From: the human T2T-CHM13v2.0 reference genome, Homo sapiens
DNA length: 64,000 bases
NCBI RefSeq assembly: GCF_009914755.1
Contig: NC_060938.1
Strand: one strand, 5' to 3'
Shown: positions 1 through 64,000 of the stretch, one piece after another
Numbering within the stretch: position 1 is the first letter of the stretch
Layout of the letters: the number at the start of each line of letters is the position of its first letter
Position numbers and translations under genes: made by a program
Notes under the pieces: generated by a model
What the model was told of the DNA's origin: nothing
Seen by the model: the letters and a program-made list of their open reading frames with translations, nothing else
Databases searched by the model: none

Positions 1-948
1 CCCACCTGCTCAGAAGGTCCTGCAAATGACTCTTGTCCCCCTACGAGAAAAGAGCCCACAGTCTCCTACCCAGGCAGGTGCAGCTACCACAGGTCTGTTG
101 CCAGGCGCCGGGCTTCAAAGGGGAGAGGCAAAGAACTGGAAGGCTGTCCCTCTGCCCATGGCCACCTCCTGAGATGCCTCCCAATTTGGCCCCACTTACC
201 AAGTGTCCCTGCTACCTCCTGGAGCACCCCCATCCCACCCCGCCCCACCCTGCCCTGCCCCTGGGCCCTGCCAGGCTGGGGGGCTCCTCGGGGGCAAAAA
301 CATGCCTGACTCCTTGTGTGCCCAGAGCCCCTCCAGGACCAGTGCTTGAGTGGAGGAGGCCTCCCTAAAGGTCAAACGGTCCAGGAGGACACCTGCCACC
401 ACAACACAGCCCTGGGCCTGCAGTGTAGCATCATCAGTGAACACACCACCACGCACATCACCGTCACCTCTTGCAGGCATCTCCGAGCCACAGCCACAGC
501 AATCGAGACTCCCTCTCCTCTCCGAGCTCTCTCCGTACACCTCGTCTCACTAACTTCACACAACCCTGGGACATCTGTGCTCTGAGGATCCCAAGCTTCA
601 GGCTTCAGCCAGAGCCCTGCGTGCCTCCCAAGCAGAGGGGCTGGGTTTCCGACCTGGCGTGGCCATGCACAGGCATGCGTGTGGCTCCGCTGCACCGCCC
701 GTGTTTATCTTCTGGACACCGGGAATCATAGCCAATCAGACTTTACCACCAGGGTAATCAGGGCAAAACCTGCAGCTGTTCCATGGCCCAAGCGGAGGAC
801 ACTGCGGCTGTACTTTGTCCCCTTATGGGAAGTATATCCTTCCTCTTGTTTTATTTTTTCTTCTCACTTGTGGTATCTTCTGGCATTCCAAAGCTTCTTA
901 GAGGAATCCTGAAATCCACTCTGGAACAAGGCTGGGTTTAAGTAAACA

Positions 949-997
<49 letters not shown>

Positions 998-1216
998 ATA
1001 CACACACATACACACACATACACACACATACATACACATACACACATACACACGTACACACACGTACACACACATACACACATACACACATACACACACA
1101 TACACATACACACATACACATACACACACATACACATACACACATACACACACATACACACACACATATACACACGTACACATACACACACACACGAACT
1201 CACACAGGCACACATA
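949..1216. repeat. (CA)n microsatellite decaying into (CATA/CACATA)n
   Basis: Pure CA run followed by interrupted CA/TA units. Confidence 0.95.
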
Positions 1217-3443
1217 TAGACTTTACACTTGCCCCTCATGTCATGGTGAACACAACACATTCAAACATTAGGCCCGCCTCTCCAGTGAAGAAACTGAGGC
1301 TCAGAGAAGCACATGGACCTGGGATGCCTATCTGCTGGTCGGTTGAACCCCACCTTTTTCCAGAGAGGATCACAGATGGAAAGGAGGGACTGACTCGCAA
1401 GGTGGCCCTCCAGCCAGCCTCAGGGCCCGGCTCAGAGCAAGATCTGTCTTGGCACAAGTAGCCCAGCATCCCAGTGCCCCACCCAGCTCCAGGCAGGACC
1501 CAGGCACCCACAGGCAACCTCTGGCAAGGCATCATCCTGTGCCCTGGGGTCTGGCTGAGCACCAGGGAGCACAGTAGCACTCATGCCAGGAACAAGTCAG
1601 AGCCCAGGCCGGGCTGGAGGGCCCTGAGCTGCGGCAGGAAGCGGGCAGGCGAAGGCGGTACTGGGTGGAAGTGGCAGAGCATGAGGCCAGGTAGGACCAG
1701 CACTGGGGCACCTTCGTCCTCAAGTGGGGCTCTCAGCAGCCGCAGAACAGCAGGTAGGGCCAGAATAGCGTCTCCTAGAACTTCCTAGGACCTTCTGGCG
1801 TGCAGAATGACCCATGGGGAAGGCACTGGAAAGTCACCACCCAACCCACTCCTGATGCAGACGAGACCTGAGGAAGGGGCCAGAGATGCACAGGGTCACA
1901 CAGCAAGTAGCCAGGGCACTGCCTCCTAGGCCTTCTCCTCTCCTTGGCCGGGAGCCCCAGACCTTCTCCAACCCCCAAATGCTGCCAAACACCCCTGCTA
2001 GATCCAGGCCCTGGGGCCCTGACAAGCTGTCCTGGCTGGGATCCCAGCCTGCCCAGTCACCCCAGAGTCCCGCCACCTCCCCTGTGCCTGCCTCAAACTC
2101 CCAGAGGGATGGAGGTCTGCCATGTTGAGGACACCGCTCAGACCAGAGCTCTGGGTCCCTCAGCCATCTCCCACCCCATCCCCTGCAGGGTGTCCCCATG
2201 ATCAACCTAGCCAAGTGTTTGGATAGAAGAATTCATTCTTAAAGTAAATGAGAAGGGTAAATACCTCCGTGGGAGGGCCCAGGTACCCGTGGGAAGACCT
2301 GTTTAGCCCAGAAAGGGAAACGGATTGGCCCAGTGACCAGGTGATGGGTGCATTCACCAGACACCACGCCCCAAGGGGACTTCCCAGGAAGTGTTGTCTG
2401 CTCACAGCGGCAGGTCCTGACCCACCGTGCTCAGCCCTGGCTGCCAACATGCCGCCCCAGCTCACTGCTGCAGGTGCGCAAAAGGACAGAGTGAAATACC
2501 CTGAGTTTCTCCCCAAACAAGGAGTTTTCAGTAAGTACACACCGCACTCATTTACTCCATTCACAAAGGTTTATTGGGTCCCTGCCTGGTGCTGGTTTGG
2601 GTTAGTCACTGTAGAGGATCCATCTGGGCCAGCCTGGGAGGGGCAGGTCTGGAGTCCGAGGCAGACACGAAACCGGGGGTGACACCCAGGGGCTGTGGAG
2701 GCTGCCATGCTGAGGACAGCTCTGGGAGGACCGCTGAAGAGGATGACTAGCGGGTGGGGAGTGGGGTTCAGCCATCTCCCGGGAGCTGGGAGGGCCCAGG
2801 TGGAGGTGAGGGCAGCAGAGGAGGAGGAGGAATGGGGGTCTCCAGGTAGAAAAAGGGAGCAGGGAATAGCATGAGTGGAAGCCCAGAGGAAGGAAAGTAC
2901 CCGGAGGGTCTCTGTGCTTCAAGAGGCCAGTGGAGGGGACAGAGACAAACGGCCAGTGGTGAAGCAGGGCTGACACCCTGGCAGCAAGGACACTGAGGCA
3001 CACACCTGCCATTCACCAGCACTCTCCTCCAGGTGTGCACCAGCTCCTGCCCGAAGCCTCAGGAGGTCCTCCTGCAGGGGAACACAGGGCCACCAGAACC
3101 CACCCCACCCCAGAGGGAAGTCTCAGTGACAGCCTCTCTGGGCCCTGGGAGCTGCTCTACTGGAATGGAGAGAGAGGCTGTACCCATTGCAAACCCGCCT
3201 ACCACGCCCCGCACTGGGGCAGTGAGGTCCGGCGGGGGGGTCCGCACCAGGGTTCACCAAACCCTCCCTTTCAAGGGAAGACTGCCCCAGGAGGATGGGC
3301 TTGGGATCAGAAGGCCATCCAAAGGCCAGCCCTCCCCTGGCTCTGCCAGGGCCCTGCTGCCTGTCCCCTCCCCGCCTCTCTCCAAGTTGTTCCTGGACAC
3401 CAAATGGACCCCATCCAACTTGTCCCTCCTTTTCTTTCCCCTG

Positions 3444-3461
3444 CCCGCCCCCTGCTGGAGT
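3444..3461 (-). promoter_or_regulatory. Candidate CTCF binding site
   Basis: CGCCCCCTGCTGG at 3446-3458; the reverse complement CCAGCAGGGGGCG matches the CTCF core consensus. Confidence 0.7.
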
Positions 3462-4138
3462 TGTAAGAGGGCAGGCAGAAAGGGAGGTGGGGGAGGCCCA
3501 GCCAGGCTGGGGGACAGGAGAAGCAGCCCCAGTTCTAACTCTGCTTCCCCCACAGCAGAGCCTGCCAGGCCCCCGAGGGCCGGGACCTCTGGGTGATGCC
3601 TGGCACTCCCCTAAGTCACAGGTGGAGCTGGGCCTTTGGCCAGTACTCTCCCTCCTGACCACTGGGATGGGACAAGACAGTAGGGGCAACAGGTAGGAAG
3701 GGCCAGGTCTAAGGTGAGCTGGGGGTGCAGCCCTAGAGAGAGGTAGGAAGGAGGGACAGGGGTTGCTCTGGAGGAGAGAGGGTTGCTCCAGAGGCAGAGG
3801 GAAAAGACAACTGGAGTGGGAGTCAGTGAGCCAGGTTCTGTGTTCCAAAGGCCAGCATTGCCTGGACCTTGGGTCTGTCCTCACCTGCATAAGAGGCTGC
3901 AGGAGCCAAATGGGCCTTCCAGCCTTGTCCAATATTATGGAGTCCCGAGGTGTGGAGTGTATTCTGTGGGCCCAAGAAACAGCAACAGATCCCCAGAACA
4001 GATGACAGCCCTAAAGAAAGGCTGCTTTCCTGAGCATCCCTGGGGCTAGAAAGAGTGTGGATCAGGTGCTTCCTATTGGGCTGGGCCTGCAGAGGGGACA
4101 AGAGGGGCCAGTCTTACAGCCACCCAGACCATACTTTC

Positions 4139-4210
4139 CACACACATGCACATGCGCACACACACTTGCACACACACACACACACACTTGCACACATATG
4201 CATGCACATG
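4139..4210. repeat. CA-rich simple repeat
   Basis: cacacatgcacatgcgcacacac... Confidence 0.8.
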
Positions 4211-5540
4211 CCACCAGATCTCAGCCAGCACAGAAAGGCTCTCCCAGCCTTAGGTGGCTTATGCATTTTCTGAAACTAACTGTGGGAAAAGGGCTTGGGG
4301 AACCATCCCATGTGCCTGCACCAAATGCTGTGTGGGTGGGGCAGGACACAAGCCCTACACTGACACCTCCCAGAAATCAGGGAATCAGAGCTTGAGAGAT
4401 TGTCCAGTAAAAGTTGGAACCCTCAACACCCCTTGACTCTGCCCAGGAGGAGCAACCTCAGAAGCCCCCCCAAACCTCCTCTCAGAGACCTGCCGAGTAG
4501 GAGGCTTCTCTCTCTACTCTCCTCCCCGCAAAAAAGAGGCCAGAAAAGAGGATGATTGGCTAACTCAGAGGTGCCCTGATGGAGGGGAGCAAACAAGGGG
4601 ACTTCCAAGGAGAATTCCCTAGCCCACCTGAAAGACCCCTACCCAGAGTGGTGAGGGGCAGCTTAGGAGCACTGACGCAAGGGGGAGAGACCAGGCTGGC
4701 TTCCCTCTACGTAGTAAGTTCCTGGGGTGTGCGCCCCTGCCCCAGACAGCAGAGAAATCGCCTGACTGGGAGATGGAGAAGAGGGGCCACCTTCTCATGC
4801 CACCCCGCCGCCAATCCTCCAGGCACACTCGGGCGCTTGACCTGCTGAAGCCTGTAGCCTCAGGTCCAGTGAGGAGCTCACGGGACAGAGGGCCCTACCA
4901 GAGCCACGAAAACCGGAGGGGGGGACCTCCGCCCAAGGCAGGCGTCTCTGCGCGCCCGCTGGGGCCCTGGTCCTGCAGTTGGCTTCTCCCGACACGTTCC
5001 TTCGCTGCCGAAAGCGATTCGCCCGCGCTCTACCGAGCCCAGCCAGCTCCTACCTCGGCCCGGGCGGCGAGCGCTGTCTCCGTCCCGAGAAGAAGTTTCG
5101 CGGCTGGTCCCGGGGCGGCAGGCGCACGGGACGCTGGCGGCGGCGGCGGCTTCCGACTTGGGCTCAGACCCCGCCGCTCCAGACAAGTCCCCGCGACTGC
5201 GACAGTGTCTCGGGCAGTTCAGCTCCCCAGACGGGAGACAGACCCTCGCGACCTGGTTCAGGCCTTGCCCTGGGGGACACTGCAGTCCAAGGCGAAAGGA
5301 GACTTGCTCCCGGCCTCTGGGTCCCTAGGTCAAGGCACCTCCCCGCCCCGCCGCCCCTGAGCCCAAGTCGCCAACCCCGCGCCGCGCGCAGCGAGGGATC
5401 AGAAGGTCTCGGACGCCGCGGCAGGGCCGGCCAGGGCCCCACGAGTTAGGGAGTTGCCCCGCACCCCTAAACGCTCAGCACCCATTTACGGTTGAAAGTA
5501 CGCACTTGACGCGTCCGGGCGCCTCCGCGGTGAGTCGCGC

Positions 5541-5676
5541 CGCCGCTCTCGGGGTCCGCGAAGGTGGCTCAGTTCGGGCGCTCCAGTCTCGACGTTCCCG
5601 GGGTAGAGAGCAACGTCCGGGGACGAACGGGACGGGTGCGCCCAGCGGCCGGGGCTGCGCTGGGCGAGGCAAGCGG
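5541..5676 (-). ncRNA. MIR1247: pre-miR-1247 hairpin (5p arm 5616..5637, 3p arm 5580..5603)
   Basis: The reverse complement of 5616-5637 is ACCCGUCCCGUUCGUCCCCGGA and of 5580-5603 is CCCCGGGAACGUCGAGACUGGAGC, which I recognise as mature miR-1247-5p/-3p. The two arms are complementary. Confidence 0.9.
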
Positions 5677-6619
5677 CGAGAGGGGAGCGCTCCGGCGTTC
5701 AGGCAACAGCTACCCCTAGTGGGAGAGCCGCCCGGGGCCGGCGCCGCCCCGCGCCCGCTGCCCCGCGCCCCACGCCCGTGGCGCCCCGCGCCCGGGTCGG
5801 CTGGGGGCGCAGGGCCGGCGCCGCTTTCCCCAGCTCTCCGGTCTCCGGCGCCCGGCGGTAACCCGCCCGCGGGCTCTGCCCTCCGCACCTCTCAGCCCGG
5901 CCCCGGCGGCCGCTGACCCAGGAACCGCGGCGCCCCGCTGGAACGAGATGGGACGGGGCGGGCGCGGCCAGGGCGGCGCGGGCTGGGGCGGCGCGCGGCA
6001 GCCTCGGGCAGCGGCGGGGGGCGCGGAGCGCGGTGTGCGTGGCGGGGCGGTGCGGGGGGCGGCCGTGTGCGAGGCGCGAGTGTGAGCGCGCGCGGGAGGC
6101 GGGCGGGCGGGCTCCGGCAGGCGAGCGGCGCCCGCGGGCGAGCCAGGAAGGCGGCGGGAACGCAAAGTTGCCTCCTCGCTGGCCCGCGTCCTCGGTGGGG
6201 CGGGAGCCGGGGCCACCGAAGCGGCGGCCGCGGACCCGGCCTCCCGCGGCACCTGGGCAGCGGCCCCGCACGAGCGGCAGCGGCGTGGGCGGCGTTGGCG
6301 GCGGCGCGCGGGAAGCGAACCGGAGCTCCGGCGCGGCTCGGCGGCCGCCGGGGAGCTCGGCTCAGGTGCGCGGCGAGGGGGGCGCGGGCCGGAGCCAGGC
6401 GGCGGGGACCAGGGCGGCGCGCAGCGCTCGCGCCAGCTGGAGGACCTCCCCAGCGGACGCCCAGGTCCCTGGTCGGGCTCCCGGTCCCCAGCGGCAGCGG
6501 CTGCCGGAGTCCCCCGCCCCCGAGAGCTGGCTGCGGGGCCCGGGCCCGCCCCCACCGGCCCCAGGCCCGGCCGCTCCGCCCTCCGCCCGCCTGCGCCCGC
6601 CCTCAGCCCAAGATTTCTA

Positions 6620-6750
6620 GGGCATTGGCCGCGCTGCTGGGTGATCCCTCCGGGCTCAAGTTGCAAGGGGGCGGGCCGGGCCGGAGGTGGAGTCTCCCGC
6701 CAATTGAAGCCTCCGCTATAAATTGAACTCCCTGCACTGCTGAAGCCCAG
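6620..6750 (+). promoter_or_regulatory. DIO3 proximal promoter (TATA, CCAAT, GC boxes)
   Basis: TATAAA 6717-6722, CCAAT 6700-6704, inverted ATTGG 6624-6628, GC box GGGGGCGGG 6667-6675. Confidence 0.85.
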
Positions 6751-7665
6751 ATGCCTCGCCAGGCCACGTCGCGGTTGGTGGTCGGAGAGGGCGAGGGGTC
6801 CCAGGGGGCTTCGGGGCCTGCAGCCACCATGCTCCGCTCCCTGCTGCTTCACTCCTTGAGGCTCTGCGCCCAGACCGCCTCGTGCCTCGTGCTCTTCCCG
6901 CGCTTCCTCGGCACGGCCTTCATGCTCTGGCTTCTCGATTTCTTGTGTATCCGCAAGCATTTCCTGGGCCGCCGCCGCCGGGGGCAGCCCGAGCCCGAAG
7001 TGGAGCTCAACAGTGAAGGCGAGGAGGTGCCTCCCGATGACCCGCCCATCTGCGTGTCCGACGACAACCGCCTGTGCACCCTGGCGTCGCTCAAGGCGGT
7101 GTGGCATGGCCAGAAGTTGGATTTCTTCAAGCAGGCGCACGAGGGCGGTCCGGCGCCCAACTCCGAGGTGGTTCTGCCCGACGGCTTCCAGAGCCAGCAC
7201 ATCCTCGACTACGCGCAAGGGAACCGCCCGCTGGTTCTCAATTTCGGCAGCTGCACCTGACCACCGTTCATGGCGCGCATGAGCGCCTTCCAGCGCCTGG
7301 TCACTAAGTACCAGCGCGACGTCGACTTCCTCATCATCTACATCGAGGAAGCGCACCCCTCCGACGGCTGGGTCACCACGGACTCTCCCTACATCATCCC
7401 ACAGCACCGGAGCCTGGAGGACCGGGTCAGCGCAGCGAGGGTACTGCAGCAAGGTGCACCCGGCTGCGCTCTGGTCCTCGACACCATGGCCAACTCCAGC
7501 AGCTCGGCCTATGGCGCCTACTTCGAGCGTCTCTATGTCATCCAGAGTGGCACTATTATGTACCAGGGCGGCCGTGGCCCCGACGGCTACCAGGTCTCTG
7601 AGCTGCGCACTTGGTTGGAACGCTATGATGAGCAACTGCACGGCGCTCGGCCCCGGAGGGTGTAA
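6751..7665 (+). CDS. DIO3: Type 3 iodothyronine deiodinase, a single-exon selenoprotein. 304 aa from ATG 6751 or 278 aa from ATG 6829; the in-frame TGA 7258-7260 is Sec170 (Sec144 in the short form).
   Basis: ORFs 6751..7260 and 7270..7665 are in the same frame, joined by TGA-CCA-CCG-TTC. The merged protein has an N-terminal TM segment ([22 protein letters not shown]) and the deiodinase motifs [30 protein letters not shown] and [10 protein letters not shown]. It ends at TAA 7663-7665, with a SECIS and AATAAA downstream. Confidence 0.99.
7258..7260 (+). other. DIO3: UGA selenocysteine codon (catalytic Sec)
   Basis: TGA falls exactly at the catalytic position of the SCTUPPF motif, and coding sequence continues in frame for 134 more codons. 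Confidence 0.97.
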
Positions 7666-8231
7666 ACATCCAACGGACAATTGACTGAACTTGGTGGGCT
7701 GGGCCTTCGAGCCTTCGAAGCCCACGTGCAAGCGCCTCAAACCAAGTCACGCTTGGCGAGGCCCCAGTGACACTGATGTGCTGAGCCACCATTTCAGACT
7801 GAGTCTGCACCCTCAGCCACATGAACAATCTCCCCTACCTCCCTGGGACTCTGCTTCTGTAACTGTCTCATTCACACCTGCCTGGCTCACTGGAAATCCT
7901 CTTTTGAGCGCGGGATATGGCTTGCCCTTGTCCGTGTGCCCCCAGGACTTTGCCTCTACAGCATTTTCTTACACCCCCTCCCCAGCGTGCCCTCAGCCAA
8001 GTGCTTTGGCCCGGTGCTTCCCGCAGCTGCACAGAGACCTTGGCCACGCCCGCGCGCCCTGAGCGCAGCTGGGTTCCAGGAGACTCTCAGCTCAGCTGAG
8101 CTAGTTGCCTGGCACCCACCTGTCGCGCGCGGAGAGGGGGTTCCCTGTTGCTTTTGTGTCTGTTTCCTGTCCCTGGTAGGGGAAGTGATGTCGTGGATGG
8201 GGAGGGGTGGGCAGGGTAGTTTCCCCCGCTT

Positions 8232-8335
8232 GTTTTGGGTGCACAGGAGCCCCACTGCTGATGACGAACTATCTCTAACTGGTCTTGACCACGAGCTAGT
8301 TCTGAATTGCAGGGGCCTCAAAGCAGCACCTAAAC
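8232..8335 (+). promoter_or_regulatory. SECIS element (form 2) in the DIO3 3'UTR
   Basis: Core ATGAC 8261-8265 / TGAA 8303-8306 (tandem G.A quartet). Helix II GAACTATCTC 8266-8275 / GAGCTAGTTC 8293-8302 (9 of 10 pairs). Unpaired AA 8277-8278. Apical ministem TGGT(C)..(G)ACCA 8280-8291. Helix I CCC-A-CTGC / GCAG-GGG. Basal stem TTTGGGTGC 8234-8242 / GCACCTAAA 8326-8334. Confidence 0.95.
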
Positions 8336-8681
8336 CTTGAGGGGGAGGGTGCTCTGGGTTTCCGTGAGGTAACCACCTTAAATGGGAGGGAAGTTGGGGT
8401 GTCTGCTTTGGGACCAGAGGAAGATAGCTTGAGAGGCATTGGCGAGGTTCGCAGCGCCCCAGGGAGAGAGAAAAAGCTGAGACTCCTGGGGAATGACGTT
8501 GGGGTGATGGAGTCCGGGGAAAGAGAGGTGGGGGGAGAGCCTGAGGTCCCCAAGTGAGGGGAGTCCTAGGCAGAGCTGCTGATTGTGGGGCTGGGAGGTG
8601 GAGGGCCCCTGATTCGAAGGCCATTTGGTGAGTGTTTTGCTGGAAATATTTCCTGTATATAAACTTCTTTCAATCTACAAT

Positions 8682-8687
8682 AATAAA
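8682..8687 (+). terminator. DIO3 polyadenylation signal AATAAA
   Basis: AATAAA with an upstream TGTA (8654-8657) and a downstream T/GT-rich tract (8703-8740). Confidence 0.85.
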
Positions 8688-8769
8688 GGCTTGAGGTAAA
8701 CTGCTTTCTGGTTGCCTTTGGTCCCTTTATTTTCTTTTCCCTCTGAATAGCGGCAGGAATTAAACACAA

Positions 8770-10500
8770 ATCCCTCCCTCGCGTCCCCATAGTGACCTTG
8801 GGAAGCGGGACGGGAAGGAGCCTAGGCTGGCAGGGGCGCTGGAGGAGGATGGAGGAGGAAGAGGGTCTGCGGCGGTGCCCGGGGCGCTCCTACAACCGCA
8901 CGCACCCACCTGGACGGGGAACTTAGCTGCGGGAGAAGAGCGAGGTAGCGGAGCGCCGCGGGATCCTGGAAAGCGGCGGGAGAGGCAAGGGGGCCCTCTC
9001 TTGCTCCCGCGCGCGCACACACAGACCGAACAGATGCAGCTGCCCCTGCAGCCGCCGATCCAACTTAACTGAGTATCCGGCGGTGTGTGGAGGGGGTTGG
9101 GTGAGGTGGAGGGCGAGAGGGGCTTTGGACCCGGTACAGCCTGGCTCCCGACCGCTGCAGGCACCACTGCGCACCTGACTCCTCCCTGGCCCCCTTCCGG
9201 CACCTGCAACCTTGCCTCTTGCCCACCCGCTCCAGGCAGCTGAGGTCCGCTGGAGGCGCGCCTTGGCAGAGGGGCGCCCTCACTCCAGCTGCGGCTCCTA
9301 CTGCCGGGCCAGCGTGCTGCTGGGTGCGCCCCCTGCCCAGGACCCCCCTCCTCCTGTCCCTCCTCCGCTTCCCCAAGCTCCAGTCAAACCCCACCACCCG
9401 CTCCGTGCTGGGAAGCAGAGGTGGGAGGCCGCTGGGATGAAGAGAGAGAGACCAGGGAGAGGTGAATGGTGGATTCCAGGGCTGGGGCGGGGATTCGGGG
9501 CCTTAGGCACAGGTCCCCTCTTGCAGTCACGGCCAGGGGCTCGCTCTCGCGCAATCCCCGCCCTCACTGTCTCGCCTGTTGCGCCCGGAGTGAGGGCGAC
9601 CCGGGGGACGCGGGATTAGCTTAGCCCGCAGCCCCTGTGCCAGCGAAACCTTGAACATTAAGTGAAAGGTGGGGGACACAGTGAAAGCCGCTGAGGCGGG
9701 AGTGTACGGATCCAGGTGAGGGGACTGGGCACGGCAACTTCCCTGGCGCGCCAGGACAATGCCTGGGAACCCAGGATTGTCAGGGTCGCCGGGGGTGGGG
9801 GTGAGTAGTGTCGGTTTGCGCGCTTGGATGTGAGCGCGGGTGTACATGGCAGGGTTGGGTAGGGGTGCAGAGGGGCGCGGCAGGCAGGATGGAAGAGACG
9901 CCCCCGTTCAGCCAACGGCGTCCCTAATTCTGCGCCCAGCCCCCGCGCTGCTCCTCCGTAACAACTTTTTGAAACTGACATCCTAAATTTGTGGATTTTT
10001 TTTTCCTTTAAAAGTATCTCAATTGAAAAATAACTTTAAAGAAAACTTTGGCACCCACGAAATTTCTGCATCTCCTCCCCACTACCACCAACCCCTACCT
10101 ACCTCCGCGAACGCTCCTTCTCATCCCGAAACCGCCAGGAAGCAAAGGAGATCGCGGCAGGGACGCGGCCCGGCGCCTGGGAGAGTCCTCCCTGACCTCC
10201 CCGCACGCGCGGCTGGCCGGGACTGGAGCTTGGTGGCGCGGAGGGTGGCCTGGGACAGCGTCAGCCTCCCGGCCCAGCAGAGACCGCTCCAGCCGCTCCG
10301 CGTCCCTACCGGTGGCTTGGGGGTCCCCTTGGACGCGCCAAGCGACCTCTCCTACCCGGAAAGCCTGCGCCCCCTGGGCTTCCTGGAGCTTCCCAGATCG
10401 AAACTCCAAAAAGCGCTTTCGCGCCGCAGCGCCGGGACCTGCAGCGCCAGCCACTCCCCGCACGGGCCGCACTCGCTCTGGTCGCAGCTCCAGGGAAGTC
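8770..10500. promoter_or_regulatory. Second CpG-rich domain immediately 3' of the DIO3 polyA site
   Basis: Dense CG dinucleotides in non-repetitive GC-rich sequence. Confidence 0.7.
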
Positions 10501-10513
10501 CCACCACCCCCAC

Positions 10514-10643
10514 TTTTTTTATTTCTCTCTTCTTCCTTCCCTTCCTCCCTGCTTCCCCTTCATCTTTCCTTTTCTTTCTCTCTTACTTTCCCCTCCTTCT
10601 TTTTCTGTTTCTTCCTTTCCTTTCTTCTTTCTCTCTTTTCCTT
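10514..10643. repeat. Polypyrimidine low-complexity tract
   Basis: Almost entirely C/T. Confidence 0.8.
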
Positions 10644-12862
10644 GAAAATGTCCCCTATGAAAGCAATGGAAGCTCATTGCCGATACAACAGAACTCCGAG
10701 AAGGAACTAAAACCAACCCAACTCTTCCTGCGTGTGGAGCCCCCTCACTCCACACTTGTCTCTCTGTGTCCCTCTCCCTCACACTTGCAAATACATATTT
10801 TGAAAACAAGGGCAGGGTGGTGTTATACTTTTGTAGCCTGCCAGTAACTTCTTAATCCCAGGGCGCCCCTTCTTTCCTGCACCCTTCTTTCCGTGTCCAT
10901 AAATAAGTCTTGAATAGCCGCGCATCGCACTCAATTGGATGACCAGCAGGGGTCCATGTGTGGGCATCCCAGATGTTAGGGATGTTTCATTATTACAAAC
11001 AAAGTCGGGGTCAGCAGCCTATGAGCGCAGCTCTGTACCCGGTTACCCCAGCTAGTAACGTGTCTTAAAGTGAAGCAGCTCCGACGAGAAGTATGTACAC
11101 CTTTAAAGAGATCTGTTTTGCCGCATTTTGCTGAGCTGCCTTCAGGAAGCCTGTTTGACTTTTATTGTTTTGTATTTTCCCATTGCTCCCTCTCTCTCCC
11201 TTTATTTTTAAGTGAAAAATTACAAAGACAATAGTTGAATCCATCCTCCATATTAAATTTTAAAAACAGAAGAACACAGAGCAGAAAATGCAAACCCTCC
11301 CTCAGAGCAGGAGCTTTCAAACTATAAATCAGGGCCCAGCAGCGGGGCATGAAATCAATTTATCAGATCAAGTCAATAATCTGTCAATAATTGGAATCAA
11401 GTCAATAATCAAGTCAATAATTGGAAGAATGAAATAAAATAAACACAGTAAGAATAGCAGCGTACATTTCACCTAGGGTAGCTGGAGTTTCTGCAACTTT
11501 GGCTTCAGTTATACCTATCACGTGTGAGTGAGTGTGTGTGCATATGTGTATGTGGGAGTGTATGTGTGAGCATGTGTATGTGTGTGTACCAGGTGGTTGA
11601 AATGAAGCGTATTTCTCCTGAGGGATCAAAAATGTTTGCAAGCCACCACCTGATCATCCCCATTCCTCCCTCAACCAGGACAGCCCCTGGTGACTGTTGG
11701 GTGCGTTTCTCTCCAGATTCTATTTCACATATTGACCATCCAATATGTAATATTCTCAGATGAGAACAAGCACATTCTCAAACATATTTTCCCTAATTGC
11801 AATCATGCCACATAGTGTTTGATGACACCACCACCCCCCCACCCACACACACACACATACGTACTCTGTTCTCATGCCGTTCCTACCCTGGCCCCCTCAC
11901 CTGTCAATCCATCTAATCTGAGCAGGTCTGCACCTGTAGGTTGATTTGTGCCTGGCACCATCTGGATGGCTGAGGCCCCTTGAGGAATGCTGGGATCAGT
12001 GGGGAACAGAGTGAGGAGACAGCCATTGCTGGTGTCGCAGTTGCCATCACCCTCACAATTAGTATCTTTTCAAGGTCCAGTGTGGCCTTAGCAGATGGTT
12101 TAGCCTTGAGCAAGGAGAGAGAGGAGGGGCATTAAAAGAGTTCATAGAAAGGGTCTCATTTGCCCCTCGAAGGCACAGGTGGCTCCCCAGGACGGCATAG
12201 ATAGAAGGAAGGGCATCCCTGGCAGAGGGCACTGCCAGTGCAAAGCCCTGGAGGCCTGAAGGTGTATGTCATGTTCAGAAAGCAAGGAGTCCTCAGTGCG
12301 GCTACAAAGCAGGAGGGTGACAAGGGCAATGAAGAAGGGGAGAGGCAGAAAGGGGCCCAGCCAGCTTGAGAAGAGCTTTAGGCACCAGCTTGCAACTCTG
12401 CTGAGCCTTTGGGGACAGAAGCCTCTGACAGTAAGGTGGGGCAGGCAGTCAGATGGGGAGGAGCCATGGGAGGCCTGAGGATGGGGCTGGGGGCACATCC
12501 ATCTACCCACCCCGATGGGGGTGGGCAGGTGCACTTTCAGGGCTCAGGCTGGCATCTCCACCTTCCATCCAGCAACTCTCCTCTAGGAACTTACCTGGAG
12601 GGAATAACCAAACTGGTGAGCAAAGGGGTGAAGAGGTACCAGGAGGTCCATGGCCCCCTCTGATCCACCTGCAGGGGAGCAAGAAGAGCAGGGAGTGACA
12701 TTGGGGCACTTGCTCCGGGGGCCAGGGGCCAGGCAAGTGAATTATCAGGACGACCTGATTTGGTCATCCTAACACTCCTCTTACATGAATATGACCACTC
12801 ACCCCATTTCATCGACGAAGACACTGAGGCTCAGCATGTTTGGAGTGAGCTGGGCAAGGCAT

Positions 12863-13265
12863 CATGGTCTGACCTGTGTTCCTCCAAAGACTTTGTTCCC
12901 CAAAAGTCTTTGTTCCCCCAAAAGACATGTTGAAGTCCGCATTTTTGAGGAAATGCGGGTTGTTTGGAGATAGGGCCTGGAAAGAGGTGAGTACATTGAA
13001 ATGAGGTCATTAGGGTGGGCCCTGATCCAATATGACTAGTGTCCCTAAAGAAGAGATCAGGATACAGACACACAAAGGAAAGACCATATAAGGACACAGT
13101 AAGAAGGTGGCCATCTACAAGCCAAGACAGACCTCAATAGAAACCATCCTGGCTGACATCTCGGTCTTGGATTTCCAGCCTCCAGAACTGTAAGAAAATT
13201 AATTTCTTTTGTTCAAGCCGCCCATCTGCGGTATGTTGCTATAGCATGCCCCAGCAAACCAATAC
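12863..13265 (+). mobile_element. MaLR solo LTR (MLT1A-like)
   Basis: Hallmarks gaggtcattagggtgggccctgatccaatatgact and gcctccagaactgtaagaaa...ttcaagcc. Confidence 0.8.
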
Positions 13266-13859
13266 GCAAGGTCATGTACTACAAAGTGTTTTTGACCATA
13301 GGCCCGTCTGACCCCAGTGTCTGGGGGTTTCACTTCAGGCTCCCCAGCATCCCTTGCAGAGGCTAAAACAACTCAGGACACTGAGATTTTGCAGTCTAGA
13401 GTGACAGGAAAACTCAGCTTATAGGACAACAGGCCTGAACCGGGGCAGTGAGTGTGTGCTCTTTTATAAATATCTGCAGAGACGCTCACACACATACAGC
13501 TCTAGAAAAATCTACCCCGAGGTATTCGCAGTAGTTGTCTTTGTGTGGGTGGGATTATGAGTGTTTTCTTACTTTCTTCTTGTTGCTTCTCTGTAGCCTG
13601 TGATTTTTCTGTAGTGAATGTGTATTCCTCTTATGGCAGAAAAATAAAACGCAAAACAGCAAAAACAGTGGCTTTGGTAAGTGGAATCCTGGAGGCGGGG
13701 AGGCCAGGCCATGAGGCAGACAGAGGTTCTGGCTGGAGATGGTGGGTTCTGGGCTAGGCCTTGGGTAGGAGATAGAGAGGTGGAGCCGGGGGAAGGGGAG
13801 AAGGAGCAGGGCAGTGCTATGGCAGTGAAAGGCTTGGGGGCACTGGGGGCATGGCAGGG

Positions 13860-14060
13860 GTAGGCCTGCTGAATAAAGTACAGGACACCCAGTTAAATCT
13901 GAATTTCAGATAAACAATTAATACAAAATGTTTTTAGTATAAGTATATCCCATGCAAGATCTGGGACACACTTGTGCTAAACAATGATTTGTTTTTCATC
14001 TGAAATTCACATTCAGCTGGACAGTCTGGATTGTTTGTTTATTTTTCTAAATATAACAGC
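13860..14060. mobile_element. Palindromic non-autonomous DNA transposon (MER53-like)
   Basis: ccagttaaatctgaatttcagataaaca...tcatctgaaattcacattcagctgg inverted arms around a central tcccatgcaagatctggga. Confidence 0.75.
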
Positions 14061-14473
14061 CCTGAGCGGAGGAAGAGTGGACAATGGTATAATCTGAGGC
14101 CCTGGGAGGAGCGGTCTCAGAGCTCAAAGGATGGGTTGAGAACAATGAAACCATGGTCCCTGAGGTCTTCGGTTCCAATTTCCAGAAATAGTTGAATGCC
14201 TGTGGCCAGACAGAGGCCCCCAGACTCTCCAGAGACTGCATCTGATGACCTGGGGCTAAGGAAGAAATGACTATCAGCACAGCCAGCTACATAAGCTGCA
14301 GGGCTCAGTGCAAAATGAAAATGTGGGGTCCCTGTTCAAAAAGCAGGGGAGGGTGCCACTAAAGCTACCCCATATAAAGCCTTTTCCTTTCTTCCATGGC
14401 ATCTCAACTCGTCATGGTGTTTATTTGCTATATAATTCATTACAAATAAAGAAAAAGTAACATTTTAAATTAT

Positions 14474-14572
14474 GTGTTAGTCTGGGTTATTCAGTGAAAC
14501 AGAGCTAATAGGAGATAGATAGACAGATTGATTGATTGATTGATTTCGATTTACTGCAAGGAATTGGCTCAT
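14474..14572. mobile_element. MLT2-like LTR fragment with (GATT)n
   Basis: tgtgttagtctgggttattcagtgaaacagagctaatagga...aaggaattggctcat. Confidence 0.6.
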
Positions 14573-14799
14573 AAATATGACCCCAAAAGCACAGGCAACA
14601 AAAGCAAAAATAGACAAAGGAGATTGCATCAAACTAAAAGGCAAAAGAAACAATCAACAGAGGGAGGAGGCAACCTAAGGAACGGGAGAAAATATCTGCA
14701 AACCATGCATCTGATGAGGGGTTTATCTCTGAAATAGACAAGAAACACAAACAAGTCAATAGCGACAAAACAAATAACCCCAGTTAAAGAAAGGGCAAA

Positions 14800-14927
14800 G
14801 GCTGAAGGTGGTGGCTCACCTGTAATTCCAGCTTTGGGTGGCTGAGGTAGGGGGATTCCTTGAGTTCAGGAGTTCAAGACCAGCCTGGGCAACATGGCAA
14901 GACCCCATCTCTAAAACAAAAAAAAAT
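14800..14927 (+). mobile_element. Free left Alu monomer (FLAM/AluJ half)
   Basis: Left-arm sequence followed by an A tail; flanking a(a/t)gggcaaa repeat is TSD-like. Confidence 0.75.
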
Positions 14928-14990
14928 TAAATGGGCAAAGGACCTGAATAGACATCTTTCAAAAAGAAAACATACAGATAGCCAACAGAT

Positions 14991-15215
14991 ACAGCTGATC
15001 CTTGAACCATACAGGTTTGAATTGCAAAGGTCCACTTATCTGTAGATTATTTGCAATCAAACACAGGTCGAAACTACAGCATTTGCAGGATATGAAACCT
15101 GCATATACAGAGGGCAAACTTGATTTTTTGTATATGTGAGTTCCACAGGGCCAACTGATTTTGTAAATCTGTGAGTCCTGGACCCACTCCCCTGTGTACA
15201 CAGAGGGGTGAGCAT
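14991..15215. mobile_element. Tigger2-derived MITE (MER8-like)
   Basis: cagctgatccttgaaccatacaggtttgaattgcaaaggtccacttat matches the Tigger2/MER8 terminus. Confidence 0.65.
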
Positions 15216-15338
15216 ATGTGAAAAAAAAAATGCCCCACATCACTAATCATCAGGAAAATGCAAATCAAAACTACAATGAGCCATGACCTCACACCTGTTA
15301 CAATCGCTGTCAAAAACCAAAAGAGATAACAAGCGTTG

Positions 15339-15759
<421 letters not shown>

Positions 15760-16359
15760 TCAAAATATTAAAAATAGACTACCATATAATCCAGCAATTC
15801 CACTTCCAGGTATATATCCAAAGGGAATGAAATCAGTGTGCCAAAAACAGCTCTGCACTCCCAGGTTCACTGCAGCACTGTTCACATTAGCCAAGATACA
15901 GAACCAGCCTAATTGAACATCACTGAATAAATAGATAAAGAAAATGTGATACATATATGTAACAGAATATTATTCAGCCATAAAAAAGAATGAAATCCTG
16001 TCACTTTTGACAACATGGATGAACCTAGAAGACATCATGTTAAGTGAATTAAGCCAGACACAGGAAGACGAATACTGCACAACCTTGCTTACATGTAGAA
16101 TCTAAAAAAGTTGAACTCATCGAAGCAGAAGGTAGAAGAGTAGTTACCAGGAGCTGAGGGTGGTGGAGAAATTGGTAGATGTTTGCTTGTCCCTGGGCTA
16201 GACACTGTACAGGCAGCAGTGGATGCTCGCCACCACAGTGCACCAGTACTCAGGGAGGCCATGGCCAGGGCTGGGCAGAGGAAGATACCAGAGAGACGTA
16301 GCTGTGTATGCAAAGGCCAGGAAACTGCAAAACACATCATTCAGTCAGATATGTAATGC

Positions 16360-16540
16360 AGGTGTGTGCCTGTGTGTGATGTGTGTGTTATCTGTGTTCA
16401 TGTGTATAATGTGCAAGTGTCTGCACATGTGTATGTGCTTTTGTGCATGTGCATATGTGATGATGCATGTGTGTCTGCATGTGTGTTTGTGTGAGGATGT
16501 GTCATGTCTAACGTGTACATGTCTGTGCACGTGTGTGTGA
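16360..16540. repeat. TG-rich low-complexity repeat
   Basis: Degenerate (TG)n. Confidence 0.75.
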
Positions 16541-17165
16541 GAACGTATGGGGGTATACCACACAACGCCATCACTCTCTACAGCCTTGCTGAGCCCCTGA
16601 TGCTCAGCAGGCATGTCCCTGTCCCCACTGCCATCCTAACAGAGCAGACAGGATAGCTGGAGAAAAAGAAATCAACAACACAGAAAGCCTGAGAGGTGGG
16701 AAACCCAAGGAGGGAGGTCAGGGAGGGCTTCCTGGAGGAGCTGTATCATGAAGAAGAATTGGGGGAAAACCTCCGGAATGGAAGAAATGTCATGTATGGT
16801 GCCTTGGCAGTGAGGGCCATCCTGGCAGGTGTGGGCAATGGCAGTGAAGTCCACGAGACCAGGGAGGGAGAGGGCATGGACAAAAGGTGACGCTGGAAGG
16901 CACTGTGTGGAGTTGACCCTTTACCTTGAAGGCCCAGGGGAGAGATAGGAAAGCGCCATACACATAAGCAGAGGGGGAAGGAGGAGGGTATCTGTGCTGA
17001 GGGGCTGCTGCTACATCATGATGGCCTAATCACCTGAAGGAAGATGCTGGGTTTCAGCTCTATCTGGGCCACAGCCCTGTGTTCTCTGGCCTGGACTTCC
17101 TCCTCCACTTTTTGGAACTACTGGGCCCAATCATGATGCTCTGGGCAGAGCTCAGGGCTGCCAAA

Positions 17166-17984
17166 CACAGCAGTGAGGGCAACACCAGGCTCCAGCTCCA
17201 CGTGCACAGCAGTGAGGGCAGCGCCAGGCTCCAGCTCCACGTGCACAGCAGTGAGGGCAGCGCCAGGCTCCAGCTCCAGGTGCACAGCAGTGAGGGCAGC
17301 GCCAGGCTCCAGCTCCACGTGCACAGCAGTGAGGGCAGCGCCAGGCTCCAGCTCCACGTGCACAGCAGTGAGGGCAGCGCCAGGCTCCAGCTCCACGTGC
17401 ACAGCAGTGAGGGCAGCGCCAGGCTCCAGCTCCACGTGCACTGCAGTGAGGGCAGCGCCAGGCTCCAGCTCCACGTGCACAGCAGTGAGGGCAGCGCCAG
17501 GCTCCAGCTCCACGTGCACAGCAGTGAGGGCAGCGCCAGGCTCCAGCTCCACGTGCACAGCAGTGAGGGCAGCGCCAGGCTCCAGCTCCACGTGCACAGC
17601 AGTGAGGGCAGCGCCAGGCTCCAGCTCCACGTGCACAGCAGTGAGGGCAGCGCCAGGCTCCAGCTCCACGTGCACAGCAGTGAGGGCAGCGCCAGGCTCC
17701 AGCTCCACGTGCACAGCAGTGAGGGCAGTGCCAGGCTCCGACTCCATGTGCACAGCAGTGAGGGCAGCGCCAGGCTCCTGCTCCATATGCACAGCAGTGA
17801 GGACAGCACCAGGCTCCTGCTCCATGTGTACAGCAGTGAGGGCAGCGCCAGGCTCCAGCTCCACGTGCACAGCAGTGAGGGCAGTGCCAGGCTCCGACTC
17901 CATGTGCACAGCAGTGAGGGCAGCGCCCGGCTCCTGCTCCATATGCACAGCAGTGAGGACAGCACCAGGCTCCTGCTCCATGTG
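17166..17984. repeat. VNTR, 21 copies of the 39-bp unit CACAGCAGTGAGGGCAGCGCCAGGCTCCAGCTCCACGTG
   Basis: 13-aa periodicity (HSSEGSARLQLHV x21) in the ORF track, confirmed by reading the DNA. Confidence 0.97.
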
Positions 17985-18589
17985 TACCGCAGGTCCCAGC
18001 CCCCCAGCACCCTCCCTGGGGAAAGCACTTGAGCCCTCTCTAACCACCCCTGCCTGTGGCTGCACCCCAACCTTCACAGCCATCCCTATGGGGACCCATC
18101 CTCCTCTAAGGGCAATACAGAACCAGAAACCACAATGCACTATTCTTGTATGGAATACACTGAAACCCCAGAGTAGATTCCACTTAAAAGTTCCACTGGT
18201 TGCAGGAGTTTGCATACTGTTGGTCTTCCCAGATTCATCGCTAAATCCAATGCAATTCCACACAAAATCCCAAGAGGGTTGTTTACAAGTATATCCCAGC
18301 ATTCACATGAAAGAGTAGAACCAGGCATAGCCAGGAGAAATTTTGGAGAAGAAACAATTGGAGAGACATTATGCACCCACTCCTTCCTTTGACAAATATT
18401 TATTCAAGGCCTAAAATGAGCCAGTCATGATTCCTGCTCCACAGGAAACAGAACCAGCAAAGTCCCACCCAAATGGAGCTCACACTTAGCTTAGGGGAGA
18501 GTAATAATAAACACATAAGCTTTGGGTGTTAACAATAAGTCAACATCAAATAGTTTGAAGGTGTTATGAAGAAAAATAAGGTCAGCATT

Positions 18590-19120
18590 TTTGTTATTTA
18601 TTCATATGCAATGGATCACCCCAAAACACAGTGGCTTAAACCAACAGCAATTATGTTATCATCACTTCTTGTAGCTCTGGAGGCTGACTGGGCTCTGCTG
18701 GGTGGTTCGTGCCCGAGGTTTCTCTCAAAGTTGCAGTCGGATGGCTGCTGGGCTGGTGTCATCTCAAGGGCTTCACGTTTCTGGTGGCTGTGGCCGGCTG
18801 TCAGCTGGGAACTCCCTAGGCCTGAAGCTGGAATACCCACATGGTATCTCTCCAGGTGATCTGGCTTCCTGACCACAGGTCAGCCTGCCCTCTATGTGAG
18901 CATCCCAAGAGAATCCACGTGTGGCGGTGTGACAACTAAGCCTCAGAAGTTACAGAGCATCACTTCAGAAAATTCCATTTGTCCAGGCAGTCACAGGGGT
19001 CTGCCTGGCTCCAGGGAGGGGACATGGACCCCCATTTGATAGAAGTCTCAAGGTCACACTGTGGAAAGAGCATGGGGAAAAAGAAAGATGGCAGCTGCCA
19101 CCTTTGGAAAAAACATACTG
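18590..19120 (-). mobile_element. Old MaLR (MLT1-type) LTR remnant
   Basis: caccccaaaacacagtggcttaaaccaacagc...ctaagcctcagaagttacagagcatcacttc. Confidence 0.6.
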
Positions 19121-19454
19121 CCAAGTCCAGCATAAGGGAACAGAGCGACTTAGAGTCAGAATGAGGAGGCCCAGCAACATGCAGGATATACAGGTAGACC
19201 ACAGGATAGAGCAGAGCCTGCAGAGAGGCTTGTCAGCATGTGGGGGCACAGCGTGCAGTTGAGGGGCTGTCAGCCATCAGCGGGAATGGAGGGCTGCTCC
19301 GTAAATCTCGTGGGGACCAATGAGGAGAAAAGCACAGTGGAGGAGTGCCACGCAATCCTCAGAAATAAGTAGCTCATGGATAAAGATCTGAATATGAACA
19401 ACAAACTGCTCTAACTCCTAGAAAAATACATAGAAGAGTATCTATGTGCTGCAA

Positions 19455-20510
19455 GAAGACACCACCTCACACCCATTAGGATGCTACTATATTTTTTAGA
19501 AAGGCAGAAGGTAAGTGTTGGGGAGGCTGTGGAGAAATGGAAGCCCTTATGCAGTTTGGTGGGAATGTAAAATGGTGTGATAGAAAAGAGTATGGAGGTT
19601 CCTCAAAACACTAAAAATAGACTTGCCATATGATCACGCAATTCTACTTCTGGGTATATACCCAAAAGAATTGAAAGCAGGGTTTTGAAGAGATATTTGT
19701 ACACTCACGCTCATAGCAGCATTGTTCACAGTAGTTTAAATGTGGGAGCAACCTGATATGGTTTGAATGTCCTGCCCAAATCTCCTGATGAATTGTGATC
19801 CCCACTGTGATCCCCAGTGTTGAAGGTGGGACCTGGTGGGAGGGGTTTTGATCATGGGGGCGGACCCCTCATGGTTGGGTGATACCCTTGCAATAGTGAG
19901 TGAGTTCTCGTGAGACCTGGATGTTACAAAGTGTGGCATCACCTACCCCTCACTCTCTTTCTTGCTCCCGCTTTCACTATGTGAAATGTTTGCTGCTGGT
20001 TCACCTCCACCCGTGAGTAAAAGCTTTCTCAGACCTCCCCAGAAACAGATGCTGGCACTATGCTTCCTCTACAGCCTGCAGAACCAGGAGCCAATTAAAC
20101 CTTTTTTCTTATAAATTGCCCAGTCTCAGTTATTTCTTTATAGCAATGCAAGCATGGCCTAACACACAATGCAAGTGTCCATTGACTGGTGAATGGATAA
20201 ACAAAATGTGATCTGTCCATACAATGGAATATTATTAAGCCATGAAAAGGAATAAAATCCTGACACAAGCTGCAACACAGATGAATCCTGAAGACATTAT
20301 GCTGAGTGAAATTAACCAGACACAAAAAGACAAATACAGTATGATTCTACTTATATGAGGTACTTAGAGTAGTCAAATTCACAGGAACAGAAAGTAGAAT
20401 GCTGGTTGCTGTGGGTGGGGGCAGAGAGAGAAGGGAGAGTGGAGAGCGATTTAATGGGCATAGAGTTTCAGTTTTGTAAGATGAAGACAGTTCTGGGGAT
20501 TTTTAATTTA
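19455..20510 (+). mobile_element. L1M 3' fragment split by an MST LTR
   Basis: cacacccattaggatgctact, caattctacttctgggtatatacccaaaagaattgaaagcagg and tatgattctacttatatgaggta. Confidence 0.8.
19754..20166 (+). mobile_element. MST (MaLR) solo LTR
   Basis: tgatatggtttg...cagcctgcagaaccaggagccaattaaacc...ctaacaca. Confidence 0.85.
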
Positions 20511-21237
20511 CCACAATTAAAAATTATGCATATACATGCATACATATATATATAATAAATTGTGTGTATATATAACAAATTGTACATGTATATACAATTT
20601 TTTAAAATAATGTATTCATGGTCTTACATAATCTCAGGATAGGGAAAATTGTCCTATTTAAAACAGGAAAAAAGCACTCATAAAGGAAATATTGCTATAT
20701 GACCAAATTGACATTTTCTCTGGAACAGAAGATGCTGTCACAAAGCTGGGACATGCACTGTATTTACCCTGTCCCTGCACACCCGTGGTCACCTCTGCAT
20801 CTCTCTGCCCTGTGAGACAGGTGGCCATGTGGACTCTCCAGCCACAGCTCTCTTCCTTGGGCCCTGTAGGAGGGCTTGGGACTTGACCAGCAGGAGCCCA
20901 GGCAGGAGGCTGTAGGACTGAGAAGGGCCAGGTGAGGAATCTTAGTCCCAGGACCCTGCAATAGCATCACGGGGGCTTGCATAAGACCAGCTAGGCAGCT
21001 TTCTGCACACAGCTCCATCTCCCTCCAGACCTGGGGATGGCAGGGCTGTGGCTCGGTGCCTGCTTGGGGAACTGCAGCAGCCCCTGTTGGTTTCTCAGCA
21101 CCTTTGCCGTTAGTCCCTCTCTTAAACTCTCATCAAATACCCAATTTGAGGGTGCCAGTTGTTTCCCTGTTTGTTAGAAAGGGATAAGGCCAACACTGGA
21201 AGCATATTCCTGGCAACCGTAACCCATGGGAGGATAT

Positions 21238-21837
21238 GCAGCCAGCCCTCCATATCTGCAGACACTTCTGCATCCTCAGAGTCAGCTAGCTGAGAATCAA
21301 AAATATTTTTTAAAATAAATAATAATAATAGGCCGGGTGCGGTGGCTCATGCTTGTAATCCCAACACTTTGGGAGGCCAAGGCAGGTGGATCACCTGAGG
21401 TCGGGAGTTCAAAACCACCCTGGCCAATGGAGTGAAACCCTGTCTCTACTAAAAATACAAAAATTAGCCAGGCATGATGGCATGCACCTGTAATCCCAGC
21501 TACTCGGGAGGTTGAGGCAGGAGAATGCTTGAGCCAGAGAGGCGGAGGTTACAGTGAGCCAAGATGGCACCAGTGCACTTCAGTCTGGGCGACAGAGTGA
21601 GATGTCATCTCCAAATAAATAATAATACAAGTTTGAAAAATACCCTTTAACAACTACACATGTAGCATTTACATTGCATTGTCTATTACAATCTAGAGAT
21701 GATTTAAAGTACAGGGAGGATGTGCATAGGTCATAAGCAAATACCATGCCACTTTAGATCAAGGACTTGAGCATCTGTGGATATTGGTATCTGTGGGAGG
21801 CCGGGAACCAGTCCCCCAGGATACCAGGGATGTCTGC
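21238..21837. mobile_element. MER2 (Tigger family) interrupted by an Alu
   Basis: aatctagagatgatttaaagtacagggaggatgtgcatagg...ggacttgagcatctgtggatattggtatc. Confidence 0.75.
21331..21625 (+). mobile_element. AluS (Sx-like)
   Basis: Full dimer; TSD aaataaataataata. Confidence 0.9.
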
Positions 21838-21949
21838 ACACAGTGAATATCTACAACACAATAGAAAGATGACAGAGTGAAAACTGCTGATTGCCTAAAT
21901 TGGAAAAGCGAGTGACCTACAAACACACATGAGGGGAGAGTCGCCATCT

Positions 21950-22390
21950 GCACTCAGCAAAGATGTCCCATCCTAATCCCCAGAAGCTATTTATGTGTCA
22001 CCGCGTATGGCAAAAGCGACTTTGCCGATGTGACGAAGTGACTTTGAGATGAGGCAAGCATCCTGGATGACCTGGGTGGGCTCAGTGTCACCACAGAAGT
22101 CTCAACAGCAGAGGAAAGAGATGAAAAAACACTGCACTGCTGGCTTTGAAGATGGAGGAAGGAGACGTGAGCCAAGGAGAGAAGGTGTCTCAAGAAGCTG
22201 AGAAGGGAGAAGAGAAACATTCTTTCCTAAAGTCTTCAGGAGGGTACAGCCCTGCCAACACCTCGCTTTGCCCAGTGAGACCCGTGTCAGACATCTGGCC
22301 TCCAGAACTGTAAAAGAATACAGCATCTATGTTGCTTTAAGCCACCAAGTGGTGCTGATTTGTTTCAGCAGCAACAGGAAACTCACACAC
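21950..22390 (+). mobile_element. MaLR LTR (MLT1D-like)
   Basis: ggcaaaagcgactttgccgatgtg...cagccctgccaacacct...cctccagaactgtaaaagaata...ttaagccacc. Confidence 0.75.
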
Positions 22391-22539
22391 CTTCACTAGG
22401 ACTCATGAAGAAGCAAACAAAAATGAAAATGGCACACATTCCACACCAAACAGGCGACACCGAAGGGTCCAAGACACGGAGAAGCTGGAGTGTGGGACAG
22501 GAGGCTCGCTTGGGAGAACAGCTTAGCAGCATTCCAGGA

Positions 22540-23005
22540 CACTGGACGCACCCACAGCCATGACTTGATGAAGCTACTGTGAGCCCTGTAGCCCAGTGTG
22601 GGGGCTGGTCTCGGGGATGGCCCCCAGTAGCCACGCATGTGTGGGCCCCTCCCACGTTGGTGCTGGGTGAGCTTGTGACTTGCTTTAACCAGGGGAAGGC
22701 ACAGCCTGGGTGTCTGGGTCCAGGCCATAGGGAGGCCTGGCGATTTCTGCTTTCATACTTCTGGGGGCCCAGAGCCCTGATGGATGGGCCAGCTACTCTG
22801 CTGGAAGGGCCACAGGGACAGGGAGAGAGGCCCAGCCATCCCAGCGTCCCGCTCAGCCTTCCACTCTAGCCGCCATCTGACTGTGAGTGAGACCAGCAGA
22901 AAAACAGCCTGCTGAGCCCAGTTAAGCCACAGAAGCAAGAGAAATAATCAACAGGTTGCTTTAAGCCACTGAGTTCTGAGTGGTCTGTTATGCAGCATTA
23001 GGAAA
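22540..23005 (+). mobile_element. Older MLT1-type LTR remnant
   Basis: gagagaggcccagccatccc...cctgctgagcccag...ttaagccactgagttctgagtggtctgttatgcagca. Confidence 0.6.
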
Positions 23006-24084
23006 TCAGAGAATCTGGACTGGGGACCTTCCCCAGGAGCACAAGGAGAATCCCTCCACTGGTGAGGCCCTGGAATGATATGCAAGGGGGGTGGGCCTAG
23101 GTGGATTCACCTATGATCTACAAAGCAGTGGACTCCTCACAGCAGCTAGGATGAAGGAGCTGGATCAACACGTCCCACCACGGGTGAGCCTTGGAGGTAT
23201 CATGTGGCTATCGGATGACTCCATTTATGTGAAATTTCCAGCAGAGATAAATTCACAGAGACAGAAAGCAGATTGGTGGTTGTCTGAAGTGGGACTCCGG
23301 GTCGGGGGGCCAGTGTACTGCTTCATTGTATGAAGTCTCCTCTGTGGGTGCCAGAAATCTTTCAGAACTAGATAGAGGTGATGGTCACACCACGTTGTGA
23401 ATGTGCTGGGTGCCTCTCAGGCATACACTCTAGAATGGTTAATTCTATGTTGTGTGAATTTTACCTCAATAAAAGAAAATTATGTGGAGTGGAAAAAGCC
23501 ATTTGCAGGAGGATATGTGCAAACTGATGTGTATGAAAAAGTACTCAAATAATCTCAAATGGATTTATGGACGTACACAGTAAAAACATAAAAACATCTA
23601 CAGGAAAGGTGGTAATCAACCTCAAAAGAGTGTCTCATCCAGGGAGAGAGCGGGGAATGAGTTCTGAAAGAGGTCGGGGCAACGGCGAGGGAGCGGGGTT
23701 CCAGCCGAATCAAATGTTTATTTCCTGTTTAAAAACCAAAAGCAAACATTGCTCTGCATTGAATCTGAGTAGTGGGCGTGGACGGGGTTATACTTTTCTG
23801 TATGTTTGAAATATATCATAATTTAGCATAAAAAACAGAGCCCAATCCCATTTCCCTGCCCTCCCAAAAAGGAGGCGCCCTGGCGCTGGCACGTTGTCAG
23901 GGTTCTCTGAGAGGCCCTTCCGTGGGAAGATCTCAGGCCCTGCTGGCCCAGGGTGGTGCACGGGGCCAAGGTTAGGGCAGGCAGGCTCGGAGGAACTCAC
24001 CCCAGGAAAAGCTGACACATGGTGCTTTCTCCAGCTGGCCCCCTAAGTGAATCTTCACAGCCACACTCCAAAGAAGGCCTGATT

Positions 24085-24200
24085 ATAACTCCCATTTCAC
24101 AGATGGGGAAACTGAGGCATGGGCAGTGACATGACCCAAGTGGCAGGAGACAGAGCTGGGATTCCACCCCAGCCAGCTGAGCTCACAAGGACAGGCCTGA
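24085..24200. mobile_element. MIR fragment (similar cores near 1280, 12800, 34240, 34790, 46940, 47985)
   Basis: cccatttcacagatggggaaactgaggca core. Confidence 0.6.
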
Positions 24201-25444
24201 CTGCGTTTACTACCCTGCCTGGCACCCCAGACAGTGTCCCACCTGAGTCCAAGTGATTGCACACGTCTGCCTGGGCTGCACCTGAAGTCCTAGGGGTTGG
24301 CACTTCCTTTTCAGAATATGTGCTGCCCTCACCAACCCACTGCCTGTGAGCCTCACTTCTACAGACTTCCAGCACCCACCCTCAGACGAGCCAAAGGAAG
24401 AGGAAATAACAGGTGAACCCCACAACCCCTGGGAGCCCCCAGAAAGGGTCTGAGGGCTCTGAAATTGGCTCAGTGATCACCTTTGACTCCTAGTCCAGAC
24501 AGCTCTCCGCTATGACACCTGGGGTGCCTTGCACTCAGTGTCACCCACAGACATGTACAAGGGAGGGTTTTCAAGCCACTCCTCTGAACCTGGTGGAGAG
24601 CTACCGAGCTGTGAGCCTGGGAAGCCCCTGACACCACTGCACAGGCTCTGAGTAGCAAGTGCAGGGGACAAGCAGCTGCTGTCTCGCCACGCCTCAGTTG
24701 TCCTCCCCAGTGAAATGGGGGTGGTCCTGCCTGCCTCACTGGGTGTGTAAGGACTGAATGGGCTGGTACCTGCAAAAAGCTCCCGGGGCAGTACGTGGTA
24801 GCCGGCCTTGATATTTCCGGATGTTGCCATTACTGATCAGGAGAGGTCTGGGCTGGGCATTGGTGAAGCGTTTGCTCTCAACTTTACTGCCACCATCAGT
24901 GTGCTGAGCTCCTTCCCTCCTAGACTCAGTGCTCACATCGGTGCAAGGGGTGAATAGACAGCCTGGAGGCAGAAGAGCTGCCCAGACCCTGCCCTGAGGC
25001 TGAAAGCCCTTCCCTCTTCCTGGGCCAGCTGGGATCCCTGGAGAGCCTGATGTCCCTGGAGCCCCTGTCCCCTCTGCTGTGATCCCCAGCAGAGCCTCAT
25101 GGGCAATCCCCCCAGCTGGCCCTGCCTGAGCTCCCTGGCTGTCCCCCAGCAAATGCCCACAGAGCCCTGTGAGGTAGGATTCCTTCAACGGGGTGTCCAT
25201 AGGGCTCACACTGCCAGGAAACTGCAGAGGTGGGATTTAAGCTCAGGGCTACGGACCCCCGAAGCCCAACTCCTTCCCCCTCCTTGGGAAAGAGCACAGT
25301 TACCACTGCATTCAGGCTCTGGGGCCAGGTTGCCAAGGCTGAATCTTGTGCTACCACTTATGAACTGTGTGAGTAAGGAAGAGCTTGTTCTGTTGTGCCT
25401 GTGTCCGCATTTAAAAAAGGGGGCACAATAGTAGCACTGATATC

Positions 25445-26510
25445 AAAAAACAAAAGAATGATCTCATTCTTTTTCTGTGGCTGCATAGTATTCCATGGTG
25501 TATATGTGCCACATTTTCTTTATCCAGTCTATCATTGACAGGCATTTAGGTTGATTCTATGTCTTTGCTATTGCGAGTAGTGCTGCTATGAACATACGTG
25601 TGCATGTGTCTTTATTATAGAACAAATTTATATTCCTTAGGGTATGTACCCAGTAATAGGATTGCTGAATGGAATGGTATTTCTGTTTTTAGGTCTTTGA
25701 GGAATCGCCACACTTTCTTCCACAATGGTTAAACTAATTTACACTCCCAGCAACAGTGTGTAAGCGTTCCTTTTTCTCTGCAACCTCGCCAGCCTCTGTT
25801 ATTTTTTGACTTTTTAATAATGGTCGTTCTGACTGGTGTGAGATGCCGTCTCACTGTGGTTTTGATTTGCGTTTCTCTAATGATCAGTGACCCTGAGCTT
25901 TTTTTCATATGATTGTTGGTCACGTGTATTTTTCTTTTGAAAAGTGTCTGTTCATGTCCTTTGCCCACTTTTTAATGGGTTGGGTTGGCTGTTTTTCTTG
26001 TAAATCTGTTTAAGTTCCTTATAGATGCTGGATATTAGACCTCTGTTGGATGCATGGTTTGCATAAATTTTCTCCCATTCTGTAGTTGTCTGTTCACTGT
26101 GTTGAGAGTTTCCTTTGCTGTGCAGAAGCTCTTTAATTAGATCCCATGTGTCAATTTTTGCTTTTGTTGCAATTGCTTTTGGTGTCTTCATCATGAAATC
26201 TTTGCCCATCCCTGTGTCCTGAATGGTATTGCCTAGGCTGTCCACCAGGATTTTTATAGTTTGGGGTTTTACATTTAAGTCGTTAATCCATCTTCAGTTA
26301 ATTTTTGTATATGGTAGAAAGAAGGTGTCCAGTTTCAATCTTCTGCATATGGCTAGCCACTCATCCCAGAACCATTTATTGAACGGGGAGTCCTCTCCCC
26401 ATTGCTTTTCACCAGGTTTGTCGAAGATCAGACAGTTGTAGGTGTGCAGCTTTATTTCTGGATTCTCTATTCTAGTCCATTGGTCTACGTGTCTGTGTTT
26501 GTACCAGTAA
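25445..26510 (-). mobile_element. L1PA/PB fragment (ORF2 C-terminus/3'UTR), truncated
   Basis: Minus-strand ORFs translate to L1 ORF2-like peptides ([29 protein letters not shown]; IKTTVRRHLTPVR). Confidence 0.92.
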
Positions 26511-27788
26511 TCGTCTTGTATTCTTTCAAATATTGTCCAGGCCACTTGAGAAGGAAAAGCAGCCAGTGGTCAGGAAGAGGGAGCTCAGCACAATTCCTAG
26601 AGTTATAAATTGTCTTTGGATGCCTGAGTAAAAAGGGGCTTAGAGAGAAATTTGTCCAAGACCCTCATGTTACAGGGGATGCCTGATGTCTGAATGCTGT
26701 TGTGACAGGGCCACCCAGCAGCCAGTGGTTGGAGCCGGGATGTGATACCCACTACAGCCTTCTCCTGCTACATCCCTGCAGCCCCCGGCTGGCGGCAAAG
26801 GCGAGCAGCAGCACTCGTAAAAGAAAAATTATAAATAAGTGGGACTTTCTAAAGCACACAGAGGCAGGAAGAAAGCAGAGCAGTCACCCGGGGGCTGTGT
26901 CACACAGAGTCTGGCATGCTGCGAGCCTGATACAAGTGGAAAGAGGTTCTCTGCAATGCTGGGCTGGAGCCATCCCTGCAAGGTTCTTTCCCCTTCCTCT
27001 TGGAGGGAAAAGGGCTTTTCTTTACCTAATGACTTTCTTTCCATAGCCATAACTTGGGAGAATGTACTTCCTGTCAACAGGCACATCAGCCTGGGGGCTT
27101 CTGGGGCTCCTTACACCCTGTGCCACACAGCAAGGACGGAAGCGTCTGATCAAGTGGCCAGCTGCAGAGAGCAGAGTCCTGGGCGAGACAGTGGGCTCCA
27201 AGCCGTGCCCTCAAGGGGTCGGCTCTCGGCGGTTTGGTAGCACTAGCTTCATCTGGAATCTCTCAGGGCCAACCTGGTTCTTCCCATGTGCCCTGGGTCC
27301 CTGCTCCACACCAAGCCCAAGGCCAGGATGTTGGACAGCACCGAGTCAGGCTGGAGGAGCTGGTCTAAGGGAAAAAGCTCCCTCAGTGCTATACAGAGAG
27401 AGGCCTCGGTCAGAGTGGTCTCTGCCTGGGATCCAGGTGGGCCAACACTGGATGGCTTTGGCCCATGAGACAGTGAGGGAAAACATGTCAGAGATGTGGA
27501 AGGAATAGGGCAGGCAAGAAATGGGGCTGCAGTTGGCGGGGTGGGGGGGGCGGGGGGCAGGGATTTTGGCAGAACAGAAAATGGGAGTCAGGTGGATCTG
27601 CGCTTGTTCAGAGCCCAGACCTGGCACCTGCCTGCTAAGGTGACTGTGAGTATTCATGGGAGAGAATGCAGGCAACGGGCTACACAGAACAAGTGCTCAT
27701 GGAAGGCCAGCTGCTATCACTGTGGCAGAGGGCCTGCCTTGGCTTCTCAGCAAGATGTCCTGCCAAACCCATTAAAAGGCTTACTCTG

Positions 27789-28068
27789 GGCCGGGTGCAG
27801 TGGCTCATGCCTGTAATCCCAGCACTTTTGGTAGGCCAAGGTGGGAGGATTGCTTGAGCCCAGGAGTTGGAGACCAGCCTGAACAACAAAGTGAGATCCC
27901 CATCTCCATAAAAAAATCAAAAAATTAGCTCAGTGTGGTAGTGCACGCCTGTAGTCCCAGCTACTTGGGAGGCTGAGGCAGGAGGATGGCTTGAGCCCAG
28001 GAGGTCAGGCTGCAGTGAGCTGTGATCAGGCCACTGCACTCCAGCCTGGGCAACAGAGTGAGACCCTG

Positions 28069-28105
<37 letters not shown>
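27789..28105 (+). mobile_element. AluJ
   Basis: AluJ diagnostics (ggattgcttgagcccagg, gagaccctgtc); long pure A tail; TSD aaaaggc(tt/c)actctg. Confidence 0.9.
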
Positions 28106-28108
<3 letters not shown>

Positions 28109-28704
28109 CACTCTGACCACAGCAGGGATCTATCTGTGGCAAGTGGCAGGTGTCTCCACTGAGGCCCATGTGCCCAGTCACCACCTGGCCATCTAAGGGA
28201 AACTGAGTCAGGGAGCGCCAGAATGCCCAGAGAACCGTAGGAAACAGTGTAAGATTTACAAGGTCTAGGAATTTAGGGGATCCCCAGGACCCAAGGTAAG
28301 AGGATCAGTGGGAGGCCCTGGACTGACAGCTCCTGTCAATAGGGGAGGACCTGGGCCCTCCCAAAGTTGGGAGAGCTTGCAGCTGAGGGCTAGGGAACCA
28401 GGAGCCGCCACTCCCATCCCAAAACTGGGCTAGTCAGCAGACCCACCCCCATCCTTCAAACAGCCCTCCTCTGAGGCCGGGGTGACTTTCACCTGCCTAC
28501 CTGTGGCTTCTTGTTTTCAAAAATTCAGAAGCAGCTCCTGGGGCCCACAGCAGACAAAGATGTCTGATTATTTAGATATAAGTGGATCTAAGACGTGGAG
28601 TTCAGAGCCTCGAAGAGTTTCCCTTTCATGCAGAGCAGACTCTGCGAGGGCACCACAGCCCCCCATTTCTGAGCACACCGCCCCCCATGCTCAGGTGCTG
28701 TCTC

Positions 28705-28880
28705 AGCATCACACGCAGACACACGCTACATGCCGACGTGCAAGCACAGACGACACACGGGCCAGGTGTGCGCACAATCAGGCACACACACACCTCCTAC
28801 ACACACGTGCACACACCCTCATGCACTCACACAAACCCTCACACCCGCACACACCACACAAACATGCACACACACACCCG
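28705..28880. repeat. CA-rich low-complexity repeat
   Basis: Degenerate (CA)n. Confidence 0.7.
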
Positions 28881-29499
28881 GCCCCTTTTACTCAAAGCCA
28901 CAGACTTCCACGCTCAGGTCCCGCACCTTCCCTCTCCTCTCCTTCCTCCCTAGCTTTCTGGAACAGAGCCTGGGGGCATCTGGATGAGGGTGTTGGGCCC
29001 TGAATTAGCAAATTGAATCCTCACATGAGAGGACCAAGAGTATCCAGAGCTCAGGGCGGAGTGGGGGAATGCTCCTTCCTTGACTAAAGGCAAAAATGCT
29101 GTGATACCCTTACAAGAACCAGAGCCGGTTCAGACCACTTCTCCCCAAATCAGATAACTTGGCTCAGGAAGCTCCACCCATCATTCCGTATGTCCATCCA
29201 AAAACCACAGTCCATGCATCCCGTCCCTCCCTCCTACCCAACCCAAAGTCCAGTGGGCTGCAGCAAACATTTCGATGACCCCCTCACTCCGGGCTGGGCC
29301 CTGGGACGGCCGTGGCAGGTCCCCAGTCTCGGTGTCCCCTTAGTTGGAAGCTCGGGGAGCCCTGCAGTGGCTGGACTGGGCCGCGGCTCAGCCATGTCTG
29401 CAGATCCGGGCGTCTGTACAGTCCTATGGGGGTCGATAAGGAAATGGGATGCTTTTCACATAAATATGATTTGCACATCCTGGGACTCCATCTGTGCAG

Positions 29500-30420
<921 letters not shown>

Positions 30421-33400
30421 TAAGCCGGACATTTTAATGGAACTGGCTTTCATTTTACGTAGCACTGTCTCCCTCCTTCCCTCCCTTTCTCCCTCCCCTC
30501 TTTCCCTCCCTCCCTCCCTCCAACAATGAGCCCCCTTTCCTGTAGGAAATCACCACATTCAGTGTGGAGAAGGGGCCAGTCCCAGCCCCACCACAGGACT
30601 GGGCCCCTGACCCAGCCGCGGCTCCTCCGGCTTCCTGGGGATCGGCTAGATGGACCCTTGGGAGATCTCCTCATCTGCTGGGATCATAAACTGTAACAAA
30701 AATACAGTCCCAAGACCTTCTTGTCCCGTGCACGCAGGAAGCCAAGACAGAGGCACAGAGCCCCAGAAGATGGAAAAAGACACTGAGTCCCTGTAACACC
30801 CTGAGCTCCTAGACTCAACAGTACCTGAAACCAGAGCCACACACTGAGCTCCTCATTTTGGAAGCCTGTTTTTCTTTGTTTGTTTGTTTTTTCCTAAACT
30901 AGTCTGAGTTGTGTTTCTGTAATTTGCAATAGTCCATGAGATACATTGTGGCTATGCTTAGTCAATAGACATTTATTGAGTGCCTGTTGTACGGCAAGGT
31001 CCATGCTGGACACTGAGACCAATGAGTAAGACCCACTTTCCCCATCCAAGCAATTCCATCTCTTTCCTCTTTCAGTGGCAGACTCTAACTGCTCTGTCGC
31101 CGCTCTGCGCCAAGAATTATTCTTGACACTTTTCATACATTTTCTCACTTAATTTATTACAGCAGTGCAGCTGGACTGCCACATAGACCCTTGAACTTGC
31201 AGTCCAGTTGGGTAAAGAGGCAGATGTGTCAACCCCCAGTGGGAGAGCCTTGCTCACAACAGAGTAGTCACAACTCTGTAGGGCTGGTCAGTAGGGATGG
31301 TCTCAGAGCAGACCAGTGTTGATGGATGGCTGAGAGGTGTCCAGGGGATTATAAGGGCAGGCATTGGCCCCAAGCAGAGAAAGAGCAGACCCGAAACGGG
31401 AAACGTTGCAGAACATCTGTGATAATCTTGTAAAATCTGCATGGTCTCAGCTATAGACAGATGGACATATGCCCATGTGCACAGTGTGCCTATGCAGAGA
31501 GAAAAGATGGAAAGGAATGCAACAAAGTTTTCACTGGGGTTCTCCCTGGTGGGTGGAATTGCAGGTCCTTTTCATTTCATTTTCTAGGCTCTTCTGTATT
31601 TTCCAAGTGTTCTATAATAAGTTTTTAGAATAAGTAAAGCAGCCTGGGATCCACAGCACAGGGCAACACCTTGGGCAGCACCAGAGACCCTTTGGGGGCA
31701 CCTCTTATTCCAGCCACAACTGCAGTCACAAGTTTCACATGAGCCTCCACTCACCTGCAGTTGGGGACACCTAACAGGGCCTCAGGAGGCCCCTTGTCTC
31801 TCCTCCTACCCCTCCCCGGGGTCTTCTCTATGGAAATCCACTTTGCATTACACATGTCAACCCAAAGTATCTTCCCAGCACAGTGTAACAGAGCTGGGGA
31901 CACTTGCTCCCTCTCACATCAGGGCGGAGGATCCTAAGACATGGCCACAGCCTCCAGGAGAACTTGGTGGGCCAAGCAGCCAGTGCCCACAGTAGGGGCT
32001 CCCCTCCCTCCTCTGTTTCACCCCTGACCTCCACTACACCCCCTGGCCACTTCCCAAATAAAGCTGCACTCAAGCTCGGTCTCAGGCTCTGCCTTGGGGG
32101 TTCCTGCTCAAGGCACAGACCCCCGCCACCCCGTCACATGCCAGTGTCGTCCTAGCGTCTCTGCACAGTTGTGTCCAGGAGTCCCTGAAGGCAGCTCCGT
32201 AGAGAAGGAACCTCCCTGTCGTCCTGGGTAACAGGAAGTTATCTTGTGTCCAGAAAAGGTCATCAGGGAATTGTTCTGCCCCTGCCTATGCCAAGGCAGA
32301 AGGTGGGGGGATGGAGAGGGGCAGGTGAGCAAGGCCTGGACTCAACCCTGGAGCAGTTCTCCAGCTGAGGAGGGGTCAGAAGTGTTCCTGTCCACAACAG
32401 AGGTGCAGCTGATGTGACGCAGCCCCTGGGTGCATGGGTGAACTCTGCCCAAGGGGAGGTGTCCGAGTTGACCCATAAAAGCGAGTGAGCAGGACAGCAT
32501 CCCAGAGAGGAGCGACATTCAGGGCAAAGGCCTAGGCGTGGGAGGAGGGCTGCCCAGGGCCTGCCTCTGCCCCGTTCTAAGAACAGCAGGCCTGGTACCT
32601 TTGGGCTGGGGACACAAGGTGGCTGCCTGGAGACCTGGGTTTAAACCTCACGATGAAGACTTTGTACGGTTCCTGCAAGCAACAGGAGCTCAAAAAGAGG
32701 GCTGGAGGAGCTCGAGGCAGGGGGATCCCTGGAGTTCAAAAGAATCCATAGGGATTATCCAGATTTGGGGGCCAGGCACTGGGCTCGGTAATGCGGCTGC
32801 TTAAGTAACGGGGATTTGCCGTTTTCCAAGAACACTAATACGATAAATGCTCTCGCAGCTAAAACCGTTCTCTGCGCTGTCTAATCGTGCTTTGACGACG
32901 CCAAAGGCCTTGGAGGCTCGCGCAGCATTTCAGGACTGCTGTAAATACCCATTGTTCCCGTACAGTGAGCGGCGGAGGAAAACATGCGTGTGTTGTCGGG
33001 GCTTTGTTGGCGGTGCTGGTTGCTTAGACTCGGATGAATGCTCCACCGCTCCGAGGGGGCGCGGGCAGGATTTAGAGGCGGCAGGGCTGGCTGGGGTTTC
33101 TTTCAAGCGCTTGCCAGCTATGGAGCCGTGGGCAAGCCCTGTCATTCCTGAGACTGACGCTGGGCTGGAGTTCTGACTGGCACCCCCACTCCCTTATTGA
33201 TGTGTGACCTGGGATCACCCCACTACCCCAGGCCTCAGCTGCTGCTTCTGTAGAATGGGAACAGTAGTCCCAACAAAAGCCCCTGTCTCTAGAGAAGGGG
33301 ACGTGAAAGAAAATAGCTATCCTTGTAAAAAGCCCGGGGGGTGCATTCTCCCAGCTGTGGTTATCAGTGTCTTTTGCAGGACACCACTGGAGTTCTCTGG

Positions 33401-36400
33401 GACACCTTAGCTGCTTCCACCACCTAGGACCTGGACCAAAATCCCTTCCTGGGCCTAAGGCAGTGTCGTAGACTGCACACTTGCCTGCCTGTCTGCCTTT
33501 CTTCCTTCCATTCTTTCTTTCCTTTTTGTTTTTTCACCTCAGTTACAGAAGGTGGCGTTAACCTGGTGCCTCAGCCTACAGCTCATGGGCATTACTGGTG
33601 CATGCACAGCCCCCTGCTCACTGCCTGGAGCCCCTTCCCCCTCCCTCCCCACAAGGGGTGGCCCTGCCCACGTGTCTGGTGTGCTCTGTTTTCATGGCAT
33701 GTGCTCCACAGACTGGTTCTTGGTGTTTTGTCTGTATGCGGTTCCAATGTGCAGAAGCAGCGCTGTGTGGCAGCTCAGTGCTTTTCCTTGCACGTCTCCA
33801 CTCGGCTGGCTGTTTCTCACATCCCTCGGTGCTGCAGTGTCTGTTTGGTCCTGGCTGCTGCTCAGTTTCCACGAGGCACATCCACCACCTCTCACCCCCC
33901 CCACTCCCACCCCCAGCAGCACCTCTGAGAGGGGCATCCTGGTACGTGCCCCTCACCATTAGAATACTTCCAGGAAAGGATTCCTGCACACAGGGTAGGC
34001 ACGGGGGTCACTCACCTCGCGTCTCTACAGAATATCTGCGCCAGTCTGCAAGTACGAGAGGAGGCTCCGACCAGTCCTAGATCCCACGTCCCCACCAGCG
34101 CTGGCCTTCCTCTTTCAAAAGTGACATTTGCAATTATGAAAGAAGTAATCATTATTCTAGCTCACATTTAAAAGGGCTTACTATGTGCCAGGCACTCACA
34201 TCAGCAGCACAACAGCCCCAAAAGGGAGGTGCTTTCCTCACCCCCATTTACAGCTGGGGAAATTAAGTTTTGGAAAGGTTAAGGGCCTTGTCCAGTGCTT
34301 CCAACCCATTTCTCTCTGCATTCCCGTGTTCCCAAGTCAGAGAAAATGACTGGGAGGAGAAGAGACCTTGCCCAAGGCCACAGGGGGGACTGGCCCCATA
34401 GCTGGGACAACATCCGCTGGCTGCCTGCCTGCCCCGACCATTTTCCTGTTTCTCAGAGCACATTGTCCAGGCCTGGTGGTGGGTGGGGGGAGGGATTAGA
34501 GCAGTGACGCACTGTACAGGACTTCAGCCTTGGTGGCAGGCTCCCATCTGCCCCCATCCGCACCCAGGGAGTGTGTGCCCCACACTCCATGCCCCTCCAG
34601 CTTAAAGATAATGGAGAAGCCACCTAGTTCCCATGCAAACCGCTTTCCCCTTGGAAAGAGTTGCATCCTTTTCTCTCTTTCAAGGGGAAAGCTTACAGCT
34701 CTGACACCAGCTGTGTGCCAGGAATGATTCCTGATACTTGTGCATTTTTTCACTTATTTGTAACAGCACAACAATGAAACCGACATTATTAGCTCCATTT
34801 CACAGACAAGGCTGCAGAGACTCAAAGGGGTGTCTGGGCTTACCCAAGGTCGTACAGCTGGCCTGTGGGATGTCATCAGGAAGAGCTGGGAGTGGGTGCC
34901 ACAGAGTCCCCTAGAACCAAGCTGGCTTGTCTTCCCTTCAGGACCTAAACCGTGGTTGGAGGAGGCACTAAGGCTGGAGAGGCAGCACTTTACACCAGAG
35001 ACCACCCAGCAATCAGGGGATCAGCTGGGAGGTGATGACTGGCCCCCTGGGAAATAGGGGAGGCCACAGGTGGGCTCCATCAGGGGCTGCCTCAGGGGAC
35101 ACAGAGGCCAGACTTCCAGAAGGCTGCCAGGCCTGCTTTCAAATCCCTGCCCCTCAGAAAACCCAGTACATCAGCCCAAGTGCACCAACACCCCAGCCTC
35201 TAGACCTGGGCCCCTAGATGCTTCCACCTGCCAAGGGAGAACCAGACACCTCCATGCACTTGTCCTGACTTGAGACTCCAAGAACAAAGCCAACTTGGGT
35301 TTGAGGTCTGTCAAAGGTGGCCTAAAGCTGTGGCTTAAGGTGTCTCCTGAGCCAGGACACTGGGGCACAGATACGTAATGGGGTCATGGCAGTGCTGTCT
35401 GCAAAAAGAGGACCTCAAACGCTCAGGCGTGGCTGTACAGGGTCCGGCCCTGACTTGGCTTCTCTGAGCTGTGATCTTGAGGCAGGCATTCAGAGGTCTG
35501 GGTCTCACCGTCCTCGCCTGTCTCATGGGGACACTCAGCCCTGCCCCAGGGTGCTTGTAAATGTGAAGTAACATCATGTGCATCATGGCAGCCAGCCCGG
35601 AGGGGGTCAGATTTGGGGGGATTTACTGAATGGCTTCTCTCTACCAGCCCCAGCACGTATCCCTGGGAACAAGGAGCATCAAGACTACATAATCCCCGTG
35701 TTCCTGGAATTCAGCCCAATCAGGAGGACAAATGGAAACCACACACCTCCACAGGCCCCGCCTGTCCAGGTCTGGGGACACAGTGAGGACATCGTCGAGG
35801 GCTTTGTCACGCCTGTGCTGCAGCTTGACCCTTTCTTCTGTTCAAACTCGCTCCTTCCCCCTTCTTTTCACAGGGGTTGACCCTAATAAACATCTTTCAC
35901 CCCAAATCCACCTCAGCATCCACTTCCAGACAAACCAACCTGAAACAGTTGGCACCAGGAATGGCCCAGGAAAGTAGATGAAGAGGTGGCACCAAAGCTC
36001 CATCGCTGGTGGGAGATGTGGCACCGGCGCAGCGTGAGGGCTCCATTCGCTGTGTGAAGAACTGGGAGTGGCTGCCGGCAGGAGGGACGCTCTGACAAGA
36101 GTCCTGGACGGGGCACTGAAGATGCCTGGAGGCACAGGCGGTGTGTGGACGGCAGGACTGAGGCTGCTGCCGGGCACCACGATGCCCTCCAGACAGCGAG
36201 GAACTGCTGAGGGTGAGGAACAGGCAATGGGAAGCCGGTGTGAACCCAGAGGGCCTCTTTGAAGCCCTCACCTCCTGCCAGGGCAGAATAGAGGAGGTGA
36301 GGACCCAGGAGTCCGAATGGCTGAAGTTTGAAGAAGGCTACAGGCCCTGCCCAGGTAGGTCTGTTTTGCCAGACCTGGGAACAGGGACCCTGACATATGG

Positions 36401-37418
36401 GCCAGAGGCAGATGCTCCTGAAGACTCTGGCTTCCCAGGGCCCGGGACCTTCAGAGACTGCAGAGGCACCTCCTCTCAAGTGCCAGCCAGCACTCCCCTG
36501 TGCCAGAAGACAGTGCAGAGGGCAGCCCACCCTCCCCCACCACTAAGCCGATGGGCACGTGCTGAGCCTGCTAAGGCAGGAAGCAGACTATGCTCAAAGG
36601 AGCCACAGGACCCAGCCAGCATGTTCTGACCAGGGCCGAGGGCGCACAGCCAGGACTCCAGTGTGATCAGAGATGTGGAAAGTAAAACTAGCCAAGAGGA
36701 ATCTGCTAATCTGTCCCTCTCTTCCAACACACACAACCCAGGGGATGGTGCAGACTCAAGTGTGGGTGGCTGCTGGGAGCCTTGGACATGATCAAAGCTG
36801 AAATGCCAGGATTGCCAGGCACACAGGAAGGAAACAACTCAAAGGCTCAGGGAAGTGGACACATTGGAATGGACACACCATGTCAGGCCAGAAGGCCACC
36901 AGGTGACCATTTTCCAGGAAAGTGCCTGGAAGACACATCATCTACAGAGACCTGAGGAGCACCTGCGTTGATCGCTATAACATTGATGGTGAATTGTCTG
37001 GAGGCCAGGGCTGATGTCAGGCGAGGCTCTTAAAAAACAAAGCTCACAGACAGCAATGGAATGGGGAGATCCATGTGCTAAAGGCTGGGGGCCCGATTCC
37101 CCAGGAGCTGGGACTTTGCCAGCATCACGATGACCAGCCAGAGTGTAGGGCAGCCACAGGAGCCCAACTTGCAGAGAGTCATGACCTCAGGGCCAGAGCA
37201 GAGAGAGGGACAAGGACATTTCTTAGGTTGTGCCAACAAAGGAAATCAAGTATGGATCAACCAAAGGCTGGGGGAGGTCACAGCAAGAAAAAAGTCACAA
37301 TCTTTTGCCCAATTTCCTTACCTCAATCAAGTTTTAGATCCATAACTCACTGGCTGAAGAGGTAAGTGGGTTGCAAGAAGGGAAGACCCTACCATATCAT
37401 AGCAACTATATATGGTAA

Positions 37419-37723
<305 letters not shown>

Positions 37724-40122
37724 TATATGGTAACATTTTGCCCAGCTTTTGCCCCAAAGGGGCTTATGGTCATTTAGTCAGCTAATAATGCAATGGCTAA
37801 TAGTGCCAATAACCAAACATTCTGAGGTCTGTTGGAGACCAAACCTGAACTGACTTTGACACTAGAGACATGAGGCATCCATCCCCCTGGCCCTCATGGA
37901 GTGGGGGCTGATAGACATCAGGTCAGTGGTGGAGCCCTTTCCAAGAGCCACCTTACTATCAAGCCACTGAATCACTGGGTATTGATTTCTTTGACCCCCA
38001 AATGGATAGTTGGAACCAGCACACTTAACAATCGGTGCGATTCCCACCTTGGATCCTTGGTCTGTAGGGTGAGAGCTATTGAAATGGGGAAGGCCAAGTG
38101 GAAGCCTTTGAAACTAACTCCTCCTTGACCAGTATAATAAATCAGAAACAATAGCACATCCCAGGAAAGGGGGATGACAGAAATTAGCACCACCTTTAAG
38201 GAGATAAAGGGTGCAGGGGTGCTGGTTCCCATCATGTCTCTTTTTAACTCACCAAATTTAGCCTTTGCAAAACCTACAAGATCCTGGAGGGTGGTGTAAA
38301 CTACCTCAGCTTCACTAAGGAGGAGCCTGGATCATATCACTGCACCGGAGGTGGTACCTTTGCTAGAGCAGATTACCGTGGCCTCAGAGATGTGGTATGC
38401 AGCCACTGGTTTGACAAATGCATTGTTTTCTATCCCAATCAAAAAGGAGGATCAGAAATAGTTCACATTCGCATGGAATGGAGAACAATATACATTTACA
38501 GTTAGCCCCAGGGCTGTGCCAGGTCTCCTGCCTTCTGTTATCATAAACGCAGGAGAGTCTGGATCATCTTGATGTCCCACAGAAAAGCATAGTGATCTGT
38601 TTCATCAATGACATCATGTTGATTGCAACAGATAAGCAAGAAGGAGCCAGACCACTAAAGGCCTTGGTAAGATCCATACGTTTCAGAAGGTGGGAGGTGA
38701 ATTCCCTGAAGTCTCAGGGGTCTGCCATGTCTTTATCTTTTTTAGGGGTGTTGTGGTCAGGACATTCTTCCAAAGTGAAAGTCAAATTGTTGCAGCTTGC
38801 ATCTCTTTACAAAGAAGGAAGGACAGTGCTGATGAGTTCAGGCTCTAGGGGGAGCATACCTCATACACCTAGTAATACTGCACCAGCCCATATCCTGGGT
38901 TAAGCACAGGCCACTAGCTTTGAGTGGGGCCCAGATTGGGAAAGGGCTCTGCAGCAGGTTCAAGCTGCCGTGCAAGCAGTCCTGTGGCTCAGGCCATAGG
39001 ATGTGGCAGACTCTACTGGGGTGGAGGAATCTGCAGCAGGAAAAGATGTCATCAGAGTTTATGGTGAACTAAAGCAGGAGAATCACTACATCGGCCCCCG
39101 GGCTTCGGGGGCAAGGCCGTGCCATTTGCACTGGGAATTACACTTTTTGAGAACAATTCCCGGAGTGCCACTGGAGTGCCATTCTGTCTCTGCCTAATAG
39201 AGACAGAATGCCTGAGCAGATCATGCCAAGTGGCCATGCAGCTTCAACTGCCCACCATGAGTTCTGTAAGACCCAATGAGTCATAAGGCTGGGCAGGCCA
39301 GGCAGCAATCTGTCATGTGGAAGTGCTACATCCAGGATTTAGCAGAAGCAAGACCAGAGGGCACAAGCCTCACAGCAGGTCACCTGTGTCTCAGGGCTCC
39401 CAGCCCTCTCTCTCTGCCCAGGCCAGTGGCTGTGTGAAGCAGGAAATGCTTGAAGGTGGTTTACAAATGGGTCCATTCTGTTTGTGGACTCAAGCCAAAA
39501 CAGATGACAGCTGCACTACACCCTTGTTTAAGATGGCCTCGAAAGACTGTAGTGAGGGAGAGTTCTCCCAGTGGGCAGAGCCTCAGGTGGCCATCCATTC
39601 TGTGTGGAAAGAGAAGCAGCCAGAAGTTAGAGAATCTATGGGCTCATAGGCAGCAACAAGAAGCCTGGCCAGTTGATTAGGATATTGGAAAGAAAAAAAA
39701 TGGAAGATTAAGGACAAGAAATTCTGAGGTAGAGATGGGATGTACCTATGGGAGTAGATCAGGTAACACATGTTAATCCCACCAGAAAACCCCACCCGAA
39801 GAGAGGCCCTCAACAGCCAAGTCCTCTTGACAAGATGACCAGCCATTTGACAGCAGCCAACCTCTGTCCCTCATCCCCCTGCTGGTATCATGGTATCATG
39901 GTCAATGAAGTCATCACGGAGACCAAAATTGCAGGAGACACATGGGCCCAACCGCATGGACTCTCACTTATCAAACCTGACCTAGCTACTGCCAACCCGT
40001 AGAATATCCAACTTGGCTGCAGTAGAGACCATTGCCGACCCCCATGCGGCACCATTCTTGGAGGAAGCCAACCAGCCAGGTAGAGGCACCTTGACCACCT
40101 GGGCGCTTCCACTTTAGAAGGG

Positions 40123-40484
40123 TGCAGTGATCTGAATGCATGTCCCCCAACAACATTCATATGTTGAAATTCTAACCTCAAAGGGGATGATATAAGGAGG
40201 CAGGGACTTTGGGAGGTGATGAGGTCACAAGGGTGGAGCCCTCATGAATGGGATTAATGCCCTTGTTAAAGAGGCCCGAGAGAGGTCTCTGACCCCTTCT
40301 TCTACATGAGGTGACAGCGAGAAGATGGCTATCAATGAGGAACTGGCCCTCATCAGACACCAAATCTGCCAGCACCTTGATCTTGGACTTCCCAGCCTCC
40401 AGAACTGTGAGAAAGAAGTGTCTTTTGTTTATAAGCCACCCAATCTGTAGTAGTTTGTTATAGCAGCCCAAATGGACTAAGACA
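40123..40484 (+). mobile_element. MaLR solo LTR (MLT1A/MST-like) inserted in ERV pol
   Basis: tgcagtgatctgaatg...ggactaagaca; 5-bp TSD-like aaggg/caggg. Confidence 0.85.
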
Positions 40485-41553
40485 CAGGGGTCAATGGTTT
40501 GTTTTCATCAGAAGAGACACCTACTTGGGTGTAGACTGGCCTTTCCTACCCTCAGCACCACCAACCAAAGCGAGAGCTTTTGTAGTGTTTGAGCCACCAG
40601 CATCAGACCCCACATAACATCGCTTCAGACCAGGGGACCACTTTGGAGCTAAAGAATTGTAGGAGAGAACCCAGGACCATGGGGCCCACTGGCCCTACCA
40701 CAGAACACCCCATTCAGAAGCTGCAGGCCTGACCATGTTGACACTGCCAGCCAAAGGCTCCACTGAACACCAGAGGTTGACTGGCAATGCCAGCATGGTC
40801 AGGTTGCAGCTTCTGAATGGGGTGTTCCAGGGCAGGACTCTGTCGCATGGGGGTCGTCCTCCAGGATGAGCACATGCATTGTGTCTGCCTCTGACAGTGT
40901 ATGCCTGACAGGCAGAACAAGCACGTGGGCCCAGGAGCCAAGGGACAGAAGCAGGAGGAATCCCCTTATCATCACTCATTGGCCCACTGGGAACTTACTG
41001 CTTCCATTTCCACACCTCTGCGTTCTGCAGAGTCAGGGATCCTCATTCCCCAAAATGACATCTTTCCACCAGGGGACACAGAAAGAGTCCCATTGAATTA
41101 CAAGCTATGGCTGCAACCTGAGCAGTTGGACATCTCATGTCCACAGATCAGCAGGCAAGCAGCATGACCTGCCTTGGCAGGGGTCAGTGATGGATCAACA
41201 GGAAAAGGCAGGCTCCACAGTGGAGTCAGATAAAGCACATAGGTCTTGGCACTTCCTTGCCCAGTGGTGACTCTGAGTGGGTAAGGGTGACAGCCCTTGG
41301 CCCACCAAAGGTGTGCTGGCCAGGGCCTCAGGACCCTTGGGGAAGAGGGTCTGAGTCACGCCCCTGGCTAAGCCATGAAAGCCAGCAGTGCTGACACACA
41401 GCAAGAGGAGAATGGCAAGGGGAGATGATGACCTCCCTGAGGCCACCTGCAGTGCGGGGCTTTCCTGTGTCCAGGGAACTGCCCTCCTGCAAGATTCCCC
41501 CAGGAAGAGAGGTCAGCTGGGGCCCTGGAGGGGCTGGTCCCCAAGTAGACATG

Positions 41554-41757
41554 GGAAGTGGGTCTGAGTGGTGGAGGGAAGCAGACAGGAAGTGGGTCTG
41601 AGCGGTGGAGGGAAGCAGACAGGAAGTGGGTCTGAGCGGTGGAGGGAAGCAGACAGGAAGTGGGTCTGAGTGGCAGATGGGAAGCAGACAGGAAGTGGGT
41701 CTGAGTGGCAGATGGAAGCAGACAGGAAGTGGGTCTGAGCAGCAGACGGGAGCAGAT
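41554..41757. repeat. Minisatellite, ~6 x 34 bp (GGAAGTGGGTCTGAGCGGTGGAGGGAAGCAGACA)
   Basis: Unit starts at 41554, 41588, 41622, 41656, 41691 and 41725. Confidence 0.93.
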
Positions 41758-42375
41758 GTCAAGATGTGAGAGGCCACATGCCCCTTCCAGGAAGGCCTTG
41801 TTGTCCAGCTGAGAGAGTGTGGTCATCAGAACGCCTGCAGCTGAAGCTCCTCCAGGCCCTGCCTCACTGCAGGGAGCTGCCTCTCCTGATGTCGGCTCTT
41901 CCTGGCAGTGAGTGAGCCAGTGCTCACTGTAAAGTCCTGGCCAGTCGGGCCCAGTAAGGGACACTCAGATGGGCAATACCCATTCTAGAGCAACCCCCAG
42001 TTCCACAGAGGGAACTGAGGGTTCCCTCAGGCCTGTGCTGCAGCTCAGCTTCTCCCCATGACCCATCCTGCTTCCTCCTCTTCCTTTCGCAGCTGCTGAG
42101 CCCTAGTCAACATCTCACGATGCAGGCTCTCACCGACTCATTGCCAGCTTTGGACAACCCGAGACACCAGCACTTTATCTAGTGATTTTAGGCAGGGGGA
42201 GGTGACACAATCAGGTCTGTGGTTTAGAAAACCCAGTCTGGCCCCCCGAGGAGGGTGCACAGGGAGGCAGCAAGAGGGCCTGCAGGAAGCCCAGGGGGTC
42301 ACAGGAAGACACGGTGGGCTGGCCAGGCCGGAGGCAGGAGGGCAGAGAGGGGACACACTTGAGAGAGATGAGGGG

Positions 42376-43316
<941 letters not shown>

Positions 43317-44399
43317 AAGATAGATGAGGGTTTGAGTCAGGGGTCTAAGGGGATAGAGTGGGTGTGGAAGGAGAGAGAGATGGTAAGTCAGGTTTCTAAC
43401 CTGGCTGGTGGGGTTCCATTGACAGAGGGGAGGGAACAGAGGGCAGGGCAAGCCAGGGCAGGTGATGAGCTCAGCCTGGTCGGACAACCTTGGAGGTTTT
43501 CAGGGGTCACCCAGGCAGAGATGGTCCGTGGGTCACTGGATCTGCAAGGCCAGGGCTCCTGTGTTTCGGCCGGGGAGGGGGCTTAGAGAGAAGGGAGACG
43601 GGTATAAGAGCCATGCTGTGGCCAGGCTCTCCCAGGCTCCAGTGTCAGAGAAGAAAGGAAGTGGGCACAGGACCAGGCCCTGGGGGAATCAGTGTTTGAT
43701 GTCCAAGTCTGGGAAGAATCCCCTTCCTGCCAGACCCTGACTGGTGGACATAAGATACAGGGCACACTCAGATTCCCTTCACACCGCATGGGCCACTCAG
43801 TGGACAGTTGAGGAACTCCTGCCATGCTTCAGACTCCCTCAACCTTGATGTTTTCATAGAGAAGCTCCTCGAGGAGGCAGACGGCCTGTGTCATGGCGCA
43901 TCCCTGCATCACGGTGTCCTCAGTGTGTTCTTGGAGGGCTCTGCTAGTATATTATTTCTGAGGGTGTGTTCAACATTCTGCATTGTTTGGATCCAGGAAG
44001 GACAAGACACCAGCGCTGTCAGTGAGGAAGAAGCTGGAGAGAGGTGTTCAGAGGCAGGTCTGCTCCCCATCCAGTGCTCTCCCACCCAAGACCCTCTCAA
44101 CCTGCAGGTGTCCTTGATCCACCTCCAGCCCCAGGCCCCTGCCCAGCCTTCCTCCAGGGGTCTGGCTTTTCAGCAGAAGAACTGAAAGCAGTTCATGGTG
44201 GCCTGTTCAGTGAACTGAAAGTCAGAGGCAAGAGCTCAGACAGGTGGAGTCACAGATGCCACGTCCCCCACCCTTAAGGACAGGAAGCCAGAACACGGCC
44301 CTCTTTGCTCCTCCATGAAACCACAGGTTTGAGGTTTTCCATGTTCATGGATACCTTGAGATCTTTCAGAAGCAGGGGAGAGGAAACATCCACCAACAC

Positions 44400-44541
44400 C
44401 CACCTGCCCCCTCTCCAGCGCCATCAAACAAGTCGCCAATGATAGGGAAAATTCACAAACACCAGGACATCCACCTGCCCCCTCTCCAGCGCCATCAAAC
44501 AAGTCGCCGATGATAGGGAAAATTCACAAACACCAGGACAT
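44400..44541. repeat. Tandem duplication, 2 x 71 bp
   Basis: ccacctgccccctctccagcgccatcaaacaagtcgcc(a/g)atgatagggaaaattcacaaacaccaggacat twice, with one mismatch. Confidence 0.93.
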
Positions 44542-47500
44542 CCTGAGCCTTTCGAGAAAGTTGGGTTGCCCCCATTTCTGGGGTCCCCCCAGCCGAGAAA
44601 GAGCAAGTCTGAGGACACCCTACGGGAGGCCCTCAGCCTTGGGTAGAAACTGACCTGAAAGCATCTGCTGGGAGGCTGGGGAAGAAGGTCATCTGGAGGC
44701 CTGGATGGGGGTGCTCCATTCATCAGCACACCCAGTGAGGGAGGGGTCTGGGTGGGAGTAGGGAAGCAGTGGAGGAAATGTTTCTTCATTCCCACCACTG
44801 TGTGCAGGGCCCAGGCAGGCCCTCGCAGAGCTTACTCTCTAGAGCGTAGAGGAATTCAAGACTCACTGAGCTGCCAAGGGAAGTCAAGACTCACTCAGCT
44901 ACCAAGAGCAGGAGGATTTCTGAGCCGAATCCCTGGTCCCATTCCTCAGCCCTGCACAGATGCCCACAGTGGGGATGGCTCCAGCTGGGAATGCACATCC
45001 TGGGTGCAGCTTTGCCAAATCCAGACTCACTTCTGCCAACATCGGTGCAGCACCCACCTACCAGCCTCTTCTGCACAGGGCCCTCCCTTCCTTCAATCCT
45101 CAGAAAAACCTGAGACGAGGACGAAATTTTTCGCATCTTGTCAATAAGCAGATGAGGCTCTCCTACTGTGTTCCCAAGCACTGAGGGCAGAAATAGAGTA
45201 AGAAGAATAAAGATGTAGATAAAGGAATAAGGGTGGAAAAGCGGTAAAAATACAATTCCTGAAACTGGGCTCCCATTTTGGCACTGAGCTCCCTAGCAGC
45301 CAAAGCAAAAAATGGATACGTGGTCTGTTATAAGATTCGCAACGTCCATGGGATGCAGCCATGCTTAGGGGAAGCAAGTGGCTGTCACTTGCCTGTGACC
45401 CCCCAGCCAGAGAGTGCAGAGAGTAGAGAGGAGCTCCAGGTCCCTGGAGCTCCAGACACTTGTCTGCTGCTTTGTTAAGCCCCTACACAGTGTCAGGCTC
45501 TTAGCCAGCACAAGCAAGTCAAGTAAAACCCTCCTTCCCCTGAATGTCCCCAGGCTACCTTCCTGGCACCTGGAGAACAGCATCCCAGCTGTTGGCTGCA
45601 GACCAGGTGTGTGAACATTTCTAGGTTGGGACAGAAAAAGAGAAAAGCTGTGCATGAGATTCCAAGCTGGGAAATGAAGATCGCCCTGTCAGCTCCTTGG
45701 CAGTCACCTGACTGTGGGGCAGGCAGGGCATCCAGGAGGCTTAGCCCAAACCTCTGTTGGCCCTGCTTTGGGGACTCTGCCCCAGGAAATGACCCACTAA
45801 AAGGAGAAAGATTATTAGCCCCAGATGGGGACAGCAGCGTCACTCACCACAGTGTAGTGGGGAAATTATCACAGCCCAGACAAACTGGAGGGGGCGTCCA
45901 AGTAAGCCCTGGCTTCCCACCTAGAGACCTGTGGCTCTCTGACGTGGCTCACATGTGGCCTGTGTGATGCAAGAAGATGTGTGTGCAGAGAGGTCCCCAC
46001 TGCCACCGAGCAAAGGCAGCCACCTCCCCATCATGGTGAAGGCCCTGCCCACCCCCGTGGTGGCATCTGTGTGCACTCCCCCACTCTTCACTTCAAGGAA
46101 GCAGTGCAGCTTCGAAGGGGCTTTTCAGGACCCCTGTGATGCCTCCTTTCCTGCACAGCTGGCTGCCTCTGCCACCTTCCTCTATCCAAGGTCAGCATGG
46201 GCCTGGCTCCCAGAGGCTTGCAGCCCAAGCCCTCCCGTCTCGGGGCCTCTGTGCCATGTCCCTCCACCCCTGGTTCCCAGGCCTCTCACATGTGAACAGG
46301 AGTGCCCAGAGCAGAGCATCTGGCCGGGAGGACTCAGAGGGTGTGCAGGCCCATTACTGGAGTGGGACGCCATGGGGTGGCTGCAAGTTTGAGCAAAGCC
46401 TGAAGCCCAGCAAGTGGGGTACTCTGGGGTTAGAGGCTCCCAGGAGAGCTTAGAGCTGAGTGGAAAAGCTGCCGGGCCCTCTGTCCTCACGCACTGTCCT
46501 CCCAGGCTGCCCCCGCAAGTCCCGGCCCGCATGGTGCCCTGCCTAGAGCATGTCTTCCTTCAGGAGGCTGGGGATGCTCAGAGCTGCCAGGTGAGGCAGA
46601 GGAGATGGGAAGGGACCTCTGCAGGCACCTGCCTGGGCTCCCTCCAGAGGGTTTGATCTGCACCGCGATGCTGTGTAGGGGATCCTAGCCCTGTGACAGG
46701 CAGAGAAACAGGCTCAGAGAGCTGATGCAATGTGTCCAGGTCTGTGCAGGAGCAAGGGCAGAGGCTCCGGAGCCTAGGGGCAGCCTGGTACTTTCCACAT
46801 TGCTGGTCCTGGGGTCAGACCACTGCTGAGTGAACCAAGGAGAGCCAGTGAGAGAGGCCCCCCTCGCCAGGCTGTCCAGGCTCCTGGTTCAGCCCTGTTG
46901 GGCACTTCCTAGCTGTGCACTCCTGACCAGTCCCCTCACCTCTCTGAGCCTTCTGGCCCATAAAATGAGGCCAAATGCCCCCTCCCCCGCTGTTGGAAAG
47001 TGAGTGGTCCCTCAGGGCAGGGGGCTTCACTCCTGAATTAGATGGCATAGAAAGTGAATGGACTCAGCAGGCAGGTGGTCTGGGTTCGAGTCCCAGCTCC
47101 GGCCCCTGGCAGCCCAGCAGTCTGGGAATGGGGATACAGTCTGCTAGGCCTCGGCAGGGCTGGCGCAGGAGCCTGTCCCACAGGCCCGCCCCATGTTTGG
47201 TGCTGGACCCGGGACTCCCCATCCGCGAGGAGCCTGGCACGGGACTGGCGCTTGTCAGCCCCTCATGTGGGTGTGCCTGCATCTGCGTCCCCACGTCGCA
47301 CAGGATAGGGCTTATGCATGGCCTAGCTTGTCGTGTGAGGTTGACTGGCATGTCACAGGCACTGTCACAGATTCTCAGAGCCCAGGAGCACATCCCCTGA
47401 AGGACTCCTCAGCCGGGGCTGGGCTGGAAGCAGGGCCTGGAGAAGGTCAGAGAGGCCCCGCCCTCCTGGCACTCCCAGGGCAGGGGACGCAGCACAGAGC

Positions 47501-48976
47501 GGGTGCCGGTCAGCCAGGGAGGCCGGGACGGGACGCAGCACGAGGAGAACACTGCGCAAGGCAGGCCCGCAGTCAGTCAGGACAGCTGCCCAGAGTAGGT
47601 GGCGTTTGGGCCAGGCTTCGCAAGCTGTGTGGGGGTTCGCCCAGCAGAAGACGGGAGAGGGCGTTCCAGGCAGAAGGCTCAGCATGGCCCAAAGCACAGA
47701 GGCACGGCAATGTCCGGCGCATCTGCGCACCAGCAAGAGTCTGGGGTGGCTCATGGGACAGGCTCGAGGAGAGGGCACTGTAGGAGGCCCCTGGGGAGGG
47801 GCCCCATGGAGGGCCTCCAAGCTCCGAGGTGGGGCCGCCAGAAGGCCCGACTCTTCCTCCGAGGCCCACCTCTGCCGAGAAGCCCTCCATCTAGGGGCTC
47901 CTGCCTCTAGTCTCCATAGAAGAAGCAGAAGATCAACCCAAGAGTGAGGGAGGGAGGGAAGAGGAGGAGATGGAGGGGCTCTTGTCCCCATTTTACAGAT
48001 GAGGACGCCGGGGATCTGAGAGACAGCGAGTCTGCAGGGACGTCCTAGGCCCAAGGTCACTCGAGTGCAGCTGTCATCTTCACTGTAAATGACTTTAAAC
48101 GTGACCTCACAGGCCATGCTGTTGGGAGAGTTTCTGGTAGAAGCCAGTAAGGGAGGCAGAAAGAGCCGAGGGTGTTTAACCTGCAAGGCTAAGCAGATCT
48201 GACTTGTTCTCTGGGGCCCCTGTGGACAACGCCAGGGCTAGGGTGAGGGGTAGAGGAGTTATAGAGCAGACCTCAACTTAGCCAAAGGAAGAACTCTCTA
48301 TTGGTGAAGAAGGAGCCAAAAGGCCACACATGGCCCCTGGAGGTATGACACCTTTGCCCTGGAGGAGGGAGAAATGAAGAGGGGTCTGGAGAAGAAGGGT
48401 CCAGGCAGTGGGAAGGCCTTATTTACACTCTTAGGTAGGGTAGAATGACCAGCGGGGTCTCACACCGGGGGACCTTGAGATTTTTAGCTTCCTTAGGCCA
48501 GCCCCAGGGACTTGGATCTCAGAGCTAGAGGGCAGGGGCCCCTGTGCCTGGTTCCCTTGCCGGCGGCCCAAATGGGACACCTGGCTAAGGAGCAGCGTGC
48601 AGCCTCGACGGAGAGGCCAGGAACAGGGGCGAGGACCCAGTGTCCACTCAGTCCTCCCACAGCTACAGCCCTGATCCAGAAACACTCTCCTAGGAGGGTC
48701 TCAGCCCTGGCCCTGATCTGCCAGCACCACCCACTCCCTGACCAAGAATCCTAAACTTCCTTCTCAACAGCTTTCCTCACCCCTTTCTTTCCCAGATGAG
48801 GTTGTAGCTGGAAGCCCACGGTTCAAGGCAGCTATGGGGCACTCCGGGGCCTGGGAGGGGAAGCGGGCCTTCCTCTGCCCTTTCCACAGGCCGTCCTTCT
48901 CCAGTAGGCAGAATGGAGCTGGATGTTTGAAATGGAAGGGAAACTGTGAGGGCTCTTAATCAGAAAACATTAAACT

Positions 48977-49286
<310 letters not shown>

Positions 49287-51617
49287 TGAATAAAAAAAAT
49301 TGTAAAGAAAACATAAAACCAGCTCCTCAATCAAAAAATACATTCGGTGGAGAAGGTATGAGGCCAATATAACCTTATGCTTTTACTCCTGAAATCCACT
49401 GCAGGATTCATGTCCCAAAATTCAAGAGTCCCTCCCACCAGAATTAAAATTTTAATTTCATTTACTCAACAAGCTGAATGACTGCAGGGTCTGAAGCTTC
49501 AAGCACACACCAGCAATGCCCATCCCATAGGTTAACAGGCAAACATGCCAATAAAAATAAAGCTGGAAGGAAGACCACAGCAGGATGGGTGACGATGGTG
49601 TCGCCTCTAGCCTGAGTGAATCCCCACAAACTACTCGAGAGTAGGAAGGGGTGCTCCTGGCAAGGTTAACTGCAGGGACAAAGGCCCAGAGTCAGGAACA
49701 AGCTCATTGTGCCCCTGGGAGGACCTGGCGGGAGCAGGAGAGGCAAGAAGGCAGATAGAAGAGGCAGAGAAAGTGGCTTCACGTCGGAAGTCAACACACA
49801 ATCATGAGAGTGGGCCTTTCTCCTCCTTGGAGCAAAGAAAGTGGATGGAGGGAGGCACTGGGTGGGGGGACAGGGGTGCTGAGGTTTGGAGAAGGGAGGG
49901 GCCCGGGTGGGGAGGATAGAGGCAGAGGCGTGAATGAGACCCACACACACCCATTTCACACAAGATGGGGTGGGGGCGCCCCCAAGACTCTGCTACCGTG
50001 GGAGGGTGTGGGGGACCCAGAGTGTAGCTGGAGCTGGGCCTGGACCCTTCCCTCAGCATGAGGATGAGGGGCAGGGAGAAGACCCTGGTGGAGTCCCTGC
50101 TGTCCTCTCCCTCAGGAGGGGTGGTCTTGCAACACCCCCATCCCCAGTTTCCTACACCCAAATCTTCCTGCTCCTAGTGCCCAGCTCTCTGGCCCAGGCA
50201 GGACCAAGCTGGGCTGGCTTTATCCTCCAGACCTAGGAAGGAAGAAACAGCTGGGCTGCCCTCAGGCCTGGACACTACAGAGAGGCCAGAGCCCCATTTC
50301 ACGGAGCTGAGGTGGCCATGGTGCTAGAGATGCAGGGTCCTGAGACTTCCAGCCACACGTGCTCCTCTACATCCTGCCTCCTCGACCTCCAGTCACCCAC
50401 TAAGTACAGGCAGCCCTCAGACCAGTCCCCTCTCTGGTGCCTGCCTCTGGGACAGTGGCCCCCACGCTCTACATCGGAGCCTCCTCACCGGAGCCTCCTC
50501 ACCACCCCTCTGGGCCTGTTCTCTTCATCTTTCCAGTCTGCCCTCCACCCACTGGTGACCAGCAGCTGCTTCCACCCATATCCTGAGCCAGGGCCCCGGC
50601 AGTGCCCCTAACTTCTCCTTTGGCCCTCAGCTCTAGTCACAAGGTCTTCCTGGTTCTATCCCACCACAACCCTCACTCTGGCCTGAAGACAATCTCTTGC
50701 CTGACCACATCTCCCGGAGCCCAGACACTCTCCTCAGTCCATCCTCCATCCTGTCTAAGTCGTATTCGTAACTAGCACTTTCATTTCACCTTGCACCTGC
50801 TCAAAAACCATCCATGGCTCCCTATTGCATCATATCCTGGCTTTCTGACTGTAGCACCTGCTGCTGTCTCTCATGGATCTTCTGGGAAACTTGACTTGTA
50901 CATTATTCTCTGCACACATGTATTTCCCCAGGCTGTTCCCGCAGCCTAGAATGACTGTACTGTGTCCCATTCCCCACTAACTGGAGTTTATTTTTCAGAA
51001 GCCATCCAGATAATGTTCCTCAGTCTCCACTACCACTCACCCAAAGCTGGACACGGCACCTCCCTCAAGATTCTCACAGGTCTTACTGCACTTTCTTCTC
51101 ACATCTGTGTAAGTGCTTAAAAGGTAGTGATTGCTCTATAAAGCGTAGCTATTATTGATAGCTAACTTTTTCAGAAGGGCTCTAGGGTTTTTCTTGTTGC
51201 TTTTTGTATTCTAGACATTAATCCCCGGTCAGTTTTACATGTTGCAAGTAGATTCTCCCATCTGTCGCCCACCTGTTACATTTGCCTATGACACAGATTT
51301 GGGAATTATTTGCAATTTAAAATAATTTTGATTAACATGTTAAAGCACTAATGGAACAAGTAGACAATATGCGATAATAGATGGATAAGGGAAGCAGAGA
51401 GATGGAAACTCTAAGAAAGGGTCAAAAGGAAATGCTAGGAGTGAAAAACACCATAACAAAAATGAAGACTATGTTTGATGGGCTCATCCACAGATGGGAC
51501 ATGGCCAACAAAAGGATTAATGTGCTTGAAAGTATGTCCATAGAAACTTCCCAAATTGAAAAATACAAAGAGAACAAAGCATCCAAGAACTGTGGGACGA
51601 TTTCAAAAAGTGCAACA

Positions 51618-52172
<555 letters not shown>

Positions 52173-52546
52173 CTAAAAAGATAAGAATCCATCAGACTTC
52201 TCAGAAAGCAAGCAAGAGAGTGGAGTGAAATGTTTGAAGTATTGAAAGAAAAAAATCCACCAACCTGTCATTCTATATCTAGCAAAATGATCTTTCCAAA
52301 GTGAAGTAGAAACAAAAACTTTCTCAGACATATAAAAGTTAAAGATATTCATCACCAGCAGACCTACCTTGCCAGAAGTATCAAAAGAAGTTTTTCAGGA
52401 AGGAGGAAAAATATATAAGTCAGAAACTCAAATCTACAATTTAAAAAAAAGTATCAGAGAAGGGTTTTTTAAAATAAAATAAAACATTTTGTTTTCTTAT
52501 TCTTAATTAATCTTAACAGATAAATGTTTGTTAAAAGTAATAATAG

Positions 52547-53882
52547 TGCTATGGTTTCAAAGTTCCCACAAAGTTCATGTGTTGGAAACTTAATCCCCAA
52601 GACAACAGGATGGACTGGTGGGAACTTTAAGAATTAATTAGGTCCTGAGGGCTCTGCCCTCATCAATGGATTAACGCCATCATCACAGGAGTGGATTCTT
52701 GATAAAAGCGTGGATTCAGCCCCCTTCCTCCTGACCTTCCTCTCCTTCCTCCTCCACCTCTCCTCCTTCCTCCTCCACCTCTCCTCCTTCCTCCTCCACC
52801 TCTCCTCCTTCCTCCTCCACCTCTCCTCCTTCCTCCTCCACCTCTCCTCCTCCTCCTCCACCTCTCCTCCTTCCTCCTCCTTTTCTCCACCTCCTCCTCC
52901 TCCACCTCTCCTCCTCCTCCTTTTCTCCACCTCCTCCTCCTCCTTCACCTCTCCTCCTCCTCCTCCACTTCCTCCTCTCCTCCACCTCTCCTCCTCCTCC
53001 ACCTCTCCTCTTCCTCCACCTTTCCTCCTCCTCCACCTCTCCTCCTCCTCCACCTCTCCTCCTCCTCCTTTTCTCCACCTCCTCCTCCTCCTTCACCTCT
53101 CCTCCTCCTCCATCTCTCCTCCTCCTCCACTTCCTCCTCCTCTCCACCTCTCCTCCTCCTCCACCTCTCCTCTTCCTCCACCTTTCCTCCTCCTCCACCT
53201 CTCCTCCTCTCCTCCGCCTCTCCTCCTCCTCCACCTCTCCTCCTCCTCCTCCTCCACCTCTCCTCCTCCTCTTCTCCACCTCCTCCTCCTTCACCTCTCC
53301 TCCTCCATCTCTCCTCCTCCTCCTCCACTTCCTCCTCCTCTCCTCCACCTCTCCTCCTCCTCCTCCTCCACCTCTCCTCCTCCTCTTCTCCACCTCCTCC
53401 TCCTTCACCTCTCCTCCTCCATCTCTCCTCCTCCTCCTCCACTTCCTCCTCCTCTCCTCCACCTCTCCTCTTCCTCCACCTCTCCTCTTCCTCCACCTCT
53501 CCTCCTCTCCTCCACCTCTCCTCTTCCTCCACCTCCTCCTCCTCTACTCCACCTCTCCTCCTCCTCCTCCACCTCCTCCTCCTGTCCTCCACCTCTCCTC
53601 CTTCTCCTCTCCTCCTCCACCTCTCTTCCTTCTCCTACCTCTCCTCTCCTCCTCCACCTCTCTTCCTTCTCCTACCTCTCTCTGTCTCTCTCTCTCATTC
53701 TGTCTTGTGCATGTGCATGCTGTCTTGCCCTTCCACCTGTCACCTGGGATGACACAGCAAGAAGGCCCTCTCCTCAACCTTACACTTCTCAGCCTCCAAG
53801 ACTGTAAGAAATAAATCTCTATTCTTTATAAATTATCCAGTCTCAGATATTATGTTATAGCAGCACAAAATGGACTAAGACA
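52547..53882 (+). mobile_element. MST-type MaLR LTR inflated by an internal CCT-rich expansion
   Basis: 5' tgctatggttt...gggctctgccctcatcaatggattaa; 3' cagcctccaagactgtaagaaataaa...ggactaagaca; TSD-like aatag/agtag. Confidence 0.8.
52720..53700. repeat. ~1-kb (CCT)n / CTCCACCTCT-type pyrimidine-rich repeat
   Basis: Plus strand is almost G-free; 21-bp unit ctctcctccttcctcctccac at the start, with larger duplicated blocks after. Confidence 0.97.
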
Positions 53883-55169
53883 AGTAGTAATAAAGTATTT
53901 TGTGATCATAGCATACGGCTAAATGAAATTAATGATGGCAACTTTAAAAGAGGAGAAAGAAATTGTAGATATTCTTTTATAAGGTAGTTGCACTACATGT
54001 GAAGTAATATACTGCTAGTTGAAGGTGGACTTAAATTAGTTATACATGTAAATTGCAAACTCTAGGGAAACCAGTAAATAAATATCGGTTAAGTATAACC
54101 GATATGCCTAAGAGAGGAGAGAAAACAGAATAATTTTTAAACGCCTAATTAAAATGATAGAAAGCAGAAAAAGAGGGAAGAAGTAACAAGTGTAACAAAT
54201 AGAAGGCAGTTATAAACAAGGTAGATATTAATTCAACCCTATCAATAATCACCTTGAATATGAATGCTCTAAGTATACCAATTGAGAGACAGATATTGGC
54301 AGAGTGGATTAGGAAGACAAGACTCAACTAAATGGTATCTATAAGAAACCCACTTTAAACATAATGACACATGTAAATTAAAAGCAAAATATCAATGAAA
54401 GTGAAAAAGCAAAGGGATAGAGAAAGATATATCATGGCAACAGAAGGAAAGCTGGAGTCCGAAGAAAGCTGTAGTTGCATTGTTAATTTCAGACACGTCA
54501 GGCTTCAAAGCAAAGAAAATTAACAGGAATGAAGAGGAGCACTGAATAATGACAAAAGGGTCAAATTCTTCAAGAAGATATAATAGTCCCTGATGTGTAT
54601 GCTTTTAACAACAGCATGTCAAAATACATGAGACAAAAACTGCTAGAACTACATAGAGAAACACGCAAATCCACTAACACAGTTGGAGACTTCAGCGCCT
54701 CTCTTTCAGTAATTGACAAAGCATGTAGAAAATCAGTAAGGATATTTTTGACTTGAACAGCACTACCAATCAACTTGATCTAATTGACATTTCTAGAAAA
54801 CTCCATGCAAGGATGATAGAATACACACTCTTCTCAAGTTCACATGAAACATACGCCCAGATAGACCATGCTCTGGATCATGAGACGCACCTTAACAAAC
54901 TGAAAAGAATAGAAATCACACAAACTATTATCTCAGGCCACAGCAGAATTAAACAGAAAGTCAATAATAGAGATAAACTGGAAAATCCCAAAATATTTGG
55001 AGATAAAACGACACACTTCTAAATAACATATGGATCAAAAAAAGAAGTCTAGATAATTGTTTAATATTTTTAACTAAATGAAAATATAACTCAAAATTTG
55101 TGGATGCAGTGAAAGCAGTGCTTAGACATTTATGGCATTAAATGCATATATTAGAAAGGAAAAATCAAA

Positions 55170-55620
55170 AAGAAGGAAATCTCATCATTTGTGACAACAC
55201 AGATAAACGTGGAAGGCATTATGTTAGATGAGATAAGCCAGACACAGAAAAATCTCCCTTATGTCTAGAATCTTAAAAAGTTGAACTCAGAGTTACCAGA
55301 ATGGTGGTTACCAGGAACTGGGCAGGGAGTTGGGAGATGTTGGTCAAAGGATACAAAATTTCAGCTAGACAGGAGGAATAAGTTCCAGAGATCTATTGTA
55401 CAACGTGGTGACTATACTTAATAACAATGTATCATATTCTTGAAAATTGCTAAGAGCAGATTGTAAGTGTTCTCACCACAAGTAAATACGTGTAATAATG
55501 CATTTGTTAATTAGCTCAGTTTAATCATTCCACAGTGTGGACATATTTCAAAACTATTTATTGGATGTGATAAATAAGTAAATTTTATTTGTCAATGAAA
55601 AACCTAAAAATAATAAAATG
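55170..55620 (+). mobile_element. L1MA-like 3' end nested in the older L1
   Basis: ggtcaaaggatacaaaatttcagctagacaggaggaataagttc...ctattgtacaac. Confidence 0.75.
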
Positions 55621-56337
55621 TCTTTTAAAGATAAAGAAATGTAAAATCAGTAATCTAAACATCCATCTTAAGATAAGGAGCAATTTAAGCCTAAAGCAAG
55701 CAGAAGAAAAGAAGTAATAAAAATTAGAGACAAAAATCAATAGAATCAAAAACAGAAAAACAATAGAGAAAATCAGTGTAACCAAAAGCACGTTCTTTGA
55801 GTCAATAAAAATGATAAACCTCTAGCAAAGCTAACCAAGAAAAAGATGAGAGAAGATATAAATTACTAATATCAGAAATGAAAGAAAGTTAATCGCTATT
55901 GATCCCATGGACATCAAGAGGATAATAAAGGAGGCTATGAACAACTCTCTGCGGATAAATTTGATAACTTAGATGAAATGGACTAATTACTTGAAAGACC
56001 CAGATACCAAAACTTCACACAAGGAGAATAAGACTATTTAAGTAGGCCTGTCTATGAACGAAATTGAATCAATAATGACTTTCCAAAAGAGAAAGTAGCA
56101 GCCCCAGAGAGTCTTACTGGTAAATTGTATCAAACATTTAAGGAAGAAATGATACCAATTCTCTACAATCCCTTCTAGAAAATAGAAACAGAAGAAACAC
56201 TTCCTAACTCATTCTGTGAAGCCAGCATTACCCTAATACCAAAATCAGATAAATACATGACAAGAAAGGAACGCAGCAGACCAGTACCTCTCATGAACAT
56301 GAATGTAAAAATCTTCAATAAAAGACTATCAAATCGA

Positions 56338-56674
<337 letters not shown>

Positions 56675-57361
56675 TCAAATCTACTAATATATAAAAATAA
56701 TTATAAACCATGACCAAATGGGATTATTTTCATGTATTCAAGACTGGTTCAACATTTGAAAATCAATTAATGTAATCTACCACATCAACAAGATAAGGAG
56801 CAAAACTCATATGTGCACATCAATAAATGCAGAAGAAGCGTTTGACAAAAATCCGACACTAATTCATGTAAAAAAAAAATTTCTCAGCAAACTAGGAATG
56901 CAGAAGAATTTCTCCAACTTGATAAAGAACATCTACAAAAACCTACAGTGAGTATCATGCTTAATAGTGAGAAACTGGGTGCTTTCTCTGTGAGACTAGG
57001 AACGAGGCAAAGATATTCCCTCTCACTGTTATTATTCAACATCATACTGACAGTCCAGCTATTGTAACCAGAAAAAGAAACAAAAATCATACAGATTTTG
57101 AAGGAAGCAATAAAACTGAATTTGTTCACAGTTGATGTGGTTAACTATAAAGAAAACCCCCAAAAAATCACATACATGTACACACACAAAATCTCCTGGA
57201 ACTATAAGGAATTAGAGCAAAGTCAGGGGCTACAATGTTAATACACAAAAGTCAGCTGCTTTCCTATAAGCCAGCAATATGAAATTTAAAAACAATATCA
57301 ATTACAACACCACCACCAACAAAATATTAGGTATAAGTCTAACAAAATATGTTCAGAATCT

Positions 57362-57660
57362 GGCCAGGTGCAGTGGCTCACACCTATAAACCTAGCATTT
57401 TGGGAGGCTGAGGCAGGCGCACTGCGCCCAGGAGTTCGAGGCCAGCCTGGGCAACATGGTGAAACCCCATCTCCACCAAAAATACAAAAAAAAAAAAAAA
57501 AATAGCCAGGCATGGTGGTGCGTGCCTGTAGTCCCAGCAACTCAAGAGGTTGAGGTGAAAGGATGACTTTAGCCCAGAGAGGTCGAGGCTGCAGTGACCC
57601 GTGATCCTGCCATTGCACTCCAGCCTGGGCGAGAGAGTGATACCCTGTCTAAAAAAAAAA
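57362..57660 (+). mobile_element. AluJ
   Basis: Dimer with J diagnostics; TSD-like atgttcagaat. Confidence 0.85.
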
Positions 57661-58609
57661 TTTTTTTTTAAATGTTCAGAATTTATATGTGAAAAACTAT
57701 GAAACTCTGATTTTTCAAAATCAAAGAATATCTAATCAAGGAATATTGTGTTTAAGGATTGAAAGACTCAATATTTTGAGATGTCAGTTCTTCCCAATTT
57801 TATCTACAGATTCAATACAATCCCAAACAAAATCCCAGCAAGCTATTTTGTAGATATTGACAAACTGATTCTAAAGTTATATGAAAAGAAAAATGCCCAC
57901 AGAAGCTAAAGCAATACGGAAGAAGAACAAAGTCGGAGAACTGACACTACCTGACATCAGGACTTATCATAAAGCTACAGTAATCAAGACAGCCTAGTAT
58001 TGGTGAAAGAAAAGACAAACAGATCAATAGACCAGAATAGAAAACACAGAAATAGACCCACACAAATATAGACAGCTGCTCTTTACCAGAGGAGCAAAAG
58101 CAATTCAAAGGAGAAAGACGATCTTTCAATAAATGATGTGGAAAAATTGGACATCCGTATGCAAAAATAATAAGAATCTAGAAACAGATCTTATGCCTTT
58201 CACAAAAATTAATTCAAAATGGATTATAGCCCTAAATGTAAAATGCAAAGCTATAAAACTTCAGAAGAAAACAGCTGAAATCTGGGTGATCTCAGGTTTG
58301 ATGATGAGTTTTTAGGTACAATATCAAAAGCATGACCCATGAAAAAAATTGCTAAGGTGAACTTCAGTAACACTGAAAATGACTGCTGTGTAAATGATAC
58401 TGTTAAAAGAATGAAAACACAAGCCACAGACTCGGAGAAAATGTTCACAAAACACATAACTGATAAACAACTGGCATCCAAAATATACAAAGAACTCTTA
58501 AAACTCAACAGTAAGAAAACAACCCAATTGAAAAATGAGCAAAGATTCTGCATAGACATCCCATCAAAGAAGATCTGCATATGACAAATAAAAATATAAA
58601 AAGGTGGTC

Positions 58610-58866
<257 letters not shown>

Positions 58867-61218
58867 AAAGATGGTCAAAATCTTTTGTCATTAGGAAATA
58901 GCAACTTGAAACAATGAGATACTACTACACACATACTAGAATTGCTAAAATCTAAAAACCTGACAGTACCAGTGCTGGTGAGGATGCAGAGAAACAGAAA
59001 CTTCCATTCATTGCTCGAGGGAATGTAAAGTGGTACAGTCACTTTGGAATATAGTGTGGCAGTTTCTTACAAATCTAAACATAGTCTCACCATACGATCC
59101 AGCAATCACACTCATAAGTATTTACCCAACTGATTTGAAAACTTATGTTCACACAAAAACCTATATGAAAATGTTTACAGTGGCTTTATTCGTAATTGTC
59201 AAACACTGGAAACAACTGAGATATCCTTCGGCGGATGAATAGATGGATAAACTGTGGTACATCCATACAATGAAATATTATTCAGTGATAAAAATATATT
59301 GGCCATCAAGTCATTGAAAATGTGGAGGAACTTTAAATGCATATTGTGAAGTAAAATAAGCCAGTCTGAAAAGGCTACATACTGCAGGATTTAATTATAT
59401 AACATTCTAGAACACACAAAACTCTGTAGCGACAATGAAAAGATCAGTAGTTTCCAGAGTTTCAGAGAGAAGGAGAGAGATGGAACGGGTAAAGCGTAAG
59501 GGTGGTGAAACTATTCCGCATGATCCTGTAATGGTGGACACGTGATGTTACTCATTGTTCAAACCCATAGAACTGGACAGCACGAAGAAGGAACCCTCGT
59601 CTATGCAAATTTTAAAAATCATTTAGGTCGGGGGATTCCAAGAGGGATGTAGTTGATAGCAACAGACTCTAAAGGTGTTATAAATGCATGAAACCACCCC
59701 AGTGAAGCGGAAGAGGGAAAAGATGGTGAGCCAAGTGACTCTGGAAATTAATGGAGACAAAAGGAACAGTGCATAAACCCTGTGCTCTAGTTGATGGTTG
59801 TTTGCAGTCGATAGATGGTGGTACCGGTTAATAGTTCTGATACCACTGGACATGTATAATGGAATTGAACAATTAAGTAAATGGATGGTGGATGGTAGAA
59901 TCCAGGTTTCTCCCCGTTGGAGTGGGAATTTACAGATAAGCAAGGAGAGGAGGTTAGAATGGCCCATGAGGTCAGGGATACAAGTTGGAGACATCACTAT
60001 TGACTCACGTTTAGCTCAATATAGATACAGGTGGTTACATACAGAAGCATTTATAGATATGTTGATCTGTCAGCTGAGAGGGTCTAGAAGCAACCACACT
60101 CAATAGCAACAAGCAGGTCCGGCATCCAGACCTTAGTTTCCAATGCCATTCTGCAGTAGAACCACCCAGGGCTCCTTGGAGAAATGGCTGATTCTATGGC
60201 TGGGGCAGGAAATCTACAAAATGAGTATCTCGTAGTGCCAGAAATTGAGGAAGTGCTCAAAAATAAAACACAAAACCCCTTCATTGATGGGGGAATGTTA
60301 AAGGGACTCAGAAGTCAACTGTAAGTGCTCCCAGGGGCCAAAGCTGAAACGATTTGAGCAACAAAATCAACTATTATTGGATTATAGCCCAAAGTATGAA
60401 ATAAATATCTGTGAGTCCATGCTGATATAAGTAAATGATTAACTAAATAAATAAGTGGGGGAGAAGAGAAAAATCTCCCTTGCAGAGGAATTCCAAATAA
60501 TGTATATAAATATTTCACCCTCAAGGAGGAGGAACATAAATCCCCTTCCTTAAGTTCGGGATGTGCATAGTGACATCCTTCTAAACAGTGTAGTACGGAA
60601 AAGGGGGAAACAGTAACTTTACAATGGAGAAAACTGATAAACATCTCAGCTGTGTGATCAGGGTCAATGAAGTCATGTTGATAGCATGTGCTCTTGATAT
60701 GGTGTGATAAGAATGGCATTCTCATCTGGAAAAACCTCTGTGGTTTTTCCACCCAAAACCCATAAACCCAGCCTAATCATTGGAAAAACATCAGACAAAT
60801 CCCAATTTGGGGGCACTCTGCAAAAGACCTGACCGGTACTCCTCAAAAGTGCCAAGGTCGTCAAAACAAGGACAGAGTAAGAAACTGTCATAGCCAAGAG
60901 AAGCCTGAAGAAACATGAGAAGTAAATGAGATAGGATCCTGGAAGAGGAGAAGCCACTGTGTCAAAGCTAACAAAATCTGGATAAAGTCTAGTACTTAGT
61001 GGTTGAAGATAACATACCAATATTGGTTCACTATATGTAACAAAATGAGAGAAGAGTCAGTGAACTTCAAAATACATCAACAGAAATGATCCAATCTGAA
61101 GAACAGAGAAATGGGATCAAAAAGAAATGAACAGAGCTTCAGGGACCTGTGCAGAAATATCAAAAGGCCAAACACAAATGTAATTGGAGCCACAAAAAGA
61201 GCAAGAAAAGAAAATGAG

Positions 61219-61615
61219 GGCCAGGTGTGATGGCTCATGCCCATAATCCCAGCACTTTGGGGGCTCAAAGTGAAATGACTGCATGAGGCCAGGAGTTTGA
61301 GACCAGCCCGGGCAACAGCAAGACCGCTGTCTCTACAAAAAATAAAAATAAAAAAATTATGCAGACATGGTGACACGTGCTAATAGTCCCAGTACTCAGG
61401 AAGCTGAGGTGGGAGGATCCCTTGAGCCCAGGAGTTCAAGGCTGCAGTGAGCTATGATCATGTCACTGCACTCCAGCCTTGGTGATAGAGCAAGACCCTG
61501 TCTCAGGACAGGAAAAAAAGGAAAAGAAAAGAAGGAAGGAAGGAAGGAAGGAAGGAAGGAAGGAAGGACGGACGGGAGGGAGGGAGGGAGGGAGGAAGGG
61601 AGGGAAAGGAAGGAA
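61219..61615 (+). mobile_element. AluJ whose tail has become a (GGAA)n/(GGGA)n microsatellite
   Basis: Alu dimer to ~61505; (GGAA)8 at 61534-61565. Confidence 0.88.
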
Positions 61616-62628
61616 GATATTTAAAGAAATAATGCCCAAAATTTCCCAAATGTGATAAAGACAAAAATTTTAAGGATTCAAGAAGTTCAGGAGACCCCAA
61701 GGAGAATGAAAAAATGAAATAAAAACACATACTCATGCCCAAATAAAAACACAACAGTCAAATTTCAGAAAACTAAAGATAAACAGAAAATCATAAAAGC
61801 AGCCAGAGGAAACTACAATTACGTGTAGCAGAACAATTGAAATCACCACTGACTTCTCATCAGAAACTATGGAGACAAGAAGACAGTAGATCTTCAAAAT
61901 ATCAAAAGAAAAAGACTTTCAACTCAGAACTCTATAACCAAAGAAAATCGTCTTCAAGAATGAAGGTGAAATAAGAACACTTTGGATCCAAGAAAACCAA
62001 GAGAATTCATTCCTGTACTGCAAGAAATCCTAAAGGGAGCTTTTCAGGCTGGAAAGAAACGATACCAGATGGAAATGTCAATCTTCAGGAAGAATAAAGA
62101 GTCTGGAAAATGATAAATGATACATACCTAGTAAATATTAACACTTTCATTCTATTTCTTAAAAAGCAAACCCCATTTTCCTATGGAGTTTATAATGTAT
62201 GTGGATATCTTACATATAACAACTATAACATAAAGGATATATATATATATACACACATATATATGGTTGCAAGATTTCTACATTTTACATGAAGTGGTAA
62301 AATATTCATTTAAGTAGACTGTCAAAAGTTAAGAATGTATTTTTAATCCCTAGAACAGCTACCAGAATTTTTTAAAATACGAGAAGGTATAGCTAAAAAA
62401 TGCAATAGATAAAACAAAACCCTAAAAACCATTCCAATTCTTCAAAAGAAGACAGAAAAGAGAGTCAGAGGAACCAAAAACAAAGGAAATAATCAGAAAA
62501 CACATAATAAAATGAAAGATATGAATGAACCAAACAACATAATAAAAAGACAGAGATTGTCAAAATGGATACAAAAGCAAGAACCAGCTATAAACCTATA
62601 CAGGTGACGCCCTTTAAATATGAAGACA

Positions 62629-62909
<281 letters not shown>

Positions 62910-63009
62910 TTATTTATTTATTTATTTTGTACACTTTGAAAGTGTAGTTCAAAGTGAATGGATGTGAATAGAGAGAGGAAAAAAAAGTAGTTGTAAAAAA
63001 GCTGGGGTC

Positions 63010-63375
<366 letters not shown>

Positions 63376-64000
63376 TCATGAAGCCCAGCTCATAAAGATA
63401 AAATGGTTAATTCATCAGGAAAACATAAATATGTATTCATATAATAACAAAACCTAAAAATATATGAAGCCAAAATTAACAGAATTTAAAAGGGGAAACA
63501 GACAGCTCTTTGATCATCATTAAAGATGTTAACTCTACTCTTTTAGTAATTAATAGAATAATAGATTAAAAGTTCAGATATAAATGAAATAGTTGATCTG
63601 AATAACACTATCAACCACTTCAATTGATATTTATGGAATACTATATTCAACTACAGAGTCCACATTCTTTTAAAGGGCATTTCCAAAAATAGGCTATATT
63701 CTGAGCTATAAAACAAGGTTTAATAAGTACTGAAATCAGCCAGAGTACATCCGATAACAATGGAATTAAATCCAGTAATAATACAATATCTCAGAAACCC
63801 CCAAATGTTTTTAAACAACATACTTCTCAATAATCAATGGATCAAAGGAACCACAAAAACTGAATAATCATGAAAATACAGCATATCAAAATCAATGATA
63901 TGCAGCTAAAACAGTGCTTGGGGGAAATGTATAACCCTCTAAGTGTATATAGAAAACAATAGAGAAAATTAACAAAGCCAAAATTTGGTTCTTTGAGAAG

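What the first reader, a model, noticed from the sequence alone, without database searches (positions are those of the whole stretch)
6751..8335. Stop-codon recoding system: in-frame UGA read as selenocysteine, directed by a 3'UTR SECIS about 1 kb away
Seen in sequence: two ORFs in one frame separated only by TGA-CCA-CCG-TTC, with the TGA at the catalytic position of NFGSCT-x-PPF. About 1,000 nt downstream, before AATAAA, is a hairpin with the AUGA/GA non-Watson-Crick core, a 10-bp helix II, unpaired AA and an apical ministem. Established: eukaryotic Sec insertion uses SECIS, SECISBP2, eEFSec and tRNA[Ser]Sec, and deiodinases are selenoenzymes. A naive ORF caller misses this gene. It is the central biological system of the window, but it is known (DIO3), not novel.
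Basis: partly seen in the sequence, partly recalled or inferred. Interest (0 to 1): 0.85.

Follow-up and report, generated by a model that had tools for sequence, protein, structure and literature searches.

The report
DIO3 selenocysteine UGA and its SECIS

Summary

- **Reading frame.** One frame runs from ATG 6751 to TAA 7663-7665. Its only internal stop is TGA 7258-7260, which is codon 170.
- **Protein family.** The two pieces match consecutive parts of the deiodinase Pfam profile, positions 1-113 and 115-237. The TGA falls at position 114. The pieces also flank residue 57 of the mouse Dio3 crystal chain.
- **Coding signal.** The codon-position GC pattern is the same on both sides of the TGA and disappears in the 3'UTR.
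- **Paralogues.** Human DIO1 and DIO2 carry TGA-C in the same motif. Each has a SECIS_1 hit in its 3'UTR.
- **Homologues.** Of 85 database homologues, 37 end right at the Sec column and 46 skip it. One (platypus) has Cys there, and none has any other residue.
- **SECIS.** Rfam SECIS_1 hits 8253-8314 on the + strand at 35.4 bits, against a gathering score of 35. It is the only hit in the gene. It has the AUGA/UGAA core, a 10-position helix II with 9 pairs and one U·C mismatch, an unpaired AA and a ministem, so it is type 2.
- **Literature.** Published reporter assays already tested this SECIS (PMC2761289).

Verdict: already known, low interest.

The parts
6700..6704 (+). CCAAT motif upstream of the gene
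   Evidence: Motif position. A promoter role is inferred, not tested.
6717..6722 (+). TATAAA motif 32 nt upstream of the annotated transcript start (6749)
   Evidence: Motif position, transcript start from the RefSeq annotation supplied. A promoter role is inferred.
6749..8706 (+). DIO3 transcript, a single exon (intronless)
   Evidence: RefSeq rows supplied. The Pfam profile matches positions 1-237 in one uninterrupted genomic stretch. PMC3316567 states that all detected Dio3 genes are intronless.
6751..6753 (+). Annotated start codon (ATG1). It lies 2 nt from the annotated transcript start, in a weak context (C at -3, C at +4).
   Evidence: and the annotation. An in-frame TGA at 6724-6726 closes the frame upstream.
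6829..6831 (+). Second in-frame ATG (codon 27) in the context GCCACC-ATG-C. Possible main initiation site.
   Evidence: Non-mammalian and several mammalian protein models begin at this Met. The codon-position GC pattern starts here. Actual use is not tested.
6751..7257 (+). Coding piece 1 (169 codons). It holds the N-terminal hydrophobic stretch and the first half of the deiodinase domain, ending in NFGSCT.
   Evidence: Pfam PF00837, E 3.7e-49, profile positions 1-113. Matches 4tr3_A residues 6-56.
7258..7260 (+). In-frame TGA, codon 170, read as selenocysteine (Sec170). The next base is C.
   Evidence: It is the uncovered Pfam position 114 and chain residue 57 of 4tr3. PMC10895443 names SeC170 in NP_001353.4 and says the crystal has Cys at 170.
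7261..7662 (+). Coding piece 2 (134 codons), the second half of the deiodinase domain.
   Evidence: Pfam PF00837, E 2.8e-68, profile positions 115-237. Matches 4tr3_A residues 58-190, E 2.8e-87. GC1/2/3 is 0.63/0.46/0.81, compared with 0.66/0.42/0.88 before the TGA.
7663..7665 (+). True stop codon, TAA
   Evidence: and the annotation.
8253..8314 (+). SECIS element, type 2 (with ministem)
   Evidence: Rfam RF00031 at 35.4 bits against a gathering score of 35, full-length match. Fold z is -2.64. PMC2761289 classes Dio3 among the type 2 elements and tested it in a reporter.
8261..8264 (+). AUGA, the 5' side of the SECIS core
   Evidence: The sheared G·A/A·G pairs with 8304-8305 are inferred from the family model.
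8266..8275 (+). Helix II, 5' strand. It pairs with 8293-8302: 9 Watson-Crick pairs and one U8272·C8296 mismatch.
8277..8278 (+). Unpaired AA in the internal loop UAAC (8276-8279)
8280..8291 (+). Apical ministem (8280-8283 paired with 8288-8291) with loop CUUG
   Evidence: 4 pairs in the MFE fold, 3 pairs in the Rfam alignment.
8293..8302 (+). Helix II, 3' strand
8303..8306 (+). UGAA, the 3' side of the SECIS core (GA at 8304-8305)
8682..8687 (+). AATAAA polyadenylation signal, 19 nt before the annotated transcript end
   Evidence: It is the only AATAAA, and there is no ATTAAA, between 8300 and 8720. Transcript end from the annotation.

Best explanation
The region is the intronless human gene DIO3 (type 3 iodothyronine deiodinase). 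Its mRNA has one in-frame UGA, codon 170 at window 7258-7260. This codon is decoded as selenocysteine, the catalytic residue of the thioredoxin-fold active site NFGSCT-U-PPF.

Decoding is directed by a type 2 SECIS hairpin in the 3'UTR (8253-8314), about 1.0 kb downstream of the UGA and 588 nt after the true TAA stop.

Shown here:
- The frame is continuous and coding on both sides of the UGA.
- The UGA is at the Sec/Cys position of the family.
- The SECIS hairpin is present.
- DIO1 and DIO2 have the same arrangement.

Inferred from established knowledge, not tested here: the kink-turn core (AUGA/UGAA) binds SECISBP2, and possibly SECISBP2L. This recruits eEFSec carrying Sec-tRNA[Ser]Sec to the ribosome paused at the UGA, in competition with release factor. 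Termination at the UGA, giving a truncated product, is the competing outcome.
For: - Frame and stops.
- Pfam PF00837: piece 1 matches profile 1-113 (E 3.7e-49) and piece 2 matches 115-237 (E 2.8e-68), so the TGA is exactly the missing position 114.
- A six-frame genome search gives one continuous match over positions 1-237 with '1 TGA' inside, 414.7 bits.
- PDB: piece 1 ends at residue 56 and piece 2 starts at residue 58 of mouse Dio3 chain 4tr3_A. PMC10895443 says the crystal has Cys at position 170 in place of Sec (passages).
- Codon-position GC is 0.66/0.42/0.88 before and 0.63/0.46/0.81 after the TGA, against 0.60/0.59/0.61 in the 3'UTR.
- The 134 codons after the TGA are open; 585 of 20,000 mononucleotide shuffles are as open.
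- Human DIO1 and DIO2 have TGA followed by C in the same NFGS[CA]T-TGA-P[PS]F motif. They have SECIS_1 hits of 38.5 and 38.2 bits on the sense strand near the end of their 3'UTRs.
- Of 85 homologous protein models, 37 end at the Sec column (36 directly before it, 1 one residue earlier). Another 46 carry sequence on both sides but gap the column. One (platypus, P0055) has Cys, and 1 is otherwise truncated.
- SECIS_1 hit at 35.4 bits, full length, the only Rfam hit in 6700-8750 at E <= 1. Fold z is -2.5 to -2.6.
- The annotation of the same genome lists SECISBP2, EEFSEC, TRU-TCA1-1, SEPSECS, PSTK and SEPHS2.
- Literature, passages read:
  - PMC2761289: all 26 human SECIS elements were cloned behind a luciferase UGA reporter. 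The Dio3 element is one extreme of a ~4,900-fold range in HepG2 cells, with SelS, one of the six weak elements, at the other. Dio3 is not among the five type 1 elements.
  - PMC3316567: Dio3 is a selenoprotein found in all vertebrates and is always intronless. Mammalian UGA-to-SECIS distances range from 207 to 5,207 nt.
  - PMC12936836: SECISBP2L is reported to bind the Dio2 and Dio3 SECIS elements.
Against: - The SECIS_1 score exceeds Rfam's cut-off by only 0.4 bits.
- The whole-genome run of the model listed only 4 matches at E <= 0.001 (41.2-44.4 bits). None of the three deiodinase SECIS elements was among them, so the model alone would not single this hairpin out genome-wide. That run scored only 129 of 50,830 candidates.
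- Helix II has one mismatch.
- No covariation test of the hairpin was possible, because no other vertebrate DNA was available.
- The protein database returned no orthologue with the Sec position written as U. Conservation of the TGA itself in orthologues is therefore inferred from 37 models that stop there, and from papers, not read from orthologous DNA.
- No selenium incorporation, ribosome footprint or mutant data were produced here.
- No stable structure follows the UGA (z -0.66). This is not required for the mechanism.
Confidence: 0.97

Rival explanations
1. The TGA is a genuine stop. The gene makes only a 169-aa truncated protein, or is a pseudogene or nonsense allele, and the downstream open frame is a leftover.
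For: A mechanical ORF caller reports two ORFs. 37 of 85 public protein models of homologues are written this way. Termination at UGA does compete with Sec insertion in all selenoprotein mRNAs (established knowledge).
Against: - The piece after the TGA scores higher against the deiodinase profile (230 bits) than the piece before it (168 bits).
- That piece keeps the coding GC periodicity.
- It is conserved from human to fish.
- The stop is at the same motif position in DIO1 and DIO2 and is Cys in the platypus model.
- A SECIS sits in the 3'UTR.
Confidence: 0.01
2. The UGA is read through without the SECIS, by a near-cognate tRNA (Trp, Arg or Cys), helped by the weak UGA-C context. The hairpin would then be incidental.
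For: The base after the TGA is C in all three human deiodinase genes. From recalled knowledge, UGA-C is the leakiest termination context in mammals. The SECIS_1 score is marginal.
Against: - All three paralogues keep a SECIS_1-matching hairpin on the sense strand in the 3'UTR, although the three hairpins differ in sequence.
- The Dio3 element drives UGA recoding in a heterologous luciferase reporter (PMC2761289).
- The residue is described as the catalytic selenocysteine (PMC10895443).
Confidence: 0.01
3. Two separate proteins are made, one from 6751-7260 and one from the ATG at 7270.
For: An ATG lies three codons after the TGA, and ORF 7270-7665 is listed.
Against: - The Pfam domain and the crystal chain run continuously across the junction with exactly one residue missing.
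- The three codons between the TGA and that ATG (P-P-F) are part of the conserved motif in DIO1, DIO2 and the platypus model.
- Internal initiation 500 nt into a eukaryotic mRNA has no support here.
Confidence: 0.005

Closest known systems
Human DIO3 (RefSeq NM_001362.4 / NP_001353.4), type 3 iodothyronine deiodinase
   Same: It is this gene: same coordinates as the supplied annotation (CDS 6751-7665, single exon 6749-8706), Sec at codon 170, SECIS in the 3'UTR.
   Different: Nothing differs. The only open point is which of the two in-frame ATGs (6751 or 6829) is mainly used.
Mouse Dio3 catalytic domain, PDB 4TR3/4TR4
   Same: Piece 2 aligns over 133 residues with 3 visible non-identical positions. 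Piece 1 aligns over 51 residues. The TGA corresponds to chain residue 57.
   Different: According to PMC10895443, the crystallised protein carries Cys instead of Sec and lacks the N-terminal membrane part.
Human paralogues DIO1 (chr1) and DIO2 (chr14)
   Same: TGA-C in the same active-site motif. SECIS_1 hit on the sense strand near the 3' end of the mRNA.
   Different: - Both have introns, and the Pfam matches are split over exons.
- The DIO1 SECIS has an open apical loop (type 1) (PMC2761289).
- The DIO2 SECIS lies about 5 kb from its UGA, by the locus coordinates.
- DIO2 has a second in-frame TGA near its end (PMC3316567).
Rfam RF00031 SECIS_1 (eukaryotic selenocysteine insertion sequence)
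   Same: Full-length match with the AUGA, AA and GA landmarks and both helices.
   Different: The score is only just above the gathering cut-off. There is one U·C mismatch in helix II, and the 3' core reads UGAA where the family consensus shows UGAU.

Membership tests
Eukaryotic selenoprotein gene (SECIS-dependent UGA recoding) | In-frame UGA with protein-coding conservation on both sides | tested here: met
   Pfam halves 1-113 and 115-237. GC periodicity on both sides. Homologues conserved on both sides.
Eukaryotic selenoprotein gene (SECIS-dependent UGA recoding) | The UGA aligns with Sec (UGA) or Cys in homologues | tested here: met
   TGA at the same motif position in DIO1 and DIO2. Cys in platypus model P0055, and 37 of 85 models stop there.
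Eukaryotic selenoprotein gene (SECIS-dependent UGA recoding) | SECIS stem-loop in the 3'UTR on the coding strand, with an AUGA...AA...GA core | tested here: met
   RF00031 at 35.4 bits against a cut-off of 35, at 8253-8314 (+). Landmarks located.
Eukaryotic selenoprotein gene (SECIS-dependent UGA recoding) | UGA-to-SECIS spacing above the reported minimum (51-111 nt) and within the mammalian range (207-5,207 nt) | tested here: met
   About 1,000 nt. The limits come from PMC3316567.
Eukaryotic selenoprotein gene (SECIS-dependent UGA recoding) | Covariation supporting the SECIS helices across orthologues | not testable with these tools
   No other vertebrate genomes are in the collections. Only the three human paralogous elements could be folded.
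Eukaryotic selenoprotein gene (SECIS-dependent UGA recoding) | Trans-acting machinery encoded in the genome (tRNA-Sec, eEFSec, SECISBP2, SEPSECS, PSTK, SEPHS2) | tested here: met
   All six are listed in the RefSeq gene table of this assembly. This was read from the annotation only, not re-derived.
Eukaryotic selenoprotein gene (SECIS-dependent UGA recoding) | Selenium actually incorporated, and recoding dependent on the SECIS core | not testable with these tools
   Bench work. PMC2761289 reports reporter activity for the Dio3 SECIS (passages). I read no core-mutant data for this element.
Iodothyronine deiodinase family (Pfam PF00837), type 3 | Full-length match to the T4_deiodinase profile above the curated cut-off | tested here: met
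   167.6 and 230.2 bits for the two pieces, against a cut-off of 27. 414.7 bits for the genomic stretch.
Iodothyronine deiodinase family (Pfam PF00837), type 3 | Closest to type 3 rather than type 1 or type 2 | tested here: met
   E 2.8e-87 to mouse type III, against 3.7e-29 to a type II chain. The best database hits are named thyroxine 5-deiodinase or IOD3.
Iodothyronine deiodinase family (Pfam PF00837), type 3 | Intronless gene, a feature of all Dio3 genes according to PMC3316567 | tested here: met
   One uninterrupted profile match. Single exon in the annotation.
Type 2 (form 2) SECIS | Additional ministem above the AA-containing internal loop | tested here: met
   A 4-bp ministem, 8280-8283 paired with 8288-8291, in the MFE and centroid folds. 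PMC2761289 lists only Gpx1, Gpx2, SelN, Dio1 and SelV as type 1.

The most novel reading that the evidence does not exclude
The annotated 304-codon reading frame may overstate the main protein.

ATG1 (6751) lies only 2 nt from the annotated transcript start and is in a poor context. ATG2 (6829) sits in GCCACC-ATG. The 26 extra codons look non-coding in composition: GC1/2/3 is 0.73/0.69/0.81, like the upstream DNA at 0.71/0.74/0.77. They are also less conserved, at 19-22 of 26 identical, than the next 143 residues, which reach up to 139 of 142 in the same models. Non-mammalian models start at the second Met.

The main product may therefore start at codon 27, with Sec at residue 144, unless transcripts that start further upstream are used. 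From memory, public protein records already flag this uncertainty, so even this reading is not new.
Probability: 0.5. Interest if true: 0.1.

Novelty: already known. Interest (0 to 1): 0.05.

Why it matters
It matters as a check on the scan, not as a discovery. A reader without tools correctly found a recoded stop codon and its distant RNA signal. The biology is textbook: DIO3 inactivates thyroid hormone and needs selenocysteine for catalysis.

One practical point stands out. Of the 85 homologous protein models that the word search returned, 83 either stop at the UGA or cut it out as a false intron. Automatic annotation therefore still mishandles this gene family in many genomes. The search is limited by length and returned no entries written with U, so this is not a census of public annotation.

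Tried and rejected
- **Structure after the UGA.** I folded 7258-7347 to look for a stem-loop directly after the UGA, like a recoding-stimulating element. It is no more stable than shuffles: z -0.66, and 50 of 200 shuffles fold as well. Rejected.
- **Second SECIS or other RNA family.** A permissive scan of 6700-8750 (E <= 1) found only the one SECIS.
- **Genome-wide SECIS_1 search**. It gave 4 matches at E <= 0.001, none in a deiodinase gene, and scored 129 of 50,830 candidates. It is not usable as a ranking of this element.
- **674-aa ORF on the opposite strand** (5716-7740), which is longer than either DIO3 piece. It has no Pfam family at E <= 0.01 and lies in DNA of 64-85% GC. I take it for a composition artefact.
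- **Bacterial promoter/terminator scan** of 6400-6900. It found nothing and is not a suitable tool for a human promoter.
- **tRNA scan** of the window: 0 genes. The tRNA-Sec gene is on chr19 according to the annotation.
- **Orthologues written with U at the Sec position.** Two word searches returned none. Conservation of the codon in orthologues therefore rests on where the models end, on one Cys model and on papers.
- **Literature.**
  - A search for 'DIO3 + intronless + nonsense-mediated decay + selenoprotein' found 0 papers. The idea that an intronless selenoprotein mRNA escapes decay at its UGA is left as my inference only.
  - A search for '278 amino acids' / '304 amino acids' together with DIO3 found no paper holding those phrases among the 12 listed.
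  - PMC6032375 held none of six gene-structure terms.
- **Supplements.** The supplementary alignments and SECIS figures of PMC3316567 may show which mammalian lineage has Cys in Dio3. In the passages I read, the paper says only that Dio3 was converted to Cys in some mammalian lineage. The link to platypus comes from P0055 alone.
Full report
**What is in the sequence.** The + strand between 6751 and 7665 is one reading frame with two stops only: TGA at 7258-7260 and TAA at 7663-7665. A mechanical ORF list splits it into 6751-7260 (169 aa, ending NFGSCT) and 7270-7665 (131 aa), both in the same frame. Only TGA-CCA-CCG-TTC lies between the T codon and the next ATG.

**Is the frame coding on both sides of the TGA?** Four lines of evidence say yes.
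- The piece before the TGA matches Pfam PF00837 (iodothyronine deiodinase) at profile positions 1-113 (E 3.7e-49). The piece after it matches positions 115-237 (E 2.8e-68). The TGA therefore stands for the single missing position, 114.
- A six-frame search of the whole assembly gives one uninterrupted match to positions 1-237 at this place, with '1 TGA' inside, at 414.7 bits.
- Against solved structures, the first piece ends at residue 56 and the second begins at residue 58 of mouse Dio3 chain 4tr3_A, with E 7e-26 and 2.8e-87. PMC10895443 (passages) says this crystal has Cys at position 170 in place of the selenocysteine. It names SeC170 of NP_001353.4 as the catalytic residue. Codon 170 counted from 6751 is the TGA.
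- GC content by codon position is 0.66/0.42/0.88 for 6829-7257 and 0.63/0.46/0.81 for 7261-7662. It flattens to 0.60/0.59/0.61 in the 3'UTR. An open frame of 134 codons after the TGA occurs in 585 of 20,000 mononucleotide shuffles.

**Homologues.** The other two human deiodinase genes carry TGA followed by C at the same place in the motif NFGS[C/A]T-TGA-P[P/S]F.

Two word searches of the protein database returned 85 distinct proteins: one with the N-terminal piece, and one with a pangolin model found by the first search. I aligned all 85 with the human frame, with X at the TGA.
- 37 end at the Sec column. Of these, 36 end with the residue directly before it and 1 ends one residue earlier. They come from mammals, turtles, lizards, birds, a salamander, bowfin and teleosts.
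- 46 carry sequence on both sides but have a gap over the column. Most look like false introns drawn around the stop. One of these is a DIO2 and one is a frame-shifted rabbit model.
- 1 is truncated earlier.
- 1, a platypus model (P0055), reads NFGSCT-C-PPF straight through.

No model has any residue other than Cys at the column. Residues 196-290 are 58-65 of 95 identical between human and models from platypus, turtle, coelacanth, gar, frog and medaka (50 of 94 for one unnamed EukProt model), and 88-94 of 95 in two other mammals.

PMC3316567 (passages) reports Dio3 as a selenoprotein in all vertebrates examined. It says all Dio3 genes are intronless, and that Dio3 was converted to a Cys form in some mammalian lineage.

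Limits: the database returned no entry written with U, and no orthologous DNA was available. The TGA codon in orthologues is therefore inferred, not read.

**The hairpin.** Rfam's SECIS_1 model matches 8253-8314 (+) over its full length at 35.4 bits, against a gathering score of 35. It is one of only two gathering-level Rfam hits in the 64-kb window; the other is mir-1247. It is the only hit at E <= 1 in 6700-8750, with E 7.9e-05.

Landmarks:
- AUGA at 8261-8264.
- Helix II, 8266-8275 paired with 8293-8302: nine Watson-Crick pairs and one U8272·C8296 mismatch.
- Unpaired UAAC at 8276-8279, with AA at 8277-8278.
- A four-pair ministem, 8280-8283 paired with 8288-8291, closed by CUUG.
- UGAA at 8303-8306.

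The MFE and centroid structures agree. They are more stable than shuffles: z -2.51 for 8240-8330 (1 of 200 shuffles as stable) and z -2.64 for the element alone (2 of 200).

The AUGA begins 1,003 nt after the U of the UGA. The element starts 588 nt after the TAA and ends 368 nt before the only AATAAA, at 8682. The annotated transcript ends at 8706.

The ministem makes it a type 2 element. This agrees with PMC2761289, which lists only Gpx1, Gpx2, SelN, Dio1 and SelV as type 1. The DIO1 and DIO2 3'UTRs each hold one SECIS_1 hit on the sense strand near the transcript end, at 38.5 and 38.2 bits. Folded alone, DIO1 shows an open apical loop and DIO2 a ministem.

**Weak points.**
- The SECIS_1 score clears the cut-off by 0.4 bits.
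- A genome-wide run of the model listed 4 matches at E <= 0.001 (41.2-44.4 bits), and no deiodinase element was among them. It scored only 129 of 50,830 candidates.
- The hairpin is convincing because it lies on the right strand, in the 3'UTR of a gene whose only internal stop is at the family's catalytic Sec/Cys position, and because both paralogues show the same arrangement.
- Covariation could not be tested.

**Mechanism.** What is shown is the cis anatomy above. What is inferred from established knowledge is the following. The AUGA/UGAA core forms a kink-turn with tandem sheared G·A pairs. SECISBP2 binds it, and eEFSec brings Sec-tRNA[Ser]Sec to the UGA in competition with release factors.
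- The genes SECISBP2, EEFSEC, TRU-TCA1-1, SEPSECS, PSTK and SEPHS2 are in this assembly's gene table.
- PMC2761289 cloned all 26 human SECIS elements behind a luciferase UGA reporter. It names the Dio3 and SelS reporters as the two ends of a ~4,900-fold range in HepG2 cells, and SelS is in its weak group.
- PMC12936836 notes a report that SECISBP2L binds the Dio2 and Dio3 SECIS elements.
- No extra structure follows the UGA.
- Because the gene has a single exon, no exon junction lies downstream of the UGA. I infer that the mRNA should escape junction-dependent nonsense-mediated decay. A literature search for this point found nothing.

**Rivals.**
- A true stop or pseudogene is excluded by the conservation and coding signal after the TGA.
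- Two separate proteins are excluded because the domain and the motif run across the junction.
- SECIS-independent read-through is not excluded by sequence alone. It is unlikely given the conserved SECIS in all three paralogues and the published reporter data.

**Surroundings and both strands.**
- Upstream lie a CCAAT motif (6700) and TATAAA (6717), 32 nt before the annotated transcript start.
- The gene sits at the edge of a very GC-rich block, 0.83-0.85 GC over 5700-6599.
- On the minus strand, a 674-aa ORF (5716-7740) overlaps the gene. It has no Pfam match and I take it for a GC artefact.
- mir-1247 is confirmed at 5573-5646 (-) at 106.8 bits.

**Start codon.** The annotated ATG (6751) is 2 nt from the annotated transcript start and has C at -3. 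The next in-frame ATG (6829) is in GCCACC-ATG-C. The 26 codons between them lack the coding GC pattern. They are less conserved than the rest: 19-22 of 26 identical, against up to 139 of 142. Non-mammalian models and some mammalian ones begin at the second Met. Which start is used cannot be decided here. From memory, public protein records already note this uncertainty.

**Verdict.** This is human DIO3 with its Sec170 UGA and type 2 SECIS, already annotated and experimentally studied. Novelty: already known. Interest: low.

Noticed in passing
window 6751-6831: The annotated start codon is 2 nt from the annotated transcript start and in a weak context. The second in-frame ATG (6829) has a consensus GCCACC-ATG context. 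The 26 codons between them look non-coding in composition and are less conserved. The main protein may start at codon 27.
   Followed up: partly
window 5716-7740 (-): A 674-aa open frame on the opposite strand overlaps DIO3 and is longer than either DIO3 piece. It is rich in R/P/A/G, has no Pfam match, and lies in DNA of 64-85% GC. It is probably a composition artefact that a naive ORF caller would prefer to the real gene.
   Followed up: partly
proteins P0001-P0085: Of the 85 homologous protein models returned, 37 stop at the Sec codon and 46 cut it out. Only one, the platypus model with Cys, reads through. None is written with U. The returned set is limited by length and by source, so this is not a census.
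   Followed up: yes
P0055 (UniRef name: Ornithorhynchus anatinus): The platypus DIO3 model has Cys in place of Sec in an otherwise intact motif (NFGSCT-C-PPF). PMC3316567 mentions a Sec-to-Cys conversion of Dio3 in some mammalian lineage, but I did not see the lineage named in the passages I read.
   Followed up: partly
L002 (G000 chr14:74411483-74415109, - strand): DIO2 has a second in-frame TGA seven codons before its last stop. RefSeq lists two CDS ends 24 nt apart (74412971 and 74412947), which fits isoforms that stop at or read through that second TGA.
   Followed up: partly
L007 580-3330 (G000 chr1:53789000-53794100, DIO1 3'UTR): Nine sub-threshold matches to the SRP RNA model (45.6-67.6 bits, cut-off 70) on both strands, with overlapping mir-1268 and mir-3135 sub-threshold hits. 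This is the pattern expected of Alu repeats in the DIO1 3'UTR. I took one look only.
   Followed up: no
window 5573-5646 (-): The mir-1247 precursor matches Rfam RF03271 at 106.8 bits over the full model, in agreement with the annotation.
   Followed up: no
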